This document shows, one piece after another, positions 1 through 64,000 of a stretch of 64,000 nucleotides of DNA. Location of the stretch: contig JBJKUS010000008.1 in the NCBI GenBank assembly GCA_045563025.1, positions 282,464 to 346,463 on the forward strand, written 5' to 3'. Positions within the stretch are counted from its first letter, which is position 1; the number at the start of each line of letters is the position of its first letter. The notes below the pieces were generated by a model. It was given only the letters and a program-made list of their open reading frames with translations, was not told the DNA's origin and did no database searches. The DNA is from Alphaproteobacteria bacterium (GTDB taxonomy: Bacteria > Pseudomonadota > Alphaproteobacteria > Methylaequorales > Methylaequoraceae). The position numbers and the translations under genes are program-made.

Positions 1-371
1 CTATTTTAGTAACTGGTAGTGTTGGAAGTTTTGCTGCAGCGCATATGAGAAGAGGCCTTATAATTATAAGAGGAAATGTTGGAAAATACTGTGCTTTTCA
101 GATGATTTCAGGAACAGTAATGATCTTTAAGAGTTTCGCTGAGAGCATTGGAATATCTATGAAACGCGGAACAATAATTTTAATGTCAAACGGAAAATTT
201 GGAAAAAGATTTGAAAAATCTGGTGTGATAAATTTCATCTTCCTTGATTTGTTGGCTACACATATGAAAAGTAATTTTTCAGTTACCCTTCCAGATAAAA
301 AAAAATTTATTAGATATTTTGGTGATAAAAATGCTAATGGGTTAGGCGAGATATTTCTAAAGAAAGGTTAG
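1..371 (+). CDS. fhcC: Formyltransferase/hydrolase complex subunit C (FhcC/FwdC family), 5'-truncated by the window edge
   Basis: Frame is open from position 3 (ILVTGSVGSFAAAHMRRGLIIIRGNVG...MISGT...MKRGT), a repeated beta-helix MxxG pattern, with C-terminal RYFGDKNANGLGEIF typical of FhcC. Confidence 0.8.
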   Translation, partial: ILVTGSVGSFAAAHMRRGLIIIRGNVGKYCAFQMISGTVMIFKSFAESIGISMKRGTIILMSNGKFGKRFEKSGVINFIFLDLLATHMKSNFSVTLPDKKKFIRYFGDKNANGLGEIFLKKG

Positions 372-373
372 TT

Positions 374-970
374 TCATTTTTTTTTTAGCTCTTTAATAAG
401 CAAGTCAATGCCCCCATCTTGCAAATATTTGCTGAACTCAGATTTTTTTGTGGAAATTTCACTGACAGTCCCATCAATAAGAACATCAAAAATTCTCCAC
501 CCTTTATTATTGATAAGAAGGTAATTTATTTTAATTTTATCTTTTTTATTTATTATTAAAACTGATTTTACAAGAATATATTTTTCTCCAATTTTTTTTG
601 TTCCTTTGGAATTGAATTTAATTGAATTAAATTTAGAGAATTGTTTGATATAATTTTGAGCAATATATTTTGTGAATAACAATGTTACCTCGTCTTTTTT
701 GGACTCAGAAATTTTTTTCCACTTCTCTCCTATTATCATTCTAATCATTTTTCTTGTGTCATAAAAATTTGTAATTGATTGAATTGTTTTATCAAAAGAA
801 ACTGTCTTTTCTTTAGCACTTATATCCAATAACATTTCCTGTAATTTGCTTACTGTTTGAATATCCGATTCTTCTGACTTTACTGAGTAACCAAAAAAAG
901 AAATAGAGATTAAGAATAGGATGATAAGTTTACTTTTTTTAAAAAAAAAACTGGAAATTGAACTTTTCAT
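374..970 (-). CDS. hpnM: HpnM / MlaC-family hopanoid transport periplasmic protein
   Basis: Signal-like N-terminus, WRIFDVLIDGTVSEISTKKSEF MlaC-type motif, adjacent to the hopanoid cluster. Start moved to ATG 970 because the ORF-track start overlaps hpnA. Confidence 0.75.
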   Translation of the reverse strand: MKSSISSFFFKKSKLIILFLISISFFGYSVKSEESDIQTVSKLQEMLLDISAKEKTVSFDKTIQSITNFYDTRKMIRMIIGEKWKKISESKKDEVTLLFTKYIAQNYIKQFSKFNSIKFNSKGTKKIGEKYILVKSVLIINKKDKIKINYLLINNKGWRIFDVLIDGTVSEISTKKSEFSKYLQDGGIDLLIKELKKK

Positions 971-1011
971 TGTTAATTTATATCTCTTAACTAAAACAAC
1001 AACAAACTTAA

Positions 1012-2007
1012 ATGTCAAAAACAATTCTCGTAACTGGGGCCAATGGATTTCTGGGCTCTGCAATCACAAAATTGGCTTTAAAAAAGGGCTTTAAAGTGAA
1101 TGCGTTAATCCGAAGGAACTCAGATATCAAAAATATTGAGAATTTAAAAGACAGAATAAGTTTTTTTTATGGTGATTTAAGAGATTTCCAATCCTTGCAT
1201 TTTCCTTTCGAAAAAAGTGATTTGATTTTTCATGTAGCAGCTGATTATAGATTATGGGCTAGGAAGAAAACTGAAATTTATGCATCAAATGTCTTGGGAA
1301 CCGAAAATGTTGCTATGAAATCTCTAGAGCTGAATAAAAAGTTAATATACACATCAAGTGTTGCAACAATAGGTTTAAAAATTGATGAGATTTCTGATGA
1401 AAAATCAGAATCAAGTCTGAATGATATGACAGGAGATTATAAAAAGTCAAAGTATCTTGCTGAGAAGATCGTAAAAAACTTCGTAAATAAAAGAAACTTA
1501 AAAGCTGTAATTGTTAACCCGTCAACTCCAATTGGTCCAGGTGATATTAAACCTACACCTACAGGAAAGATAATCTTGGATATGTTAAAGAAAAAAATAC
1601 CAGCTTATGTTGATACTGGGCTAAATTTTGTTCATGTTGATGACGCAGCAGAGGGTCATTTTCTTGCTATGAAATATGGTAAAGTTGGTGAAAGGTACAT
1701 TTTGGGGGGAGAAAATATGAGTTTCAAGGATTTCTTAGATTGTGTCGCTGAATATGGTAAAGTTCCTAAATCAAGATTCAAAATTAACCCTAATTATTTA
1801 TTTCCACTGGCAAAGCTAAACGAATTCTTTGCAAAATATATTTATGACAATGACCCATCGCTAACCGTCGATGGTTTGAAAATGTCTAAGAGGAAAATGT
1901 ACTTTTCATCAGAAAAGGCAAAAAAGAAACTTCATTATAGACCTCGTAATGTAAAAAGTGCTATAAAAGATGCAGTCAATTGGACTGTAGAAAATTTTTT
2001 AAATTGA
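1012..2007 (+). CDS. hpnA: Hopanoid-associated NAD-dependent sugar epimerase/dehydratase
   Basis: VTGANGFLG Rossmann motif, [32 protein letters not shown]. Confidence 0.9.
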
Positions 2008-2014
2008 AGATGAA

Positions 2015-2977
2015 ATGAAAAATTTAAATAAGAACAAACTTAGAATTATTTTGGCTCAACCCAGAGGATTTTGTGCGGGAGTTGAGAGAGCCATAGAAAT
2101 AGTTGAAAGAGCCTTAAAAATTTATGGACCACCCGTATATGTAAGACACGAAATTGTTCATAATAAAAGAGTAGTAAACAATCTAAGTTCAAAGGGAGCT
2201 GTTTTTGTCAAGGAATTAGATCAAATACCTGAAGGTGCAGTAACTGTTTTCAGTGCACACGGAGTAGCAAAAAAGGTCGAGGATACTGCAAATTTTAGAA
2301 ATCTGCCTGTTCTGGATGCAACATGTCCTTTAGTAGCAAAAGTTCATAAAGAGGGTCAAAGATACTCTAAAGATGGTTTTGAAGTTATATTAATCGGACA
2401 CGAAGGACATCCTGAAGTTGAAGGGACAATGGGGAGGATATCCGGTCCTGTTTATTTAGTTTCCAATACTGATGATGTAAAGAAGCTAAAAGTAAATAAC
2501 CCAGATAAACTATCCTATGTAAGTCAGACAACACTTTCCGTAGATGATACAAGAGATGTTATTAACGCTTTACAAAATAGATTTCCCAATATTATAGGAC
2601 CGGATGTAAAGGATATATGCTACGCCACACAAAATAGACAATCTGCAGTTAGAGACTTAGTGAAGAATGTTGATCTTGTCTTGGTTGTTGGAGCTAGAAA
2701 CAGTTCAAATTCGAACAGACTTAAAGATATTGGTTCAGAGTCCGGAGTAAATACTTACCTTATTGAAACTGCAGACGATATGTCATTGGAGTGGTTTGAT
2801 AACGCAAAATCAGTTGGGATAACTTCTGGAGCCTCAACGCCAGACGAACTCGTAAGAGAAGTAATTGACCGTATCTCAACTTTCAGTAATATTGAAATTG
2901 AGAAACAATCTGGAATTGAAGAAAATGTTGTTTTCAAACTACCCAAAGAATTAATTAATTATGAAATTGCAAACTAA
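2015..2977 (+). CDS. ispH: 4-hydroxy-3-methylbut-2-enyl diphosphate reductase
   Basis: [35 protein letters not shown]. Confidence 0.97.
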
Positions 2978-3001
2978 TTATACATTTAGGTATATTTAAT
3001 T

Positions 3002-4123
3002 ATGGGAATTCCAATTATTCAGCAAATAAGAGTTGGGGCTTACATAATGAAACAAAAGCTCCTAGGTAAAGAAAAATATCCTTTGGTTCTTATGCTTGAA
3101 CCATTGTTCAGATGTAATTTAGCTTGTGCTGGATGCGGGAAAATTGATTACCCAAAGGAGATACTCGATCAAAGATTATCTGTAGATCAATGTATCGAAG
3201 CTGCAGAGGAGTGTGGGGCACCCATTATATCCATTCCTGGAGGTGAGCCATTAATTCATAAAGAAATGCCAATAATTGTTGAAGAACTTATAAAAAGAAA
3301 AAAGTTTGTGTATTTGTGTACTAATGCTTTATTGATGGAAAAAAAGATGGAAGATTATAAACCAAGTTCTTATTTTACCTGGTCAGTACATTTGGATGGT
3401 ATGAGGGATGAACATGATAAATCTGTTTGTCAGGACGGAGTTTTTGATAGGTGTGTTTCGGCAATTAAAAAAGCAAAGTCGTTGGGTTTTAGATGTAATA
3501 TTAACTGCACGATTTTTGATAATGTTGAGGAAGACTCACTTAAAGTTTTTTTAGATTACGTTACAGATGAGCTTAAAGTTGATGGAATAACTATTTCACC
3601 AGGTTTTGCATATGAAAGAGCGCCCGACCAGCAACATTTTATAAAAAGGTCAAATACTAAGCAGTTTTTTAGAAACGTTTTTAAATCCAAGAACTTTAAA
3701 AAATGGGATTTTAGTCACTCTGGTCTTTACTTGGATTTCCTGGCAGGTAATCAGTCATACAAGTGTACTCCTTGGGGGAATCCAACCAGAAATATTTTTG
3801 GATGGCAAAAACCATGTTATTTAATTGGTGAAGGTTATGTTGATTCATTTAATGAATTAATGGATACAACTGAATGGGATAAATATGGAACAGGAAATTA
3901 TGACAAGTGTTCTGATTGTATGGCTCATTGCGGTTATGAAGCATCAGCAGTTACAGATGTTTTTTCAAGTCCACTCAAAGCCATTAATGTGGCAATAAAT
4001 GGCCCCAGGACAGAAGGCGCTATGGCTGAAGAAATTGATTTATCCAAGTCGAGAGATCCAGAGTTTGTTTTCGACACTCATGTACAAAAAATGCTGAATC
4101 AAATTCACAATGAAAAAGCTTAG
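3002..4123 (+). CDS. hpnH: Adenosyl-hopene transferase (radical SAM)
   Basis: YPLVLMLEPLFRCNLACAGCGKIDYP, CTPWGNPTRN, CSDCMAHCGYE. Confidence 0.95.
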   Translation: MGIPIIQQIRVGAYIMKQKLLGKEKYPLVLMLEPLFRCNLACAGCGKIDYPKEILDQRLSVDQCIEAAEECGAPIISIPGGEPLIHKEMPIIVEELIKRKKFVYLCTNALLMEKKMEDYKPSSYFTWSVHLDGMRDEHDKSVCQDGVFDRCVSAIKKAKSLGFRCNINCTIFDNVEEDSLKVFLDYVTDELKVDGITISPGFAYERAPDQQHFIKRSNTKQFFRNVFKSKNFKKWDFSHSGLYLDFLAGNQSYKCTPWGNPTRNIFGWQKPCYLIGEGYVDSFNELMDTTEWDKYGTGNYDKCSDCMAHCGYEASAVTDVFSSPLKAINVAINGPRTEGAMAEEIDLSKSRDPEFVFDTHVQKMLNQIHNEKA

Positions 4124-4770
4124 TTATTTAAAAAAACTTTCTTAGCAACCTTTTCTAATTTTATAATTGATTTGCCATATAGTTTATTTATTTTGATTAA
4201 TTTGAAAAAATCAGATGGTCTTGCTACAAGCTCTAAAAAGAGTCGAACATAACTGACATTTCCATCAGAATTTAAAGATTTGATTATAAATTCTGGGATA
4301 GGGTTATCACTATCATCAAAAATCACCTTTATAGAAACAAAGGGGACTTTTTCCTCTAATGCCGCCTTCTGTGCATAATAAGCTTCCATATCCACAGCAC
4401 TTACTTTTTTATCTTTAGATACCTTTTTTAAAATCTTTTTTGAGGTCAGGAGACTGCCAGTTTTGACTTTTTCATCAAATTTTTTTTTAAAATAGACACT
4501 AAGAAAATTTGAGTTTTTTTTAAATCTAAAGTTTTCGTTACAAATATCTTTTGGTATCAAAATATCACAATTTTTTAAATTATTTGTCAGTGCACCAGCA
4601 AATCCAAAATTTACTATTAGATCTACATTCTGCTTTATGAGTTTTTTTGTAGCTGAATATGCTTTAAAACTATAACCACTTTCAATTATTATATTCTTAT
4701 GTTTAGGTATGCTTTCTTTTTCTCTACTTAAGCCAACTAAAATACCAATTTTTGTGTTTTTTTTAAACAC
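4120..4770 (-). CDS. hpnG: Hopanoid-associated phosphorylase/nucleosidase
   Basis: NFGFAGAL and AVDMEA (PNP/UDP phosphorylase family), directly downstream of shc. Confidence 0.8.
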   Translation of the reverse strand: MFKKNTKIGILVGLSREKESIPKHKNIIIESGYSFKAYSATKKLIKQNVDLIVNFGFAGALTNNLKNCDILIPKDICNENFRFKKNSNFLSVYFKKKFDEKVKTGSLLTSKKILKKVSKDKKVSAVDMEAYYAQKAALEEKVPFVSIKVIFDDSDNPIPEFIIKSLNSDGNVSYVRLFLELVARPSDFFKLIKINKLYGKSIIKLEKVAKKVFLNN

Positions 4771-6676
4771 CGTAAACTGGTTCAGGAGAATTTTTATTTA
4801 ATAAATTTTTTATTTTGTAAATTGTTAGTAATGGAAAATAATGAGCATAACCATGATATTTTAAATAAAAAACTTTTGGGAAACCTACTGCTGTAAAATT
4901 GTCTTCTGACCATTTTAGATCATTTCCTAGTAAGTAGTTAACACCTCTTTCTACTTCCTTAGAATCCAGTTGGCCAGCTGAGGTTAATGCCATAAGAGCC
5001 CAAGCTGTTTGAGATGGAGTACTTTTTTTTGAAATACTTTCATAACCCTCATAATATGATTTTCCGTCTTCACCCCACCCTCCATCTTTTCTTTGCATAT
5101 TTTTTAAATAGTTAACCGCTTTTGAAAACACTTTTTTTTTTTCTGGGAACTCCAAGAGATTTAGTGCAGATAATGTTGACCAAGTACCATAAATATAATT
5201 TGTTCCCCATCTCCCGTACCAACTTCCATCTTTTTCCTGCTCAGATAAGATATATTTTAATCCTTTATTAATTGATAAATCATTCCTTTGGTCATTTTGT
5301 TGGATTAGAAAACTTAAGCATCTGGCTGATACATCTACAGTTGGTGGGTCAAGTAAAGCCCCGTGATCTGCAAATGGAATTGCATTTAGATAGTCTTTGT
5401 TGTTGTCAATATCGAACGCACCCCATCCTCCATTTTTAGATTGCATTGATATAATCCACTTTCTAGTTCTTTCTAAACAATCTGAGATTTTCTTTTTTTT
5501 AACTTTTCTATTATATCTATCTAAAAACATACCAACTAAAGCTGTATCATCTACATCAGGGTAAAAATCATTATTGAATTGGAATGCCCAACCTCCAATA
5601 ACTTCTTTTTTTTTATTTATTGCCCAGTCTCCTTTTATCTTTATCTCTTTTTTTAGGAACCAATCTACAAGCCCACTAACATCCTCATCACCTTTCTCTA
5701 ATAAAACATGTCCCATCCATCCGGTATCCCAAATAGGAGAGACACAAGGTTGACAATATGCTGTTTCTTTTTGTTCAACAATTAAGTTATCAATCGACTT
5801 TTTGCAAATCTCGATTTCCTTTTCAAACCTTTTTTTTTCATCAATTCTTAAGGCTATGAGAGCATTAACCATTGCAGGGAAGATCCCTCCAAGACCGTCT
5901 TCACCATTTAATCTTTCTAAAATCCATCTATAAATGTCCTCCGAACAATTTTTTTTAAATTTTTTTGAAAAAATCAAAGGAAATGTAATTCTCATTACTT
6001 TATCAAGATATAAGAATATCTTTGAATATTTTGAATTTTTTACAGGCTTTATTTTCGAGCTTGAACGCCTTGAGTTTACAAATATTTCAGTAATATCAAT
6101 TCCATTAGGATTGTTAGCTAAGGGCTTTTTATTCATAATAATAAGAAGCGGGATTAAAACTGTTCTTGACCAGTATGAAATTTTGTAAATATTAAACGGG
6201 AACCAATTGGGAAACTTAATTATTTCAATGGGCATATATGGGATGGCATTCCAAGAAATTTGACCAAAAATTGCCAGTGATATCTTAGTAAACACATTGC
6301 TTTCTTCGGCCCCCCCCTTTTTAAGAATTAGATCTCTTGCTAGTTTCATCTGTTTATGATTTTTATCTAAACCAGAAAGTTTCAAAGCATAGTAGGCTTT
6401 TACCGAAGCACTTATGTCAGAATCACCATCAAAAAAAAGAGGCCACCCTCCATCTTTATTTTGTTTTGATAAAAGATAGTTTTTGATCTTCTCTTCAAGA
6501 TGGATATCAATTTCACCAATAAAATGCATGAGAAATATATATTCCGATGAAATAGTCGAATCCGCTTCTAACTCGTAAACAAAGCATCCTTCCTTATGTT
6601 TATTTTTATTTTGTTCTTTCACTTTTGCTTTTAGCTTGTGATTAAGAGAATTAATTTTTTTCTTAAGGATATTCAT
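4763..6676 (-). CDS. shc: Squalene-hopene cyclase
   Basis: YPDVDDTA (DxDD) catalytic motif, QW repeats (QNKDGGW, QSKNGGW, QEKDGSW, QRKDGGW), GFPKVFYLKYHGY. Confidence 0.97.
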   Translation of the reverse strand: MNILKKKINSLNHKLKAKVKEQNKNKHKEGCFVYELEADSTISSEYIFLMHFIGEIDIHLEEKIKNYLLSKQNKDGGWPLFFDGDSDISASVKAYYALKLSGLDKNHKQMKLARDLILKKGGAEESNVFTKISLAIFGQISWNAIPYMPIEIIKFPNWFPFNIYKISYWSRTVLIPLLIIMNKKPLANNPNGIDITEIFVNSRRSSSKIKPVKNSKYSKIFLYLDKVMRITFPLIFSKKFKKNCSEDIYRWILERLNGEDGLGGIFPAMVNALIALRIDEKKRFEKEIEICKKSIDNLIVEQKETAYCQPCVSPIWDTGWMGHVLLEKGDEDVSGLVDWFLKKEIKIKGDWAINKKKEVIGGWAFQFNNDFYPDVDDTALVGMFLDRYNRKVKKKKISDCLERTRKWIISMQSKNGGWGAFDIDNNKDYLNAIPFADHGALLDPPTVDVSARCLSFLIQQNDQRNDLSINKGLKYILSEQEKDGSWYGRWGTNYIYGTWSTLSALNLLEFPEKKKVFSKAVNYLKNMQRKDGGWGEDGKSYYEGYESISKKSTPSQTAWALMALTSAGQLDSKEVERGVNYLLGNDLKWSEDNFTAVGFPKVFYLKYHGYAHYFPLLTIYKIKNLLNKNSPEPVYGV

Positions 6677-6682
6677 TTTTTG

Positions 6683-7909
6683 TTATACTAAATCTTCGAT
6701 TGCTTTTTTTCCAGATAAAATTGATGCTTCGATTGTGCAAGGTAACCTATTTTGGGTCCAATCTCCTGCAAAAACATAAGGAAATCTTTTTTTTTTAAAA
6801 TTAGTAATCATTTCTATGTTTTTTGGGCTTTGAATATATGTAGCTTTTTTCTCTCTAACAATCTGGAAGCTTTTGTAATTTATTTTTTTTTTAACATATT
6901 CACACATTTCTTTCCATATTATGTTTGCTATCTCTTTGGAATCCATTGAGTTAAACTTATTTGCATCACTAATGGTTATAGATATGTACTGATTTTTGAC
7001 GAACATCCAATGTGATTTTGTATTTATAAATCCAATTATTTTTTTATCAAATAAATAGATATCTTTTTTGCTTAATTTAAAGTGTACGTTGAGGATTGTA
7101 TTATAATTAGAAGGAAGTTTAAATTCGGGAAATAATTTGTTTAAGTTAGTTGGCGGAATTGCAAATATAATTCTGTCAGAGCTTTTAATTTTAAGGACTC
7201 TTTTAGTGAAAACCAACTCCGAGATATTTCCATCCTTAAAGTGAATTCTTTTTAATGATTCATTAAAATTTATCCTTTTTTTTTGTATAAAACTTATTGC
7301 TGGTTCTATTAGCGTTTTCCCCCAATTTTCTTTTGGTTGGTAAATTAAACAATGTTTTCTACCTCTAAAAAAAGTGACTTTTAAAACATTTGAGAGTATT
7401 TGTGCAGATGCAAACTTTGGCGAAGTATTCATTACGGCCAATGTTAGAGGTTCCCAGAATTCTTTGTAAATATTAGAATCCCCAACAAGATCAAAAACAG
7501 TACTTCTTCTTGTAACAAAAATAAATTTTAGAACTGATAAATAATCAAAAAAAGAAGTGTTTGGTATTGGATAGTTATTTATAATCTCTTTAATTTTTTT
7601 TTCAAAACCAAACTCCCATTTTTCTTTTTTCTTTATGTCAAAGAAGTTTAAGTTGGAAGGAAGTATTTTTAAGGTCTTCAGAGAACCAACTGTTTGACAA
7701 AAGTTAAAAAAACTATTGTTAGCAGAAAACACTAGATGATTTCCATTATCAATTTCAAGGCCAATTTTCTTATCAAAAAAGGAACGACATCTTCCACCAG
7801 CATTTTTCGATGCTTCATAAAGCTCATAATTTATATTTCGTTTTTTTGCACTAACTGCTGCTGATAAACCTGCTAGACCTGCACCTATTATATGAATTTT
7901 TTTTTTTAT
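6683..7909 (-). CDS. hpnE: Hydroxysqualene dehydroxylase (FAD-dependent)
   Basis: Frame stays open 59 codons upstream of the ORF-track start and contains IIGAGLAGLSAA...EASKNAGGRCRS...DNGNH; C-terminal AGDWT..LPCTIEASILSG. The only in-frame start candidates are ATA 7909 or ATT. Confidence 0.85.
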   Translation of the reverse strand: MKKKIHIIGAGLAGLSAAVSAKKRNINYELYEASKNAGGRCRSFFDKKIGLEIDNGNHLVFSANNSFFNFCQTVGSLKTLKILPSNLNFFDIKKKEKWEFGFEKKIKEIINNYPIPNTSFFDYLSVLKFIFVTRRSTVFDLVGDSNIYKEFWEPLTLAVMNTSPKFASAQILSNVLKVTFFRGRKHCLIYQPKENWGKTLIEPAISFIQKKRINFNESLKRIHFKDGNISELVFTKRVLKIKSSDRIIFAIPPTNLNKLFPEFKLPSNYNTILNVHFKLSKKDIYLFDKKIIGFINTKSHWMFVKNQYISITISDANKFNSMDSKEIANIIWKEMCEYVKKKINYKSFQIVREKKATYIQSPKNIEMITNFKKKRFPYVFAGDWTQNRLPCTIEASILSGKKAIEDLV

Positions 7910-7912
7910 ATT

Positions 7913-8755
7913 TCACCTAAATGTAAAGTTTAAGAATATTAAAAATTTATCCCAAATATTTAATCTAACTTTTTTTTTAAAATTAATCTTTTTTTTAAAC
8001 ATTTTTTTATGAATGCTTTTATAAAAAAGTTTCATTATTTCGGATCCAACGATTTTTTTCTTATCAATACTCTTCTTTAGTAAGTCTGACTTCTCGAACT
8101 CATTATTTGCTTCTTCTAGCATTTCCTGCAGAATGTTTTGAATACAGGGATTATTATCAATGTTTTTTAAGCTTTTTTTTATTGCATATTTTGTCAATTT
8201 TGAGGATGGTAGATAACATCGTTTATTACCAAGATCTTCATAAAAATCTCTAACAATGTTTGTAATTTGAAAGGCCATTCCGAGAGAGTAAGCATATTTA
8301 TCTCCAATTGATTGATTTATACCAAAGATCTTTATAGACAAATACCCAACAGCTACAGCTACTCTTTCACAATATAACTTAAAAACTCTATCATTAGGAA
8401 ACCGGATGTCTGTTTTGACATCCATTAGCATTCCGTCAATTATAGAATAAAAGTTTTTCTTGTTTAAATTAAACTGTTTGATTGAATGTTCTAGTTCTCT
8501 TAATAAACTATCATTAAACTTTTTTTTTTTAAAAATATTGTCTATTTTTCTTTTCCATAGATTTAGTTTTATCTGTTTCTTTTTTTTTGAAATCTTCTCA
8601 TCATCAGCAATATCATCTACTACTCGACAAAAAGCATATAATGAAAACATAGCTCTTCTTTTTGGTTTTGATAAGAGTTTCATACCCCAGTAAAATGACG
8701 AGCCAGATTCTTTTACAAGTTGCTCTATCTTTGATTTGTCATCCAAATGTCTCAA
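7913..8755 (-). CDS. hpnD: Presqualene diphosphate synthase
   Basis: SGSSFYWGM, LYAFCRVVDDIADD, QITNIVRD. Confidence 0.9.
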   Translation of the reverse strand: MRHLDDKSKIEQLVKESGSSFYWGMKLLSKPKRRAMFSLYAFCRVVDDIADDEKISKKKKQIKLNLWKRKIDNIFKKKKFNDSLLRELEHSIKQFNLNKKNFYSIIDGMLMDVKTDIRFPNDRVFKLYCERVAVAVGYLSIKIFGINQSIGDKYAYSLGMAFQITNIVRDFYEDLGNKRCYLPSSKLTKYAIKKSLKNIDNNPCIQNILQEMLEEANNEFEKSDLLKKSIDKKKIVGSEIMKLFYKSIHKKMFKKKINFKKKVRLNIWDKFLIFLNFTFR

Positions 8756-8776
8756 GTGAAAATGGATTTCCTAAAA

Positions 8777-10699
8777 CTAGGCTCTCTCCAGAGAGAATTT
8801 AGTTGGAGCTGCAATACCCAAAGCCCCTAGTGCTGTTTTTATAATTCCTTCTGAATCGATTCCACATTCTGAGTTTTGTTTTTCTGGTTTACCATGTTTT
8901 ATAAAAACATCTGGAAAAAAAATTGGTCTATATTTGAGACCTTTATCTAGCGCCCCAGATTTTGTGAGAAATGACATTACTTGTGCAGAAAAACCACCGA
9001 TTGAACCCTCCTCGACAGTTATAAGAACTTCGTGGTCTCTTGCAAGTTGGGTTATGAGAAGTTCATCTATTGGTTTTGCGAATCTAGCATCTACTACTGT
9101 GGTGGAGAGACCATATGATGCTAAAACATCAGAGGCTATTAATGAATCTTTTAACCTTGTTCCTAGAGATAGAACGCAAACTTTAGTTCCTTCTCTGATA
9201 ACTTTACCCTTTCCAATCTCCCAAATTTCTGGTTTATCATTTATCTTTTCACCTATACCTTCTCCTCTTGGATATCTAAAGGCAGACGGCCTATCATTAA
9301 TTAATAAAGATGTTGCGACAGTATTGCACAATTCGTTTTCACTACTTGGAGCCATAACAATAAAGTTTGGTAAGGTGCAAAGGTATGTTAAATCAAAAGA
9401 ACCAGCGTGTGTTGCGCCATCAGCTCCAACTTGACCAGCTCTGTCTATTGCAAACCTAACTGGAAGTGATTGAATGGCAACGTCATGTACAACTTGATCA
9501 TATCCTCTTTGAAGGAAAGTTGAGTAAATAGCTGCGAATGGCTTCATTCCTCTTGTAGCCATACCTGCAGCAAAAGTTACTGCGTGCTGTTCAGCTATGC
9601 CCACATCAAATGTTCTTTTTGGAAACTCTTTTTCAAATAGATCCAACCCTGTTCCTGAAGGCATCGCTGCAGTTACAGCAACAATACTTTTATCTTTTTT
9701 GGCATGTTTAATTAGAGAGTTTGCAAAAACTTTTGTATAACTTGGAATTTTTGATGAAGATTTTACTTGTTCTCCTGTTATGACGTCAAACTTACTAACG
9801 CCATGGTATTTATCTTCTGACTTTTCTGCAGGTTCGTAACCGTATCCTTTTTTGGTTACTACATGCAAGAAAACTGGACCGTCCCATTTCGATTTTTGGA
9901 GGTTTCTTAAAACTGGTAGAAGATGGTCGAGGTTATGTCCATCTACTGGACCTAGGTAGAAAAAACCAAGTTCCTCAAATAAAGTTCCTCCTGTAACCAT
10001 TCCTCTCATATATTCTTCTGCCTTGGCTGCCATATTTTGGAAACTTTTAGGAAACTTCTTAGCCATATGTTTAGCAAGGCTTCTGGCGGATTGGAATGTT
10101 TTTCCTGATAACAGTCTTGATAGATAGGCACTCATTGCTCCAACTGGTGGTGCAATTGACATATCGTTATCGTTTAATATTACTACTAACCTAGCATTCA
10201 TTGAACCTGCGTTATTCATCGCCTCGTAAGCCATTCCTGCACTTATTGCACCATCTCCAATAACACAAATAACTTGATGATCTTCTTTTTTTAGGTCTCG
10301 TGCCACTGCCATTCCTAGTCCAGCAGAAATTGAAGTTGAAGAATGTGCCGCACCGAAAGGATCATACTCGCTTTCATCTCTTTTTGTAAAACCGTATAAT
10401 CCACCTGGTTGTCTAATAGTTCTAATTTTGTCTCTTCTACCGGTAATTACTTTATGGGGATAGCATTGGTGACCAACGTCCCAGATCAGTTTGTCATTAG
10501 GTGTATTGAAGACACTATGAATTGCAACAGTCAATTCCACAACGCCTAGGCCTGCTCCGAGGTGCCCTCCCGTTACAGAAACTGCATCAACCACTTCATC
10601 TCTGAGCTCTTTACACACAACTTTTAGTTGTGAATCATTAAGTTTTCTTAGGTCTTTAGGGTATTTTACTTTATCAAGGAGGTTGTTACTTTCTTTCAT
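8777..10699 (-). CDS. dxs: 1-deoxy-D-xylulose-5-phosphate synthase
   Basis: [28 protein letters not shown] ThDP motif, [17 protein letters not shown]; ATG 10699 preferred over TTG 10705. Confidence 0.97.
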
Positions 10700-10737
10700 T
10701 TTCAAACTTTTTTTGTTTCACTGTATTTTAGTTTAAA

Positions 10738-11553
10738 CTAATCATACATTATTCCTTTAAAGAAGCAAAAAATCAACTCAATACGCGATAATTTAATATT
10801 TTCTTTCAGAGGGTCTCTTTTTTTTAGCAAATTACACAGTCTTTTGGCAATATTTAAAATTATTAAAGTTTCTTTTCTCAATCTCCAAGATTGAATGAAG
10901 GATAATCCATTCTTAGTCGTTTTAAGAGAAATTAAAACATTTTCAATTATTTCAACTTTTAGTTTCTCAAAATTTCCCATAGATCTGCTCTTTTTTAAGA
11001 TTGATTTGTTAATTGAATATTTCTTGAATAAGGATTCAGGTATATAAACTCTATTAAGTTCCTCCAAATCTTTTTTACAATCTTGCATATGATTAATTAT
11101 TTGCAAGGCAGTACATAAGTTGTCTGAAGCTTCATAAATTTTTTCAAGATTATTTTTTTCTTTAACCGCATCGATCACAAATCTTCCTACGGGGTTCGCA
11201 GAGTACTTACAGTAGTAAAGTAAATCACTCCACTTTACGTATTTTTTATTAGATGCATCCATCAAAAAAGCTTTTAAAAGATTTCTGGAATATTTTTTTC
11301 CGGAAGGAAGACCTTTAAATTCTAAAATCATATCCTGAATAACTTTGTTATGACTTTGTTTATTTTTTAAGATTGCATTATCAAATGATTTTAAAATTTT
11401 TATTTTTTGATGTTTTGTTAAAGTTTTATGATCCGCTACATCATCAGCCATTCTTGCAAAAAAATAAAAAATTCTAACTATTTTTCTAATTTTTTTTGTC
11501 ATTAAAAAAGATGCAACTGGAAAATTTTCATCAGAATAAGATTTTCCAGACAT
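10738..11553 (-). CDS. hpnC: Hydroxysqualene synthase
   Basis: SGK...ENFPVAS, FARMADDVAD, YCKYSANPVGR, LCTALQIINHMQD; start at ATG 11553 inferred. Confidence 0.9.
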   Translation of the reverse strand: MSGKSYSDENFPVASFLMTKKIRKIVRIFYFFARMADDVADHKTLTKHQKIKILKSFDNAILKNKQSHNKVIQDMILEFKGLPSGKKYSRNLLKAFLMDASNKKYVKWSDLLYYCKYSANPVGRFVIDAVKEKNNLEKIYEASDNLCTALQIINHMQDCKKDLEELNRVYIPESLFKKYSINKSILKKSRSMGNFEKLKVEIIENVLISLKTTKNGLSFIQSWRLRKETLIILNIAKRLCNLLKKRDPLKENIKLSRIELIFCFFKGIMYD

Positions 11554-11593
11554 AAACTTACTGATGTCATTATGAATATGTTTTTTCTTATTT

Positions 11594-12769
11594 TTAATAC
11601 TTTCTTCCCTTCCAAATATTTCCATCTTTAAAATAGTAATTAGACGCCGAATTTATTGTCATTAACATATAAATCAAACTTGAAAAAGGTAGTGAAAAAT
11701 AAAAAGGGAGACTTAAATTGTAAAATCTTGCTGTAGGTACAAATGAGATTGTCATCAAAAGTATTGTAAAAAAATTTAGGGTTATCAAGTTACTGCTATT
11801 TTGAGTTAATAAATTTACAAAAGGCAAGATATATATGATAATCATTCCAAAAATTGAAACTACAAGTAAAAGGATAGAATGATTCAATTGTTCATATGCA
11901 GTCCTTGAAACCATTTTCCATATTTCCTCTAATTTTGTATAATTTCTTTGGCTTTCCACCATTCTTGTTAAGCCCAACCAGATACTACTCTCGTGGGACT
12001 TTATTTTTTTTGCCAAGTTACAATCATCTATTACTTTATTTTTGATTTGTTCATAAATGTTTTCTTTTTTAAATATTGAAGATTTACACAAAATAAATCC
12101 TCCAGCTGCTGCAGCAAGCTTTTCTTTATTGTTATTTACTTTGCTAAAAGGGTACAATTTCTGAAAGAAATAGATAAATGAAGGAATTAACAAGAATTCC
12201 CATAAAGATAGACACTTAAGTTTCGCCATTAATGATATCATTGTAAGTTTTTTATCGTTCATATAATCTAAGGTTCTCTTAACTATATCTTTTCTTAAAA
12301 CAATATCGGAATCTATAAAAAGAAAATATGAAAATTCTTGTTTGGTCGCCCAATCTACACCTTGTTTTAAAGCCCAAACCTTTCCACTCCAACCCTTAGG
12401 GAGTCGCAAAGCCTTAATAACCTTAAACTGAGAGAATTTATTTTTCTTAAATGTTCTCAATGCTTCCTCGGTGGTGTTGTCAGTACTATTATCATCAACT
12501 ATTAAAACAAATTTTTTAACATCCTGAGTTAATATTGACTTGATTGTTTCACTTATATATTTTTCTTCGTTTCTTGCTGGAACTATGATGCATAATGATT
12601 TTTTTTTCTCTGGTAATGGATTTTTGGTCTTTTGATTCTCCAAAATTATGTTCCCAGTCCAGAAAAGCCCCTTAAATTGAAGATTTTTATTGGCATACAG
12701 AAATATTAAATATAGCCAAATAAGAAAGGGGATAACGGATAATATTAACTGAAAACTTTCGTGCATCAC
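11594..12769 (-). CDS. hpnB: Hopene-associated glycosyltransferase (GT2)
   Basis: IVPARNEE, VDDNSTD, LPKGWSGKVWA, FFQKLYPF, AAAAGG, IDDCNLA, WKMVSRTAYEQL, WKGR. Confidence 0.9.
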   Translation of the reverse strand: MMHESFQLILSVIPFLIWLYLIFLYANKNLQFKGLFWTGNIILENQKTKNPLPEKKKSLCIIVPARNEEKYISETIKSILTQDVKKFVLIVDDNSTDNTTEEALRTFKKNKFSQFKVIKALRLPKGWSGKVWALKQGVDWATKQEFSYFLFIDSDIVLRKDIVKRTLDYMNDKKLTMISLMAKLKCLSLWEFLLIPSFIYFFQKLYPFSKVNNNKEKLAAAAGGFILCKSSIFKKENIYEQIKNKVIDDCNLAKKIKSHESSIWLGLTRMVESQRNYTKLEEIWKMVSRTAYEQLNHSILLLVVSIFGMIIIYILPFVNLLTQNSSNLITLNFFTILLMTISFVPTARFYNLSLPFYFSLPFSSLIYMLMTINSASNYYFKDGNIWKGRKY

Positions 12770-12833
12770 ATCTTAATAAAGTTGTAAAAATACAACAGTC
12801 TACAACAAAATTGTAACATTTTTTATTTTTTTG

Positions 12834-12862
12834 TTGAAACGCTAGCAATTCTGAGATAATTT
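12834..12862 (+). promoter_or_regulatory. Putative sigma70 promoter of the porin gene
   Basis: TTGAAA (12834-12839), 17 bp spacer, TAATTT (12857-12862). Confidence 0.4.
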
Positions 12863-12898
12863 AGACATCAATGATTAAATATTATGCACAATCAGCAT

Positions 12899-12915
12899 TG
12901 CACAAATTTTAGGCA
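12899..12915. promoter_or_regulatory. Putative NtrC-type binding site
   Basis: TGCAC-AAATTTT-AGGCA fits the 17-bp TGCAC-N7-GTGCA consensus; lies 22 bp upstream of the porin ATG. Confidence 0.55.
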
Positions 12916-12937
12916 CAATTATGAAAGGGGTTCTAAT

Positions 12938-13753
12938 ATGATCAGAAAATATTTACTCGTAGGAGCGTTGGTTGCTCCTTTTACAATCGTTGACAAAGTC
13001 AACGCTTTCGAATTTCCTGATAAACCGCCGTTCGGCGAGTTATCAGCTAACGTAAGCTATTATACCAACTATATCTGGAGGGGTGAAGAGCAAACAGGAG
13101 GAATGGCAATTCAAGGTGGGTTTGATTACTCCGCAACTCTTACTTAGACAGATACATAGATGCTTATGTTGGGACCTGGGCAGCAAACTTGAATACACTA
13201 ACGGGTTTGGCATGGAACTAGACTACTACGGTGGGTTTACCGGAGCAATACCAGGCTCTTGAAGATTATCTATCATACGATATCGGGATATCTATATTAT
13301 GACTATCCTGGAGCTTCATCTCAGGAAAGTGACGGAACGGATGGAACCGGTGGAAGTGGAACGAGAGGAATGGAATTTCTTGAGTGGTATGGCTCTGTAG
13401 GAATATCGGGTTTGCCAGCTGATTTAGGGATTTCTTACTACTTCGGTTACTCTCCAACAGGTTTTGCTAACAACTATGATTATACATATCATAATATTTC
13501 GGCGGAAATTCCAGTTCCAAGCAACACCTTTCACATTGTACGGTGGTGTGGGATTCACTGATTCCGACACGGACTAGCACTGACAACTGGATATGGTTTT
13601 ACCGATTACAAAGTTGGAACAACCACGTCAATCTTTGGGTTAGATTGGGGTATCGAGTATACAACGACCACTGGATACGCAGCTTCTGGTGAAGATGCCG
13701 ATACTACAGCTGGCGGACAACACGTGGTTGGTTACGTTTCAGCAAGCTTCTAA
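12938..13753 (+). pseudogene. TorF/TIGR02001-like outer-membrane porin; apparent multi-frameshift, probably an intact gene in vivo (see findings)
   Basis: Stitched frames give a signal peptide, LSANVSYYTNYIWRG, AIQGGFDY, YVGTWAAN, ELDYYGGF, YDIGYLYYDYPG, DYKVG and a C-terminal VGYVSASF with terminal Phe; about 268 aa after removing 9 extra bases. Confidence 0.85.
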
Positions 13754-13765
13754 TTTTGAGTGTAA

Positions 13766-14833
13766 CTATTGAACGGAGGGACGCATTCTTGTCCCTCTGT
13801 TTTTCATCTCCGCAAATATTATTATTAAATTTGTTAAAACAATTAGCGAACCTAGCTGATGAAAAAGCCCTAGCGCTACGGGAACGTAAAGTTTCAAAAT
13901 AATTACACCAAGTGTATATTGACAAATAACAAAAATTCCTAGGAAATAAAAATAACTTTTTAGCTTTGCGAGATTTACATCTCCGACCCCTTTATATACT
14001 GTTATGAAAATTGTAATTAAGGTCGAAGTCGCTAATACTCTATGAAAAAACTGAATGAATCCAATGTCATTGAATAAGTTTGCCAAAGAAAGATTGGTTC
14101 CTTCAATAATCACAGGTGGAAAGAAATTGTCACCCATCAAAGGAAAATTGTTGTAAGCCCAACCCGCATTTGTTCCTGAGACAAATGCACCTGAAGAAAT
14201 TGTGATTATTAAAAGAATGATGGAAATAGTAATTCTTTTACTATGTTTTTTAATTTTTTGATTTGTTACAGACCTGTCAAAAGGACTTTGTCTACCTAAA
14301 TAATTCCAAAAACAAAAGAAAAGTAATATGTAGATTAAAAATGCAGTGGTCAGATGAGCTGAAAGTCTGAAATGACTCACATCTGGTTTGTCTACTAAAC
14401 CACTTTCAACCATAAACCATCCCATAAACCCTTGAAAACAACCGATTAAAGTCAAAAGTGCAAAGTATCTCTTCTCGGTAAATGAGAATTGCTTGTTTAA
14501 CCAGAGGAATATTAAAGGAACAAAAAAAGTAATACCTATAATTCTTCCCCAAATTCTGTGTAAATATTCCCAGAAGAAAATTTTTTTGAACTGGTTAAGT
14601 GTCATATCATAATTTTTAAATTGGAATTCAGGTGTAACTTTATATTTTTCGAAAAGTATATTCCAACTCTGCTCGTTTAATGGAGGCATTATTCCCCCGA
14701 TCAGGCTCCACTCAGTCATAGAGAGGCCAGAGTTTGTAAGTCTGGTTATTCCTCCTATAATAACCATAGAGGCTACCATAAATATATTTATTCCAACCCA
14801 GAGTGCTTTTTTATGATTAGCGATAAAGTACAT
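13766..14833 (-). CDS. ctaA: Heme A synthase (COX15/CtaA type 2)
   Basis: GGITRLTNSGLSMTEW, WEYLHRIWGR, GWFMVESGL, VSHFRLSAHL, QFFHR, HQ. Confidence 0.93.
   Translation of the reverse strand: MYFIANHKKALWVGINIFMVASMVIIGGITRLTNSGLSMTEWSLIGGIMPPLNEQSWNILFEKYKVTPEFQFKNYDMTLNQFKKIFFWEYLHRIWGRIIGITFFVPLIFLWLNKQFSFTEKRYFALLTLIGCFQGFMGWFMVESGLVDKPDVSHFRLSAHLTTAFLIYILLFFCFWNYLGRQSPFDRSVTNQKIKKHSKRITISIILLIITISSGAFVSGTNAGWAYNNFPLMGDNFFPPVIIEGTNLSLANLFNDIGFIQFFHRVLATSTLITIFITVYKGVGDVNLAKLKSYFYFLGIFVICQYTLGVIILKLYVPVALGLFHQLGSLIVLTNLIIIFAEMKNRGTRMRPSVQ
13772..13804 (+). terminator. Intrinsic terminator of the porin gene
   Basis: AACGGAGGGAC-gcattctt-GTCCCTCTGTT followed by TTT; lies inside the 3' end of the convergent heme A synthase gene. 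Confidence 0.75.
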
Positions 14834-14947
14834 AATTAATAATTTAATAATTCTTTTAATTACAATAAAAATACATATTAATTGTGTATATTATAAAAAA
14901 ATACATAATATATTGACATTTCTTAATATTTCTTTTCTATTGTCATT

Positions 14948-15640
14948 ATGGATTTAGGCACGGAGAGACTTAATAAATTAAACTTAGAGTTTGGTTCAAT
15001 GACACCAGAAAAAATCTTGGAAAAATCTCTAGATATTTTTGGAGATAAAATTTCGTATGTTTGTTCCTTCGGCACCGAATCTGCTATATTACTGCACATT
15101 ATTTCTCAGATAGACAAAACTTTTCCAATAATATTACTAAATACTCATTTTTTATTTGATCAAACTCTTATCTATAAAAAACAGCTAATCAGTCTTTTAG
15201 GGTTAGATAATTGTAAAGAAATTTTTCCAAAAAAAAGTGATCTTGAAAAATTTGATATTGACAACTCTTTATGGAAAACAAATGTGGATAAATGTTGCGA
15301 AATCAGAAAAGTAATTCCATTAAATTCTGAATTAAAAAATTATGATGCTTGGGTATCAGGAAGAAAAAACTACCATCAAGGTGAAAGAAAAAATCTAAAA
15401 CCTCTTGAAGTAAATAATAAAAAAATTGTAGTTAACCCTTTAATTAACTTTAACATTATTGATGTAAATGAATATTTTTCCAAATATAATCTACCCCGTC
15501 ACCCTCTCTTTGACGATGGTTATTTATCCATAGGGTGCACTAATTGTACTCAAAAATCTTATAAAATAAATGACCCAAGATCTGGAAGATGGGTTAATAC
15601 AATGAAAACAGAGTGTGGAATACATTACAAAAGTAAATAA
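14948..15640 (+). CDS. cysH: APS/PAPS reductase (4Fe-4S APS-reductase type)
   Basis: SFGTES, KCCEIRKV, GYLSIGCTNCT, RSGRW, ECGIH. Confidence 0.93.
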   Translation: MDLGTERLNKLNLEFGSMTPEKILEKSLDIFGDKISYVCSFGTESAILLHIISQIDKTFPIILLNTHFLFDQTLIYKKQLISLLGLDNCKEIFPKKSDLEKFDIDNSLWKTNVDKCCEIRKVIPLNSELKNYDAWVSGRKNYHQGERKNLKPLEVNNKKIVVNPLINFNIIDVNEYFSKYNLPRHPLFDDGYLSIGCTNCTQKSYKINDPRSGRWVNTMKTECGIHYKSK

Positions 15641-15642
15641 GA

Positions 15643-16440
15643 ATGGATGATCATCTTAAAAAATTGGAAAATGACAGTATTTTCATATTTAGACAGGCTT
15701 TCCGCTCTATTAAAAATATCGCAATGCTGTGGTCTCTTGGAAAAGACTCAAATGTTATGGTATGGCTTGCCTTCAAAGCTTTTTTTGGGAAAATACCATT
15801 CCCTCTTGTTCACGTAGATACGAAAAAAAAATTCAAGGAAATGTATGATTTCAGGGATAGATACGAAAAAGAATGGAACTTGAAACTTATTAAGGGAGAC
15901 TGCCCACCGTTCGAAGCAATCGATCCATCACTGCCATCTGCCGCAAGATCTGCAGCAAGAAAAACTGAAGGTTTGAAGAGAATTTTAAATAAATACAAAT
16001 TTAAAGGTGTTATTGCTGGTATTAGAAGAGACGAGCAGGGTACCAGAGCAAAAGAAAGAATTTTTAGTCCAAGAGATTTAACTGGAAAATGGGATATAAA
16101 AAATCAACCACCTGAGTTTTGGGACCAATCTAATTTTAATTATCCCGATGACGTTCATATAAGAATCCATCCTCTTTTAGGATGGACGGAAATCGATATC
16201 TGGAAATATATTAAACATCAAAAAATTCCAATCGTTGATCTTTACTTTTCAAAGAATGGAAAAAGATACAGATCATTAGGTGATAAAGATATAACTTTCC
16301 CAGTAAAGAGTGAAGCAAAGACCTTTGATGAAATCATTGAAGAGTTAGAAACTACAAAGATATCTGAAAGATCAGGGAGAGCGATGGATCATGAACAGGA
16401 AGATATTTTTGAAAAGCTTAGATCAAAAGGGTATATGTAG
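15643..16440 (+). CDS. cysD: Sulfate adenylyltransferase subunit 2
   Basis: WSLGKDS, GIRRDEQGTRAKERIFS, NQPPEFW, RYRSLG. Confidence 0.95.
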   Translation: MDDHLKKLENDSIFIFRQAFRSIKNIAMLWSLGKDSNVMVWLAFKAFFGKIPFPLVHVDTKKKFKEMYDFRDRYEKEWNLKLIKGDCPPFEAIDPSLPSAARSAARKTEGLKRILNKYKFKGVIAGIRRDEQGTRAKERIFSPRDLTGKWDIKNQPPEFWDQSNFNYPDDVHIRIHPLLGWTEIDIWKYIKHQKIPIVDLYFSKNGKRYRSLGDKDITFPVKSEAKTFDEIIEELETTKISERSGRAMDHEQEDIFEKLRSKGYM

Positions 16441-16448
16441 GTCGGTAT

Positions 16449-18308
16449 ATGAATAATTCATCAAGAATGCCGAAAGTTGTGATTGTTGGGCATGTAGATC
16501 ACGGTAAATCCTCTTTGATAGGAAGAATGATGTACGATCTACAAGAAGTTCCTGACGGAAAATATGAAGAACTAAAAAAAGTAAGTGAAAAAAGGGGAAT
16601 GGAGTTTGAATTTGCATTTCTTTTAGATGCACTTCAAGCAGAAAGAGACCAAGGTATAACAATAGACACTACTCAGATTTTTTTTAAAACAAAAAAAAGA
16701 AAATATGTTTTTATTGATGCGCCTGGTCATAAGGAATTTATTAAAAATATGATTACAGGGGCAGCGTCGGCTGATATTGCAGTATTGATTGTTGATGTTT
16801 CAGAGGGAATAAAAGAGCAAACAAAAAAGCATTCATACATTCTCAAATTGCTGGGAATAGATAGAGTAATTGTTCTTTTTAATAAAATGGACAGGATTGC
16901 ATTTAGTCAAAAGATATTTTCATCTATACAAAAGGACTTAAAAGACTTTCTTGATAAAATAAATATAAAAATAACGAGTGAAATTCCCATATCAGCAAAG
17001 AATGGAGATAACATTTTTCATAAAAGCCTCAATATGAGTTGGTATATGTCTGATACATTTTGTGATGCGCTGGATAAATTTAATTATCACGACTTCAGTA
17101 ATGAAGATTTTTTGAGGATTCCTGTACAAGATATTTACAAAGTTTCTGATAAAAGAGTAATTGTTGGAAGAGTAGAGTCTGGGAAAGTTAGAATAGGAGA
17201 TGAAATTCTTGTTATGCCATCAAATGAGAAAGTAAAAATTAAATCTTTTGAAGAATGGCCGCTAGCTAGAAGTGTATATTCAGAAGGAGATTGTGTAGGT
17301 ATAACTTTAACGGACCAGATATTTGTTGATAAAGGTAATATTATTTCTCATTCATTTAATTTGCCAAAATTAATGAAAACTTTCGAGGCCAATTTATTTT
17401 GGTTGACTGAAAAAAGACTTGATTTCCATAAAAAATATTACTTAAAAATTAATACTGGAGAATACACAGTAAATATTAGTCAAATAAATAAAATTATTGA
17501 TACTCAAAGCCTAGAATCAAAAACTGGAAATGAGTTGCCTAAAAAAAATGATGTTTGCGAAATTGTTATACATTCGTCACAACTAATTCCAATGGATGAC
17601 TTTAAGGTTAATCCTAAAACTGCCAGATTTTGTCTATTAGATGATGAAGAAATAATCGCTGGCGGAATTGTAAATCTTGACAATTATCCAGATCAGAGGG
17701 AACTGAGAAGTGACCCAAATGTTAAGTCAGAAAATTTTAATGTAACTACTGTTGATAGAACTTCCAAGTCTAAACATCGATCAGGGATAATATGGATGAC
17801 TGGGTTGTCAGGGTCTGGAAAGAGCTCAATAGCTAAAGAAGTTGAGAAAAAGTTATTTCTAAAAGACTTTAATGTTTTTACATTGGATGGAGATAATTTG
17901 AGAATGGGCTTAAATAAGGGACTTTCATTTTCAGCTGAGGATAGAACTGAAAATATCCGCAGAACTGCAGAGGTTGCAAAACTTTTTACAGATGCCGGTT
18001 TTATCGTAATAGTTTCTTTGATTTCACCTTACCGAAGTGAGAGAAAAAAAGCGAGAGATATAAAGCCAGAATATTTTAGAGAAATTTATGTAGATGCATC
18101 AATTGACACCTGCATAAAAAGAGATGTAAAGGGTTTGTATGCTAAAGCAATTAGAAAAGAAATTAAAAATTTTACTGGAATTTCATCTCCTTATGAAAAA
18201 CCACTCAACCCCGATTTAGTGCTTAGTACGGAAAAAGAAAGTCTTGAACAAAGCGTTTTGAAACTTGAAAATTACATAATAGAAGAGTTTAGTACAAAAA
18301 ACAGTTGA
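16449..18308 (+). CDS. cysNC: Bifunctional sulfate adenylyltransferase subunit 1 / APS kinase
   Basis: GHVDHGKS, ERDQGITID, DAPGH, NKMD, then an APS kinase domain (WMTGLSGSGKS, LDGDNLR, RDVKGLY, FTGISSPYE). Confidence 0.95.
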   Translation: MNNSSRMPKVVIVGHVDHGKSSLIGRMMYDLQEVPDGKYEELKKVSEKRGMEFEFAFLLDALQAERDQGITIDTTQIFFKTKKRKYVFIDAPGHKEFIKNMITGAASADIAVLIVDVSEGIKEQTKKHSYILKLLGIDRVIVLFNKMDRIAFSQKIFSSIQKDLKDFLDKINIKITSEIPISAKNGDNIFHKSLNMSWYMSDTFCDALDKFNYHDFSNEDFLRIPVQDIYKVSDKRVIVGRVESGKVRIGDEILVMPSNEKVKIKSFEEWPLARSVYSEGDCVGITLTDQIFVDKGNIISHSFNLPKLMKTFEANLFWLTEKRLDFHKKYYLKINTGEYTVNISQINKIIDTQSLESKTGNELPKKNDVCEIVIHSSQLIPMDDFKVNPKTARFCLLDDEEIIAGGIVNLDNYPDQRELRSDPNVKSENFNVTTVDRTSKSKHRSGIIWMTGLSGSGKSSIAKEVEKKLFLKDFNVFTLDGDNLRMGLNKGLSFSAEDRTENIRRTAEVAKLFTDAGFIVIVSLISPYRSERKKARDIKPEYFREIYVDASIDTCIKRDVKGLYAKAIRKEIKNFTGISSPYEKPLNPDLVLSTEKESLEQSVLKLENYIIEEFSTKNS

Positions 18309-18333
18309 CAAAATTTTTCCAAAAAATTACATT
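18305..18333 (+). promoter_or_regulatory. sigma70-type promoter of groESL
   Basis: TTGACA (18305-18310), 17 bp spacer, TACATT (18328-18333), abutting the CIRCE. Confidence 0.7.
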
Positions 18334-18358
18334 AGCACTCAATACTACTGAGTGCTAA
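18332..18358. promoter_or_regulatory. CIRCE element (HrcA operator)
   Basis: Perfect TTAGCACTC-N9-GAGTGCTAA upstream of groES. Confidence 0.97.
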
Positions 18359-18401
18359 CAAGGCTCGTGGTTAATTTGAATTGTCTAACAAAGGAGATTC
18401 T

Positions 18402-20365
<1,964 letters not shown>

Positions 20366-20412
20366 ATCCTTTCCAACCATAGACCATTCTAATAATTGCA
20401 TTATATAAACCT

Positions 20413-20445
20413 AAAACCCTCGGAGATTAATTCCCGAGGGTTTTT
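20413..20445. terminator. Bidirectional intrinsic terminator between groEL and the convergent DUF934 gene
   Basis: AAAACCCTCGG-agattaattc-CCGAGGGTTTTT. Confidence 0.85.
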
Positions 20446-20447
20446 AT

Positions 20448-20897
20448 CTAAGGTTGATAATACAAACCCTCGTCCATTTTAAAAAAATCAACCCAAAACT
20501 TCTCTTTTCCTTCTTCAATCTCGAATGAATCTACACCACATCTATTTAGAAAAACATATTGGTCAGGCAAAATATGACCTGACGCTCTTATTTCCCCATT
20601 GAATTTCCAATATTTCCTAAGTTTTTTTATCTCTGTAAATGGTCTACCATCTTTAAATGTAATAAAGTTAAATTGAATTAAACTAAAAAGCTCTATGTCA
20701 TCTTTTATTAAATCAATAGATTGATTAGAGTCTAAAATCACCCCAATATGTTTTTTTTTTTTCAGTGTTTTTTTATTTTCAATCCAAAATTTTATGAAAA
20801 AAATTATTTTCGAAGATTTCTTTATCTCAGAGTCGTTATCAATAAAAAAATATTCATTTTTAGAAACTTTAGCTTTGTTAAGAATTATTTTTTTCAT
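20448..20897 (-). CDS. DUF934-family protein (sulfite reduction associated)
   Basis: FITFKDGRPF, FNGEIRASGHILPDQYVFLNRCGVDSF, YQP; follows cysI; start moved to ATG 20897. Confidence 0.85.
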   Translation of the reverse strand: MKKIILNKAKVSKNEYFFIDNDSEIKKSSKIIFFIKFWIENKKTLKKKKHIGVILDSNQSIDLIKDDIELFSLIQFNFITFKDGRPFTEIKKLRKYWKFNGEIRASGHILPDQYVFLNRCGVDSFEIEEGKEKFWVDFFKMDEGLYYQP

Positions 20898-22524
20898 ATA
20901 AGTCTTGTTTGAATTTATCAATACCAACCCTATTGAAAACAGATATAAAATCATCCTCTAAATTTAGCCTATTGTCTTCATACGTTTTTATTATTGTTTC
21001 TATAGCGCTTATTAGTTTATCTTCAGTAAAAGAGGGTCCAACAATTTGTCCAATATTTGTCTTTTCATCAGCTGAGCCTCCTAAAGAGATTTGGTAAGAT
21101 TCTTCCCCATTTTTATCTAAGCCTAGTATTCCAATATTTCCGACGTGATGATGTCCACAAGCATTTATACAACCGGAAATTTTAATTTTAATTTTTCCTA
21201 TTTTTTTTTGTAGAAGTTGATTTTTAAAATGTTGGCTGATCTTTTGTGAAATTGGGATTGATCTGGCAGTAGCCAAAGCACAATAATCCATACCGGGACA
21301 ACATATGGTGTCCGTAATTAGTCCTATATTTGCAGTTGCGAGTTTTATTTTTTTTAAATCTGTCCAAACAGAGTAAAGATTGGAATTTAAAACATGAGGA
21401 AGTACTAGATTCTGCTCATGAGTAACTCTAATTTCACCATATGAATATTTTTTTGCTATTTCTGATAATGATTTCATTTGCAAAGCTGATGCATCTCCAG
21501 GAGGTTTTCCGTATTGTTTTAGTGAGACCATTACAATTGAATGACCGTCGTATTTATGATTTAAGACGTTTTGGTCACGCCATATTTTAAAATCTTTGTT
21601 TTTAATTTTTGGAACCTCCGATCTAATATTTTTATCGAAAGGAAGTTGAAAAGATTTCTTTATTTCCTCAAGTTCTGTAACGCCAAGAGTCAATTTCTTC
21701 TCAAAAAATTTTTTAAACCTTTCATCAACAAGATCTTTTAATTTTTTTTCACCAAGCTCGTTTATTAAAATCTTAATTCTTGCTTTATAGATATTATCTC
21801 TTCTACCAAGTTCGTTATAGACTGATAAAATAGCTTCGAGATAATTTAAAAGATGTTTTTTCTTCAAAAAACCTTTTATTTTTTTTGCAATGAATGGACT
21901 TCGTCCTTGGCCACCTCCCACATAAACTTCAAACCCAGTTTCACCTTCTTTTTTGATTAACCTTAGACCAATATCATGAACTTTCATTGCAGCACGATCA
22001 TTTTCAGATGCTATAACAGCAATTTTAAATTTTCTGGGAAGGAAAGAAAATTCTGGATGAAATGTAGACCATTTTCTTATTATTTCACACCAAGGTCTTG
22101 GATCTTCTACTTCCTGTTTATTTATTCCAGCAAAGTGATCACACGAAATATTTCTTATGCAATTTCCAGAGGTTTGAATGGCATGCATTTCTACATTTGC
22201 AAGCTCCTCAAGAATTTTTGGGACATCCTCTAACTTTGGCCAGTTAAACTGAATATTTTGGCGAGTGGTAAAATGTCCATAATTCTTATCATATTTCTCT
22301 GAAATTTCAGCTAGCTTATGTAATTGTTGATGAGAAAGTTCGCCATATGGTATTGCGACTCTTAACATATAAGCATGAAGTTGAAGATAAAGTCCATTCA
22401 TAAGTCTTAATGGCTTAAATTCCTCCTCAGTTAGATAACCATCAATTCTCCTTTTTACCTGTAAAGAAAATTCCTTTGTTCTATTTTTTACGATTTGTTT
22501 GTCTTTTTCTGAATATTTATACAT
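20878..22524 (-). CDS. cysI: Sulfite reductase hemoprotein (alphaproteobacterial CysI type)
   Basis: LRLMNGLYLQLHAYMLRV, HFTTRQNIQ, TSGNCIRN, LPRKFKIA, CCPGMDYC, GCINACGHHH. Confidence 0.93.
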   Translation of the reverse strand: MYKYSEKDKQIVKNRTKEFSLQVKRRIDGYLTEEEFKPLRLMNGLYLQLHAYMLRVAIPYGELSHQQLHKLAEISEKYDKNYGHFTTRQNIQFNWPKLEDVPKILEELANVEMHAIQTSGNCIRNISCDHFAGINKQEVEDPRPWCEIIRKWSTFHPEFSFLPRKFKIAVIASENDRAAMKVHDIGLRLIKKEGETGFEVYVGGGQGRSPFIAKKIKGFLKKKHLLNYLEAILSVYNELGRRDNIYKARIKILINELGEKKLKDLVDERFKKFFEKKLTLGVTELEEIKKSFQLPFDKNIRSEVPKIKNKDFKIWRDQNVLNHKYDGHSIVMVSLKQYGKPPGDASALQMKSLSEIAKKYSYGEIRVTHEQNLVLPHVLNSNLYSVWTDLKKIKLATANIGLITDTICCPGMDYCALATARSIPISQKISQHFKNQLLQKKIGKIKIKISGCINACGHHHVGNIGILGLDKNGEESYQISLGGSADEKTNIGQIVGPSFTEDKLISAIETIIKTYEDNRLNLEDDFISVFNRVGIDKFKQDLYEKNNS

Positions 22525-22531
22525 ATAAGTT

Positions 22532-22801
22532 TTAAAATGTTATTCCCTTGTATCTAATTATATCACGTAGTTTTTTTATTTTACCATCATCACTCAATTC
22601 AACAAATATTGGAGAGATAATTTTACATTTTTTTTCGTTTAACTCTGCAATACGTTCAAACTCTTCAATTTCCTCACGTCTTATAACTCGAGCTTCTTTT
22701 AAGTTTTTTGACCAAGATTTATTTGAATAATACACAACCTCACCAGTTTTTAAATCATTGGCTGAAAGATAAAAAAGATCTCCTTTTAATTTTTTTGCCA
22801 T
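22532..22801 (-). CDS. DUF2849-family protein
   Basis: SANDLKTGEVVY...W...LRDIIRYKG, directly upstream of cysI as usual. Confidence 0.8.
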   Translation of the reverse strand: MAKKLKGDLFYLSANDLKTGEVVYYSNKSWSKNLKEARVIRREEIEEFERIAELNEKKCKIISPIFVELSDDGKIKKLRDIIRYKGITF

Positions 22802-22952
22802 AATCTATTAAACATAATTATAATCAAAATTAAAGAATTTTAATAATATTACAAGAAAATAATGCAATATTATTTATTATACTAATAAATAATGTACAAT
22901 ATTTTTTTTTAGGCTTGATAATAATTATAAACTTAATAGTTTAGTACCAGAG

Positions 22953-24509
22953 ATGGTTGAAAAAAACTTAAAGCAATGGCCGTTTGTCGAGGCCAAAAAA
23001 TTATTGAAAAGATTTGAAAATTCACACAAAGATTTTTGTATATTTCAAACTGGCTATGGGCCTTCAGGCTTACCTCACATTGGAACATTTGGTGAAGTAT
23101 TCAGAACTACAATGGTGATGAAAGCTTTTAATCATCTTTCAGATATGCCAACAAAACTTTTTGTATTTTCAGATGATATGGATGGTTTGAGAAAAGTTCC
23201 ACAAAATATCCCAAATAAGGAGTTGATTGAACAGAATCTTGAAAAACCTCTTTCTTCTATTCCTGATCCTTTTGGAGAATTTCAAAGCTTCTCTGAATAT
23301 AATAATAATAAATTAATGGGATTTCTAAATAACTTTAATTTTAACTTTGATTTTAAATCTGCAACTAAATATTACAAATCTGGAAAGTTTAACTTGGGTC
23401 TAGAGGCTATTTTTGAAAATTATGAGAAGGTTTTAAATATTATCCTTCCAACGCTAGGTAAGGAAAGACGAGAAACATACTCACCTTTTTTACCGATATG
23501 TAAAACTACGGGTAAAGTATTACAAGTTAAAATTGAGGAATTAAATAAAAAAGAAAAAAAACTGATTTATCATAATCCTTACACTAATGGAAAAGAAGAA
23601 AGTTCAATATTTAATGGAGAGTGTAAACTTCAGTGGAAAGTTGATTGGGCAATGAGGTGGTATGTTCTTGGAGTAGATTATGAAATGAACGGTAAAGATC
23701 TTATAGAGTCATTTATATTATCTAACAAAATTATTAGAACTATAGGAGGAAAAGCTCCGGTTAATTTTACTTATGAACTTTTTTTAGATGAAAAAGGAGA
23801 AAAAATATCAAAGTCTATTGGAAATGGAATTTCTGTAGATGATTGGCTTCAATTTTCTTCAAAAAATAGTTTGGAACTTTTTATGTTTCAAAATCCCAAT
23901 AGAGCAAAAAGACTATTTTTTGATGTAATTCCAAAAACCACAGATGAGCTTTTAAAATTTAAAAACAATTATGAGAAATTATCTAAAGATGAGAAAATTG
24001 ACACTCCTATCTGGTTTATAGATAAAGAAAATGATCAAAAAATTCCAGAAAAAATAACATTTAATATGATCTTAAACCTCGCTAATGTGTGTAATGCTGA
24101 ATCAAGTGACATACTTTGGAGTTTTATTGAAAACTATTATCCAAAACTAAAGAAAGAAGAAAATCCGTTATTGATAAATATGCTTGAATATGGAGTACAG
24201 TATTATAATAGATTTGTGCTTCCAAATAAAAAATATAGACCGGCAAGTGATAAGGAAAAAGCGGGATTTAGTTTGCTCGTAGATGTTTTAAAAAATTGCT
24301 CTCCTAATGAAGAGCCAGAGAATATTCAAACAAAAATTTACGAAATAGGTATGTCTTTAAATTTTGAAAATTTGAAAGATTGGTTTTCAGCTTTTTATCA
24401 AGTTGTATTGGGTCAAGATCAAGGTCCTAGACTAGGATCCTTCATAAAATTTTATGGAATAAATCAAACAATCAAACTCTTAGAGAGCAAATTGAATGAT
24501 GAAAGATAA
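22953..24509 (+). CDS. lysS: Lysine--tRNA ligase, class I
   Basis: WPFVEA, GYGPSGLPHIGTFGE, KLQWKVDWAMRW, KISKS, QGPRLGSF. Confidence 0.96.
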   Translation: MVEKNLKQWPFVEAKKLLKRFENSHKDFCIFQTGYGPSGLPHIGTFGEVFRTTMVMKAFNHLSDMPTKLFVFSDDMDGLRKVPQNIPNKELIEQNLEKPLSSIPDPFGEFQSFSEYNNNKLMGFLNNFNFNFDFKSATKYYKSGKFNLGLEAIFENYEKVLNIILPTLGKERRETYSPFLPICKTTGKVLQVKIEELNKKEKKLIYHNPYTNGKEESSIFNGECKLQWKVDWAMRWYVLGVDYEMNGKDLIESFILSNKIIRTIGGKAPVNFTYELFLDEKGEKISKSIGNGISVDDWLQFSSKNSLELFMFQNPNRAKRLFFDVIPKTTDELLKFKNNYEKLSKDEKIDTPIWFIDKENDQKIPEKITFNMILNLANVCNAESSDILWSFIENYYPKLKKEENPLLINMLEYGVQYYNRFVLPNKKYRPASDKEKAGFSLLVDVLKNCSPNEEPENIQTKIYEIGMSLNFENLKDWFSAFYQVVLGQDQGPRLGSFIKFYGINQTIKLLESKLNDER

Positions 24510-24813
24510 AAAAAGATTTATTTATAGAGTTATGAAAAAAAAAGAATGGGACGATTTCAAAAAAAAAAAAAGGTTTTATGGAAATGCTTTTGATCTTGAA
24601 TCTGGATTCATTCATCTATCAACAAAGTCTCAAATTAAAGACACGATAAATAGATATTTTCAAGACCAGGAAAATATCGTTATTCTGCAAATATGTGAAA
24701 CAAAAATTAAAGAAAATATTAGATGGGAAATATCAACAAATAATCAGCTTTTTCCTCATCTTTATGGATTTCTTGAACTCTTTGATGTAAAAAAAGTAAG
24801 TAATGTATATTAA
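24496..24813 (+). CDS. DUF952-family protein
   Basis: DLESGFIHLST, LFPHLYG; usual position upstream of pyrD. Confidence 0.85.
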   Translation: MMKDKKRFIYRVMKKKEWDDFKKKKRFYGNAFDLESGFIHLSTKSQIKDTINRYFQDQENIVILQICETKIKENIRWEISTNNQLFPHLYGFLELFDVKKVSNVY

Positions 24814-24833
24814 AGAGTTGATGAGTTATAAGG

Positions 24834-25889
24834 TTGATGAGTTATAGAATTATCTCAAAATTAGTAGATTTTTTACCTCCAGAATTTCTGCATTTTCTTT
24901 TTTTAAACTCTTTAAAATTAAGATTTTTTAAAAAGAAAAAAAGGTTTGAAAATTTACAAACAAATGTTTGTGGAATGTCTTTAGATAATCCTGTGGGGTT
25001 GGCTGCTGGGTTTGACAAGAATGCAGAAGCAATTTCTGGAATCTTTGACTTAGGTTTTGGATTCGTTGAGCTTGGAACAGTTACACCAATGCCGCAGAAA
25101 GGAAATGCAAAGCCAAGAGTATTTAAAATACCTGAATTTGAAGCTGTTATTCAAAGATTAGGATTTAATAATTTAGGGATAGAAAATTTTGTAAGAAATC
25201 TAAAAAAATTTAAAAAAAAAAAAAATAATTTTATTGGAGTTAACATTGGAAAAAATAAGAATTCTTCCAATTCCTTTGAGGATTATGCTCTTCTTTACGG
25301 TATAGCAAAAGATTATGCTGATTACATAACTATTAATGTTTCGTCACCGAATACGCCAGGATTACGAGATTTACAAAAAAAAGAAAATATAAATGAATTG
25401 GTTAAAAATCTACCTTCAAAAAAAAAAAAACCTACATTTGTGAAGATTTCTCCAGACTTAGAGGAAAAAGAATTAGATGATATATGTGATATTGCACTAG
25501 AAAATAATAAAATTGACGGATTAATTGTTACCAATACGACCATTTCAAGACCTCTTTTAACAACGCGTCCCATTAAAAATTCTTGGAAAGTGGATGAGGC
25601 TGGGGGATTATCGGGTCCTCCTCTTAGAAAACTTAATAATAAAATTATAAAAAAAGTTTATTCCAGAACAAAAGGTAAATTAATTATAGTAGGTGTCGGG
25701 GGGATATCTTCAGGCAAAGATGTATTTGAAAAAATATCACTGGGTTGTAATTTAGTGCAACTATATACATCTTTAATATACCAAGGCCCGAATCTTGTTT
25801 TAGATATTTTATCAGAGTTAAGTTATCTCCTAGAAAAACACAAAATAGAAAATATTAATAATTTAATTGGAACTAACATAAAACTATGA
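24834..25889 (+). CDS. pyrD: Quinone-dependent dihydroorotate dehydrogenase
   Basis: NPVGLAAGFDKNAE, GTVTP, NVSSPNTPGLR, KISPDL, GGLSG. Confidence 0.96.
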   Translation: MMSYRIISKLVDFLPPEFLHFLFLNSLKLRFFKKKKRFENLQTNVCGMSLDNPVGLAAGFDKNAEAISGIFDLGFGFVELGTVTPMPQKGNAKPRVFKIPEFEAVIQRLGFNNLGIENFVRNLKKFKKKKNNFIGVNIGKNKNSSNSFEDYALLYGIAKDYADYITINVSSPNTPGLRDLQKKENINELVKNLPSKKKKPTFVKISPDLEEKELDDICDIALENNKIDGLIVTNTTISRPLLTTRPIKNSWKVDEAGGLSGPPLRKLNNKIIKKVYSRTKGKLIIVGVGGISSGKDVFEKISLGCNLVQLYTSLIYQGPNLVLDILSELSYLLEKHKIENINNLIGTNIKL

Positions 25890-26728
25890 AAGCTTATTAT
25901 CATCTTGAAAAGTTATCTGATATCTCGGATGATTACGACATATTTTTAATTGATCTGTGGGGAGTTATTCATAACGGAATAAGAATTTTTAAAAATGTTA
26001 AAAGCGTTCTTAAAAAACTAAAAGAAAAAAATAAATCAGTTTTCTTCATAACCAATGCTCCCAGGAGGTCTGATGTTATTCAACAACAATTAAATGATTT
26101 CGGAATAATGTCAGATTTATACAATAAAGTTATTTCTTCTGGAGAATTAAGTTGGTTATATATGAAAAAAAATTATAGAAATAAGAAATGTCTTATGATT
26201 GGACCACCTAGAGATAATCATCTTATTGAAGGTTTAGATCTAGATATAGTTGAGAAAGACTCGTTCGTTGATATAATCTTAAATACCGGACCTTGGGGCG
26301 ATCAGGACCGTCTAGAAAATTATACTGCTTTATTGCAGGATTTAGTTGCAATGAAACCAACAATGATTTGCTCTAACCCTGACAAAATAGTCGTACGAGG
26401 AGAAAAATTTATGATTTGCGCTGGTCTTCTTGCAGAATTTTATGAAAAAATTGGAGGCAAGGTAGAATATTTTGGTAAACCTTATGAAGAAATTTACAAA
26501 TATTGTTTTAAGTTCATAGATCAAAAAAATCCGAGAGTGCTAGTTATTGGTGATTCATTAGAAAATGATATAAAAGGTGCAAATAACTTAAAATTTGAAT
26601 CTGTATTAATTACAGATGGTATCCACAGGGAAGTAAATAATAATAACAATGTTGATAAACAAAAATTAGATGCTTTAATTAAAGCGAAAAATATATTTCC
26701 AAACTATTTTATGAAAGAACTTAACTAA
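25886..26728 (+). CDS. HAD-superfamily class IIA hydrolase (TIGR01459 type)
   Basis: [34 protein letters not shown]. Confidence 0.88.
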
Positions 26729-26739
26729 AGGGTATTAAA

Positions 26740-28860
26740 TTGTCTGATAGAGAATACAAAGAGTGGTTAAATTTAGCCAATAAAGAATTAAAAGAGAGAG
26801 AAATTGATGATCTCAAATGGAAAACACCTGAGGGAATTGAGGTAAAACCTCTTTACACTGAAAACGATTTAAAAAATATTAAACATAAAATAGGATTACC
26901 TGGCCTTCCTCCTTACACAAGAGGACCAAGAGCCACAATGTATGCAAATAGACCTTGGACGATCAGGCAGTACGCAGGATTTTCAACGGCAGAAGAATCC
27001 AACAAGTTCTATAAAGAGGGTTTGAAAAATGGAGTAATGGGTTTGTCGGTAGCTTTTGATCTAGCTACTCACAGAGGATACGACTCTGATCACCCAAGAG
27101 TTGTTGCTGATGTTGGAAATGCTGGTGTCGCCATTGATTCAGTCGAAGATATGAATACATTATTCAATGGAATCCCTCTTGAGAAAATGAGTGTTTCAAT
27201 GACAATGAATGGAGCTGTCATCCCAGTTTTGGCGTGTTTTATAGCTTCTGGATTGAATCAAGGTTGCCCCCTTGAAAAACTTACAGGTACAATACAAAAT
27301 GATATTCTAAAAGAATTTATGGTGAGAAATACTTTTATATTTCCACCCAAACCAAGTATGCGAATTGTAGCTGATATAATAGAATATACCTCCAAAAATA
27401 TGCCTAAGTTCAATTCAATCTCTATAAGTGGATATCATATGCAGGAAGCAGGGGCTAATCAAGTTCAGGAGTTAGCTTATACCCTTGCTGACGGTAAAGA
27501 ATATATTAATGCTGCTCTTAGGAGAGGTTTGGATATTGATGAATTTGCTCCTAGATTATCATTCTTTTGGTCAATTGGAATGAACTTTTTTATGGAAATA
27601 GCAAAAATGCGTGCAGCAAGATATATGTGGAGCGAAATTGTTAGCCAATTTAACCCTAAAAATAAGAAAAGCTTGGCACTTAGAACTCACTGTCAAACCT
27701 CAGGAGTTTCTTTGGTAGAACAAGATGCTTATAATAATATTGTGAGAACAACTATTGAGGCAATGGCAGCTGTTATGGGAGGAACTCAGTCTCTTCATAC
27801 TAATAGTTTTGATGAAGCACTAGCTTTACCGACGCCTTTTTCAGCAAGAATTGCTAGAAACACTCAACTTATTCTTGCTGAAGAGACTGGTATAAATAAT
27901 GTAATAGATCCACTCGCAGGCTCTTATTATCTAGAAAGTTTAACTTCAGAAATGATAAGTGAAGCAAATAAGTTGATAGATGAAATTGATGAGGTGGGGG
28001 GAATGGTAAAAGCGATTGAGATGGGTATTCCGAAGATGAGGATAGAGGAAAGTTCAGCAAAAAAACAAGCTCGTGTGGATTCAGAGGAAGAAATTGTTGT
28101 AGGTGTAAATAAATACAAACCTACAGAAAAACAGGATATTAATATATTATCTATTGATAATGATGAAGTAAGAACAAGACAAGTTAGCAATTTAAAAAAA
28201 CTAAAAGGGTCTAGAGATAACAAAGTAGTAAATAAATATTTAGATAAGATAGAGACTTCAGCAAAAGACGATTCACAGAACCTTCTTGAAATCTGTATAG
28301 AGGCTGCAAAAAACAAATGTACGGTAGGAGAAATGACATCGGCTATGGAAAAGGTTTTTGGAAGACATACATTATCCACTAAAACAATTAGTGGTATTTA
28401 CAGTAAAACGATTAAAAAAAGCGAGAAAATTAGTTCAATCAATGATCATATAGAAAAGTTTATCGAGAAAAATGGACGTCGCCCTAGAATGCTTGTAGTG
28501 AAAATGGGTCAAGATGGTCATGATAGAGGGGCAAAGCTTATAGCAACAGCATTCTCAGATTTAGGGTTTGATGTTGATGTCGGACCTTTATTCCAAACAC
28601 CAAGTGAAGCTGCAACTCAGGCGATAGAGAACGATGTTCATATAATAGGTGTTTCATCACTTGCAGCGGGTCATAAAACTTTGGTGCCGATTTTAATGGA
28701 AGCGCTTAAAGAAAATGATGCAAATTATATAAAAGTTATTTGTGGAGGTGTAATTCCACCACAAGATTATGACTTTTTAAAAAAGCTTGGAGTAAGCAAA
28801 GTTTTTGGTCCTGGAACAAATATTCCGGAAGCGGCTATTGAAATTATAAATATGCTTTAG
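26740..28860 (+). CDS. scpA: Methylmalonyl-CoA mutase (AdoCbl-dependent)
   Basis: [57 protein letters not shown]12-binding motif; TTG start. Confidence 0.97.
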
Positions 28861-28866
28861 TATATT
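28838..28866 (+). promoter_or_regulatory. Internal sigma70 promoter for HTH-meaB
   Basis: TTGAAA (28838-28843), 17 bp spacer, TATATT (28861-28866); the -35 box lies in the last codons of the mutase gene. Confidence 0.6.
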
Positions 28867-28886
28867 TAACCAGGTCGGTTAAATAT
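28862..28886. promoter_or_regulatory. Perfect inverted repeat, candidate operator
   Basis: ATATTTAACC-aggtc-GGTTAAATAT; fills the mutase-meaB spacer and overlaps the -10 box and the start codon. Confidence 0.7.
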
Positions 28887-30084
28887 GATCTTAAAAGAAT
28901 ACTTAAAATTTTGTGGTGTAACTAACAAAGATTTTGCAAAACGAATTGGAATTACTCCAGTATCTTTATCTCGTTATATAAGTGGAGAAAGATTACCTGA
29001 GAAAGAAATAATTCTAAAGATTTCCTCTCTAACTGATGGAGCAGTTAACCCAGATGACTTCTATTTCAAACCTAAAATAGATAATGATAACGAAAATATC
29101 AATTTAAACTCAATAAGTGAAATAGTAAAAAATATAAGAAACGGATCAAAAAAAGAACTTGCTAAAACTATAACACTTGTTGAATCAAAATTGAAAAAGC
29201 ATCAAGAATTGGTAAAAAAAATTTTTGAAAAGTTTAAAACCAACAATAAAACTATAAGAATTGGAGTAACGGGAGTTCCTGGAGTTGGAAAGTCAACTTT
29301 TATTGAATCTATAGGACTTAAATTAATTCAAAGGAACTTAAAAGTAGCTGTTCTTGCGATTGATCCATCATCAAAAGAAACAGGAGGTTCAATTTTAGGT
29401 GATAAAACTAGGATGGAAAAATTATCTGTTCATCCAAAAGCTTTTATACGACCATCTCCTAGTAGTGGTCACCTTGGAGGAGTTGCTAAGAAGACATATG
29501 AATCTATGTTATGTTTAGAAGAAGCAGGATATGATGTGATCTTTATTGAAACTATGGGCGTTGGACAAGCAGAAACTGCAGTACATGATATGGTAGATAT
29601 TTTTTTAGTACTTTTACTTCCATCAGGAGGAGATGAATTGCAAGGAATCAAAAAAGGTATTATAGAGCTTGCTGACCTGATAGTTGTTAATAAAGCAGAT
29701 AACGATCTTCAGAAAGCCGCTGAGATCACACAAAATGAGTATAAAACCGCACTTCATATTTCTGGAAAACCCAAAAATGGATTTGAGGTCGAAGTTTTAA
29801 TATGTTCATCTTTAAAGTCTAAAGGACTAGAAAAAATTTGGGATTATATTCAAGTTTTTATTAATAAAAAAAAAAAAAATCATACATTCTTTTCTAATAG
29901 ACAAAGTCAATTGAAAGAATGGATGTGGAATTCTATCCATCAAACTGTAAATGAAATGATAAATTCTGATTTGTCAAAAAATGAATTTATAAAAAAAATC
30001 CAATTAAAAGTAGATGATAAGAAATTGAGTGTTTTTAGGGCCACTCAGTTAATGTGTAATTTTCTACTAAAAAATAAATTTTAA
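28885..30084 (+). CDS. meaB: MeaB (ArgK/MMAA) mutase-associated GTPase with an N-terminal Cro/XRE-like HTH fusion
   Basis: aa 1-60 LKEYLK..GVTNKDFAKRIGITPVSLSRYISGERLP...TDGAVNPDDFY, then GVPGVGKST, DPSS, GGSILGDKTRM, ETMGVGQ, NKAD. Confidence 0.93.
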   Translation: MILKEYLKFCGVTNKDFAKRIGITPVSLSRYISGERLPEKEIILKISSLTDGAVNPDDFYFKPKIDNDNENINLNSISEIVKNIRNGSKKELAKTITLVESKLKKHQELVKKIFEKFKTNNKTIRIGVTGVPGVGKSTFIESIGLKLIQRNLKVAVLAIDPSSKETGGSILGDKTRMEKLSVHPKAFIRPSPSSGHLGGVAKKTYESMLCLEEAGYDVIFIETMGVGQAETAVHDMVDIFLVLLLPSGGDELQGIKKGIIELADLIVVNKADNDLQKAAEITQNEYKTALHISGKPKNGFEVEVLICSSLKSKGLEKIWDYIQVFINKKKKNHTFFSNRQSQLKEWMWNSIHQTVNEMINSDLSKNEFIKKIQLKVDDKKLSVFRATQLMCNFLLKNKF

Positions 30085-30124
30085 CTAAGTTGATTTTTTT
30101 TTAATTTTGATTTAAAAGACCATA

Positions 30125-30406
30125 ATGACCAAGAGATGTAACATAACTAATGTAAAACCAATGGTTGGAAACAATGTCAGCCATGCAGTTAATAAAACAA
30201 AAAGAAAATTTTTACCCAATCTTCACAACACATCCTTCTACTCTGAAATTTTGGGAAAAAAAATTAAAATGCAGGTAACTTCAAAAGGTATTAAGACTGT
30301 AGAAAAAAATGGCGGGATCGACAATTACATTCTAGGTCTTAAAAACTCTAAACTTAGTGTAGAAACACAAAAGTTAAAAAAAGCTATTTTAAAGGTTAAA
30401 GCTTAA
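30125..30406 (+). CDS. rpmB: 50S ribosomal protein L28
   Basis: GNNVSHAVNKTKRKFLPNL. Confidence 0.96.
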   Translation: MTKRCNITNVKPMVGNNVSHAVNKTKRKFLPNLHNTSFYSEILGKKIKMQVTSKGIKTVEKNGGIDNYILGLKNSKLSVETQKLKKAILKVKA

Positions 30407-32091
30407 CTTTTGCTATTTCCCAGAAGATTAGTAAGGTTACTGATAATAACATCACCAAGATTTTCTGCATCCTCAATTACAAATGCATTTTTGTAGTATT
30501 TTGATACATCATGTCCAATGCCTATAGCCATAAGTTTTATAGAGTTTGTTTTTTCAATATCATCTACGGTTTCTTTCAGGTGATTATCCAATATATCAGG
30601 TTGATTTGTAGATAAAGTTGAATCATCTACGGGTGCACCATCAGATATGACCATTAAAATTTTTTTTTTTTCTTTTCTTGTAATAAGCCTGTTATAAGCC
30701 CATTTTACAGCTTCTCCATCAATATTTTCTTTCAACAAACCGTCTTTGAGAATCAACCCAAGGTTATCTTTACAATTTTTCCAGAAAACATCGGCGTCTT
30801 TGTATATGATATGAAGAAGATCATTAAGTCTTCCCGGATTTTCAATTTTCCCAAATTTTTCCCATTTTTTCTTAGATTTTCCACCTTTCCATTCCCTTGT
30901 TGTAAAACCTAAGACCTCAACATTAACCTTGCACTTCTCTAGTACTTTTGTGATTATTTCAGTTGTAATAGCCGATGTAATTATTGGCTTTCCTCTCATA
31001 GAGCCTGAATTGTCTAGAAGTAAAGTAACAATGGTATTTTTTGAGTTATTTTCATTTTCAAATTTGAAAATTTGCGTATTTTTTGAATTAGCAACTAAAT
31101 TTGCAAGTCTTGATGAATCCAAATATCCTTCTTCTTGATCAAATTTCCATGAATTTATATTTAATGAACTAAACAATCTTTCTAATTTTTTTGCTAATTT
31201 ATTTATAAGTCTTTTGTTTTCAAGATATTCGTCATCAAATTTCTTTCTGAGTAATCTTAATTCATCTTTGGTTGCTAAATATTTAGCGTTTCTAGAGATA
31301 TCAAACTCTTTTGTATACGCTTTGTAGTGAGTTTTTGATATTTCTGTTATTTTTTTTGAAAGGCTAGGATTTAGATTATTATCAAAATCTTTTTTATTTT
31401 TTTTTCTCATTTCTTGAGAAAAAGGAATTTTCTTTTTTTCTTTTTTTTTTGATTCAACTTTGTCTGACTTTAATTGATCTTCATTATTTGAATTTTGAGT
31501 TTTATTTTCTGCAGCCTCATTTTTTATGTTTTTTAAAATTTTTTTTGCTTTTAATGAAAAAGTCTCCTGATCGTCTATAAGATCAAAGAGCTTTTTAATT
31601 TCGCTAAATTTAATCTGCGGAAAAATTTTTTTAAATTTAGCATAGTCAATTTTTTTTCTTTCGAGAAAGTTAATGATGCTTTTGAAAAAAAAATTTTTCT
31701 TTTTATCAATGTTAAAATCAAAAATAGATTCTGGATTTTTTAAACTTTGAGTAATATTAATTTTACAACCAACAAACTCCTCAAAACCAAATTTTAGACA
31801 CCTACAAGCATTTAATAATTCATAATATTGACTTTGTGTTTCATCGGATGGCAGATAAAACTCATAAATAGACCTGTCTTTATATCTTTCGTTGAGAGCT
31901 TTGAAATCATAAAAACCGCGGATTTTGTTAAACTCTATGCTATTTTCTAAAATTTGCTCATTTTCGCTTTTAGTAAAATCATCCGTTCTTATTGAGATTT
32001 TTTTTAACTTATTTTTTGATAGGGTACTTGCAACTATTTTTTGGTTACTGTAATCATTTTTTTCATTGCTTTTAGACAAGTTCTCTCCCAA
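30403..32091 (-). CDS. cobT: Cobaltochelatase subunit CobT (VWA domain)
   Basis: WKFDQEEG, LLLDNSGSMRGKPI, VLGFTT..WKGG, PGRLNDL, LLKENIDGEA, ISDGAPVDDST; N-terminal half strongly diverged. Confidence 0.9.
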   Translation of the reverse strand: MGENLSKSNEKNDYSNQKIVASTLSKNKLKKISIRTDDFTKSENEQILENSIEFNKIRGFYDFKALNERYKDRSIYEFYLPSDETQSQYYELLNACRCLKFGFEEFVGCKINITQSLKNPESIFDFNIDKKKNFFFKSIINFLERKKIDYAKFKKIFPQIKFSEIKKLFDLIDDQETFSLKAKKILKNIKNEAAENKTQNSNNEDQLKSDKVESKKKEKKKIPFSQEMRKKNKKDFDNNLNPSLSKKITEISKTHYKAYTKEFDISRNAKYLATKDELRLLRKKFDDEYLENKRLINKLAKKLERLFSSLNINSWKFDQEEGYLDSSRLANLVANSKNTQIFKFENENNSKNTIVTLLLDNSGSMRGKPIITSAITTEIITKVLEKCKVNVEVLGFTTREWKGGKSKKKWEKFGKIENPGRLNDLLHIIYKDADVFWKNCKDNLGLILKDGLLKENIDGEAVKWAYNRLITRKEKKKILMVISDGAPVDDSTLSTNQPDILDNHLKETVDDIEKTNSIKLMAIGIGHDVSKYYKNAFVIEDAENLGDVIISNLTNLLGNSKS

Positions 32092-33028
32092 AACACCTTT
32101 GATAAAATTCGTTTATAATTTTTTTATCATTTTCATCACATCTATTAAAAAAAGTAAGCTTAAATGCTGTATCGATATCATTAAATATATCTACATTTTG
32201 AGCCCAAATTATTGATGTTCGTGGAGACATAATTATTGATAGATCTGACATTTTAAATGCATTTCTAATTAGATTTGCTAACTTAACAATGGATTTGATT
32301 TCATCTTTTTTTTTCTTCGAAACTTTTTTGAACTTATTTTCTATAATCTTTTCTTCTGTCTCAGGTTCTAAAAAATTTAGTGTTGTAAAAACATTCCATC
32401 TATCAAGTTGACCTTGATTTAAGTTTTGTGTTCCATAGTATAGACCTGATTCATCTCCGGATCCAAGTGTATTACAAGTACCAAAAATTCTGAAGTAAGG
32501 ATTAGGTTTTAAAACTCTATTTTGGTCTAACAGAGTCAATTTGCCATCAGATTCTAAAAGTCTTTGTATTACAAACATTACGTCGGGTCTACCAGCATCG
32601 TACTCATCAAAAACAAGTGCTACAGGATTTTCTATAGACCAGGGAAGAAGTCCTTGTTTAAAAGTAGTTACTTGTTTTTGGTCTTTAATTATTATCGCGT
32701 CTTTACCCAATAAGTCAAATCTACTAATATGGCCATCAAGATTAATTCTAACACAGGGCCAATTTAATCTTGCCGCAATTTGTTCGATATGTGAGGATTT
32801 TCCTGTTCCATGTAGTCCTTGCACAAGTACTCTTTTGTTATATTTAAAACCCATTACTATGGATGTTGTCGTAACTTCATCAAAAACATACCCATGGTCT
32901 ATTTCTGGAACAAGTTCAGTTTTTTGAGAAAAATGAGGTACAGCTATCTTTTTTTTTATACCAAAAACTTCATCAGTATAAGAGATCGCGTCTAATTTTT
33001 TTAAATTATTGCTATCTTTATGTATCAT
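32072..33028 (-). CDS. cobS: Cobaltochelatase subunit CobS (AAA+)
   Basis: GLHGTGKSSHIEQIAARLNWPCVRINLD, FDEYDAGRPDVMFVIQR, MSPRT. Confidence 0.93.
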   Translation of the reverse strand: MIHKDSNNLKKLDAISYTDEVFGIKKKIAVPHFSQKTELVPEIDHGYVFDEVTTTSIVMGFKYNKRVLVQGLHGTGKSSHIEQIAARLNWPCVRINLDGHISRFDLLGKDAIIIKDQKQVTTFKQGLLPWSIENPVALVFDEYDAGRPDVMFVIQRLLESDGKLTLLDQNRVLKPNPYFRIFGTCNTLGSGDESGLYYGTQNLNQGQLDRWNVFTTLNFLEPETEEKIIENKFKKVSKKKKDEIKSIVKLANLIRNAFKMSDLSIIMSPRTSIIWAQNVDIFNDIDTAFKLTFFNRCDENDKKIINEFYQRCFGRELV

Positions 33029-33031
33029 ATT

Positions 33032-33601
33032 TTAATTTTTTAAAAATTTAAGAAGTATATTATAAGCTTTGTTAATTTGTTTAATTTTTTTTTCTTTGTT
33101 TAAGTAATTTTTATTTAGATCTGGGTGATATTTTTTTACTAGTTCTTTGTATTTTTTTTTTAATATTTTTTCATCGAAATCATTATTTAATTTAAAAATT
33201 TCGATTGAATTCTGAATTTCGCTTGTGAGAGTAACATTTTTTTTAAAACTTTTACTAGATCTATTTTTTGTAAATTTGATTTTTTCTTTGTTAATAGAGT
33301 ATTCGAATTCAAATTTTATTTTTGAGCTAATGCCTTTTGAGAATGGGCGAGTCGGTCGGCCCAAAAAAAAATCATTTTTTTGGTATTCGTATATCTGATT
33401 CTGAGACTTGCCAGCAAAAAAATTCCATCTTTTATTATATTGTTTAACGTGAAATAAACAAAAGTGGTACTTCTCATCTGAGTTTGGTGATTTTGGTGCG
33501 CTATAAATGCCTGGATTATTACACTCAACTTCATCACATAACTTTTCATTACCCGAACCAATGATTTTATCAATAATATACTCAATTGACTTTTTTTTCA
33601 T
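33032..33601 (-). CDS. J-domain protein (cobS-associated)
   Basis: C-terminal YKELVKKYHPD; N-terminal C..C...APKSP...FCLFHVKQYN..WNFF. Confidence 0.88.
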   Translation of the reverse strand: MKKKSIEYIIDKIIGSGNEKLCDEVECNNPGIYSAPKSPNSDEKYHFCLFHVKQYNKRWNFFAGKSQNQIYEYQKNDFFLGRPTRPFSKGISSKIKFEFEYSINKEKIKFTKNRSSKSFKKNVTLTSEIQNSIEIFKLNNDFDEKILKKKYKELVKKYHPDLNKNYLNKEKKIKQINKAYNILLKFLKN

Positions 33602-33623
33602 AATATACTTTATTACTTTATAT

Positions 33624-33878
33624 ATGAATGAATCAATAATATATCAAAAACTTACTGATTTTTTTTTACCACAGCATTTAGAGATAATAAATGAATCTCA
33701 TAAACACCAAGGGCATTCAGGAAGTCCAAATACAGGAAATTCACATTTTTCAGTAGTTATAAAATCAAAGAAATTAAATAATGTTAGTAAATTGGTTGGT
33801 CAAAGAATGATATATAAGGTACTAAGTGAAGAAATGAAAAAAAATATACATGCATTGTCAATTAAAATAATTGATTAA
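33624..33878 (+). CDS. bolA: BolA-family protein
   Basis: INESHKHQGH, SHF, QRMIY, IHALSI; start moved to ATG 33624. Confidence 0.9.
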   Translation: MNESIIYQKLTDFFLPQHLEIINESHKHQGHSGSPNTGNSHFSVVIKSKKLNNVSKLVGQRMIYKVLSEEMKKNIHALSIKIID

Positions 33879-34345
33879 CTACCATAGCCAGTGCCAAACA
33901 TAAATTCTTGATGTTTTTTTAAAGAATCTTGAAGTTCATTATTAGCATAATCATAAAGATCCCTCATAGATAGTATTCCAATTATTTTCTTTTTTTCTAA
34001 AACTGGTAGGTGCCTAAATCCTTTTGATTTCATAACTTGTATTGCATCAAAAGTGGTTTTAGTGGGTTGAATGGTTTCAACATTTTTTGTCATTATTTTT
34101 GAAACCTTTGTTTTTTTTGGATCAAGATTCTTTGGAATAACTCTGAAAGTCAAATCTCTCTCAGAAATTATACCCATCAAAGTGTCTTCATTTTTATGAT
34201 CACAAACAAGCAAAGCTCCACATCTATTTTCCAACATGCTTACTGCAGCTTCGTATGCAGAGGAATTATGATCAATAATCACAAGTCTCTGATTGATTAA
34301 AACTTTTTCAAATAAATCTCTTATAACCAAAAATAATCTCCCCAT
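33875..34345 (-). CDS. CBS-domain pair protein
   Basis: GIISERDL, IMTKNV, FRHLPV, GILSMRDL. Confidence 0.88.
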   Translation of the reverse strand: MGRLFLVIRDLFEKVLINQRLVIIDHNSSAYEAAVSMLENRCGALLVCDHKNEDTLMGIISERDLTFRVIPKNLDPKKTKVSKIMTKNVETIQPTKTTFDAIQVMKSKGFRHLPVLEKKKIIGILSMRDLYDYANNELQDSLKKHQEFMFGTGYGS

Positions 34346-34374
34346 CTTTGATTATAATATTTTTTTTTTGAAAG

Positions 34375-35655
34375 TTAAATTTTTTTTTTCGTTATTTTTA
34401 TTAATTTTAGTTGGTTATTAGATTTTGCTAAAATTTCAAATTTTAGGTCAAAAAATGAAAAAACCTGTTTTGCTTTTGGAATTGTTCTGCTTTCGTAAAG
34501 TACTAAGCCGGCAACAGTGGATATATTATTACTTATAGGAAGGTTAATATTTAGTTCTTTGTTTAAATCTCTAATGTTTACATCGCCTTTAACTAGAAAG
34601 CTGCTTGATGACAAAGGTTTAATACCCCTAAGTTTCTTAGAAATCTTAAGCACGTCCTGTTCATCATCAATATCACCTACAATTTCCTCAATAATATCCT
34701 CAAGTGTTATGATACCCAAAAATTCGCCATATTCATCAACTACAATTGAAAAGTGTTCTTTTTTTTTTTTGAATTCCATTAACTGATTGTCGAGTTTTGT
34801 TGATTCTGGGATGAACCAGGGTTTTTGGCATAATGATTTAATATTAAAGTTTTTTGGGTCTGTTTTCTTAAGACTCAGGATTCTTCTAACATGAAACACT
34901 CCTATTATATTCTCAGGATTCTTTTCCCATACTGGTATTCTAGAGTGCGGAGACTCATCAAGTTTTTCAATAAGATCATTATAATTAATTTTTGCTGGTA
35001 AACTAAAAATATCTTTTCTTGGTACCATAATTGAGCCTACAGTAATTTCATCTAGATCAAGTATAGATTTCAACATATTTTTTTCATCACCTGAAGAATC
35101 CTGACCATGTAAATCAATTGCACCTCTGAGTTCCTCTTCCCTTTTTTCAGAAATCTCTTCTTTTTTAAATGATGAGTAATTTACACCAACTAATTTTAAT
35201 AAAATAGAAACAAGAAAGTTTAAGGTTATCGTTAAGGGATATAATAAAATAACTAAAAATTTCATAAAAGGCGCAATTTTAAGTGCGTAATTATCTGCTT
35301 TAGAGAGTGCCAGAGTTTTTGGAATTAATTCTCCAAATACCAAAATCATTAATGTCATTATTATTGTTGCATATAATATTCCGTCTGTATTAGTAAGTTC
35401 AATTAGCATTTTTGTTGCTAGTGCTGATGCTAAAACATTTACTAAATTATTTGCAAACAAGATTGTACAGATCAATAGTTCTTTGTTTTTGAATAGATAT
35501 TCAAAAATCTTGGCATTCTTCTTCCCAGTTTTTGCTAAGTTATGCATTCTTGGTTTTGAAGCAGAGGTCAATGAAGTCTCTGATCCTGAAAAAAAAGCCG
35601 AAAGTATGACAAGCCCAACTATTGAGCCAATTAATATATGTATTGGAATATCCAT
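34375..35655 (-). CDS. HlyC/CorC (CNNM-CBS-CorC) Mg2+/Co2+ transporter
   Basis: SAFFSGSET, FGELIPKT, IMVPR, HSRIPV, VVDEYG, LEDIIEEIVGDIDDE. Confidence 0.92.
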   Translation of the reverse strand: MDIPIHILIGSIVGLVILSAFFSGSETSLTSASKPRMHNLAKTGKKNAKIFEYLFKNKELLICTILFANNLVNVLASALATKMLIELTNTDGILYATIIMTLMILVFGELIPKTLALSKADNYALKIAPFMKFLVILLYPLTITLNFLVSILLKLVGVNYSSFKKEEISEKREEELRGAIDLHGQDSSGDEKNMLKSILDLDEITVGSIMVPRKDIFSLPAKINYNDLIEKLDESPHSRIPVWEKNPENIIGVFHVRRILSLKKTDPKNFNIKSLCQKPWFIPESTKLDNQLMEFKKKKEHFSIVVDEYGEFLGIITLEDIIEEIVGDIDDEQDVLKISKKLRGIKPLSSSSFLVKGDVNIRDLNKELNINLPISNNISTVAGLVLYESRTIPKAKQVFSFFDLKFEILAKSNNQLKLIKITKKKI

Positions 35656-36770
35656 TAATCTTTAGTTAAATTTTGTTTAAGAAAATCTTCAAGTACTTTT
35701 TCATTTTTTAAAATATATCCAATTGGTCTGGCAAAGTCTTTAAGTAGTATAAATTTCAAGTAAGAATTTTTTATTTTTTTATCAAATTTTATGTGCTTAA
35801 TAAAATCTGTATACGACATCTTTATTTCATAGTCTTCTAGATTATGCGGTATTTTCAGATCTTTGAGATGATCTGTAAAATCATCAATTAAGTGATTAGA
35901 ACATAGACCAAGAAATTTTGAGAATTTTAAAGCGAAATGCATTCCTATAATAACCGCTTCACCGTGCAATATTTTTTCTGAAAACCCTGTAAATGATTCA
36001 ATTGCATGTCCAAATGTGTGTCCAAAATTAAGTATTTCCCTTACGCCTTTTTCATATTCATCTTTGGACACTATATTTGCTTTAATTCTACAACTTTTTT
36101 CAATAGATTCTATAGTTTCTTTTGGTTTAAGACGGATAATTCTTTTCCCATTTTTTTTTAAAAAATTAAAAAAGGATTTATCATATATAAAGGCATATTT
36201 TAAAATTTCTGCATAGCCAGCAATAACTTGTCTTTTATCAAGGGTTTGCAGAGTATCTGTAGAAATGAGAACAGCTTTGGGTTGATTAAAAGTTCCAATC
36301 AAATTTTTACCATATTTGGAATTAATGGCAGTCTTACCGCCAACAGAGCTATCAACTTGTGCAAGTAAGGTTGTTGGCACTTGGATAAAATCTATTCCTC
36401 GTAAAAGAAGATTAGCAGTTAAACCTACTATGTCCCCTATAACACCTCCACCAAAACATATGATTATAGCATTTCGATCAATTTTGGCTTTTAAAATTTT
36501 TTCACACAAGTTTTGTAAATTAGCAAAACTTTTTGTTTTTTCACCAGGTGGTAAAATAACCTTTATTATTTTCATATTTGAGAGATTTCTGAATACTTTG
36601 AAAAAAAATGGTATTTTCTTGTTAACAACTTTATCAGTAACCACTATGACTTTTGAATATGAACCTATCTTTTTAAGATATTTTAGTAAGATTGATTCTA
36701 AATTTTCCCCGATTAATATAGGGTAACTTCTTTCGTTTAAATTAACTTTGATTGTTTTAAAATTTATCAT
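35655..36770 (-). CDS. aroB: 3-dehydroquinate synthase
   Basis: GGGVIGD, PTTLLAQVDSSVGGKT, LNFGHTFGHAIE, HGEAV. Confidence 0.96.
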   Translation of the reverse strand: MINFKTIKVNLNERSYPILIGENLESILLKYLKKIGSYSKVIVVTDKVVNKKIPFFFKVFRNLSNMKIIKVILPPGEKTKSFANLQNLCEKILKAKIDRNAIIICFGGGVIGDIVGLTANLLLRGIDFIQVPTTLLAQVDSSVGGKTAINSKYGKNLIGTFNQPKAVLISTDTLQTLDKRQVIAGYAEILKYAFIYDKSFFNFLKKNGKRIIRLKPKETIESIEKSCRIKANIVSKDEYEKGVREILNFGHTFGHAIESFTGFSEKILHGEAVIIGMHFALKFSKFLGLCSNHLIDDFTDHLKDLKIPHNLEDYEIKMSYTDFIKHIKFDKKIKNSYLKFILLKDFARPIGYILKNEKVLEDFLKQNLTKD

Positions 36771-37290
36771 AATTATTGAGTTTTTTAACTATCCTAGAAA
36801 CGACATCAGCAGCAGAAAGTCCATCAACTGTGATCTTAATGTTTGCCTGATTATAGCCAGAAATTCTCCTTTTATACATTATTTCTAGATTTTCTTTTAA
36901 ATTTTTTTTTTTTAGCTTTGGTCTGTTCTTTAAGTTGTATTTTAGTCTTTCAACTAGATTGGATATTTTAATATCTAAAAAAATACTAAGACTATTAGTT
37001 TGAATTGATGAAATTATTTCATTATCAGACAAGATCCCTGCACCAGTCGAAATAACAGATTTGTTTGTATTACTCAGCGATTTCAAAAATACTTTTTTTT
37101 CTAACTTCCTAAATTCATTTTCACCGTATCGACTAAATAAGTCATAAACTTTTAAATTTGACTCTTTCTCAATTTCGTAGTCTATATCTATGAATTTAGC
37201 TTTGATAACTTTCGATAAAAATTTCCCAATTGTTGTTTTTCCAACTCCGGTCATTCCTAACATAACTATATTATTTTTTCTTAAATTCAT
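36757..37290 (-). CDS. aroK: Shikimate kinase
   Basis: GMTGVGKTT, DID, GENEFRKLE, STGAG. Confidence 0.92.
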   Translation of the reverse strand: MNLRKNNIVMLGMTGVGKTTIGKFLSKVIKAKFIDIDYEIEKESNLKVYDLFSRYGENEFRKLEKKVFLKSLSNTNKSVISTGAGILSDNEIISSIQTNSLSIFLDIKISNLVERLKYNLKNRPKLKKKNLKENLEIMYKRRISGYNQANIKITVDGLSAADVVSRIVKKLNNYDKF

Positions 37291-37366
37291 TTACGATGTA
37301 TGTTAACTTAAATAATTAATGTATAATCTGAATAGTATTCTTTTACAAATATGATAATAGCAAATT

Positions 37367-37501
37367 ATGAATAAGATAATTTTAAAAATTTTAATTTCTT
37401 TTGCAATTGCCTTTGTTTTTTTCTTAATTTATCTAGGTTCTACTGACTTTATGATCAAACCTAAAGTTGTTGAGAGTGAGTTTAAAATTGATAAGAATTA
37501 G
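37367..37501 (+). CDS. 44-aa single-TM small protein (below the ORF-track cutoff)
   Basis: MNKIILKILISFAIAFVFFLIYLGSTDFMIKPKVVESEFKIDKN; heads the transcription unit divergent from aroK. Confidence 0.65.
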   Translation: MNKIILKILISFAIAFVFFLIYLGSTDFMIKPKVVESEFKIDKN

Positions 37502-39155
37502 TATTATACTTTTTTTTGTACTATTATTCTTTGGGTCTTTAGAGGCAAATCAGATTATCTTTGAAAAAAATGTAAAAGATAATGATTTTGATAGTGGAGA
37601 ATATATTTCTGAAATAGGGGAACAAAATGAACCCATCTTTCTGAATATCTTTAATCAAAAAAACTACAAAGATATAAAAAATTTTTTGGCCTTTATTCCC
37701 TCAAAAAATTTTAATCCTGTTATACAAGATTTAATTTTTAGATTTTTAAAATCTAAAAAATTAATTGACAGAAATTTTGTTTCAATAGAGGAAGATCAGA
37801 AAATTTTTGAATTGTACATTAATCAACTTTTTGAAACAGGAAGGATTAATGAAATAGAACTTTTTTATTCTCAATATCCAAATCTTAAAGATAACGAATT
37901 TATATTAAAAAAAATGATTGAAGGTAATCTTTTGAGAAACAGACACAATGAAGCTTGTAAAATTTTGGATAATAAATCTGATAAAGTCCCAGAACTTTTT
38001 GGAAAGATTCTTATCATTTGTGATATTATAAATAATAGGTTTGATGAGGCAAAGCTTGGACTTCTTCTTTTAAAAGAAAGAAATGAACCAGGTGATCTTT
38101 TCTTTATTGATCTTGCATATTCATTAATGAGCGATAAATCAATATCAGAAGAAGAAGGCTTGAAAAAAAAACTTAATGAAGTTAAGTCTCTTAACCCAAT
38201 AATTATGTCTTCTTTGCAATTTGCTGATATTTCTCCTAATTATGAGCAAATTGATAGTCTTAGTATCAGCGGTTTGCTATCGATTCTCTCAAATCCAACT
38301 GTTGAGACAGATTTAAAGGTATTTTGTTCGGAAATATTGGTAAAACAACAACGGATTGAAATTGATATGTTATCTCAGGCCTATCAGTTATCAAGATTTA
38401 AAAGCAGTGAAATTGAAAATTCATTAAAGATTTACAAAACTCTCTCACCAGCAAAAGCTAGACCACTCCTTTATCAGTCCATACTGAAAGAAAAAAATGT
38501 AGACGTAAGACTTAAAAAAATTATTGCTATACTCAAAATCTCTAAAATAGATAATATGTTTAGACCGATATCCATTTTGGTTTCAGAACTTATACCAAAG
38601 GAAATTGTACCTAATTCTAATGAAGAACTTCTCTTACTTTCAAGAATGTATCAATCAAAAAAAAATTTTTTGAAAGCATTTGAATTACTTGAGTTAGCTG
38701 ATGAAAAAACCCTTCAGTCAGAGGTTCTTCTCAGAAAAATCTCATTATCGTTAAATCAATCACTCACAAATGGTTTTGTTGATGAAGAACAAATCTTTTC
38801 AAATCTAAAGAAAGTTAATGAGAATGGGAAATTTGATTCAGAAAAACTTAAAAAGATTTTAATAATAATCATTCTGAACACCGAATTACCACAAACTTTG
38901 ATTGATGTTATTTCAAATTTGAAACTAAAAGCTAATGATAAAAGCTTTGATTTTAACTTTCAAGATTTTCTTTTAGCTGAAAAGCTATCAAGTAAAAAAG
39001 ATGTCTATAATTCTCTGAGAATTTTTTTTAAGATTAATTTAAACAAAGATTTTCAGGAGTTAAATATGTTTGACACATATAGATCATTAAAGGTTTTAAA
39101 AAACTTAGAGTTGAATGAATATTTTAAACAATTATCAGAGCATATACTTCAATGA
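37467..39155 (+). CDS. Exported alpha-helical hypothetical protein upstream of xerD
   Basis: 562-aa ORF with a signal-peptide-like N-terminus (true start perhaps TTG near 37488); stop overlaps the xerD start. Confidence 0.75.
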   Translation: MLRVSLKLIRISIILFFVLLFFGSLEANQIIFEKNVKDNDFDSGEYISEIGEQNEPIFLNIFNQKNYKDIKNFLAFIPSKNFNPVIQDLIFRFLKSKKLIDRNFVSIEEDQKIFELYINQLFETGRINEIELFYSQYPNLKDNEFILKKMIEGNLLRNRHNEACKILDNKSDKVPELFGKILIICDIINNRFDEAKLGLLLLKERNEPGDLFFIDLAYSLMSDKSISEEEGLKKKLNEVKSLNPIIMSSLQFADISPNYEQIDSLSISGLLSILSNPTVETDLKVFCSEILVKQQRIEIDMLSQAYQLSRFKSSEIENSLKIYKTLSPAKARPLLYQSILKEKNVDVRLKKIIAILKISKIDNMFRPISILVSELIPKEIVPNSNEELLLLSRMYQSKKNFLKAFELLELADEKTLQSEVLLRKISLSLNQSLTNGFVDEEQIFSNLKKVNENGKFDSEKLKKILIIIILNTELPQTLIDVISNLKLKANDKSFDFNFQDFLLAEKLSSKKDVYNSLRIFFKINLNKDFQELNMFDTYRSLKVLKNLELNEYFKQLSEHILQ

Positions 39156-40066
39156 TTGAGAATAATAGAAATCTTGTTGAAGGTTACATAGAATATTTAT
39201 TTGCAAATAAGAATTTATCAAAAAATACAATACTATCTTATAAGGATGATTTAAAAAAATTTATAAGTTTTATTGAACAGAATGACTTAAAGAAATTAGA
39301 GAATAATATTATTCAAAATTATGTTAAATTTTTATCAAAGAATTTTTCACCTAAAAGTCACAGCAGAAAACTATCTTCCCTGAAGGCTTTTTTTAATTAT
39401 CTTTTTGATCTTAAGTTGGTAAATAAAAATCCTATTGCAGATGTTGATTTCCCAAAGATTACTAAAACGATTCCTAAATTGTTATCAGAGAAGGAAATTT
39501 TTACTTTATTGGAAAGAACCTACAATGATTCATCATTCAAAGGATTAAGGATGTCAGTTATGATGGAAATATTATATGCAACTGGGATCAGAATTTCTGA
39601 ATTAGTGGAGATAAAAAACGGTGATCTAAGTGAAGATTTTTCATCAGTACTTATAAAAGGTAAAGGTGGAAAACAGCGAGTTGTTCCATTATTTGGAAAA
39701 GTCAAAGAGGTTTTAAAAAAATATTTGTTTGAAAAACGACATTTTAACACCAAGGGTAGCTTTTTGTTTCCATCTAACTCTAAGTTTGGTCATATTACTA
39801 GACATCGGTTTTTTCAATTATTAAAAAAACTTTCTTTAGAATGTGGTATTAACGTTTCAAAAGTTTCACCACACACGATAAGACACTCTTTTGCCTCACA
39901 TCTTCTGGAAAGGGGTGTTGATTTGAGGATTATTCAAGAGTCACTTGGTCATAAAGATATCTCAACAACACAAATTTATACTCATATCCAATCAAAAAAA
40001 ATTAGAAAAATTTTGGAGGAAAAACATAGTATAAGAAATGATTTAAAAAAATTAATAAAAATTTAG
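39152..40066 (+). CDS. xerD: Site-specific tyrosine recombinase XerD
   Basis: LYATGIRISE, GKGGKQR, PHTIRHSFASHLL, LGHKDISTTQIYTH; chromosomal aroK-xerD-accA context. Confidence 0.9.
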   Translation: MIENNRNLVEGYIEYLFANKNLSKNTILSYKDDLKKFISFIEQNDLKKLENNIIQNYVKFLSKNFSPKSHSRKLSSLKAFFNYLFDLKLVNKNPIADVDFPKITKTIPKLLSEKEIFTLLERTYNDSSFKGLRMSVMMEILYATGIRISELVEIKNGDLSEDFSSVLIKGKGGKQRVVPLFGKVKEVLKKYLFEKRHFNTKGSFLFPSNSKFGHITRHRFFQLLKKLSLECGINVSKVSPHTIRHSFASHLLERGVDLRIIQESLGHKDISTTQIYTHIQSKKIRKILEEKHSIRNDLKKLIKI

Positions 40067-40130
40067 GTTGAGTTTCTTTGTAATTTCTATATTAAAATTA
40101 CATTGCTTAAATATAAGAAATGAGGAAATT

Positions 40131-41108
40131 ATGAGTTTTAAAATTATCGAACAAGCAAAGCCTAGACTTAACAGGAGTGAACTAGCAGTACCTGGAAGCA
40201 ACCCTTCCCTTTTTGAAAAGGCAGCTAAAAGCAACGTAGATGTAATTTTTCTTGATTTAGAGGATGCAGTTGCACCTGACGAAAAAGAACAAGCCAGAAA
40301 AAATATTATTGAAGCCTTAAATGATATCAATTGGAATACAAAAACTATGTCAGTCAGAATTAATGGTCTAGATACTCACTTTATGTATAGAGATGTTGTG
40401 GATCTCATAGAAAAGGCACCTGGGAAACTTGATTTGATAATGATACCGAAAGTTGGCACAATTTCAGATGTATATGCAGTTGATATGCTTTGTACTCAAG
40501 CGGAGGACGCTATGGGTCTTGAAAAAAGAATTGGATTTGAGTTGATAATAGAGACAGCGTTAGGAATGCAAAATGTAAATGAGATAGCATCATATTCCAG
40601 GAGATTAGAGTCCTTACATTTTGGTGTTGCTGATTATGCTGCTTCAACAAAAGCAAAAACTACTGTAATCGGTGGACCAAACCCAAACTATCATGTATTA
40701 ACAGATAAAGACGGAGATAAACCTAGAGACAAACACTGGGGTGATATGTGGCATCATGCGGTATCAAAAATGGTTATTGCAGCAAGAGCAAATGGTTTGA
40801 GACCGATAGATGGTCCTTTTGGTGACTTTAACGATCCTGATGGATATATAGCTCAGGCGAATAGATCTGCTACTTTGGGTTGTGAAGGTAAATGGGCAAT
40901 TCACCCTAGTCAAATAGATCTAGCAAATCAAGTTATGAGTCCGTCAGAAAAAGAGGTAAATCAAGCAAAAAGAATTTTAGAGGCAATGGAACAAGCAAAA
41001 AAAGATGGCAAAGGAGCCGTCTCTCTTGATGGAAGATTAATAGACATTGCATCCATTAGACAAGCTGAAGTACTAGTCGAAAAAGCAAAACTTATAGAAG
41101 GGAAGTGA
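40131..41108 (+). CDS. mcl: Malyl-CoA/beta-methylmalyl-CoA lyase (HpcH/HpaI-CitE family)
   Basis: RLNRSELAVPGS, FLDLEDAVAP, RINGLDTHFMYRDVV, LHFGVADYAAST, HWGDMWH, DGPFGDFND, EGKWAIHPSQ; GAGG RBS before ATG 40131. Confidence 0.88.
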   Translation: MSFKIIEQAKPRLNRSELAVPGSNPSLFEKAAKSNVDVIFLDLEDAVAPDEKEQARKNIIEALNDINWNTKTMSVRINGLDTHFMYRDVVDLIEKAPGKLDLIMIPKVGTISDVYAVDMLCTQAEDAMGLEKRIGFELIIETALGMQNVNEIASYSRRLESLHFGVADYAASTKAKTTVIGGPNPNYHVLTDKDGDKPRDKHWGDMWHHAVSKMVIAARANGLRPIDGPFGDFNDPDGYIAQANRSATLGCEGKWAIHPSQIDLANQVMSPSEKEVNQAKRILEAMEQAKKDGKGAVSLDGRLIDIASIRQAEVLVEKAKLIEGK

Positions 41109-41120
41109 TTTCTTAGCAAA

Positions 41121-42077
41121 ATGCAAAATTTTTTAGATTTTGAGAAGCCTTTGCTTGACATCCAAGCCAAAATGGAAGAGCTAAGACACTTAAAAGATAC
41201 AAGTGAAAATATTGCTAATGAGCTCAGTAATCTTCAGGATAAGTTTGACAAAAAATTGTATGAAATTTACGAGGATCTTACTCCATTTCAAAAAGTTAAA
41301 GTATGTAGACATCAAGATAGACCAAAATTTGATGACATAGTAGAAAAAATTTTTGATAAAGCTGAATATCTTTCAGGAGATAGGCTATATGCTGATGATA
41401 CTTCCTTAAAGGGCTGTTTAACAAAAATTGAAGATAAAAAATTTTTAGTTATTGGGAATGACAAAGGTAAGGATATCGATAGTAGAGTAAAAAATAATTT
41501 TGGAATGGCTAAACCTGAAGGTTATAGAAAAGCTCAAAGACTCTTTAAAATTGCTAGTAAGTTTAACATTCCTATAGTTACGTTTATCGACACCCCTGGA
41601 GCCTTTCCAGGTGTTGAAGCTGAGGACAGGGGGCAATCAGAAGCAATAGCTTCCTCAATAAAAAACTCTCTTAGTGTGAACTCACCCATTTTTTCCTTTG
41701 TGATTGGTGAGGGTGGCTCGGGTGGAGCAGTTGCAATGGGTATGGGTAATAAAGTAGTAATGCTAGAGCATTCAATTTATTCAGTTATTTCTCCAGAAGG
41801 TTGTGCATCAATTTTGTGGAGATCAATAAACCATTCTGAGAAAGCAGCAGAGAATCTAAAACTTACTGCTCAAGATTTATTTGAACTTGAGGTGATTGAC
41901 GAAATTATAAAGGAACCAATTGGAGGAGCACATAGAAATATTAATGAAACTTGTGAATTAATTAAGGAATGTCTTTTAAGATTCTCTCGAGAGTTTGAGA
42001 ATATGACATCTGATGAGATCGTTCTACACAGAGAAAAAAAATATTTAGAAATTGGAAAAAAGTTTTTAGAAAATTGA
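41121..42077 (+). CDS. accA: Acetyl-CoA carboxylase carboxyltransferase alpha
   Basis: LDFEKP, NFGMAKPEGYRKA, DTPGAFPG, GEGGSGGA, YSVISPEGCASILW. Confidence 0.96.
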   Translation: MQNFLDFEKPLLDIQAKMEELRHLKDTSENIANELSNLQDKFDKKLYEIYEDLTPFQKVKVCRHQDRPKFDDIVEKIFDKAEYLSGDRLYADDTSLKGCLTKIEDKKFLVIGNDKGKDIDSRVKNNFGMAKPEGYRKAQRLFKIASKFNIPIVTFIDTPGAFPGVEAEDRGQSEAIASSIKNSLSVNSPIFSFVIGEGGSGGAVAMGMGNKVVMLEHSIYSVISPEGCASILWRSINHSEKAAENLKLTAQDLFELEVIDEIIKEPIGGAHRNINETCELIKECLLRFSREFENMTSDEIVLHREKKYLEIGKKFLEN

Positions 42078-42083
42078 TTTTTA

Positions 42084-44621
42084 TTAAAGCTTACCACAAC
42101 AATGTTTATATTTTTTTCCTGAGTCGCAAAGAGGACATATTGAATTTCTGGGTATTTTTTTATTTTGACTCTCAAGATTTGAGTTTTTTGAAATATTTTT
42201 GTTAGGATCAACATCTGTTTTGATTTCAATAAAACTTAAAATATTTGAGACATTAGCTCTAATTCCTTGCATCATCTCTTCAAACATAAGAAATGCTTCT
42301 TGCTTATATTCATTTAGTGGATCTTTTTGACCATAAGCTCTTAGCGAAATCCCTTGTCGTAGATGGTCTAGAGATAAAAGATGATCTTTCCAGCTTTTGT
42401 CTAGAATTTGAAGAAGTAAGCTTTTTTGTGCAAAAGCAAAAATTTCATTAGAATACTTTGTTTTCTTCAGGTTAATATTTCTGTCGGTAAGTTTTTTTAT
42501 TTCGTTTTTTAAGTCTTCTGGTTGAAGGTTTTCAAGCTGACTGAATCTTGAGAAGTCTAATTCTATATTCAAATTAGTTCTTAGTTTTTCTGAAATATCT
42601 TTTCTTTTTTTCTCATCAAGTTCCGACAAATCTGGGCAATTATTTTGAAGAAAGTCCTCTACAAAAGCGTCCATCATATCAAGAACTAAATCATCAATAT
42701 CTTCATCATTAATTATTTCTTTTCTTTGATTATATATAATTTTCCTTTGCTCATTCATTACATCATCAAATTTTAATAAACTTTTCCTTATTTCATAGTT
42801 TCTTGCTTCAACTTTTTTTTGGGCTCTTTCAAGTGCTTTTGTTATCCAAGGATGTTGAATGGATTCACCTTCTTCTAAACCTAGTGTTTTAAGAACGGAA
42901 TCAAGCTTTTCGGATCCAAAAATTCTCATTAAATCATCCTCGAGGGATAAAAAAAATTTAGATGCTCCTGGGTCACCTTGTCTACCTGACCGCCCTCTTA
43001 GTTGATTATCAATTCTTCTTGATTCGTGTCGTTCAGTACCAATTATGTATAACCCCCCTGAATCTAGAGAAGTTTTCTTGTTTGTTTCAAAATCAGAACT
43101 TGAATCTTGCCCACCAAGCTTTATGTCTGTTCCTCTTCCGGCCATATTAGTAGCTATGGTTACTTGACCAGGCTTTCCGGCATTAGCCACAATTTCAGCT
43201 TCTTTAAGATGATTTTTAGCATTTAGAACTTGATGTTGTATTTTTTTTCCTTGTAGGAGTCTTGAAATTTCCTCTGATTTTTCAATTGATACAGTTCCAA
43301 CCAAACAGGGTTGTTTTTTTTCTCTACAACTTTCAATTAATTTTATAATTGCGTTATATTTTTCATTAAGTGTTCTGTAGATCTCATCCTCGTAGTCGTT
43401 TCTTACCATCTTCATATTAGTTGGAATCTCTACTACCTCTAATTTATAAATATCAAAAAATTCATCTGCCTCTGTTTTCGCAGTACCAGTCATACCCGAG
43501 AGTTTTTTATATGCTCTAAAGTAATTTTGATAAGTAATAGATGCTAATGTTTGGTTTTCTACTTGCACTTCCAAATTTTCTTTAGCTTCAATTGCTTGAT
43601 GTAATCCATCTGAAAACCTTCTGCCCTCCATCGCTCTTCCTGTAAATTCATCTACAATCAGAACTTTTCCACCTTGAACTAAATAATCTTTATCCTTCTC
43701 AAACATAAACCTTGCTTTGAGAGACTGATTTGTGTGATGAAGAAGAGTTACGTTATTTATGTCGTATAAACCACCATCCACTAAGAGTTTATTTTGAGAA
43801 AAAGTTTTTTCTAAGCTTTCTACTGCTTTGTCTGTCAATACAACATTTTTAGATTTTTCATCTTTTTCATAATCGTTTTTATTTAATTTTGAAATAATAC
43901 TATCAACTATTTTATACAGCTTTGAAGATTCTTCAGCTGCTCCAGAAATAATCAAAGGGGTTCTTGCCTCATCAATTAATATTGAATCAACTTCATCGAT
44001 AATTGCAAATTCAAATTTACTTTGAACAATTTGATCCTTTGAGAATTTCATATTATCTCTTAAATAGTCAAATCCAAATTCATTATTGGTACCGTAGGTA
44101 ATGTCAGAGGAGTAAGCCTGCTGTCTTTGATTATCGTCCATTCCACCAACAATATAGTTTGTTGTTAAACCTAGTTTTTTAAAAACTTCACCCATCCATT
44201 CACTATCTCTTTTTGCTAAATAATCATTTACTGTAACAATATGCACAGGATTTCCTGAAAGAGAGTTTAAGTAGGCTGCAAGTGTGGAGACTAAAGTTTT
44301 TCCTTCACCTGTTTTCATTTCTGCAATCATACCTTGATGCAAAACCACTCCACCCATAATTTGAACATCATAATGTCTTTGACCCAAAGATCTTTTAGCC
44401 GCTTCTCTTACATTTGCAAACGATTCTGGTATTAAATCGTCAATATTAATACCGTTTTTAATTTTCTCTTTGAATTCCAGTGTGTTTTTTAAAAGTTGAT
44501 CATCATTGAATTTTTCATATTTTTTCTCAAGTTTATTTGTTGACTCAACGATAGGGATCAGTTTTTTTAAAAGTCTATCATTAGATGAGCCAAATAACTT
44601 TTTTGTAAAAAAATTTAACAT
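42084..44621 (-). CDS. secA: Preprotein translocase ATPase SecA
   Basis: EMKTGEGKT, DEVDSILIDEARTPLIIS, TNMAGRGTD, RHESRRIDNQLRGRSGRQGD. Confidence 0.98.
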   Translation of the reverse strand: MLNFFTKKLFGSSNDRLLKKLIPIVESTNKLEKKYEKFNDDQLLKNTLEFKEKIKNGINIDDLIPESFANVREAAKRSLGQRHYDVQIMGGVVLHQGMIAEMKTGEGKTLVSTLAAYLNSLSGNPVHIVTVNDYLAKRDSEWMGEVFKKLGLTTNYIVGGMDDNQRQQAYSSDITYGTNNEFGFDYLRDNMKFSKDQIVQSKFEFAIIDEVDSILIDEARTPLIISGAAEESSKLYKIVDSIISKLNKNDYEKDEKSKNVVLTDKAVESLEKTFSQNKLLVDGGLYDINNVTLLHHTNQSLKARFMFEKDKDYLVQGGKVLIVDEFTGRAMEGRRFSDGLHQAIEAKENLEVQVENQTLASITYQNYFRAYKKLSGMTGTAKTEADEFFDIYKLEVVEIPTNMKMVRNDYEDEIYRTLNEKYNAIIKLIESCREKKQPCLVGTVSIEKSEEISRLLQGKKIQHQVLNAKNHLKEAEIVANAGKPGQVTIATNMAGRGTDIKLGGQDSSSDFETNKKTSLDSGGLYIIGTERHESRRIDNQLRGRSGRQGDPGASKFFLSLEDDLMRIFGSEKLDSVLKTLGLEEGESIQHPWITKALERAQKKVEARNYEIRKSLLKFDDVMNEQRKIIYNQRKEIINDEDIDDLVLDMMDAFVEDFLQNNCPDLSELDEKKRKDISEKLRTNLNIELDFSRFSQLENLQPEDLKNEIKKLTDRNINLKKTKYSNEIFAFAQKSLLLQILDKSWKDHLLSLDHLRQGISLRAYGQKDPLNEYKQEAFLMFEEMMQGIRANVSNILSFIEIKTDVDPNKNISKNSNLESQNKKIPRNSICPLCDSGKKYKHCCGKL

Positions 44622-44680
44622 TGTATTTATTTATAATAATTTTATTAATAAGAATATATAAAATTAAAAAATTGTTCGAA

Positions 44681-45904
44681 ATGTCATTTTCTTTATCACC
44701 ATTAGCACCAAAAAAAAAAATTAATTTAAAAAAAATAGATGGCATCTCTGTTTCATCAGTTCACTGTGGATTAAAAAAAAATAAAAAAGATGATTTAGTC
44801 TTGATAAAATTCTCTAATCCTAGTCTTATTTATGGAGTATTTACCACATCCGTGACACCTGGCGAACCCATAATTTGGAATAAATCAATTATAAATAAAT
44901 CCAAAGCCTCTGCAATTTTGGTTAATTCAGGAAATGCAAATGTCTTTAATGGAATAAAAGGTAAGATTTCTGTAAAAAAAATAATTGAAAAATTATCAAG
45001 TGAGATGAAGGTTAACAAAAATGAAATTTTCTTAGCTTCAACCGGAGTGATTGGAGAGCCATTAGATCATGAAAAAATTATATCTAAAATCCCCTACCTG
45101 ATAAAAAACCAAAAAAATAATTCTGAATCTTGGGAAAAAGCAGCTAATGCTATAAGAACGACAGATACATTCTCAAAATTCCATTCTGAGGAATTGCATT
45201 ATGATAAAGATCGGATTTTTATTAATGGCATTGCTAAAGGTTCTGGAATGATAGCTCCGAATATGGCTACAATGTTAGGATTTATTTTTACAAATGCAGA
45301 TCTTTCCTCAGCAAGTTGTAAAAAGAAGTTTAAGAAATGCGTAGATAAAACATTCAATTCTATAACCGTAGATAACGATATGTCGACAAGTGATATGGTT
45401 CTAATAGTATCAACTGGAAAAATTATAAAGTTAGAAAATACATTATTAGATAAATTTTTCTCAAAGCTTGAAAATCTGATGACTAAACTTTCCCATTATA
45501 TTATCAAAGATGGTGAAGGTGCTAAAAAGTTTATCACAATAAAAGTTTTTGGAGCAACAACATATGAGAATGCAAAAAAGGTTGGCTTTTCAATTGCAAA
45601 CTCGCCTCTATTCAAGACTGCAATGGCTGGATCAGATTCCAATTGGGGAAGAATTATAATGGCTATTGGGAAATCAGGAGTTAAAATCAACTCTAAATTG
45701 ATATCAATTAGATTTGGAAAATTTGAGTTGATAAGAAATGGAGAAATGAAGAAAAATCTGAAAATGAATGAAATTGATGAATACCTTAAAGGAAAAGAAA
45801 TTGAATTATTTGTTTGTATTGGGAGATCCAAAAATTCTTCAACAATATGGACATGTGACTTAACAAACGATTATATCAAAATAAACACAGATTATAGGAG
45901 TTAA
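44681..45904 (+). CDS. argJ: Bifunctional ornithine acetyltransferase / N-acetylglutamate synthase
   Basis: NSGNAN, STGVIG, TTDT, KGSGMIAPNMATML, DGEGA, NWGR, WTCDL; ATG 44681. Confidence 0.95.
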   Translation: MSFSLSPLAPKKKINLKKIDGISVSSVHCGLKKNKKDDLVLIKFSNPSLIYGVFTTSVTPGEPIIWNKSIINKSKASAILVNSGNANVFNGIKGKISVKKIIEKLSSEMKVNKNEIFLASTGVIGEPLDHEKIISKIPYLIKNQKNNSESWEKAANAIRTTDTFSKFHSEELHYDKDRIFINGIAKGSGMIAPNMATMLGFIFTNADLSSASCKKKFKKCVDKTFNSITVDNDMSTSDMVLIVSTGKIIKLENTLLDKFFSKLENLMTKLSHYIIKDGEGAKKFITIKVFGATTYENAKKVGFSIANSPLFKTAMAGSDSNWGRIIMAIGKSGVKINSKLISIRFGKFELIRNGEMKKNLKMNEIDEYLKGKEIELFVCIGRSKNSSTIWTCDLTNDYIKINTDYRS

Positions 45905-45905
45905 A

Positions 45906-46295
45906 ATAACAAAAGTTGCAGCGTGTATATTAAAAAAAAAAAAAAAGATTTTAATTGCATCTAGACCTCATAATAAAATATTCGCAGGGTTCTATGAGTT
46001 TCCGGGTGGGAAGCTTAAAAAAAATGAGTTTTTATTATGTGGGCTGGAAAGAGAAATTCTTGAGGAGCTTTCTATAAGAATTAATAGAAATAAAGTAATT
46101 TTTTTGAAAGATTATTTAATTAAAAGAAGAGGAAAAGAAATACACCTTAACTTTTTTTTGTGTAATGAATGGGCTGGTGAAATAAAGTCAATGGAACTTC
46201 AAGAACTTAAATGGGTTAAACTATCAGATATTTTTAAATATAAAATGTTAACCTCAAATAGAAAAATAATCGATAGTCTGTGTTACTTACTATGA
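45906..46295 (+). CDS. mutT: 8-oxo-dGTP diphosphatase MutT (Nudix)
   Basis: Open frame (M)TKVAACIL...ILIASRP...YEFPGGKLKKNE...LEREILEEL (Nudix box); likely ATA start 5 nt after AGGAG; argJ-mutT order. Confidence 0.85.
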   Translation: MTKVAACILKKKKKILIASRPHNKIFAGFYEFPGGKLKKNEFLLCGLEREILEELSIRINRNKVIFLKDYLIKRRGKEIHLNFFLCNEWAGEIKSMELQELKWVKLSDIFKYKMLTSNRKIIDSLCYLL

Positions 46296-47087
46296 AGATT
46301 TCCAACTGCTTGATGAAACTATTTCGCAGGTAACTTTTAATTTTGAATCTGCGTTAGAGAAGTTATTTTTGTATACTTTGTCCAGTTCTTTTAAGTAAGA
46401 TCGTGAGATTTTTTTCTTTTTTTCATTTCTAAATCCATCTTCTCCAATTCCTTTTATATCTCTTAGAATTTGAAGAACATTATTGTAAAATATCTCAAAA
46501 TTAATTTTTTCAGTTATTATTTCACTAAAACCCTGATTTGCTAGCATTCCTGAAAACTCAACAAGTTTTAAGTTTTTTGGAAACCTTAAAAAAGATCCTC
46601 CATAAAATTTTTCATCAGCCAGAAAAAAAGAATTTTTAAGTTCAACCAGGGAATCTTCTCCAAAATAATTGCAAATTAATAAGCCTCCATTTTTTAAGAT
46701 TTTTTTTAAATTTTTTAAATATTCTATTTTAGCTGAAATGTTGTGAAAGCAAAAATTACATACTACCAAATCAAATGATTCCTCCTTAAAAGGTATTTTC
46801 TTAAAAGGAGAGAAAACTTTGTGAATTTTTTTTATATTAATATTTTCTATAAATAATTTATATTGGGAAAGATAAGATATATTTGTATGAGGTATTTTAC
46901 ATATTTCTGATATGGTTTCATCGAAGTCTGATGTGATTACTAGCACATCTTTAAACTCTTTTTTAATATCAATTATTTTTTCGTAAAGTAGACTTGAGAA
47001 TTTTTTAAATATAAAATTATGTTTTTTCCAATTTCTGAAAGCTTTATTTTTACTAGAGATTATTTTGTTTTCATCTGTTAAGTTCAT
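46290..47087 (-). CDS. SAM-dependent methyltransferase-like protein (BioC/NDUFAF5-like), degenerate motif I
   Basis: IPFKEESFDLVVCNFCFH, LKNGGL, FGEDSLVELK, LRDIKGIGE; usual position between mutT and grxC. Confidence 0.75.
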   Translation of the reverse strand: MNLTDENKIISSKNKAFRNWKKHNFIFKKFSSLLYEKIIDIKKEFKDVLVITSDFDETISEICKIPHTNISYLSQYKLFIENINIKKIHKVFSPFKKIPFKEESFDLVVCNFCFHNISAKIEYLKNLKKILKNGGLLICNYFGEDSLVELKNSFFLADEKFYGGSFLRFPKNLKLVEFSGMLANQGFSEIITEKINFEIFYNNVLQILRDIKGIGEDGFRNEKKKKISRSYLKELDKVYKNNFSNADSKLKVTCEIVSSSSWKSS

Positions 47088-47090
47088 ATT

Positions 47091-47351
47091 ATGAAAATTG
47101 TTATTTATTCTTCATTATTATGCCCTTATTGTGGGGCTGCAAAAGTTTTATTGAATAAGTTAAAACTTAGGTATGATGAGATTTTGATCGATAATAAACC
47201 TGAGGTCAAGAAACAAATGATAAAAATATCTAATAGGCAAACAGTTCCGCAGATCTTTTTTGATAAAATGCATATAGGTGGTTATGATGATCTTGAAAAA
47301 AAATATAAAAATGGTGAACTTCAAAAATTGATAAATGAAGAAAAGATTTAA
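47091..47351 (+). CDS. grxC: Glutaredoxin 3
   Basis: CPYC, TVPQIF, IGGYDDL. Confidence 0.93.
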   Translation: MKIVIYSSLLCPYCGAAKVLLNKLKLRYDEILIDNKPEVKKQMIKISNRQTVPQIFFDKMHIGGYDDLEKKYKNGELQKLINEEKI

Positions 47352-48135
47352 AATTCTTTGCTTGCAAACCAAAAGTAGTAAGGATCCTTACAAAAATATA
47401 ATTATGCTTGAGGGTTTATTTAAGAAACTTACCACTAAGGTTGATTTAGTTTGTTTGCCGGAATCTGTGGCAGTTTTTTCTGACGAAAAGAAGGATATAA
47501 ATCTCTTCTTGAAAAAATTTAAAGATCCATTTTTTAATTTAATTAAACAACAAGCTATAAAAAAAAGATGCTGCATTCAAATTGGTTCTGTTCCTGAGAA
47601 ATATAATCAGAACAAGTTTGTAAATCGATCCTATGTTATTGATGAAAATGGAAATATTGATTCTTTTTATGATAAAATTAATCTATTCGACGTAAAGTTA
47701 AATGATTATGAACACTATTATGAATCAAATAATTATGTCTCAGGCAAGAAGACTGTGGTATCAAACTTATCAATTGGTAAACTTGGATTATCAGTTTGCT
47801 ATGATCTTAGATTTCCAAAATTATATAAAAAATTAGCTAAAAAAGGTGCTGATTTTTTTTCTATTCCAGCTGCATTTACATACACCACTGGTAAGGCACA
47901 TTGGCATACATTAGTGAGGGCAAGAGCTATAGAGAATGGTTGCTTTGTTTTTGCTTCAGCACAAAATGGAATGCATGATAACGGTAGAAAGACATTTGGT
48001 CATTCGATGATAGTAAATCCTTGGGGCAAAGTCCTGGCTGAGGCAAAATCTAATGATAAATTTATTATAAGTGAAATTAATCTGGATGAGGTAAATTTGG
48101 TGAGAAGAAAAATACCATCAATGACTAATTACTAA
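47335..48135 (+). CDS. Carbon-nitrogen hydrolase (Nit1-like)
   Basis: LPE, YDKINLFDV, VCYDLRFP, PAAFT..TGKAHW, RARAIEN, GHSMIVNPWG. Confidence 0.9.
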   Translation: MKKRFKILCLQTKSSKDPYKNIIMLEGLFKKLTTKVDLVCLPESVAVFSDEKKDINLFLKKFKDPFFNLIKQQAIKKRCCIQIGSVPEKYNQNKFVNRSYVIDENGNIDSFYDKINLFDVKLNDYEHYYESNNYVSGKKTVVSNLSIGKLGLSVCYDLRFPKLYKKLAKKGADFFSIPAAFTYTTGKAHWHTLVRARAIENGCFVFASAQNGMHDNGRKTFGHSMIVNPWGKVLAEAKSNDKFIISEINLDEVNLVRRKIPSMTNY

Positions 48136-48503
48136 ACATAGCTGATAGAATAAGATATTTACTTTTAAAACTAGGTCGCTGATAAAATTTATTTGTTTTG
48201 AATTTCCTACATTATTTTTTATCAAAAATGTTTCACAGGAAAAAATCCAAACATACTTATTTAGTCGTACCTTTTAAAAATAGGTTTTTTATCTGTAGAT
48301 TTTATATTTTTCTCCAAATCAATTATATTTATTTAAATTTCAAGGAGCTTTGAGTGTCTAAATTTCTTTGATAAATCAATGGATCCTAAGTGCCAATTTG
48401 ATTTAGTGATGAATTTGGGATAATGTCTACTGCTTGATGCAAGTTCCAGAGCAATCCCTTCTTTTTTCTTTACAAAATCTATAAGATCATCAAAAAAAAG
48501 ATT

Positions 48504-49229
48504 TTATTCATTTAATTCAGATGCAAACATATAGTTTACAGAACAATCTTTAATTGTCTTCCATTGTTTATTTATTGGGTTATATATTACACCCTGAAAG
48601 TTGATATTCGTAAAATTATTGAGAATCAATTCTTTTTTTATTCTATTAGTTTTTATGAACTTACTCCAAATATGTGTTTTTTTGGGAACTAGTCTCAAAA
48701 TATTCTCTGCAAATACAATGGCTAGCAAATATGAAGAAAGTGTTTTATTAATTGTAGATCCAAGAAAAATACCATTTTTTTTTAAAAGTTTTTTTGAGTT
48801 TGAAATTAATATTCCAATGTCATCTATATGCTCAAGAACTTCCATACTTAATATGACATCAAATTTTTCGTTTAACTTAATTTCATCGTAACTTAGTGCC
48901 TTATAATTTATTTTTAGTTTATTTTTTTTTGAATGTTCTTTGGCAGCTTCAATTGCTTTTTTATTTTCATCAATGCCTGTAACTTTGGCACCTAACCTTG
49001 CTAGGGGCTCACATAATATTCCACCTCCACAACCAATATCAAGTATCTTTAAATTTCTAATTGAATTAATAGATTTCTTTTTTAGGGTATCTTTAATAAA
49101 CTTTATCCTAACAAAGTTAAAAGCATGTAAAGCTCTAAAGCTCCCATCGGGCTTCCACCATTCTGTTGCAAGCTCGTCAAATATAGAGTTGTCCTCAATA
49201 ATCCTTTTTGTAATTTTCTTGCTTTTCAT
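48504..49229 (-). CDS. ubiG: Ubiquinone biosynthesis O-methyltransferase
   Basis: LATEWW.PDGSF.ALH, LDIGCGGGILCEPLARLGA, MEVLEH, STIN, VNYM. Confidence 0.94.
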   Translation of the reverse strand: MKSKKITKRIIEDNSIFDELATEWWKPDGSFRALHAFNFVRIKFIKDTLKKKSINSIRNLKILDIGCGGGILCEPLARLGAKVTGIDENKKAIEAAKEHSKKNKLKINYKALSYDEIKLNEKFDVILSMEVLEHIDDIGILISNSKKLLKKNGIFLGSTINKTLSSYLLAIVFAENILRLVPKKTHIWSKFIKTNRIKKELILNNFTNINFQGVIYNPINKQWKTIKDCSVNYMFASELNE

Positions 49230-49282
49230 TTCAATATCTTTACATATGATAATATAAAATTTTTCAAATAAAAGTAATTTTA

Positions 49283-50491
49283 ATGCTAATAAACGTTATG
49301 AAATTTGGTGGTACTTCTGTTGCCAACCTCAATAGAATTAAAAAAGTAGCTCAAATTATAAAAAAAAAATTAATAAATAAAAATCAAAAGGCTTTAGTTG
49401 TAGTATCAGCTATGAGTGGGGTAACAAATAATTTAGTTGAAGAGTTTAGTAGACTAGAAATAGATATTAATGACCCTGAGTATGATTCTATTTTGTCAAC
49501 TGGAGAGCAATATTCCTCAAGCCTGATGAGTTTGGTCTTAAGCAAGTCTGGTCTAAAATCTCGTTCATTACTTGGATGGCAGATTCCTATTGAAACAGAT
49601 AGTAATTATAGTAGAGCGAGAATTAAAAAAATTAATTCAAAGAAAATATTAGAACTCTTTAGAAAATTTGATGTTTTAATTGTTGCAGGTTTTCAGGGTA
49701 TTTCTGATGATGATAGAATTACAACTCTAGGACGGGGTGGTTCAGACACTAGTGCTGTGGCTTTGGCTAAAACTGTGAAGGCAGATCTTTGTGAAATTTA
49801 TACAGATGTAGAGGGTATTTTTACCTCAGACCCAAGAATAGTAAGAAGTGCAAAAAAGATTAAAAATATTACTTATGAGGAAATTCTAGAGATGTCTTCT
49901 TCTGGTTCGAAGGTGCTTCATCCAAGATCAGTTGAATTAGCTATGAAATATGGTATTAAAATCCATGTTAGAAGTACATTTTCAGAAAAATTAGGAACAA
50001 TGGTTGTCAAAGAAGAAAAAGAATTAGAGAAGGAAATCGTAACAGGTATTTCAGTTTCCGATTATGAAGCTAACGTTTCGTTAAAGGGAATTCCTGACAA
50101 ACCTGGAATTGCAGGTGAAATTTTCTCACTTCTTTCAGAAGCTAATATTAACGTAGATATGATTGTTCAGAATATTACCGATGATGGAAGATATGCCAGT
50201 TTAACATTTACAGTTCCAGTTGAAGATTGCTCAAGATCAGTAGTTGTTTTAAAAAATTCAAAAATGAAATTTAAACAAATTAAATTTGATAAAAATATTT
50301 GCAAAGTTTCCATTGTAGGCGTAGGGATGAAGAGTAATGTGGGAGTAGCCAAAACAATGTTTGAAACATTAGCAAAAAAAAATATTAATATTAAAGTTAT
50401 CTCTACTTCAGAAATAAAGATCAGTGTTTTGATTGACTCGAGTAAGAAAAGAATTGCACTAAATGCTTTACACAAAGCTTATAAACTTTAG
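49283..50491 (+). CDS. lysC: Aspartate kinase
   Basis: KFGGTSV, VVSAM, GFQG, TLGRGGSDT, YTDVEG, two ACT domains. Confidence 0.96.
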   Translation: MLINVMKFGGTSVANLNRIKKVAQIIKKKLINKNQKALVVVSAMSGVTNNLVEEFSRLEIDINDPEYDSILSTGEQYSSSLMSLVLSKSGLKSRSLLGWQIPIETDSNYSRARIKKINSKKILELFRKFDVLIVAGFQGISDDDRITTLGRGGSDTSAVALAKTVKADLCEIYTDVEGIFTSDPRIVRSAKKIKNITYEEILEMSSSGSKVLHPRSVELAMKYGIKIHVRSTFSEKLGTMVVKEEKELEKEIVTGISVSDYEANVSLKGIPDKPGIAGEIFSLLSEANINVDMIVQNITDDGRYASLTFTVPVEDCSRSVVVLKNSKMKFKQIKFDKNICKVSIVGVGMKSNVGVAKTMFETLAKKNINIKVISTSEIKISVLIDSSKKRIALNALHKAYKL

Positions 50492-50502
50492 GTTAAAATT
50501 TA

Positions 50503-51522
50503 ATGGAAGCAGTTTATAATTATTTTCAAAGAGGCAGTGAGTTTTTAGGCACCAAATATCCTATTATGGGTGGTGCTATGACCTGGGTTTCAGAAAGCAA
50601 CCTGGTTTCAGCAATATCAAATGCAGGTGGACTAGGAGTTCTGGCTTGTGGTTCAATGGATGCACAAAAACTAAGAAATGAAATATTAACAACAAAAAAA
50701 AAAACAACCCATCCATTTGGGGTTAATCTAATTTTACTACACCCAGAAATAAATAGTTTAATAGACTGCTGCATTTCTGAAAAAGTTGAAATAGTTGTAT
50801 TTGCTGGTGGGTTTCCAAAAAAGAGTCAAATTGAAATTTTAAAAAAGAATAACATTAAAACCGTTTGTTTTGCCACAACATTAGCCATTGCAAAAAAAAT
50901 GGTTTCTAATGGGATTGATGCTTTGATATTAGAGGGTAATGAGGCTGGTGGGCATATAGGACCAGTTTCGGTTAATGTTTTAGTTCAAGAAATTTTACCT
51001 CACATTAGAGAAGTTCCAATTTTTGTGGCAGGAGGTATGGGAAGAGGAGAAATTATCTTAAAATTTCTTCAGTTGGGAGCGTCAGGTTGTCAAATTGGAA
51101 CGAGGTTTGTATGTTCTAATGAATCAATAGCTCATCAAAATTTTAAAAACATCTTTTTAAAATCTGAAGCTAGAAATGCTCAAGTTTCAATTGCTTTGGA
51201 TGAAAGACTACCTGTTATTCCAGTTAGAGCAATTGAAAATAAGGCAACTCAGGAATTTTTAGAAAAACAAAAAGATTTACTAAAGAGTATTGAGGATGGA
51301 AAAGTATCACTTAAAGATGCACAACTATCAATTGAGCATTTTTGGGCTGGATCACTGAAGAGAGCTGTAATAGATGGTGATGTTGAGAAAGGTTCACTTA
51401 TGGCTGGACAAAGTGTGAGTTTAGTAAAAAAAATACAAAGTGTTGAAGAAATATTATTAGAAATAATTCAACAGATGGAAAGTCAAGTAAGTTTTGAACA
51501 AAAGGGATTTAATAATGTTTGA
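50503..51522 (+). CDS. FMN-dependent oxidoreductase (nitronate monooxygenase / FabK-like)
   Basis: GGAMTWVS, PFGVNL, EGNEAGGHIG, AGG, GCQIGTRF, GSLMAGQSV. Confidence 0.85.
   Translation: MEAVYNYFQRGSEFLGTKYPIMGGAMTWVSESNLVSAISNAGGLGVLACGSMDAQKLRNEILTTKKKTTHPFGVNLILLHPEINSLIDCCISEKVEIVVFAGGFPKKSQIEILKKNNIKTVCFATTLAIAKKMVSNGIDALILEGNEAGGHIGPVSVNVLVQEILPHIREVPIFVAGGMGRGEIILKFLQLGASGCQIGTRFVCSNESIAHQNFKNIFLKSEARNAQVSIALDERLPVIPVRAIENKATQEFLEKQKDLLKSIEDGKVSLKDAQLSIEHFWAGSLKRAVIDGDVEKGSLMAGQSVSLVKKIQSVEEILLEIIQQMESQVSFEQKGFNNV

Positions 51523-64000: not shown

Follow-up and report, generated by a model that had tools for sequence, protein, structure and literature searches.

MeaB and its human form MMAA are well-studied chaperones of B12-dependent enzymes; the human form is a disease gene, and the family has been treated as a pure protein–protein machine. 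The GTPase activity of MeaB gates the loading of cofactor onto the mutase. In a review, characterized MeaB proteins figure only as chaperones (PMC11672702). Fusions within the same system occur in IcmF and other mutase–MeaB proteins (for example, locus L151, a mutase–MeaB frame of 744 aa), and these join the chaperone to its client. Trigger enzymes carry a DNA-binding and a metabolic part on one polypeptide and control their own pathway, and their DNA binding responds to the ligand or partner state of the metabolic part; BirA, PutA, and NadR are bifunctional enzyme-repressors of this kind. RbkR is likewise a bifunctional enzyme-repressor (PMC5397151). Stand-alone XRE repressors of the Cro/YdaS type (the YdaS N-domain, 8co2/8c7k; P22 c2; HigA) have a palindromic site on their own promoter.

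Here, we analyzed an alphaproteobacterial meaB gene within a 64,000-nt stretch of DNA (hereafter, the window). Its product resembles MeaB/MMAA in its full-length equivalog match, its intact G motifs, and the position of its gene directly after the mutase gene, but differs by an extra N-terminal 60-aa Cro-like helix-turn-helix (HTH) domain and a linker. Unlike IcmF, it joins the chaperone to a DNA-binding domain. It shares with trigger enzymes the single polypeptide and may, like them, control its own pathway, but its partner is a GTPase chaperone rather than a catalytic enzyme, and only its own gene is detectable as a target. Its HTH has the fold of the stand-alone XRE repressors, from which it differs in that dimerization presumably comes from the fused MeaB dimer and not from the HTH. 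We found no published description of an HTH–MeaB fusion in the openly accessible literature searched.

An HTH domain joined to an intact MeaB

The HTH-meaB gene lies directly downstream of an AdoCbl-dependent acyl-CoA mutase gene, across a spacer of 24 nt (28861–28884), as part of a series of same-strand genes packed closely together (Table 1). The mutase was identified by Pfam (MM_CoA_mutase, E 1.6e-233; B12-binding, E 6.9e-17), and the source genome also encodes a PduO-type adenosyltransferase. The HTH-meaB open frame starts with the ATG at 28885, ends at 30084, and encodes 399 aa.

Table 1. Features of the mutase–HTH-meaB locus, in window coordinates
Feature	Position	Strand	Details
Methylmalonyl-CoA mutase	26740..28860	+	706 aa, C-terminal B12-binding domain; last codons contain the -35-like hexamer; stop codon TAG at 28858-28860
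-35-like hexamer TTGAAA	28838..28843	+	Within mutase codons Ile-Glu-Ile (ATT GAA A..)
Mutase stop codon and adjoining -10-like hexamer TATATT (28861-28866)	28858..28866	+	Promoter scan; conservation in 33 genomes
Extended perfect 10-5-10 inverted repeat	28862..28886	.	Read from the sequence; includes AU of the start codon in the read-through mRNA hairpin
Core 17-bp palindrome TTAACC-aggtc-GGTTAA, proposed operator	28866..28882	.	Exact in 27/33 genomes
Cro/XRE-type HTH domain	28885..29064	+	aa 1-60; recognition helix aa 25-33 (PVSLSRYIS)
Asn/Asp-rich flexible linker	29065..29103	+	aa 61-73; low pLDDT, low identity
MeaB G3E GTPase, complete, plus stop codon	29104..30084	+	aa 74-399; P-loop 29272-29298, NKAD 29689-29700

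The initial annotation had read this frame as an HTH joined in frame to an intact MeaB and had proposed a Pfam check of the N-terminal part. The reading was borne out. HTH_3 matched aa 3–49 of the whole protein (37.1 bits, E 3.3e-9) and the N-terminal part alone (40.9 bits, E 2.1e-10), both above the gathering score of 23. The remainder matched MeaB PF03308 over aa 92–359 (E 4.4e-95), the NCBIfam equivalog NF006958 at full length over aa 74–394 (423.2 bits, cut-off 329), and TIGR00750 (305 bits, cut-off 240.75), along with a partial match to NF045497. All four expected motifs are present: GVPGVGKST (aa 130–138), DPSS, ETMGVGQ (aa 222–228), and NKAD (aa 269–272). The nucleotide-binding motifs of MeaB are defined as the P-loop GxxGxGKST, ExxG, and NKxD, and they were invariant or nearly so across 62 sequences. 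The source databases label the fusion proteins plain MeaB.

The HTH domain alone was predicted by AlphaFold with a pLDDT of 93.4 and five helices (3–10, 14–21, 25–33, 40–49, and 57–60) in a compact fold, helices 2 and 3 forming the HTH. Foldseek placed it near the XRE domains of YdaS, P22 c2, HigA, and SinR (TM 0.70–0.77, all with E values of 7.5e-3 or weaker), and the structures closest to it are those of XRE domains that bind DNA, including P22 c2 and HigA among the ones determined in complex with an operator. Mean pairwise identity was 0.65 in the HTH (62 sequences), 0.27 in the linker region (aa 61–86), and 0.76 in the MeaB core; S27, R30, and Y31 of the recognition helix, together with R36, were invariant in the 62 sequences. 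In the predicted structure of the fusion protein, pLDDT falls below 50 at aa 64–70 of the linker, and C-terminal helices are present at 334–396; it is through C-terminal helices that MeaB forms homodimers. A homodimer prediction for two copies of the HTH alone (aa 1–66) scored 0.07, a value that counts neither for nor against dimerization. A stop or frameshift between the HTH and MeaB was looked for, as the initial annotation had suggested; no indel is listed at the joint where RNA-library contigs cover it (3/4 runs), and the open frame is intact in 33 genomes.

A palindrome and promoter-like elements conserved with the fusion

All 33 complete meaB genes that a protein search found in one small order of AT-rich marine alphaproteobacteria carry the fusion, which therefore characterizes the order as a whole. 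Similarly, every one of the 20 proteins of 219–699 aa that matched aa 1–70 was an HTH–MeaB. A contig search for independent fusions with the related HTH type returned 80 loci, including only one HTH–MeaB fusion, from the same order. Several longer N-terminal matches among these loci were non-HTH extensions or a mutase–MeaB fusion. Because fusion and palindrome have a single lineage of origin, finding them together counts as one evolutionary event; the shuffle tests, moreover, ignore kinship among the sequences.

The repeat in the spacer, reported earlier as a perfect one, can be read directly as ATATTTAACC (28862–28871), aggtc (28872–28876), and GGTTAAATAT (28877–28886). By itself, it is not unusual within the window, where 47 inverted repeats measure 10 nt or more and the core pattern with up to two mismatches was found once, against 0.8 occurrences expected by chance. 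Its significance therefore rests on conservation across genomes and not on window statistics. TTAACC-N5-GGTTAA precedes the fused gene in 33/33 genomes within two mismatches: 27 copies are exact, four have one mismatch, and two have two symmetric mismatches. GGTTA and the 5-nt spacing are invariant in all 33. Within the spacing, the three central bases vary freely, but position -2 is always a purine and position +2 a pyrimidine. A strain variant seen in one RNA run changes the spacer base 28876 and leaves both arms untouched. This pattern of variation appears typical of recognition by a protein.

The site is also specific to the fusion. In an AT-rich control order with unfused MeaB (325 aa) and the common synteny mutase-meaB-rpmB-cobT/S, the core was found before meaB in 0/8 genomes, even allowing three mismatches, and the palindrome preceded unfused meaB in 0/9 high-GC alphaproteobacteria. 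Presence of the palindrome only with the fusion had been set beforehand as a test, and the outcome (33/33 fused against 0/8 and 0/9 unfused) agrees with it. The exact core is a single copy in the source genome. Across the host order it occurs 29 times in 28 of 42 genomes, and all 29 copies lie 1–6 nt from an HTH-meaB start; an exact-site scan of the source genome and these 42 genomes found no second target beyond HTH-meaB. Five sites with one mismatch exist in the source genome; four fall within coding sequence, and in the fifth the invariant GG is disrupted. Only the protein's own gene thus has a detectable site, and the wider B12/propionyl-CoA regulon raised in the initial annotation is not supported by these scans.

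The palindrome had further been proposed to lie on a promoter. TTGAAA-17 nt-TATATT is the best promoter-like site in 26400–30500, with 10/12 positions matched, but the scan returned 17 sites where shuffled sequence would yield 17.6, and so proves nothing alone. Comparative support comes from synonymous positions. The Ile codon of the -35 hexamer is ATT in 31/31 sequences, whereas the share of ATT in five further conserved Ile columns is 0.34–0.73, and it is the only single-codon column among the 49 conserved degenerate columns listed. The adjacent Glu codon is GAA in 30/31 sequences. After the mutase stop, the hexamer keeps T1 in 31/33, A2 in 32/33, and T6 in 30/33 genomes, and TAnnnT as a whole in 30/33. 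The stop codon is TAG at the source locus, but TGA in 23/33 relatives, compared with 22% genome-wide. TGnTAnnnT is an extended -10 form, which the preference for TGA would create. Together, the conserved -35 codons and TAnnnT support a promoter inside the 3' end of the mutase gene, with a predicted start near 28873, at the palindrome center.

Transcripts and RNA folding at the junction

RNA-library contigs bridge the mutase–meaB junction in 2/4 runs, both from one study, so read-through transcripts containing the whole repeat as a hairpin probably exist. In one run, a contig begins at 28866 after an uncovered stretch, although contigs cannot show transcript starts. No contig covers 29808–30095 in any of the four runs; these are assembled contigs and cannot prove absence. 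An Rfam scan of 28600–29100 found nothing in the spacer, and all its matches were far below gathering scores.

At the source locus, the read-through mRNA would form a hairpin of -10.1 kcal/mol with the AUG within the stem. Hairpins were predicted in all 33 fusion loci (-4.7 to -13.4 kcal/mol), with a mean junction fold of -7.9 kcal/mol (z -2.6), against -1.2 kcal/mol (z +0.66) in the eight unfused controls. The bases flanking the core covary: at ±9, 20/33 loci have Watson–Crick pairs of four types, compared with 10.4 expected, and a weaker excess is seen at ±10 and ±11. Such covariation is expected from RNA base pairing, or from replication correction of quasi-palindromes, and not from a protein that ignores those bases. 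The covarying flanks therefore leave room for an mRNA hairpin role of the palindrome.

Could the palindrome be a hairpin and nothing else? Its stem, which begins 2–5 nt past the mutase stop and finishes at the meaB start codon or within it, would then hide the meaB start until melted by the ribosome terminating on the mutase, so that MeaB is made only alongside the mutase, and the HTH would have another target or none. Apart from the folding, the covariation, and the bridged junction, this account draws on the tightly kept distances to the mutase stop (2–5 nt) and to the ATG (1–8 nt). It also fits the right-arm GG, which coincides with a weak Shine–Dalgarno-like enrichment of G: over 652 starts in the source genome, G frequency at -11 to -8 rises only from 0.12 to 0.19. 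The absence of a Shine–Dalgarno sequence before HTH-meaB, pointed out in the initial annotation, is real yet unremarkable, since it is the rule in this genome. A stem requires only pairing, however, and TTAACC/GGTTAA is nearly invariant across genera with ~50% protein identity while neighboring synonymous sites vary widely; the core even contains a U–U mismatch (TTATCC) in 2/33 loci and shows a single compensatory change (two loci of one genus). A hairpin alone also leaves unexplained the conserved, intact recognition helix, the promoter footprint at upstream synonymous sites, and the 6-N5-6 palindromes before HTH relatives that have no coupled gene upstream. The HTH would, moreover, have nothing to bind, as no other conserved site was found. 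We consider this explanation rather improbable.

We regard as similarly improbable, if not slightly more so, that the protein binds the palindrome where there is no internal promoter and acts as a roadblock to polymerase arriving from the mutase gene, setting the MeaB:mutase ratio per transcript and possibly affecting the downstream rpmB. The 24-nt gap within a packed same-strand run and the RNA contigs spanning the junction are compatible with such a roadblock, and LacI offers a precedent, its autoregulation at O3 being attributed to a roadblock (PMC3711431). What it accommodates poorly is the synonymous conservation of TTGAAA and of TAnnnT after the stop, which is hard to explain without a promoter; the contig start at 28866 is a weak hint in the same direction.

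The HTH heads might instead bind the RNA stem-loop and repress meaB translation, a form of autogenous control as in ribosomal-protein operons. A sequence-specific core with pairing-constrained flanks does resemble a protein-recognized hairpin, and XRE-type HTHs can contact RNA: the neighbors of this domain in sequence and fold include EDF1, which does so on the ribosome. Yet its nearest relatives are DNA-binding domains of the Cro/YdaS/c2/HigA type, the 11-bp distance separating the half-site centers of a 6-5-6 arrangement suits a dimer on B-DNA, and the relatives' palindromes, as read by eye, fall within promoter spacers, flanked by a -35-like and a -10-like hexamer. Binding to RNA is accordingly judged very unlikely.

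HTH relatives and the proposed self-repression

Of 17 loci encoding HTH relatives in other alphaproteobacteria, seven show a perfect 6-N5-6 palindrome that ends 0–10 nt before their own start (5/15 when the three loci from a single genus are pooled), against a background expectation of ~0.48. The relatives carrying palindromes are free or fused to other enzymes, and Pfam matches in the family are HTH_3, YdaS_toxin, and P22_Cro. Proteins with different recognition helices have different arms, and identical helices go with identical arms (GTATCC). Some of these sites are separated from the upstream gene by over 100 nt, or occupy a spacer that appears divergent in the raw ORF listing.

The HTH module is not confined to MeaB, being fused to other enzymes in other lineages. 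The same Cro-like subfamily is N-terminal in HTH–PdhA (E1 alpha), an HTH–glutamine-synthetase (GS)-like protein, HTH–Nnr, and an HTH–NarJ/TorD-like chaperone; compared with HTH–MeaB, the partners, arms, and lineages of these sister fusions differ, and they are sporadic. In the case of HTH–PdhA, for example, the HTH is present in only 3/80 PdhA-bearing genomes of the order, one of the three having a different HTH subfamily, and the order of the GS-like gene holds one genome only. The GS-like, PdhA, and Nnr fusions are each preceded by a perfect or near 6-N5-6 palindrome of their own, and the NarJ/TorD-like locus has only a one-mismatch repeat, 19 nt upstream. Two HTH–PdhA genes of 81% identity share the identical 17-nt TTATCCATTTTGTATAA amid diverged flanks.

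These pairings also bear on whether the palindrome serves a different regulator, with the HTH of MeaB degenerate or protein-binding. Against this, purifying selection on the HTH is strong and its recognition helix does not vary; the site is unique and in every case found with the fusion; and HTH–palindrome pairing recurs in other lineages with other arms. Of all the alternatives, we hold this one to be the least probable.

The conserved fusion, the palindrome found only with it, and the predicted promoter under the palindrome make self-repression the best reading, and we consider direct autorepression by the dimeric HTH–MeaB chaperone fairly probable. From these comparisons we infer that the protein binds DNA and represses, and where transcription starts. 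The one-protein feedback loop of the initial annotation is thus retained for the protein's own gene and dropped for a wider regulon; the repressing form may be, as suggested there, the mutase-free or GDP state. HTH–MeaB would be a two-function protein, a MeaB GTPase chaperone for the neighboring mutase with a Cro-like HTH on a tether of ~13 residues, and the MeaB homodimer would provide two HTH heads per molecule. These would occupy the two half-sites of TTAACC-N5-GGTTAA, spaced 11 bp from center to center and thus by roughly one turn of the helix. The internal promoter would consist of the -35 TTGAAA, a fixed 17-nt spacer containing the stop codon, and the -10 TAnnnT, with the palindrome just downstream, over the predicted transcription start and a leader of 10–12 nt. 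Bound protein would block RNA polymerase at this promoter and would probably hinder read-through from the mutase as well. The cell would thereby cap its own chaperone synthesis by single-target negative autoregulation.

A large rearrangement of the MeaB dimer has been described (PMC11672702). We offer as a tentative extension that the HTH heads reach both half-sites in one MeaB dimer conformation only. Since MeaB protomers rotate by a large angle on binding GTP and the mutase B12 domain, only client-free chaperone would then repress, and mutase binding would lift repression. By the same proposal, the module fused to PdhA, GS-like, Nnr, and NarJ/TorD-like proteins would be a portable self-regulation cassette.

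A natural DNA-binding MeaB would be unexpected. The system would be simple to test, with one protein, one 17-bp site, one promoter, and a built-in conformational switch, and it suits the question of whether a chaperone can convey its client load straight to the transcription machinery. If the proposal is true, HTH–MeaB senses its own client, matching chaperone synthesis to the abundance or cofactor-loading state of the mutase without a separate regulator. Streamlined marine genomes are commonly thought to be poor in regulators, and a regulator folded into the protein it regulates would be an economical solution for them. The HTH cassette would likewise turn any oligomeric protein into its own repressor. 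Indeed, the occurrence of the module on four other proteins, three with a matching palindrome near the start, suggests a general, undescribed route to self-limiting enzymes in alphaproteobacteria.

The HTH-MeaB fusion and its distribution

The genome that hosts the window (G000) measures 1.63 Mb at ~30% G+C. The initial annotation had described, from the sequence, a MeaB GTPase gene fused to a Cro/XRE-type helix-turn-helix (HTH) and a palindrome in the spacer separating it from the mutase gene, and this description was correct in all details; the lack of a Shine-Dalgarno sequence that it reported is likewise true, yet normal for G000. Residues 3-49 of the protein match HTH_3 (Pfam, 37.1 bits; cut-off 23), residues 92-359 match MeaB (Pfam, E 4.4e-95), and residues 74-394 match the NCBIfam MeaB equivalog (423 bits; cut-off 329). 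The AlphaFold pLDDT of the HTH is 87-93 in the whole protein and 93.4 when modeled as a lone domain; residues 64-70, after the HTH, are below 50. Its fold neighbours are XRE-type DNA-binding domains, including the YdaS N-domain (TM 0.76), P22 c2 on operator (TM 0.73) and HigA on DNA, and the weak E values of these matches are expected because the query has just 66 residues.

In a search over 5.8 billion proteins, the 120 best matches listed are 373-401 aa long at 91-100% query cover; a precomputed PF01381 label is attached to 30, and the others have the same conserved N-terminus. Among the genomes compared, 42 belong to the window's order, in 14 genera of a single family. The fusion gene was detected in 34 of the 42 (E <=1e-50), the other eight being only 54-89% complete, and the HTH opens all 33 complete meaB genes. 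Outside the order, MeaB matches start at query residue 66-84 (L021-L029), so the HTH is absent there. Pairwise identity across 62 fusion proteins is 0.65 for the HTH, 0.27 for the linker, 0.76 for the MeaB core and 0.44 for the C-terminal part. S27, R30 and Y31 of the predicted recognition helix are invariant, as is R36 just beyond it. The fusion thus characterises the lineage and is under selection.

Several neighbouring features are included in the table. The CobT-like and CobS-like genes that adjoin the block are also found beside mutase-meaB-rpmB in the control order described below, whose MeaB is unfused, and the HTH-less paralogue occurs in most genomes of the window's order. Runs of A such as the one within meaB are slippage-prone; positions 29808-30095 are covered by no RNA contig of the four runs, which proves nothing.

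Features of the window, of its genome and of loci carrying other HTH fusions
Feature	Position or locus	Strand	Remarks
Methylmalonyl-CoA mutase gene	26740-28860	+	Pfam MM_CoA_mutase E 1.6e-233; B12-binding E 6.9e-17; stop TAG
HTH-MeaB gene	28885 (ATG)-30084	+	399-aa frame, 24 nt after the mutase gene
Perfect inverted repeat	28862-28886		ATATTTAACC-aggtc-GGTTAAATAT, in the mutase-meaB spacer
Core palindrome, proposed operator	28866-28882		TTAACC-N5-GGTTAA
Predicted promoter	28838-28843; 28861-28866		TTGAAA; TATATT
Run of 14 A	29866-29879		within meaB, coding KKKK
CobT-like (VWA) and AAA_5 (CobS-like) genes	30403-33028	-	adjoin the mutase-meaB-rpmB block
Inverted repeat	18332-18358		arms TTAGCACTCAATA and TACTGAGTGCTAA, 92% complementary; just upstream of groES (18381)
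G+C-rich inverted repeats	20413-20472		AAAACCCTCGGAGATT / AATTCCCGAGGGTTTT and a second pair; just past the groEL end (20365)
PduO-type adenosyltransferase	G000:C4:26744-27223		
Second MeaB/ArgK-like paralogue	G000:C4:269524-270330		~300 aa, 33% identity, without HTH
HTH + glutamine-synthetase catalytic domain	L165		N-terminal fusion
HTH + NAD(P)HX epimerase/dehydratase	L178		N-terminal fusion
HTH + pyruvate dehydrogenase E1 alpha	L182		N-terminal fusion
HTH + NarJ/TorD-like chaperone	L184		N-terminal fusion

The palindrome and the predicted promoter

On its own the palindrome is unremarkable in so AT-rich a window, where its core is expected 0.8 times by chance with up to two mismatches and inverted repeats of 10 nt or longer number 47. 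The repeat ahead of groES resembles a CIRCE/HrcA operator, and the G+C-rich repeats after groEL look like a terminator.

Conservation was assessed at 33 loci taken from the protein search alone, so the motif played no part in their choice. The core before the fusion gene is an exact match in 27 of these 33 genomes, has one mismatch in four (TTAGCC once, TTATCC twice, GGTTAT once) and has two symmetric mismatches (ATAACC...GGTTAT) in two; the 5-nt spacer and GGTTA are unchanged in all. In a set partly chosen by motif, the three central spacer bases are free to vary, and the flanking two are restricted to purine at -2 and to pyrimidine at +2. Scanning the 42 genomes of the order recovered the exact core in 28, singly in 27 and doubly in G045, where the gene itself is duplicated, and by coordinates each of the 29 sites is 1-6 nt away from where an HTH-meaB match begins. 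The reversed pattern, used as a control, gave 0-2 matches per genome and was present in 10 of the 42. At one locus, L056 (G056:C24), the exact palindrome is kept and the HTH-meaB frame is broken at several places, which may reflect a pseudogene or assembly indel errors. In RNA run X4 the last spacer base, 28876, is changed (C>T), with both arms intact.

The initial annotation had proposed checking whether the palindrome accompanies unfused meaB genes as well, and it proved tied to the fusion: all 33 fusion loci have it within two mismatches, none of nine high-GC relatives has the motif, and it is absent, even within three mismatches, from all eight loci of a control order that is AT-rich (27% G+C in L113) and shares the mutase-meaB-rpmB-cobT/cobS-like synteny with an unfused 325-aa MeaB. 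The mutase-meaB spacer of that order is an unconserved A/T-rich stretch. Since the palindrome and the fusion go back to one common origin, their co-occurrence counts as one event.

A promoter scan returned 17 sites against 17.6 in shuffles, that is, no excess. The promoter predicted at the mutase 3' end is supported by synonymous sites. The mutase C-terminus is of equal length in all 33 genes, and 31 of 31 sequences use ATT for the Ile seven codons ahead of the stop; at five other conserved Ile columns within the last 70 codons the share of ATT is 0.34-0.73, and genome-wide it is 0.55. The following codon is GAA in 30 of 31, and TTGAAA is thereby kept. Directly after the mutase stop, exactly 17 nt past TTGAAA, TAnnnT occurs in 30 of 33 (T1 31, A2 32, T6 30). 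The stop itself is TGA in 23 genes, TAG in six and TAA in four, as compared with 433 TAA, 157 TGA and 138 TAG in a set of 728 long G000 ORFs. A TGA stop directly ahead of TAnnnT creates an extended -10 element of the TGn type. The predicted transcription start, 7 nt on from T6, is at about 28873, in agreement with the initial annotation's guess and at the palindrome centre, so the proposed operator would reach from about -8 to about +8 on the promoter of its own gene. The central base is A in 23 of 32 sequences of a set partly chosen by motif.

Probable autorepression and a possible mRNA hairpin

The most likely mechanism, in which we have moderate confidence, is that the fusion represses its own promoter, each half-site taking one of the HTH heads tethered to the MeaB dimer. 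According to the review PMC11672702, the MeaB dimer is extensively rearranged when its GDP form is compared with the GMPPCP form in complex with the mutase B12 domain, which would make gating of the repression by nucleotide or mutase state plausible. The wider B12/propionyl-CoA regulon suggested by the initial annotation was not borne out in G000. An exact scan of this genome found the core once, with no second site; of its five one-mismatch sites, four lie within coding sequence (translations read by eye look like an HtrA-type protease, rpsD, a 574-aa ORF and rpsR), and in the fifth the invariant GG is broken.

The same symmetry could act in RNA, as a hairpin coupling meaB translation to that of the mutase, either in place of autorepression or as a second layer of control. 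Outside the core, position +-9 forms Watson-Crick pairs in 20 of 33 sequences versus 10.4 expected, a value reached by none of 1000 shuffles that take no account of relatedness, and TA, AT, GC and CG pairs are all present; positions +-10 and +-11 give 21 versus 14.7 and 19 versus 14.4. Such covariation is predicted by base pairing, not by a protein indifferent to those bases. Folding energies of the junction RNA range from -4.7 to -13.4 kcal/mol, with a mean of -7.9 (z -2.6) as against -1.2 in controls, and RNA-library contigs span the mutase-meaB junction in two of four runs, both from one study and with DNA carry-over possible. In one run a contig starts at 28866, though contigs cannot reveal transcript starts. 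Together, flank covariation, junction folding and bridging contigs keep hairpin coupling a live rival or second layer. A hairpin acting alone is made less likely by the core, which hardly varies and contains U-U mismatches in two cases, and by the promoter footprint. Quasi-palindromes are subject to template-switch correction, which could also have produced symmetric flanks round a protein-selected core.

The same HTH on other proteins

Sequence relatives of the HTH domain are mainly free-standing proteins of 61-90 aa; among 60 aligned sequences, the window's HTH included, 56 match HTH_3 and 34 match YdaS_toxin. We searched 401 alphaproteobacterial genomes with P0210, a relative that shares this recognition helix, and obtained matches in 24. 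Outside the window's order there are 20 matching loci, in which the HTH either stands free or is fused N-terminally to one of the partners listed in the table. A perfect or near 6-N5-6 palindrome lies ahead of the start in three of these four (L165, L178, L182), and the NarJ/TorD-like fusion has just a one-mismatch repeat 19 nt upstream. Start codons could be assigned at 17 of the HTH-relative loci. Perfect 6-N5-6 inverted repeats that end 0-10 nt before the start or overlap it occur at seven of these (5 of 15 when three same-genus loci are counted once), with ~0.48 expected from the background rate at the same loci. The arms vary with the recognition helix (TCTACC, TTACCC, GTATCC, AGGTAC); relatives with the same helix have the same arms and differing spacers. 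Two HTH-PdhA genes of 81% identity carry an identical TTATCCATTTTGTATAA between diverged flanks. A further pyruvate dehydrogenase E1 alpha, in L209 (G463), bears a different XRE-type HTH at the N-terminus of a 458-aa open frame, so HTH-PdhA fusions apparently have more than one origin within that order.

At L165, over 100 nt separate the palindrome from the gene upstream, and a raw, unannotated ORF listing suggests a divergent neighbour at L168. Palindromes at the relatives' own starts, as in these two loci, show the pairing of HTH and 17-bp palindrome recurring where translational coupling cannot apply. These family-level replicates, too, make a hairpin-only reading less likely.

No account of an HTH-MeaB protein turned up in the literature searched, and source databases label the fusion proteins plain MeaB. 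That an enzyme can carry its own repressor domain is a known principle, as in BirA, PutA and NadR. RbkR (PMC5397151) is a further case. Compared with these proteins, what is new in HTH-MeaB is the chaperone partner and the single self-target, together with the recurrence of the same HTH module on other proteins.
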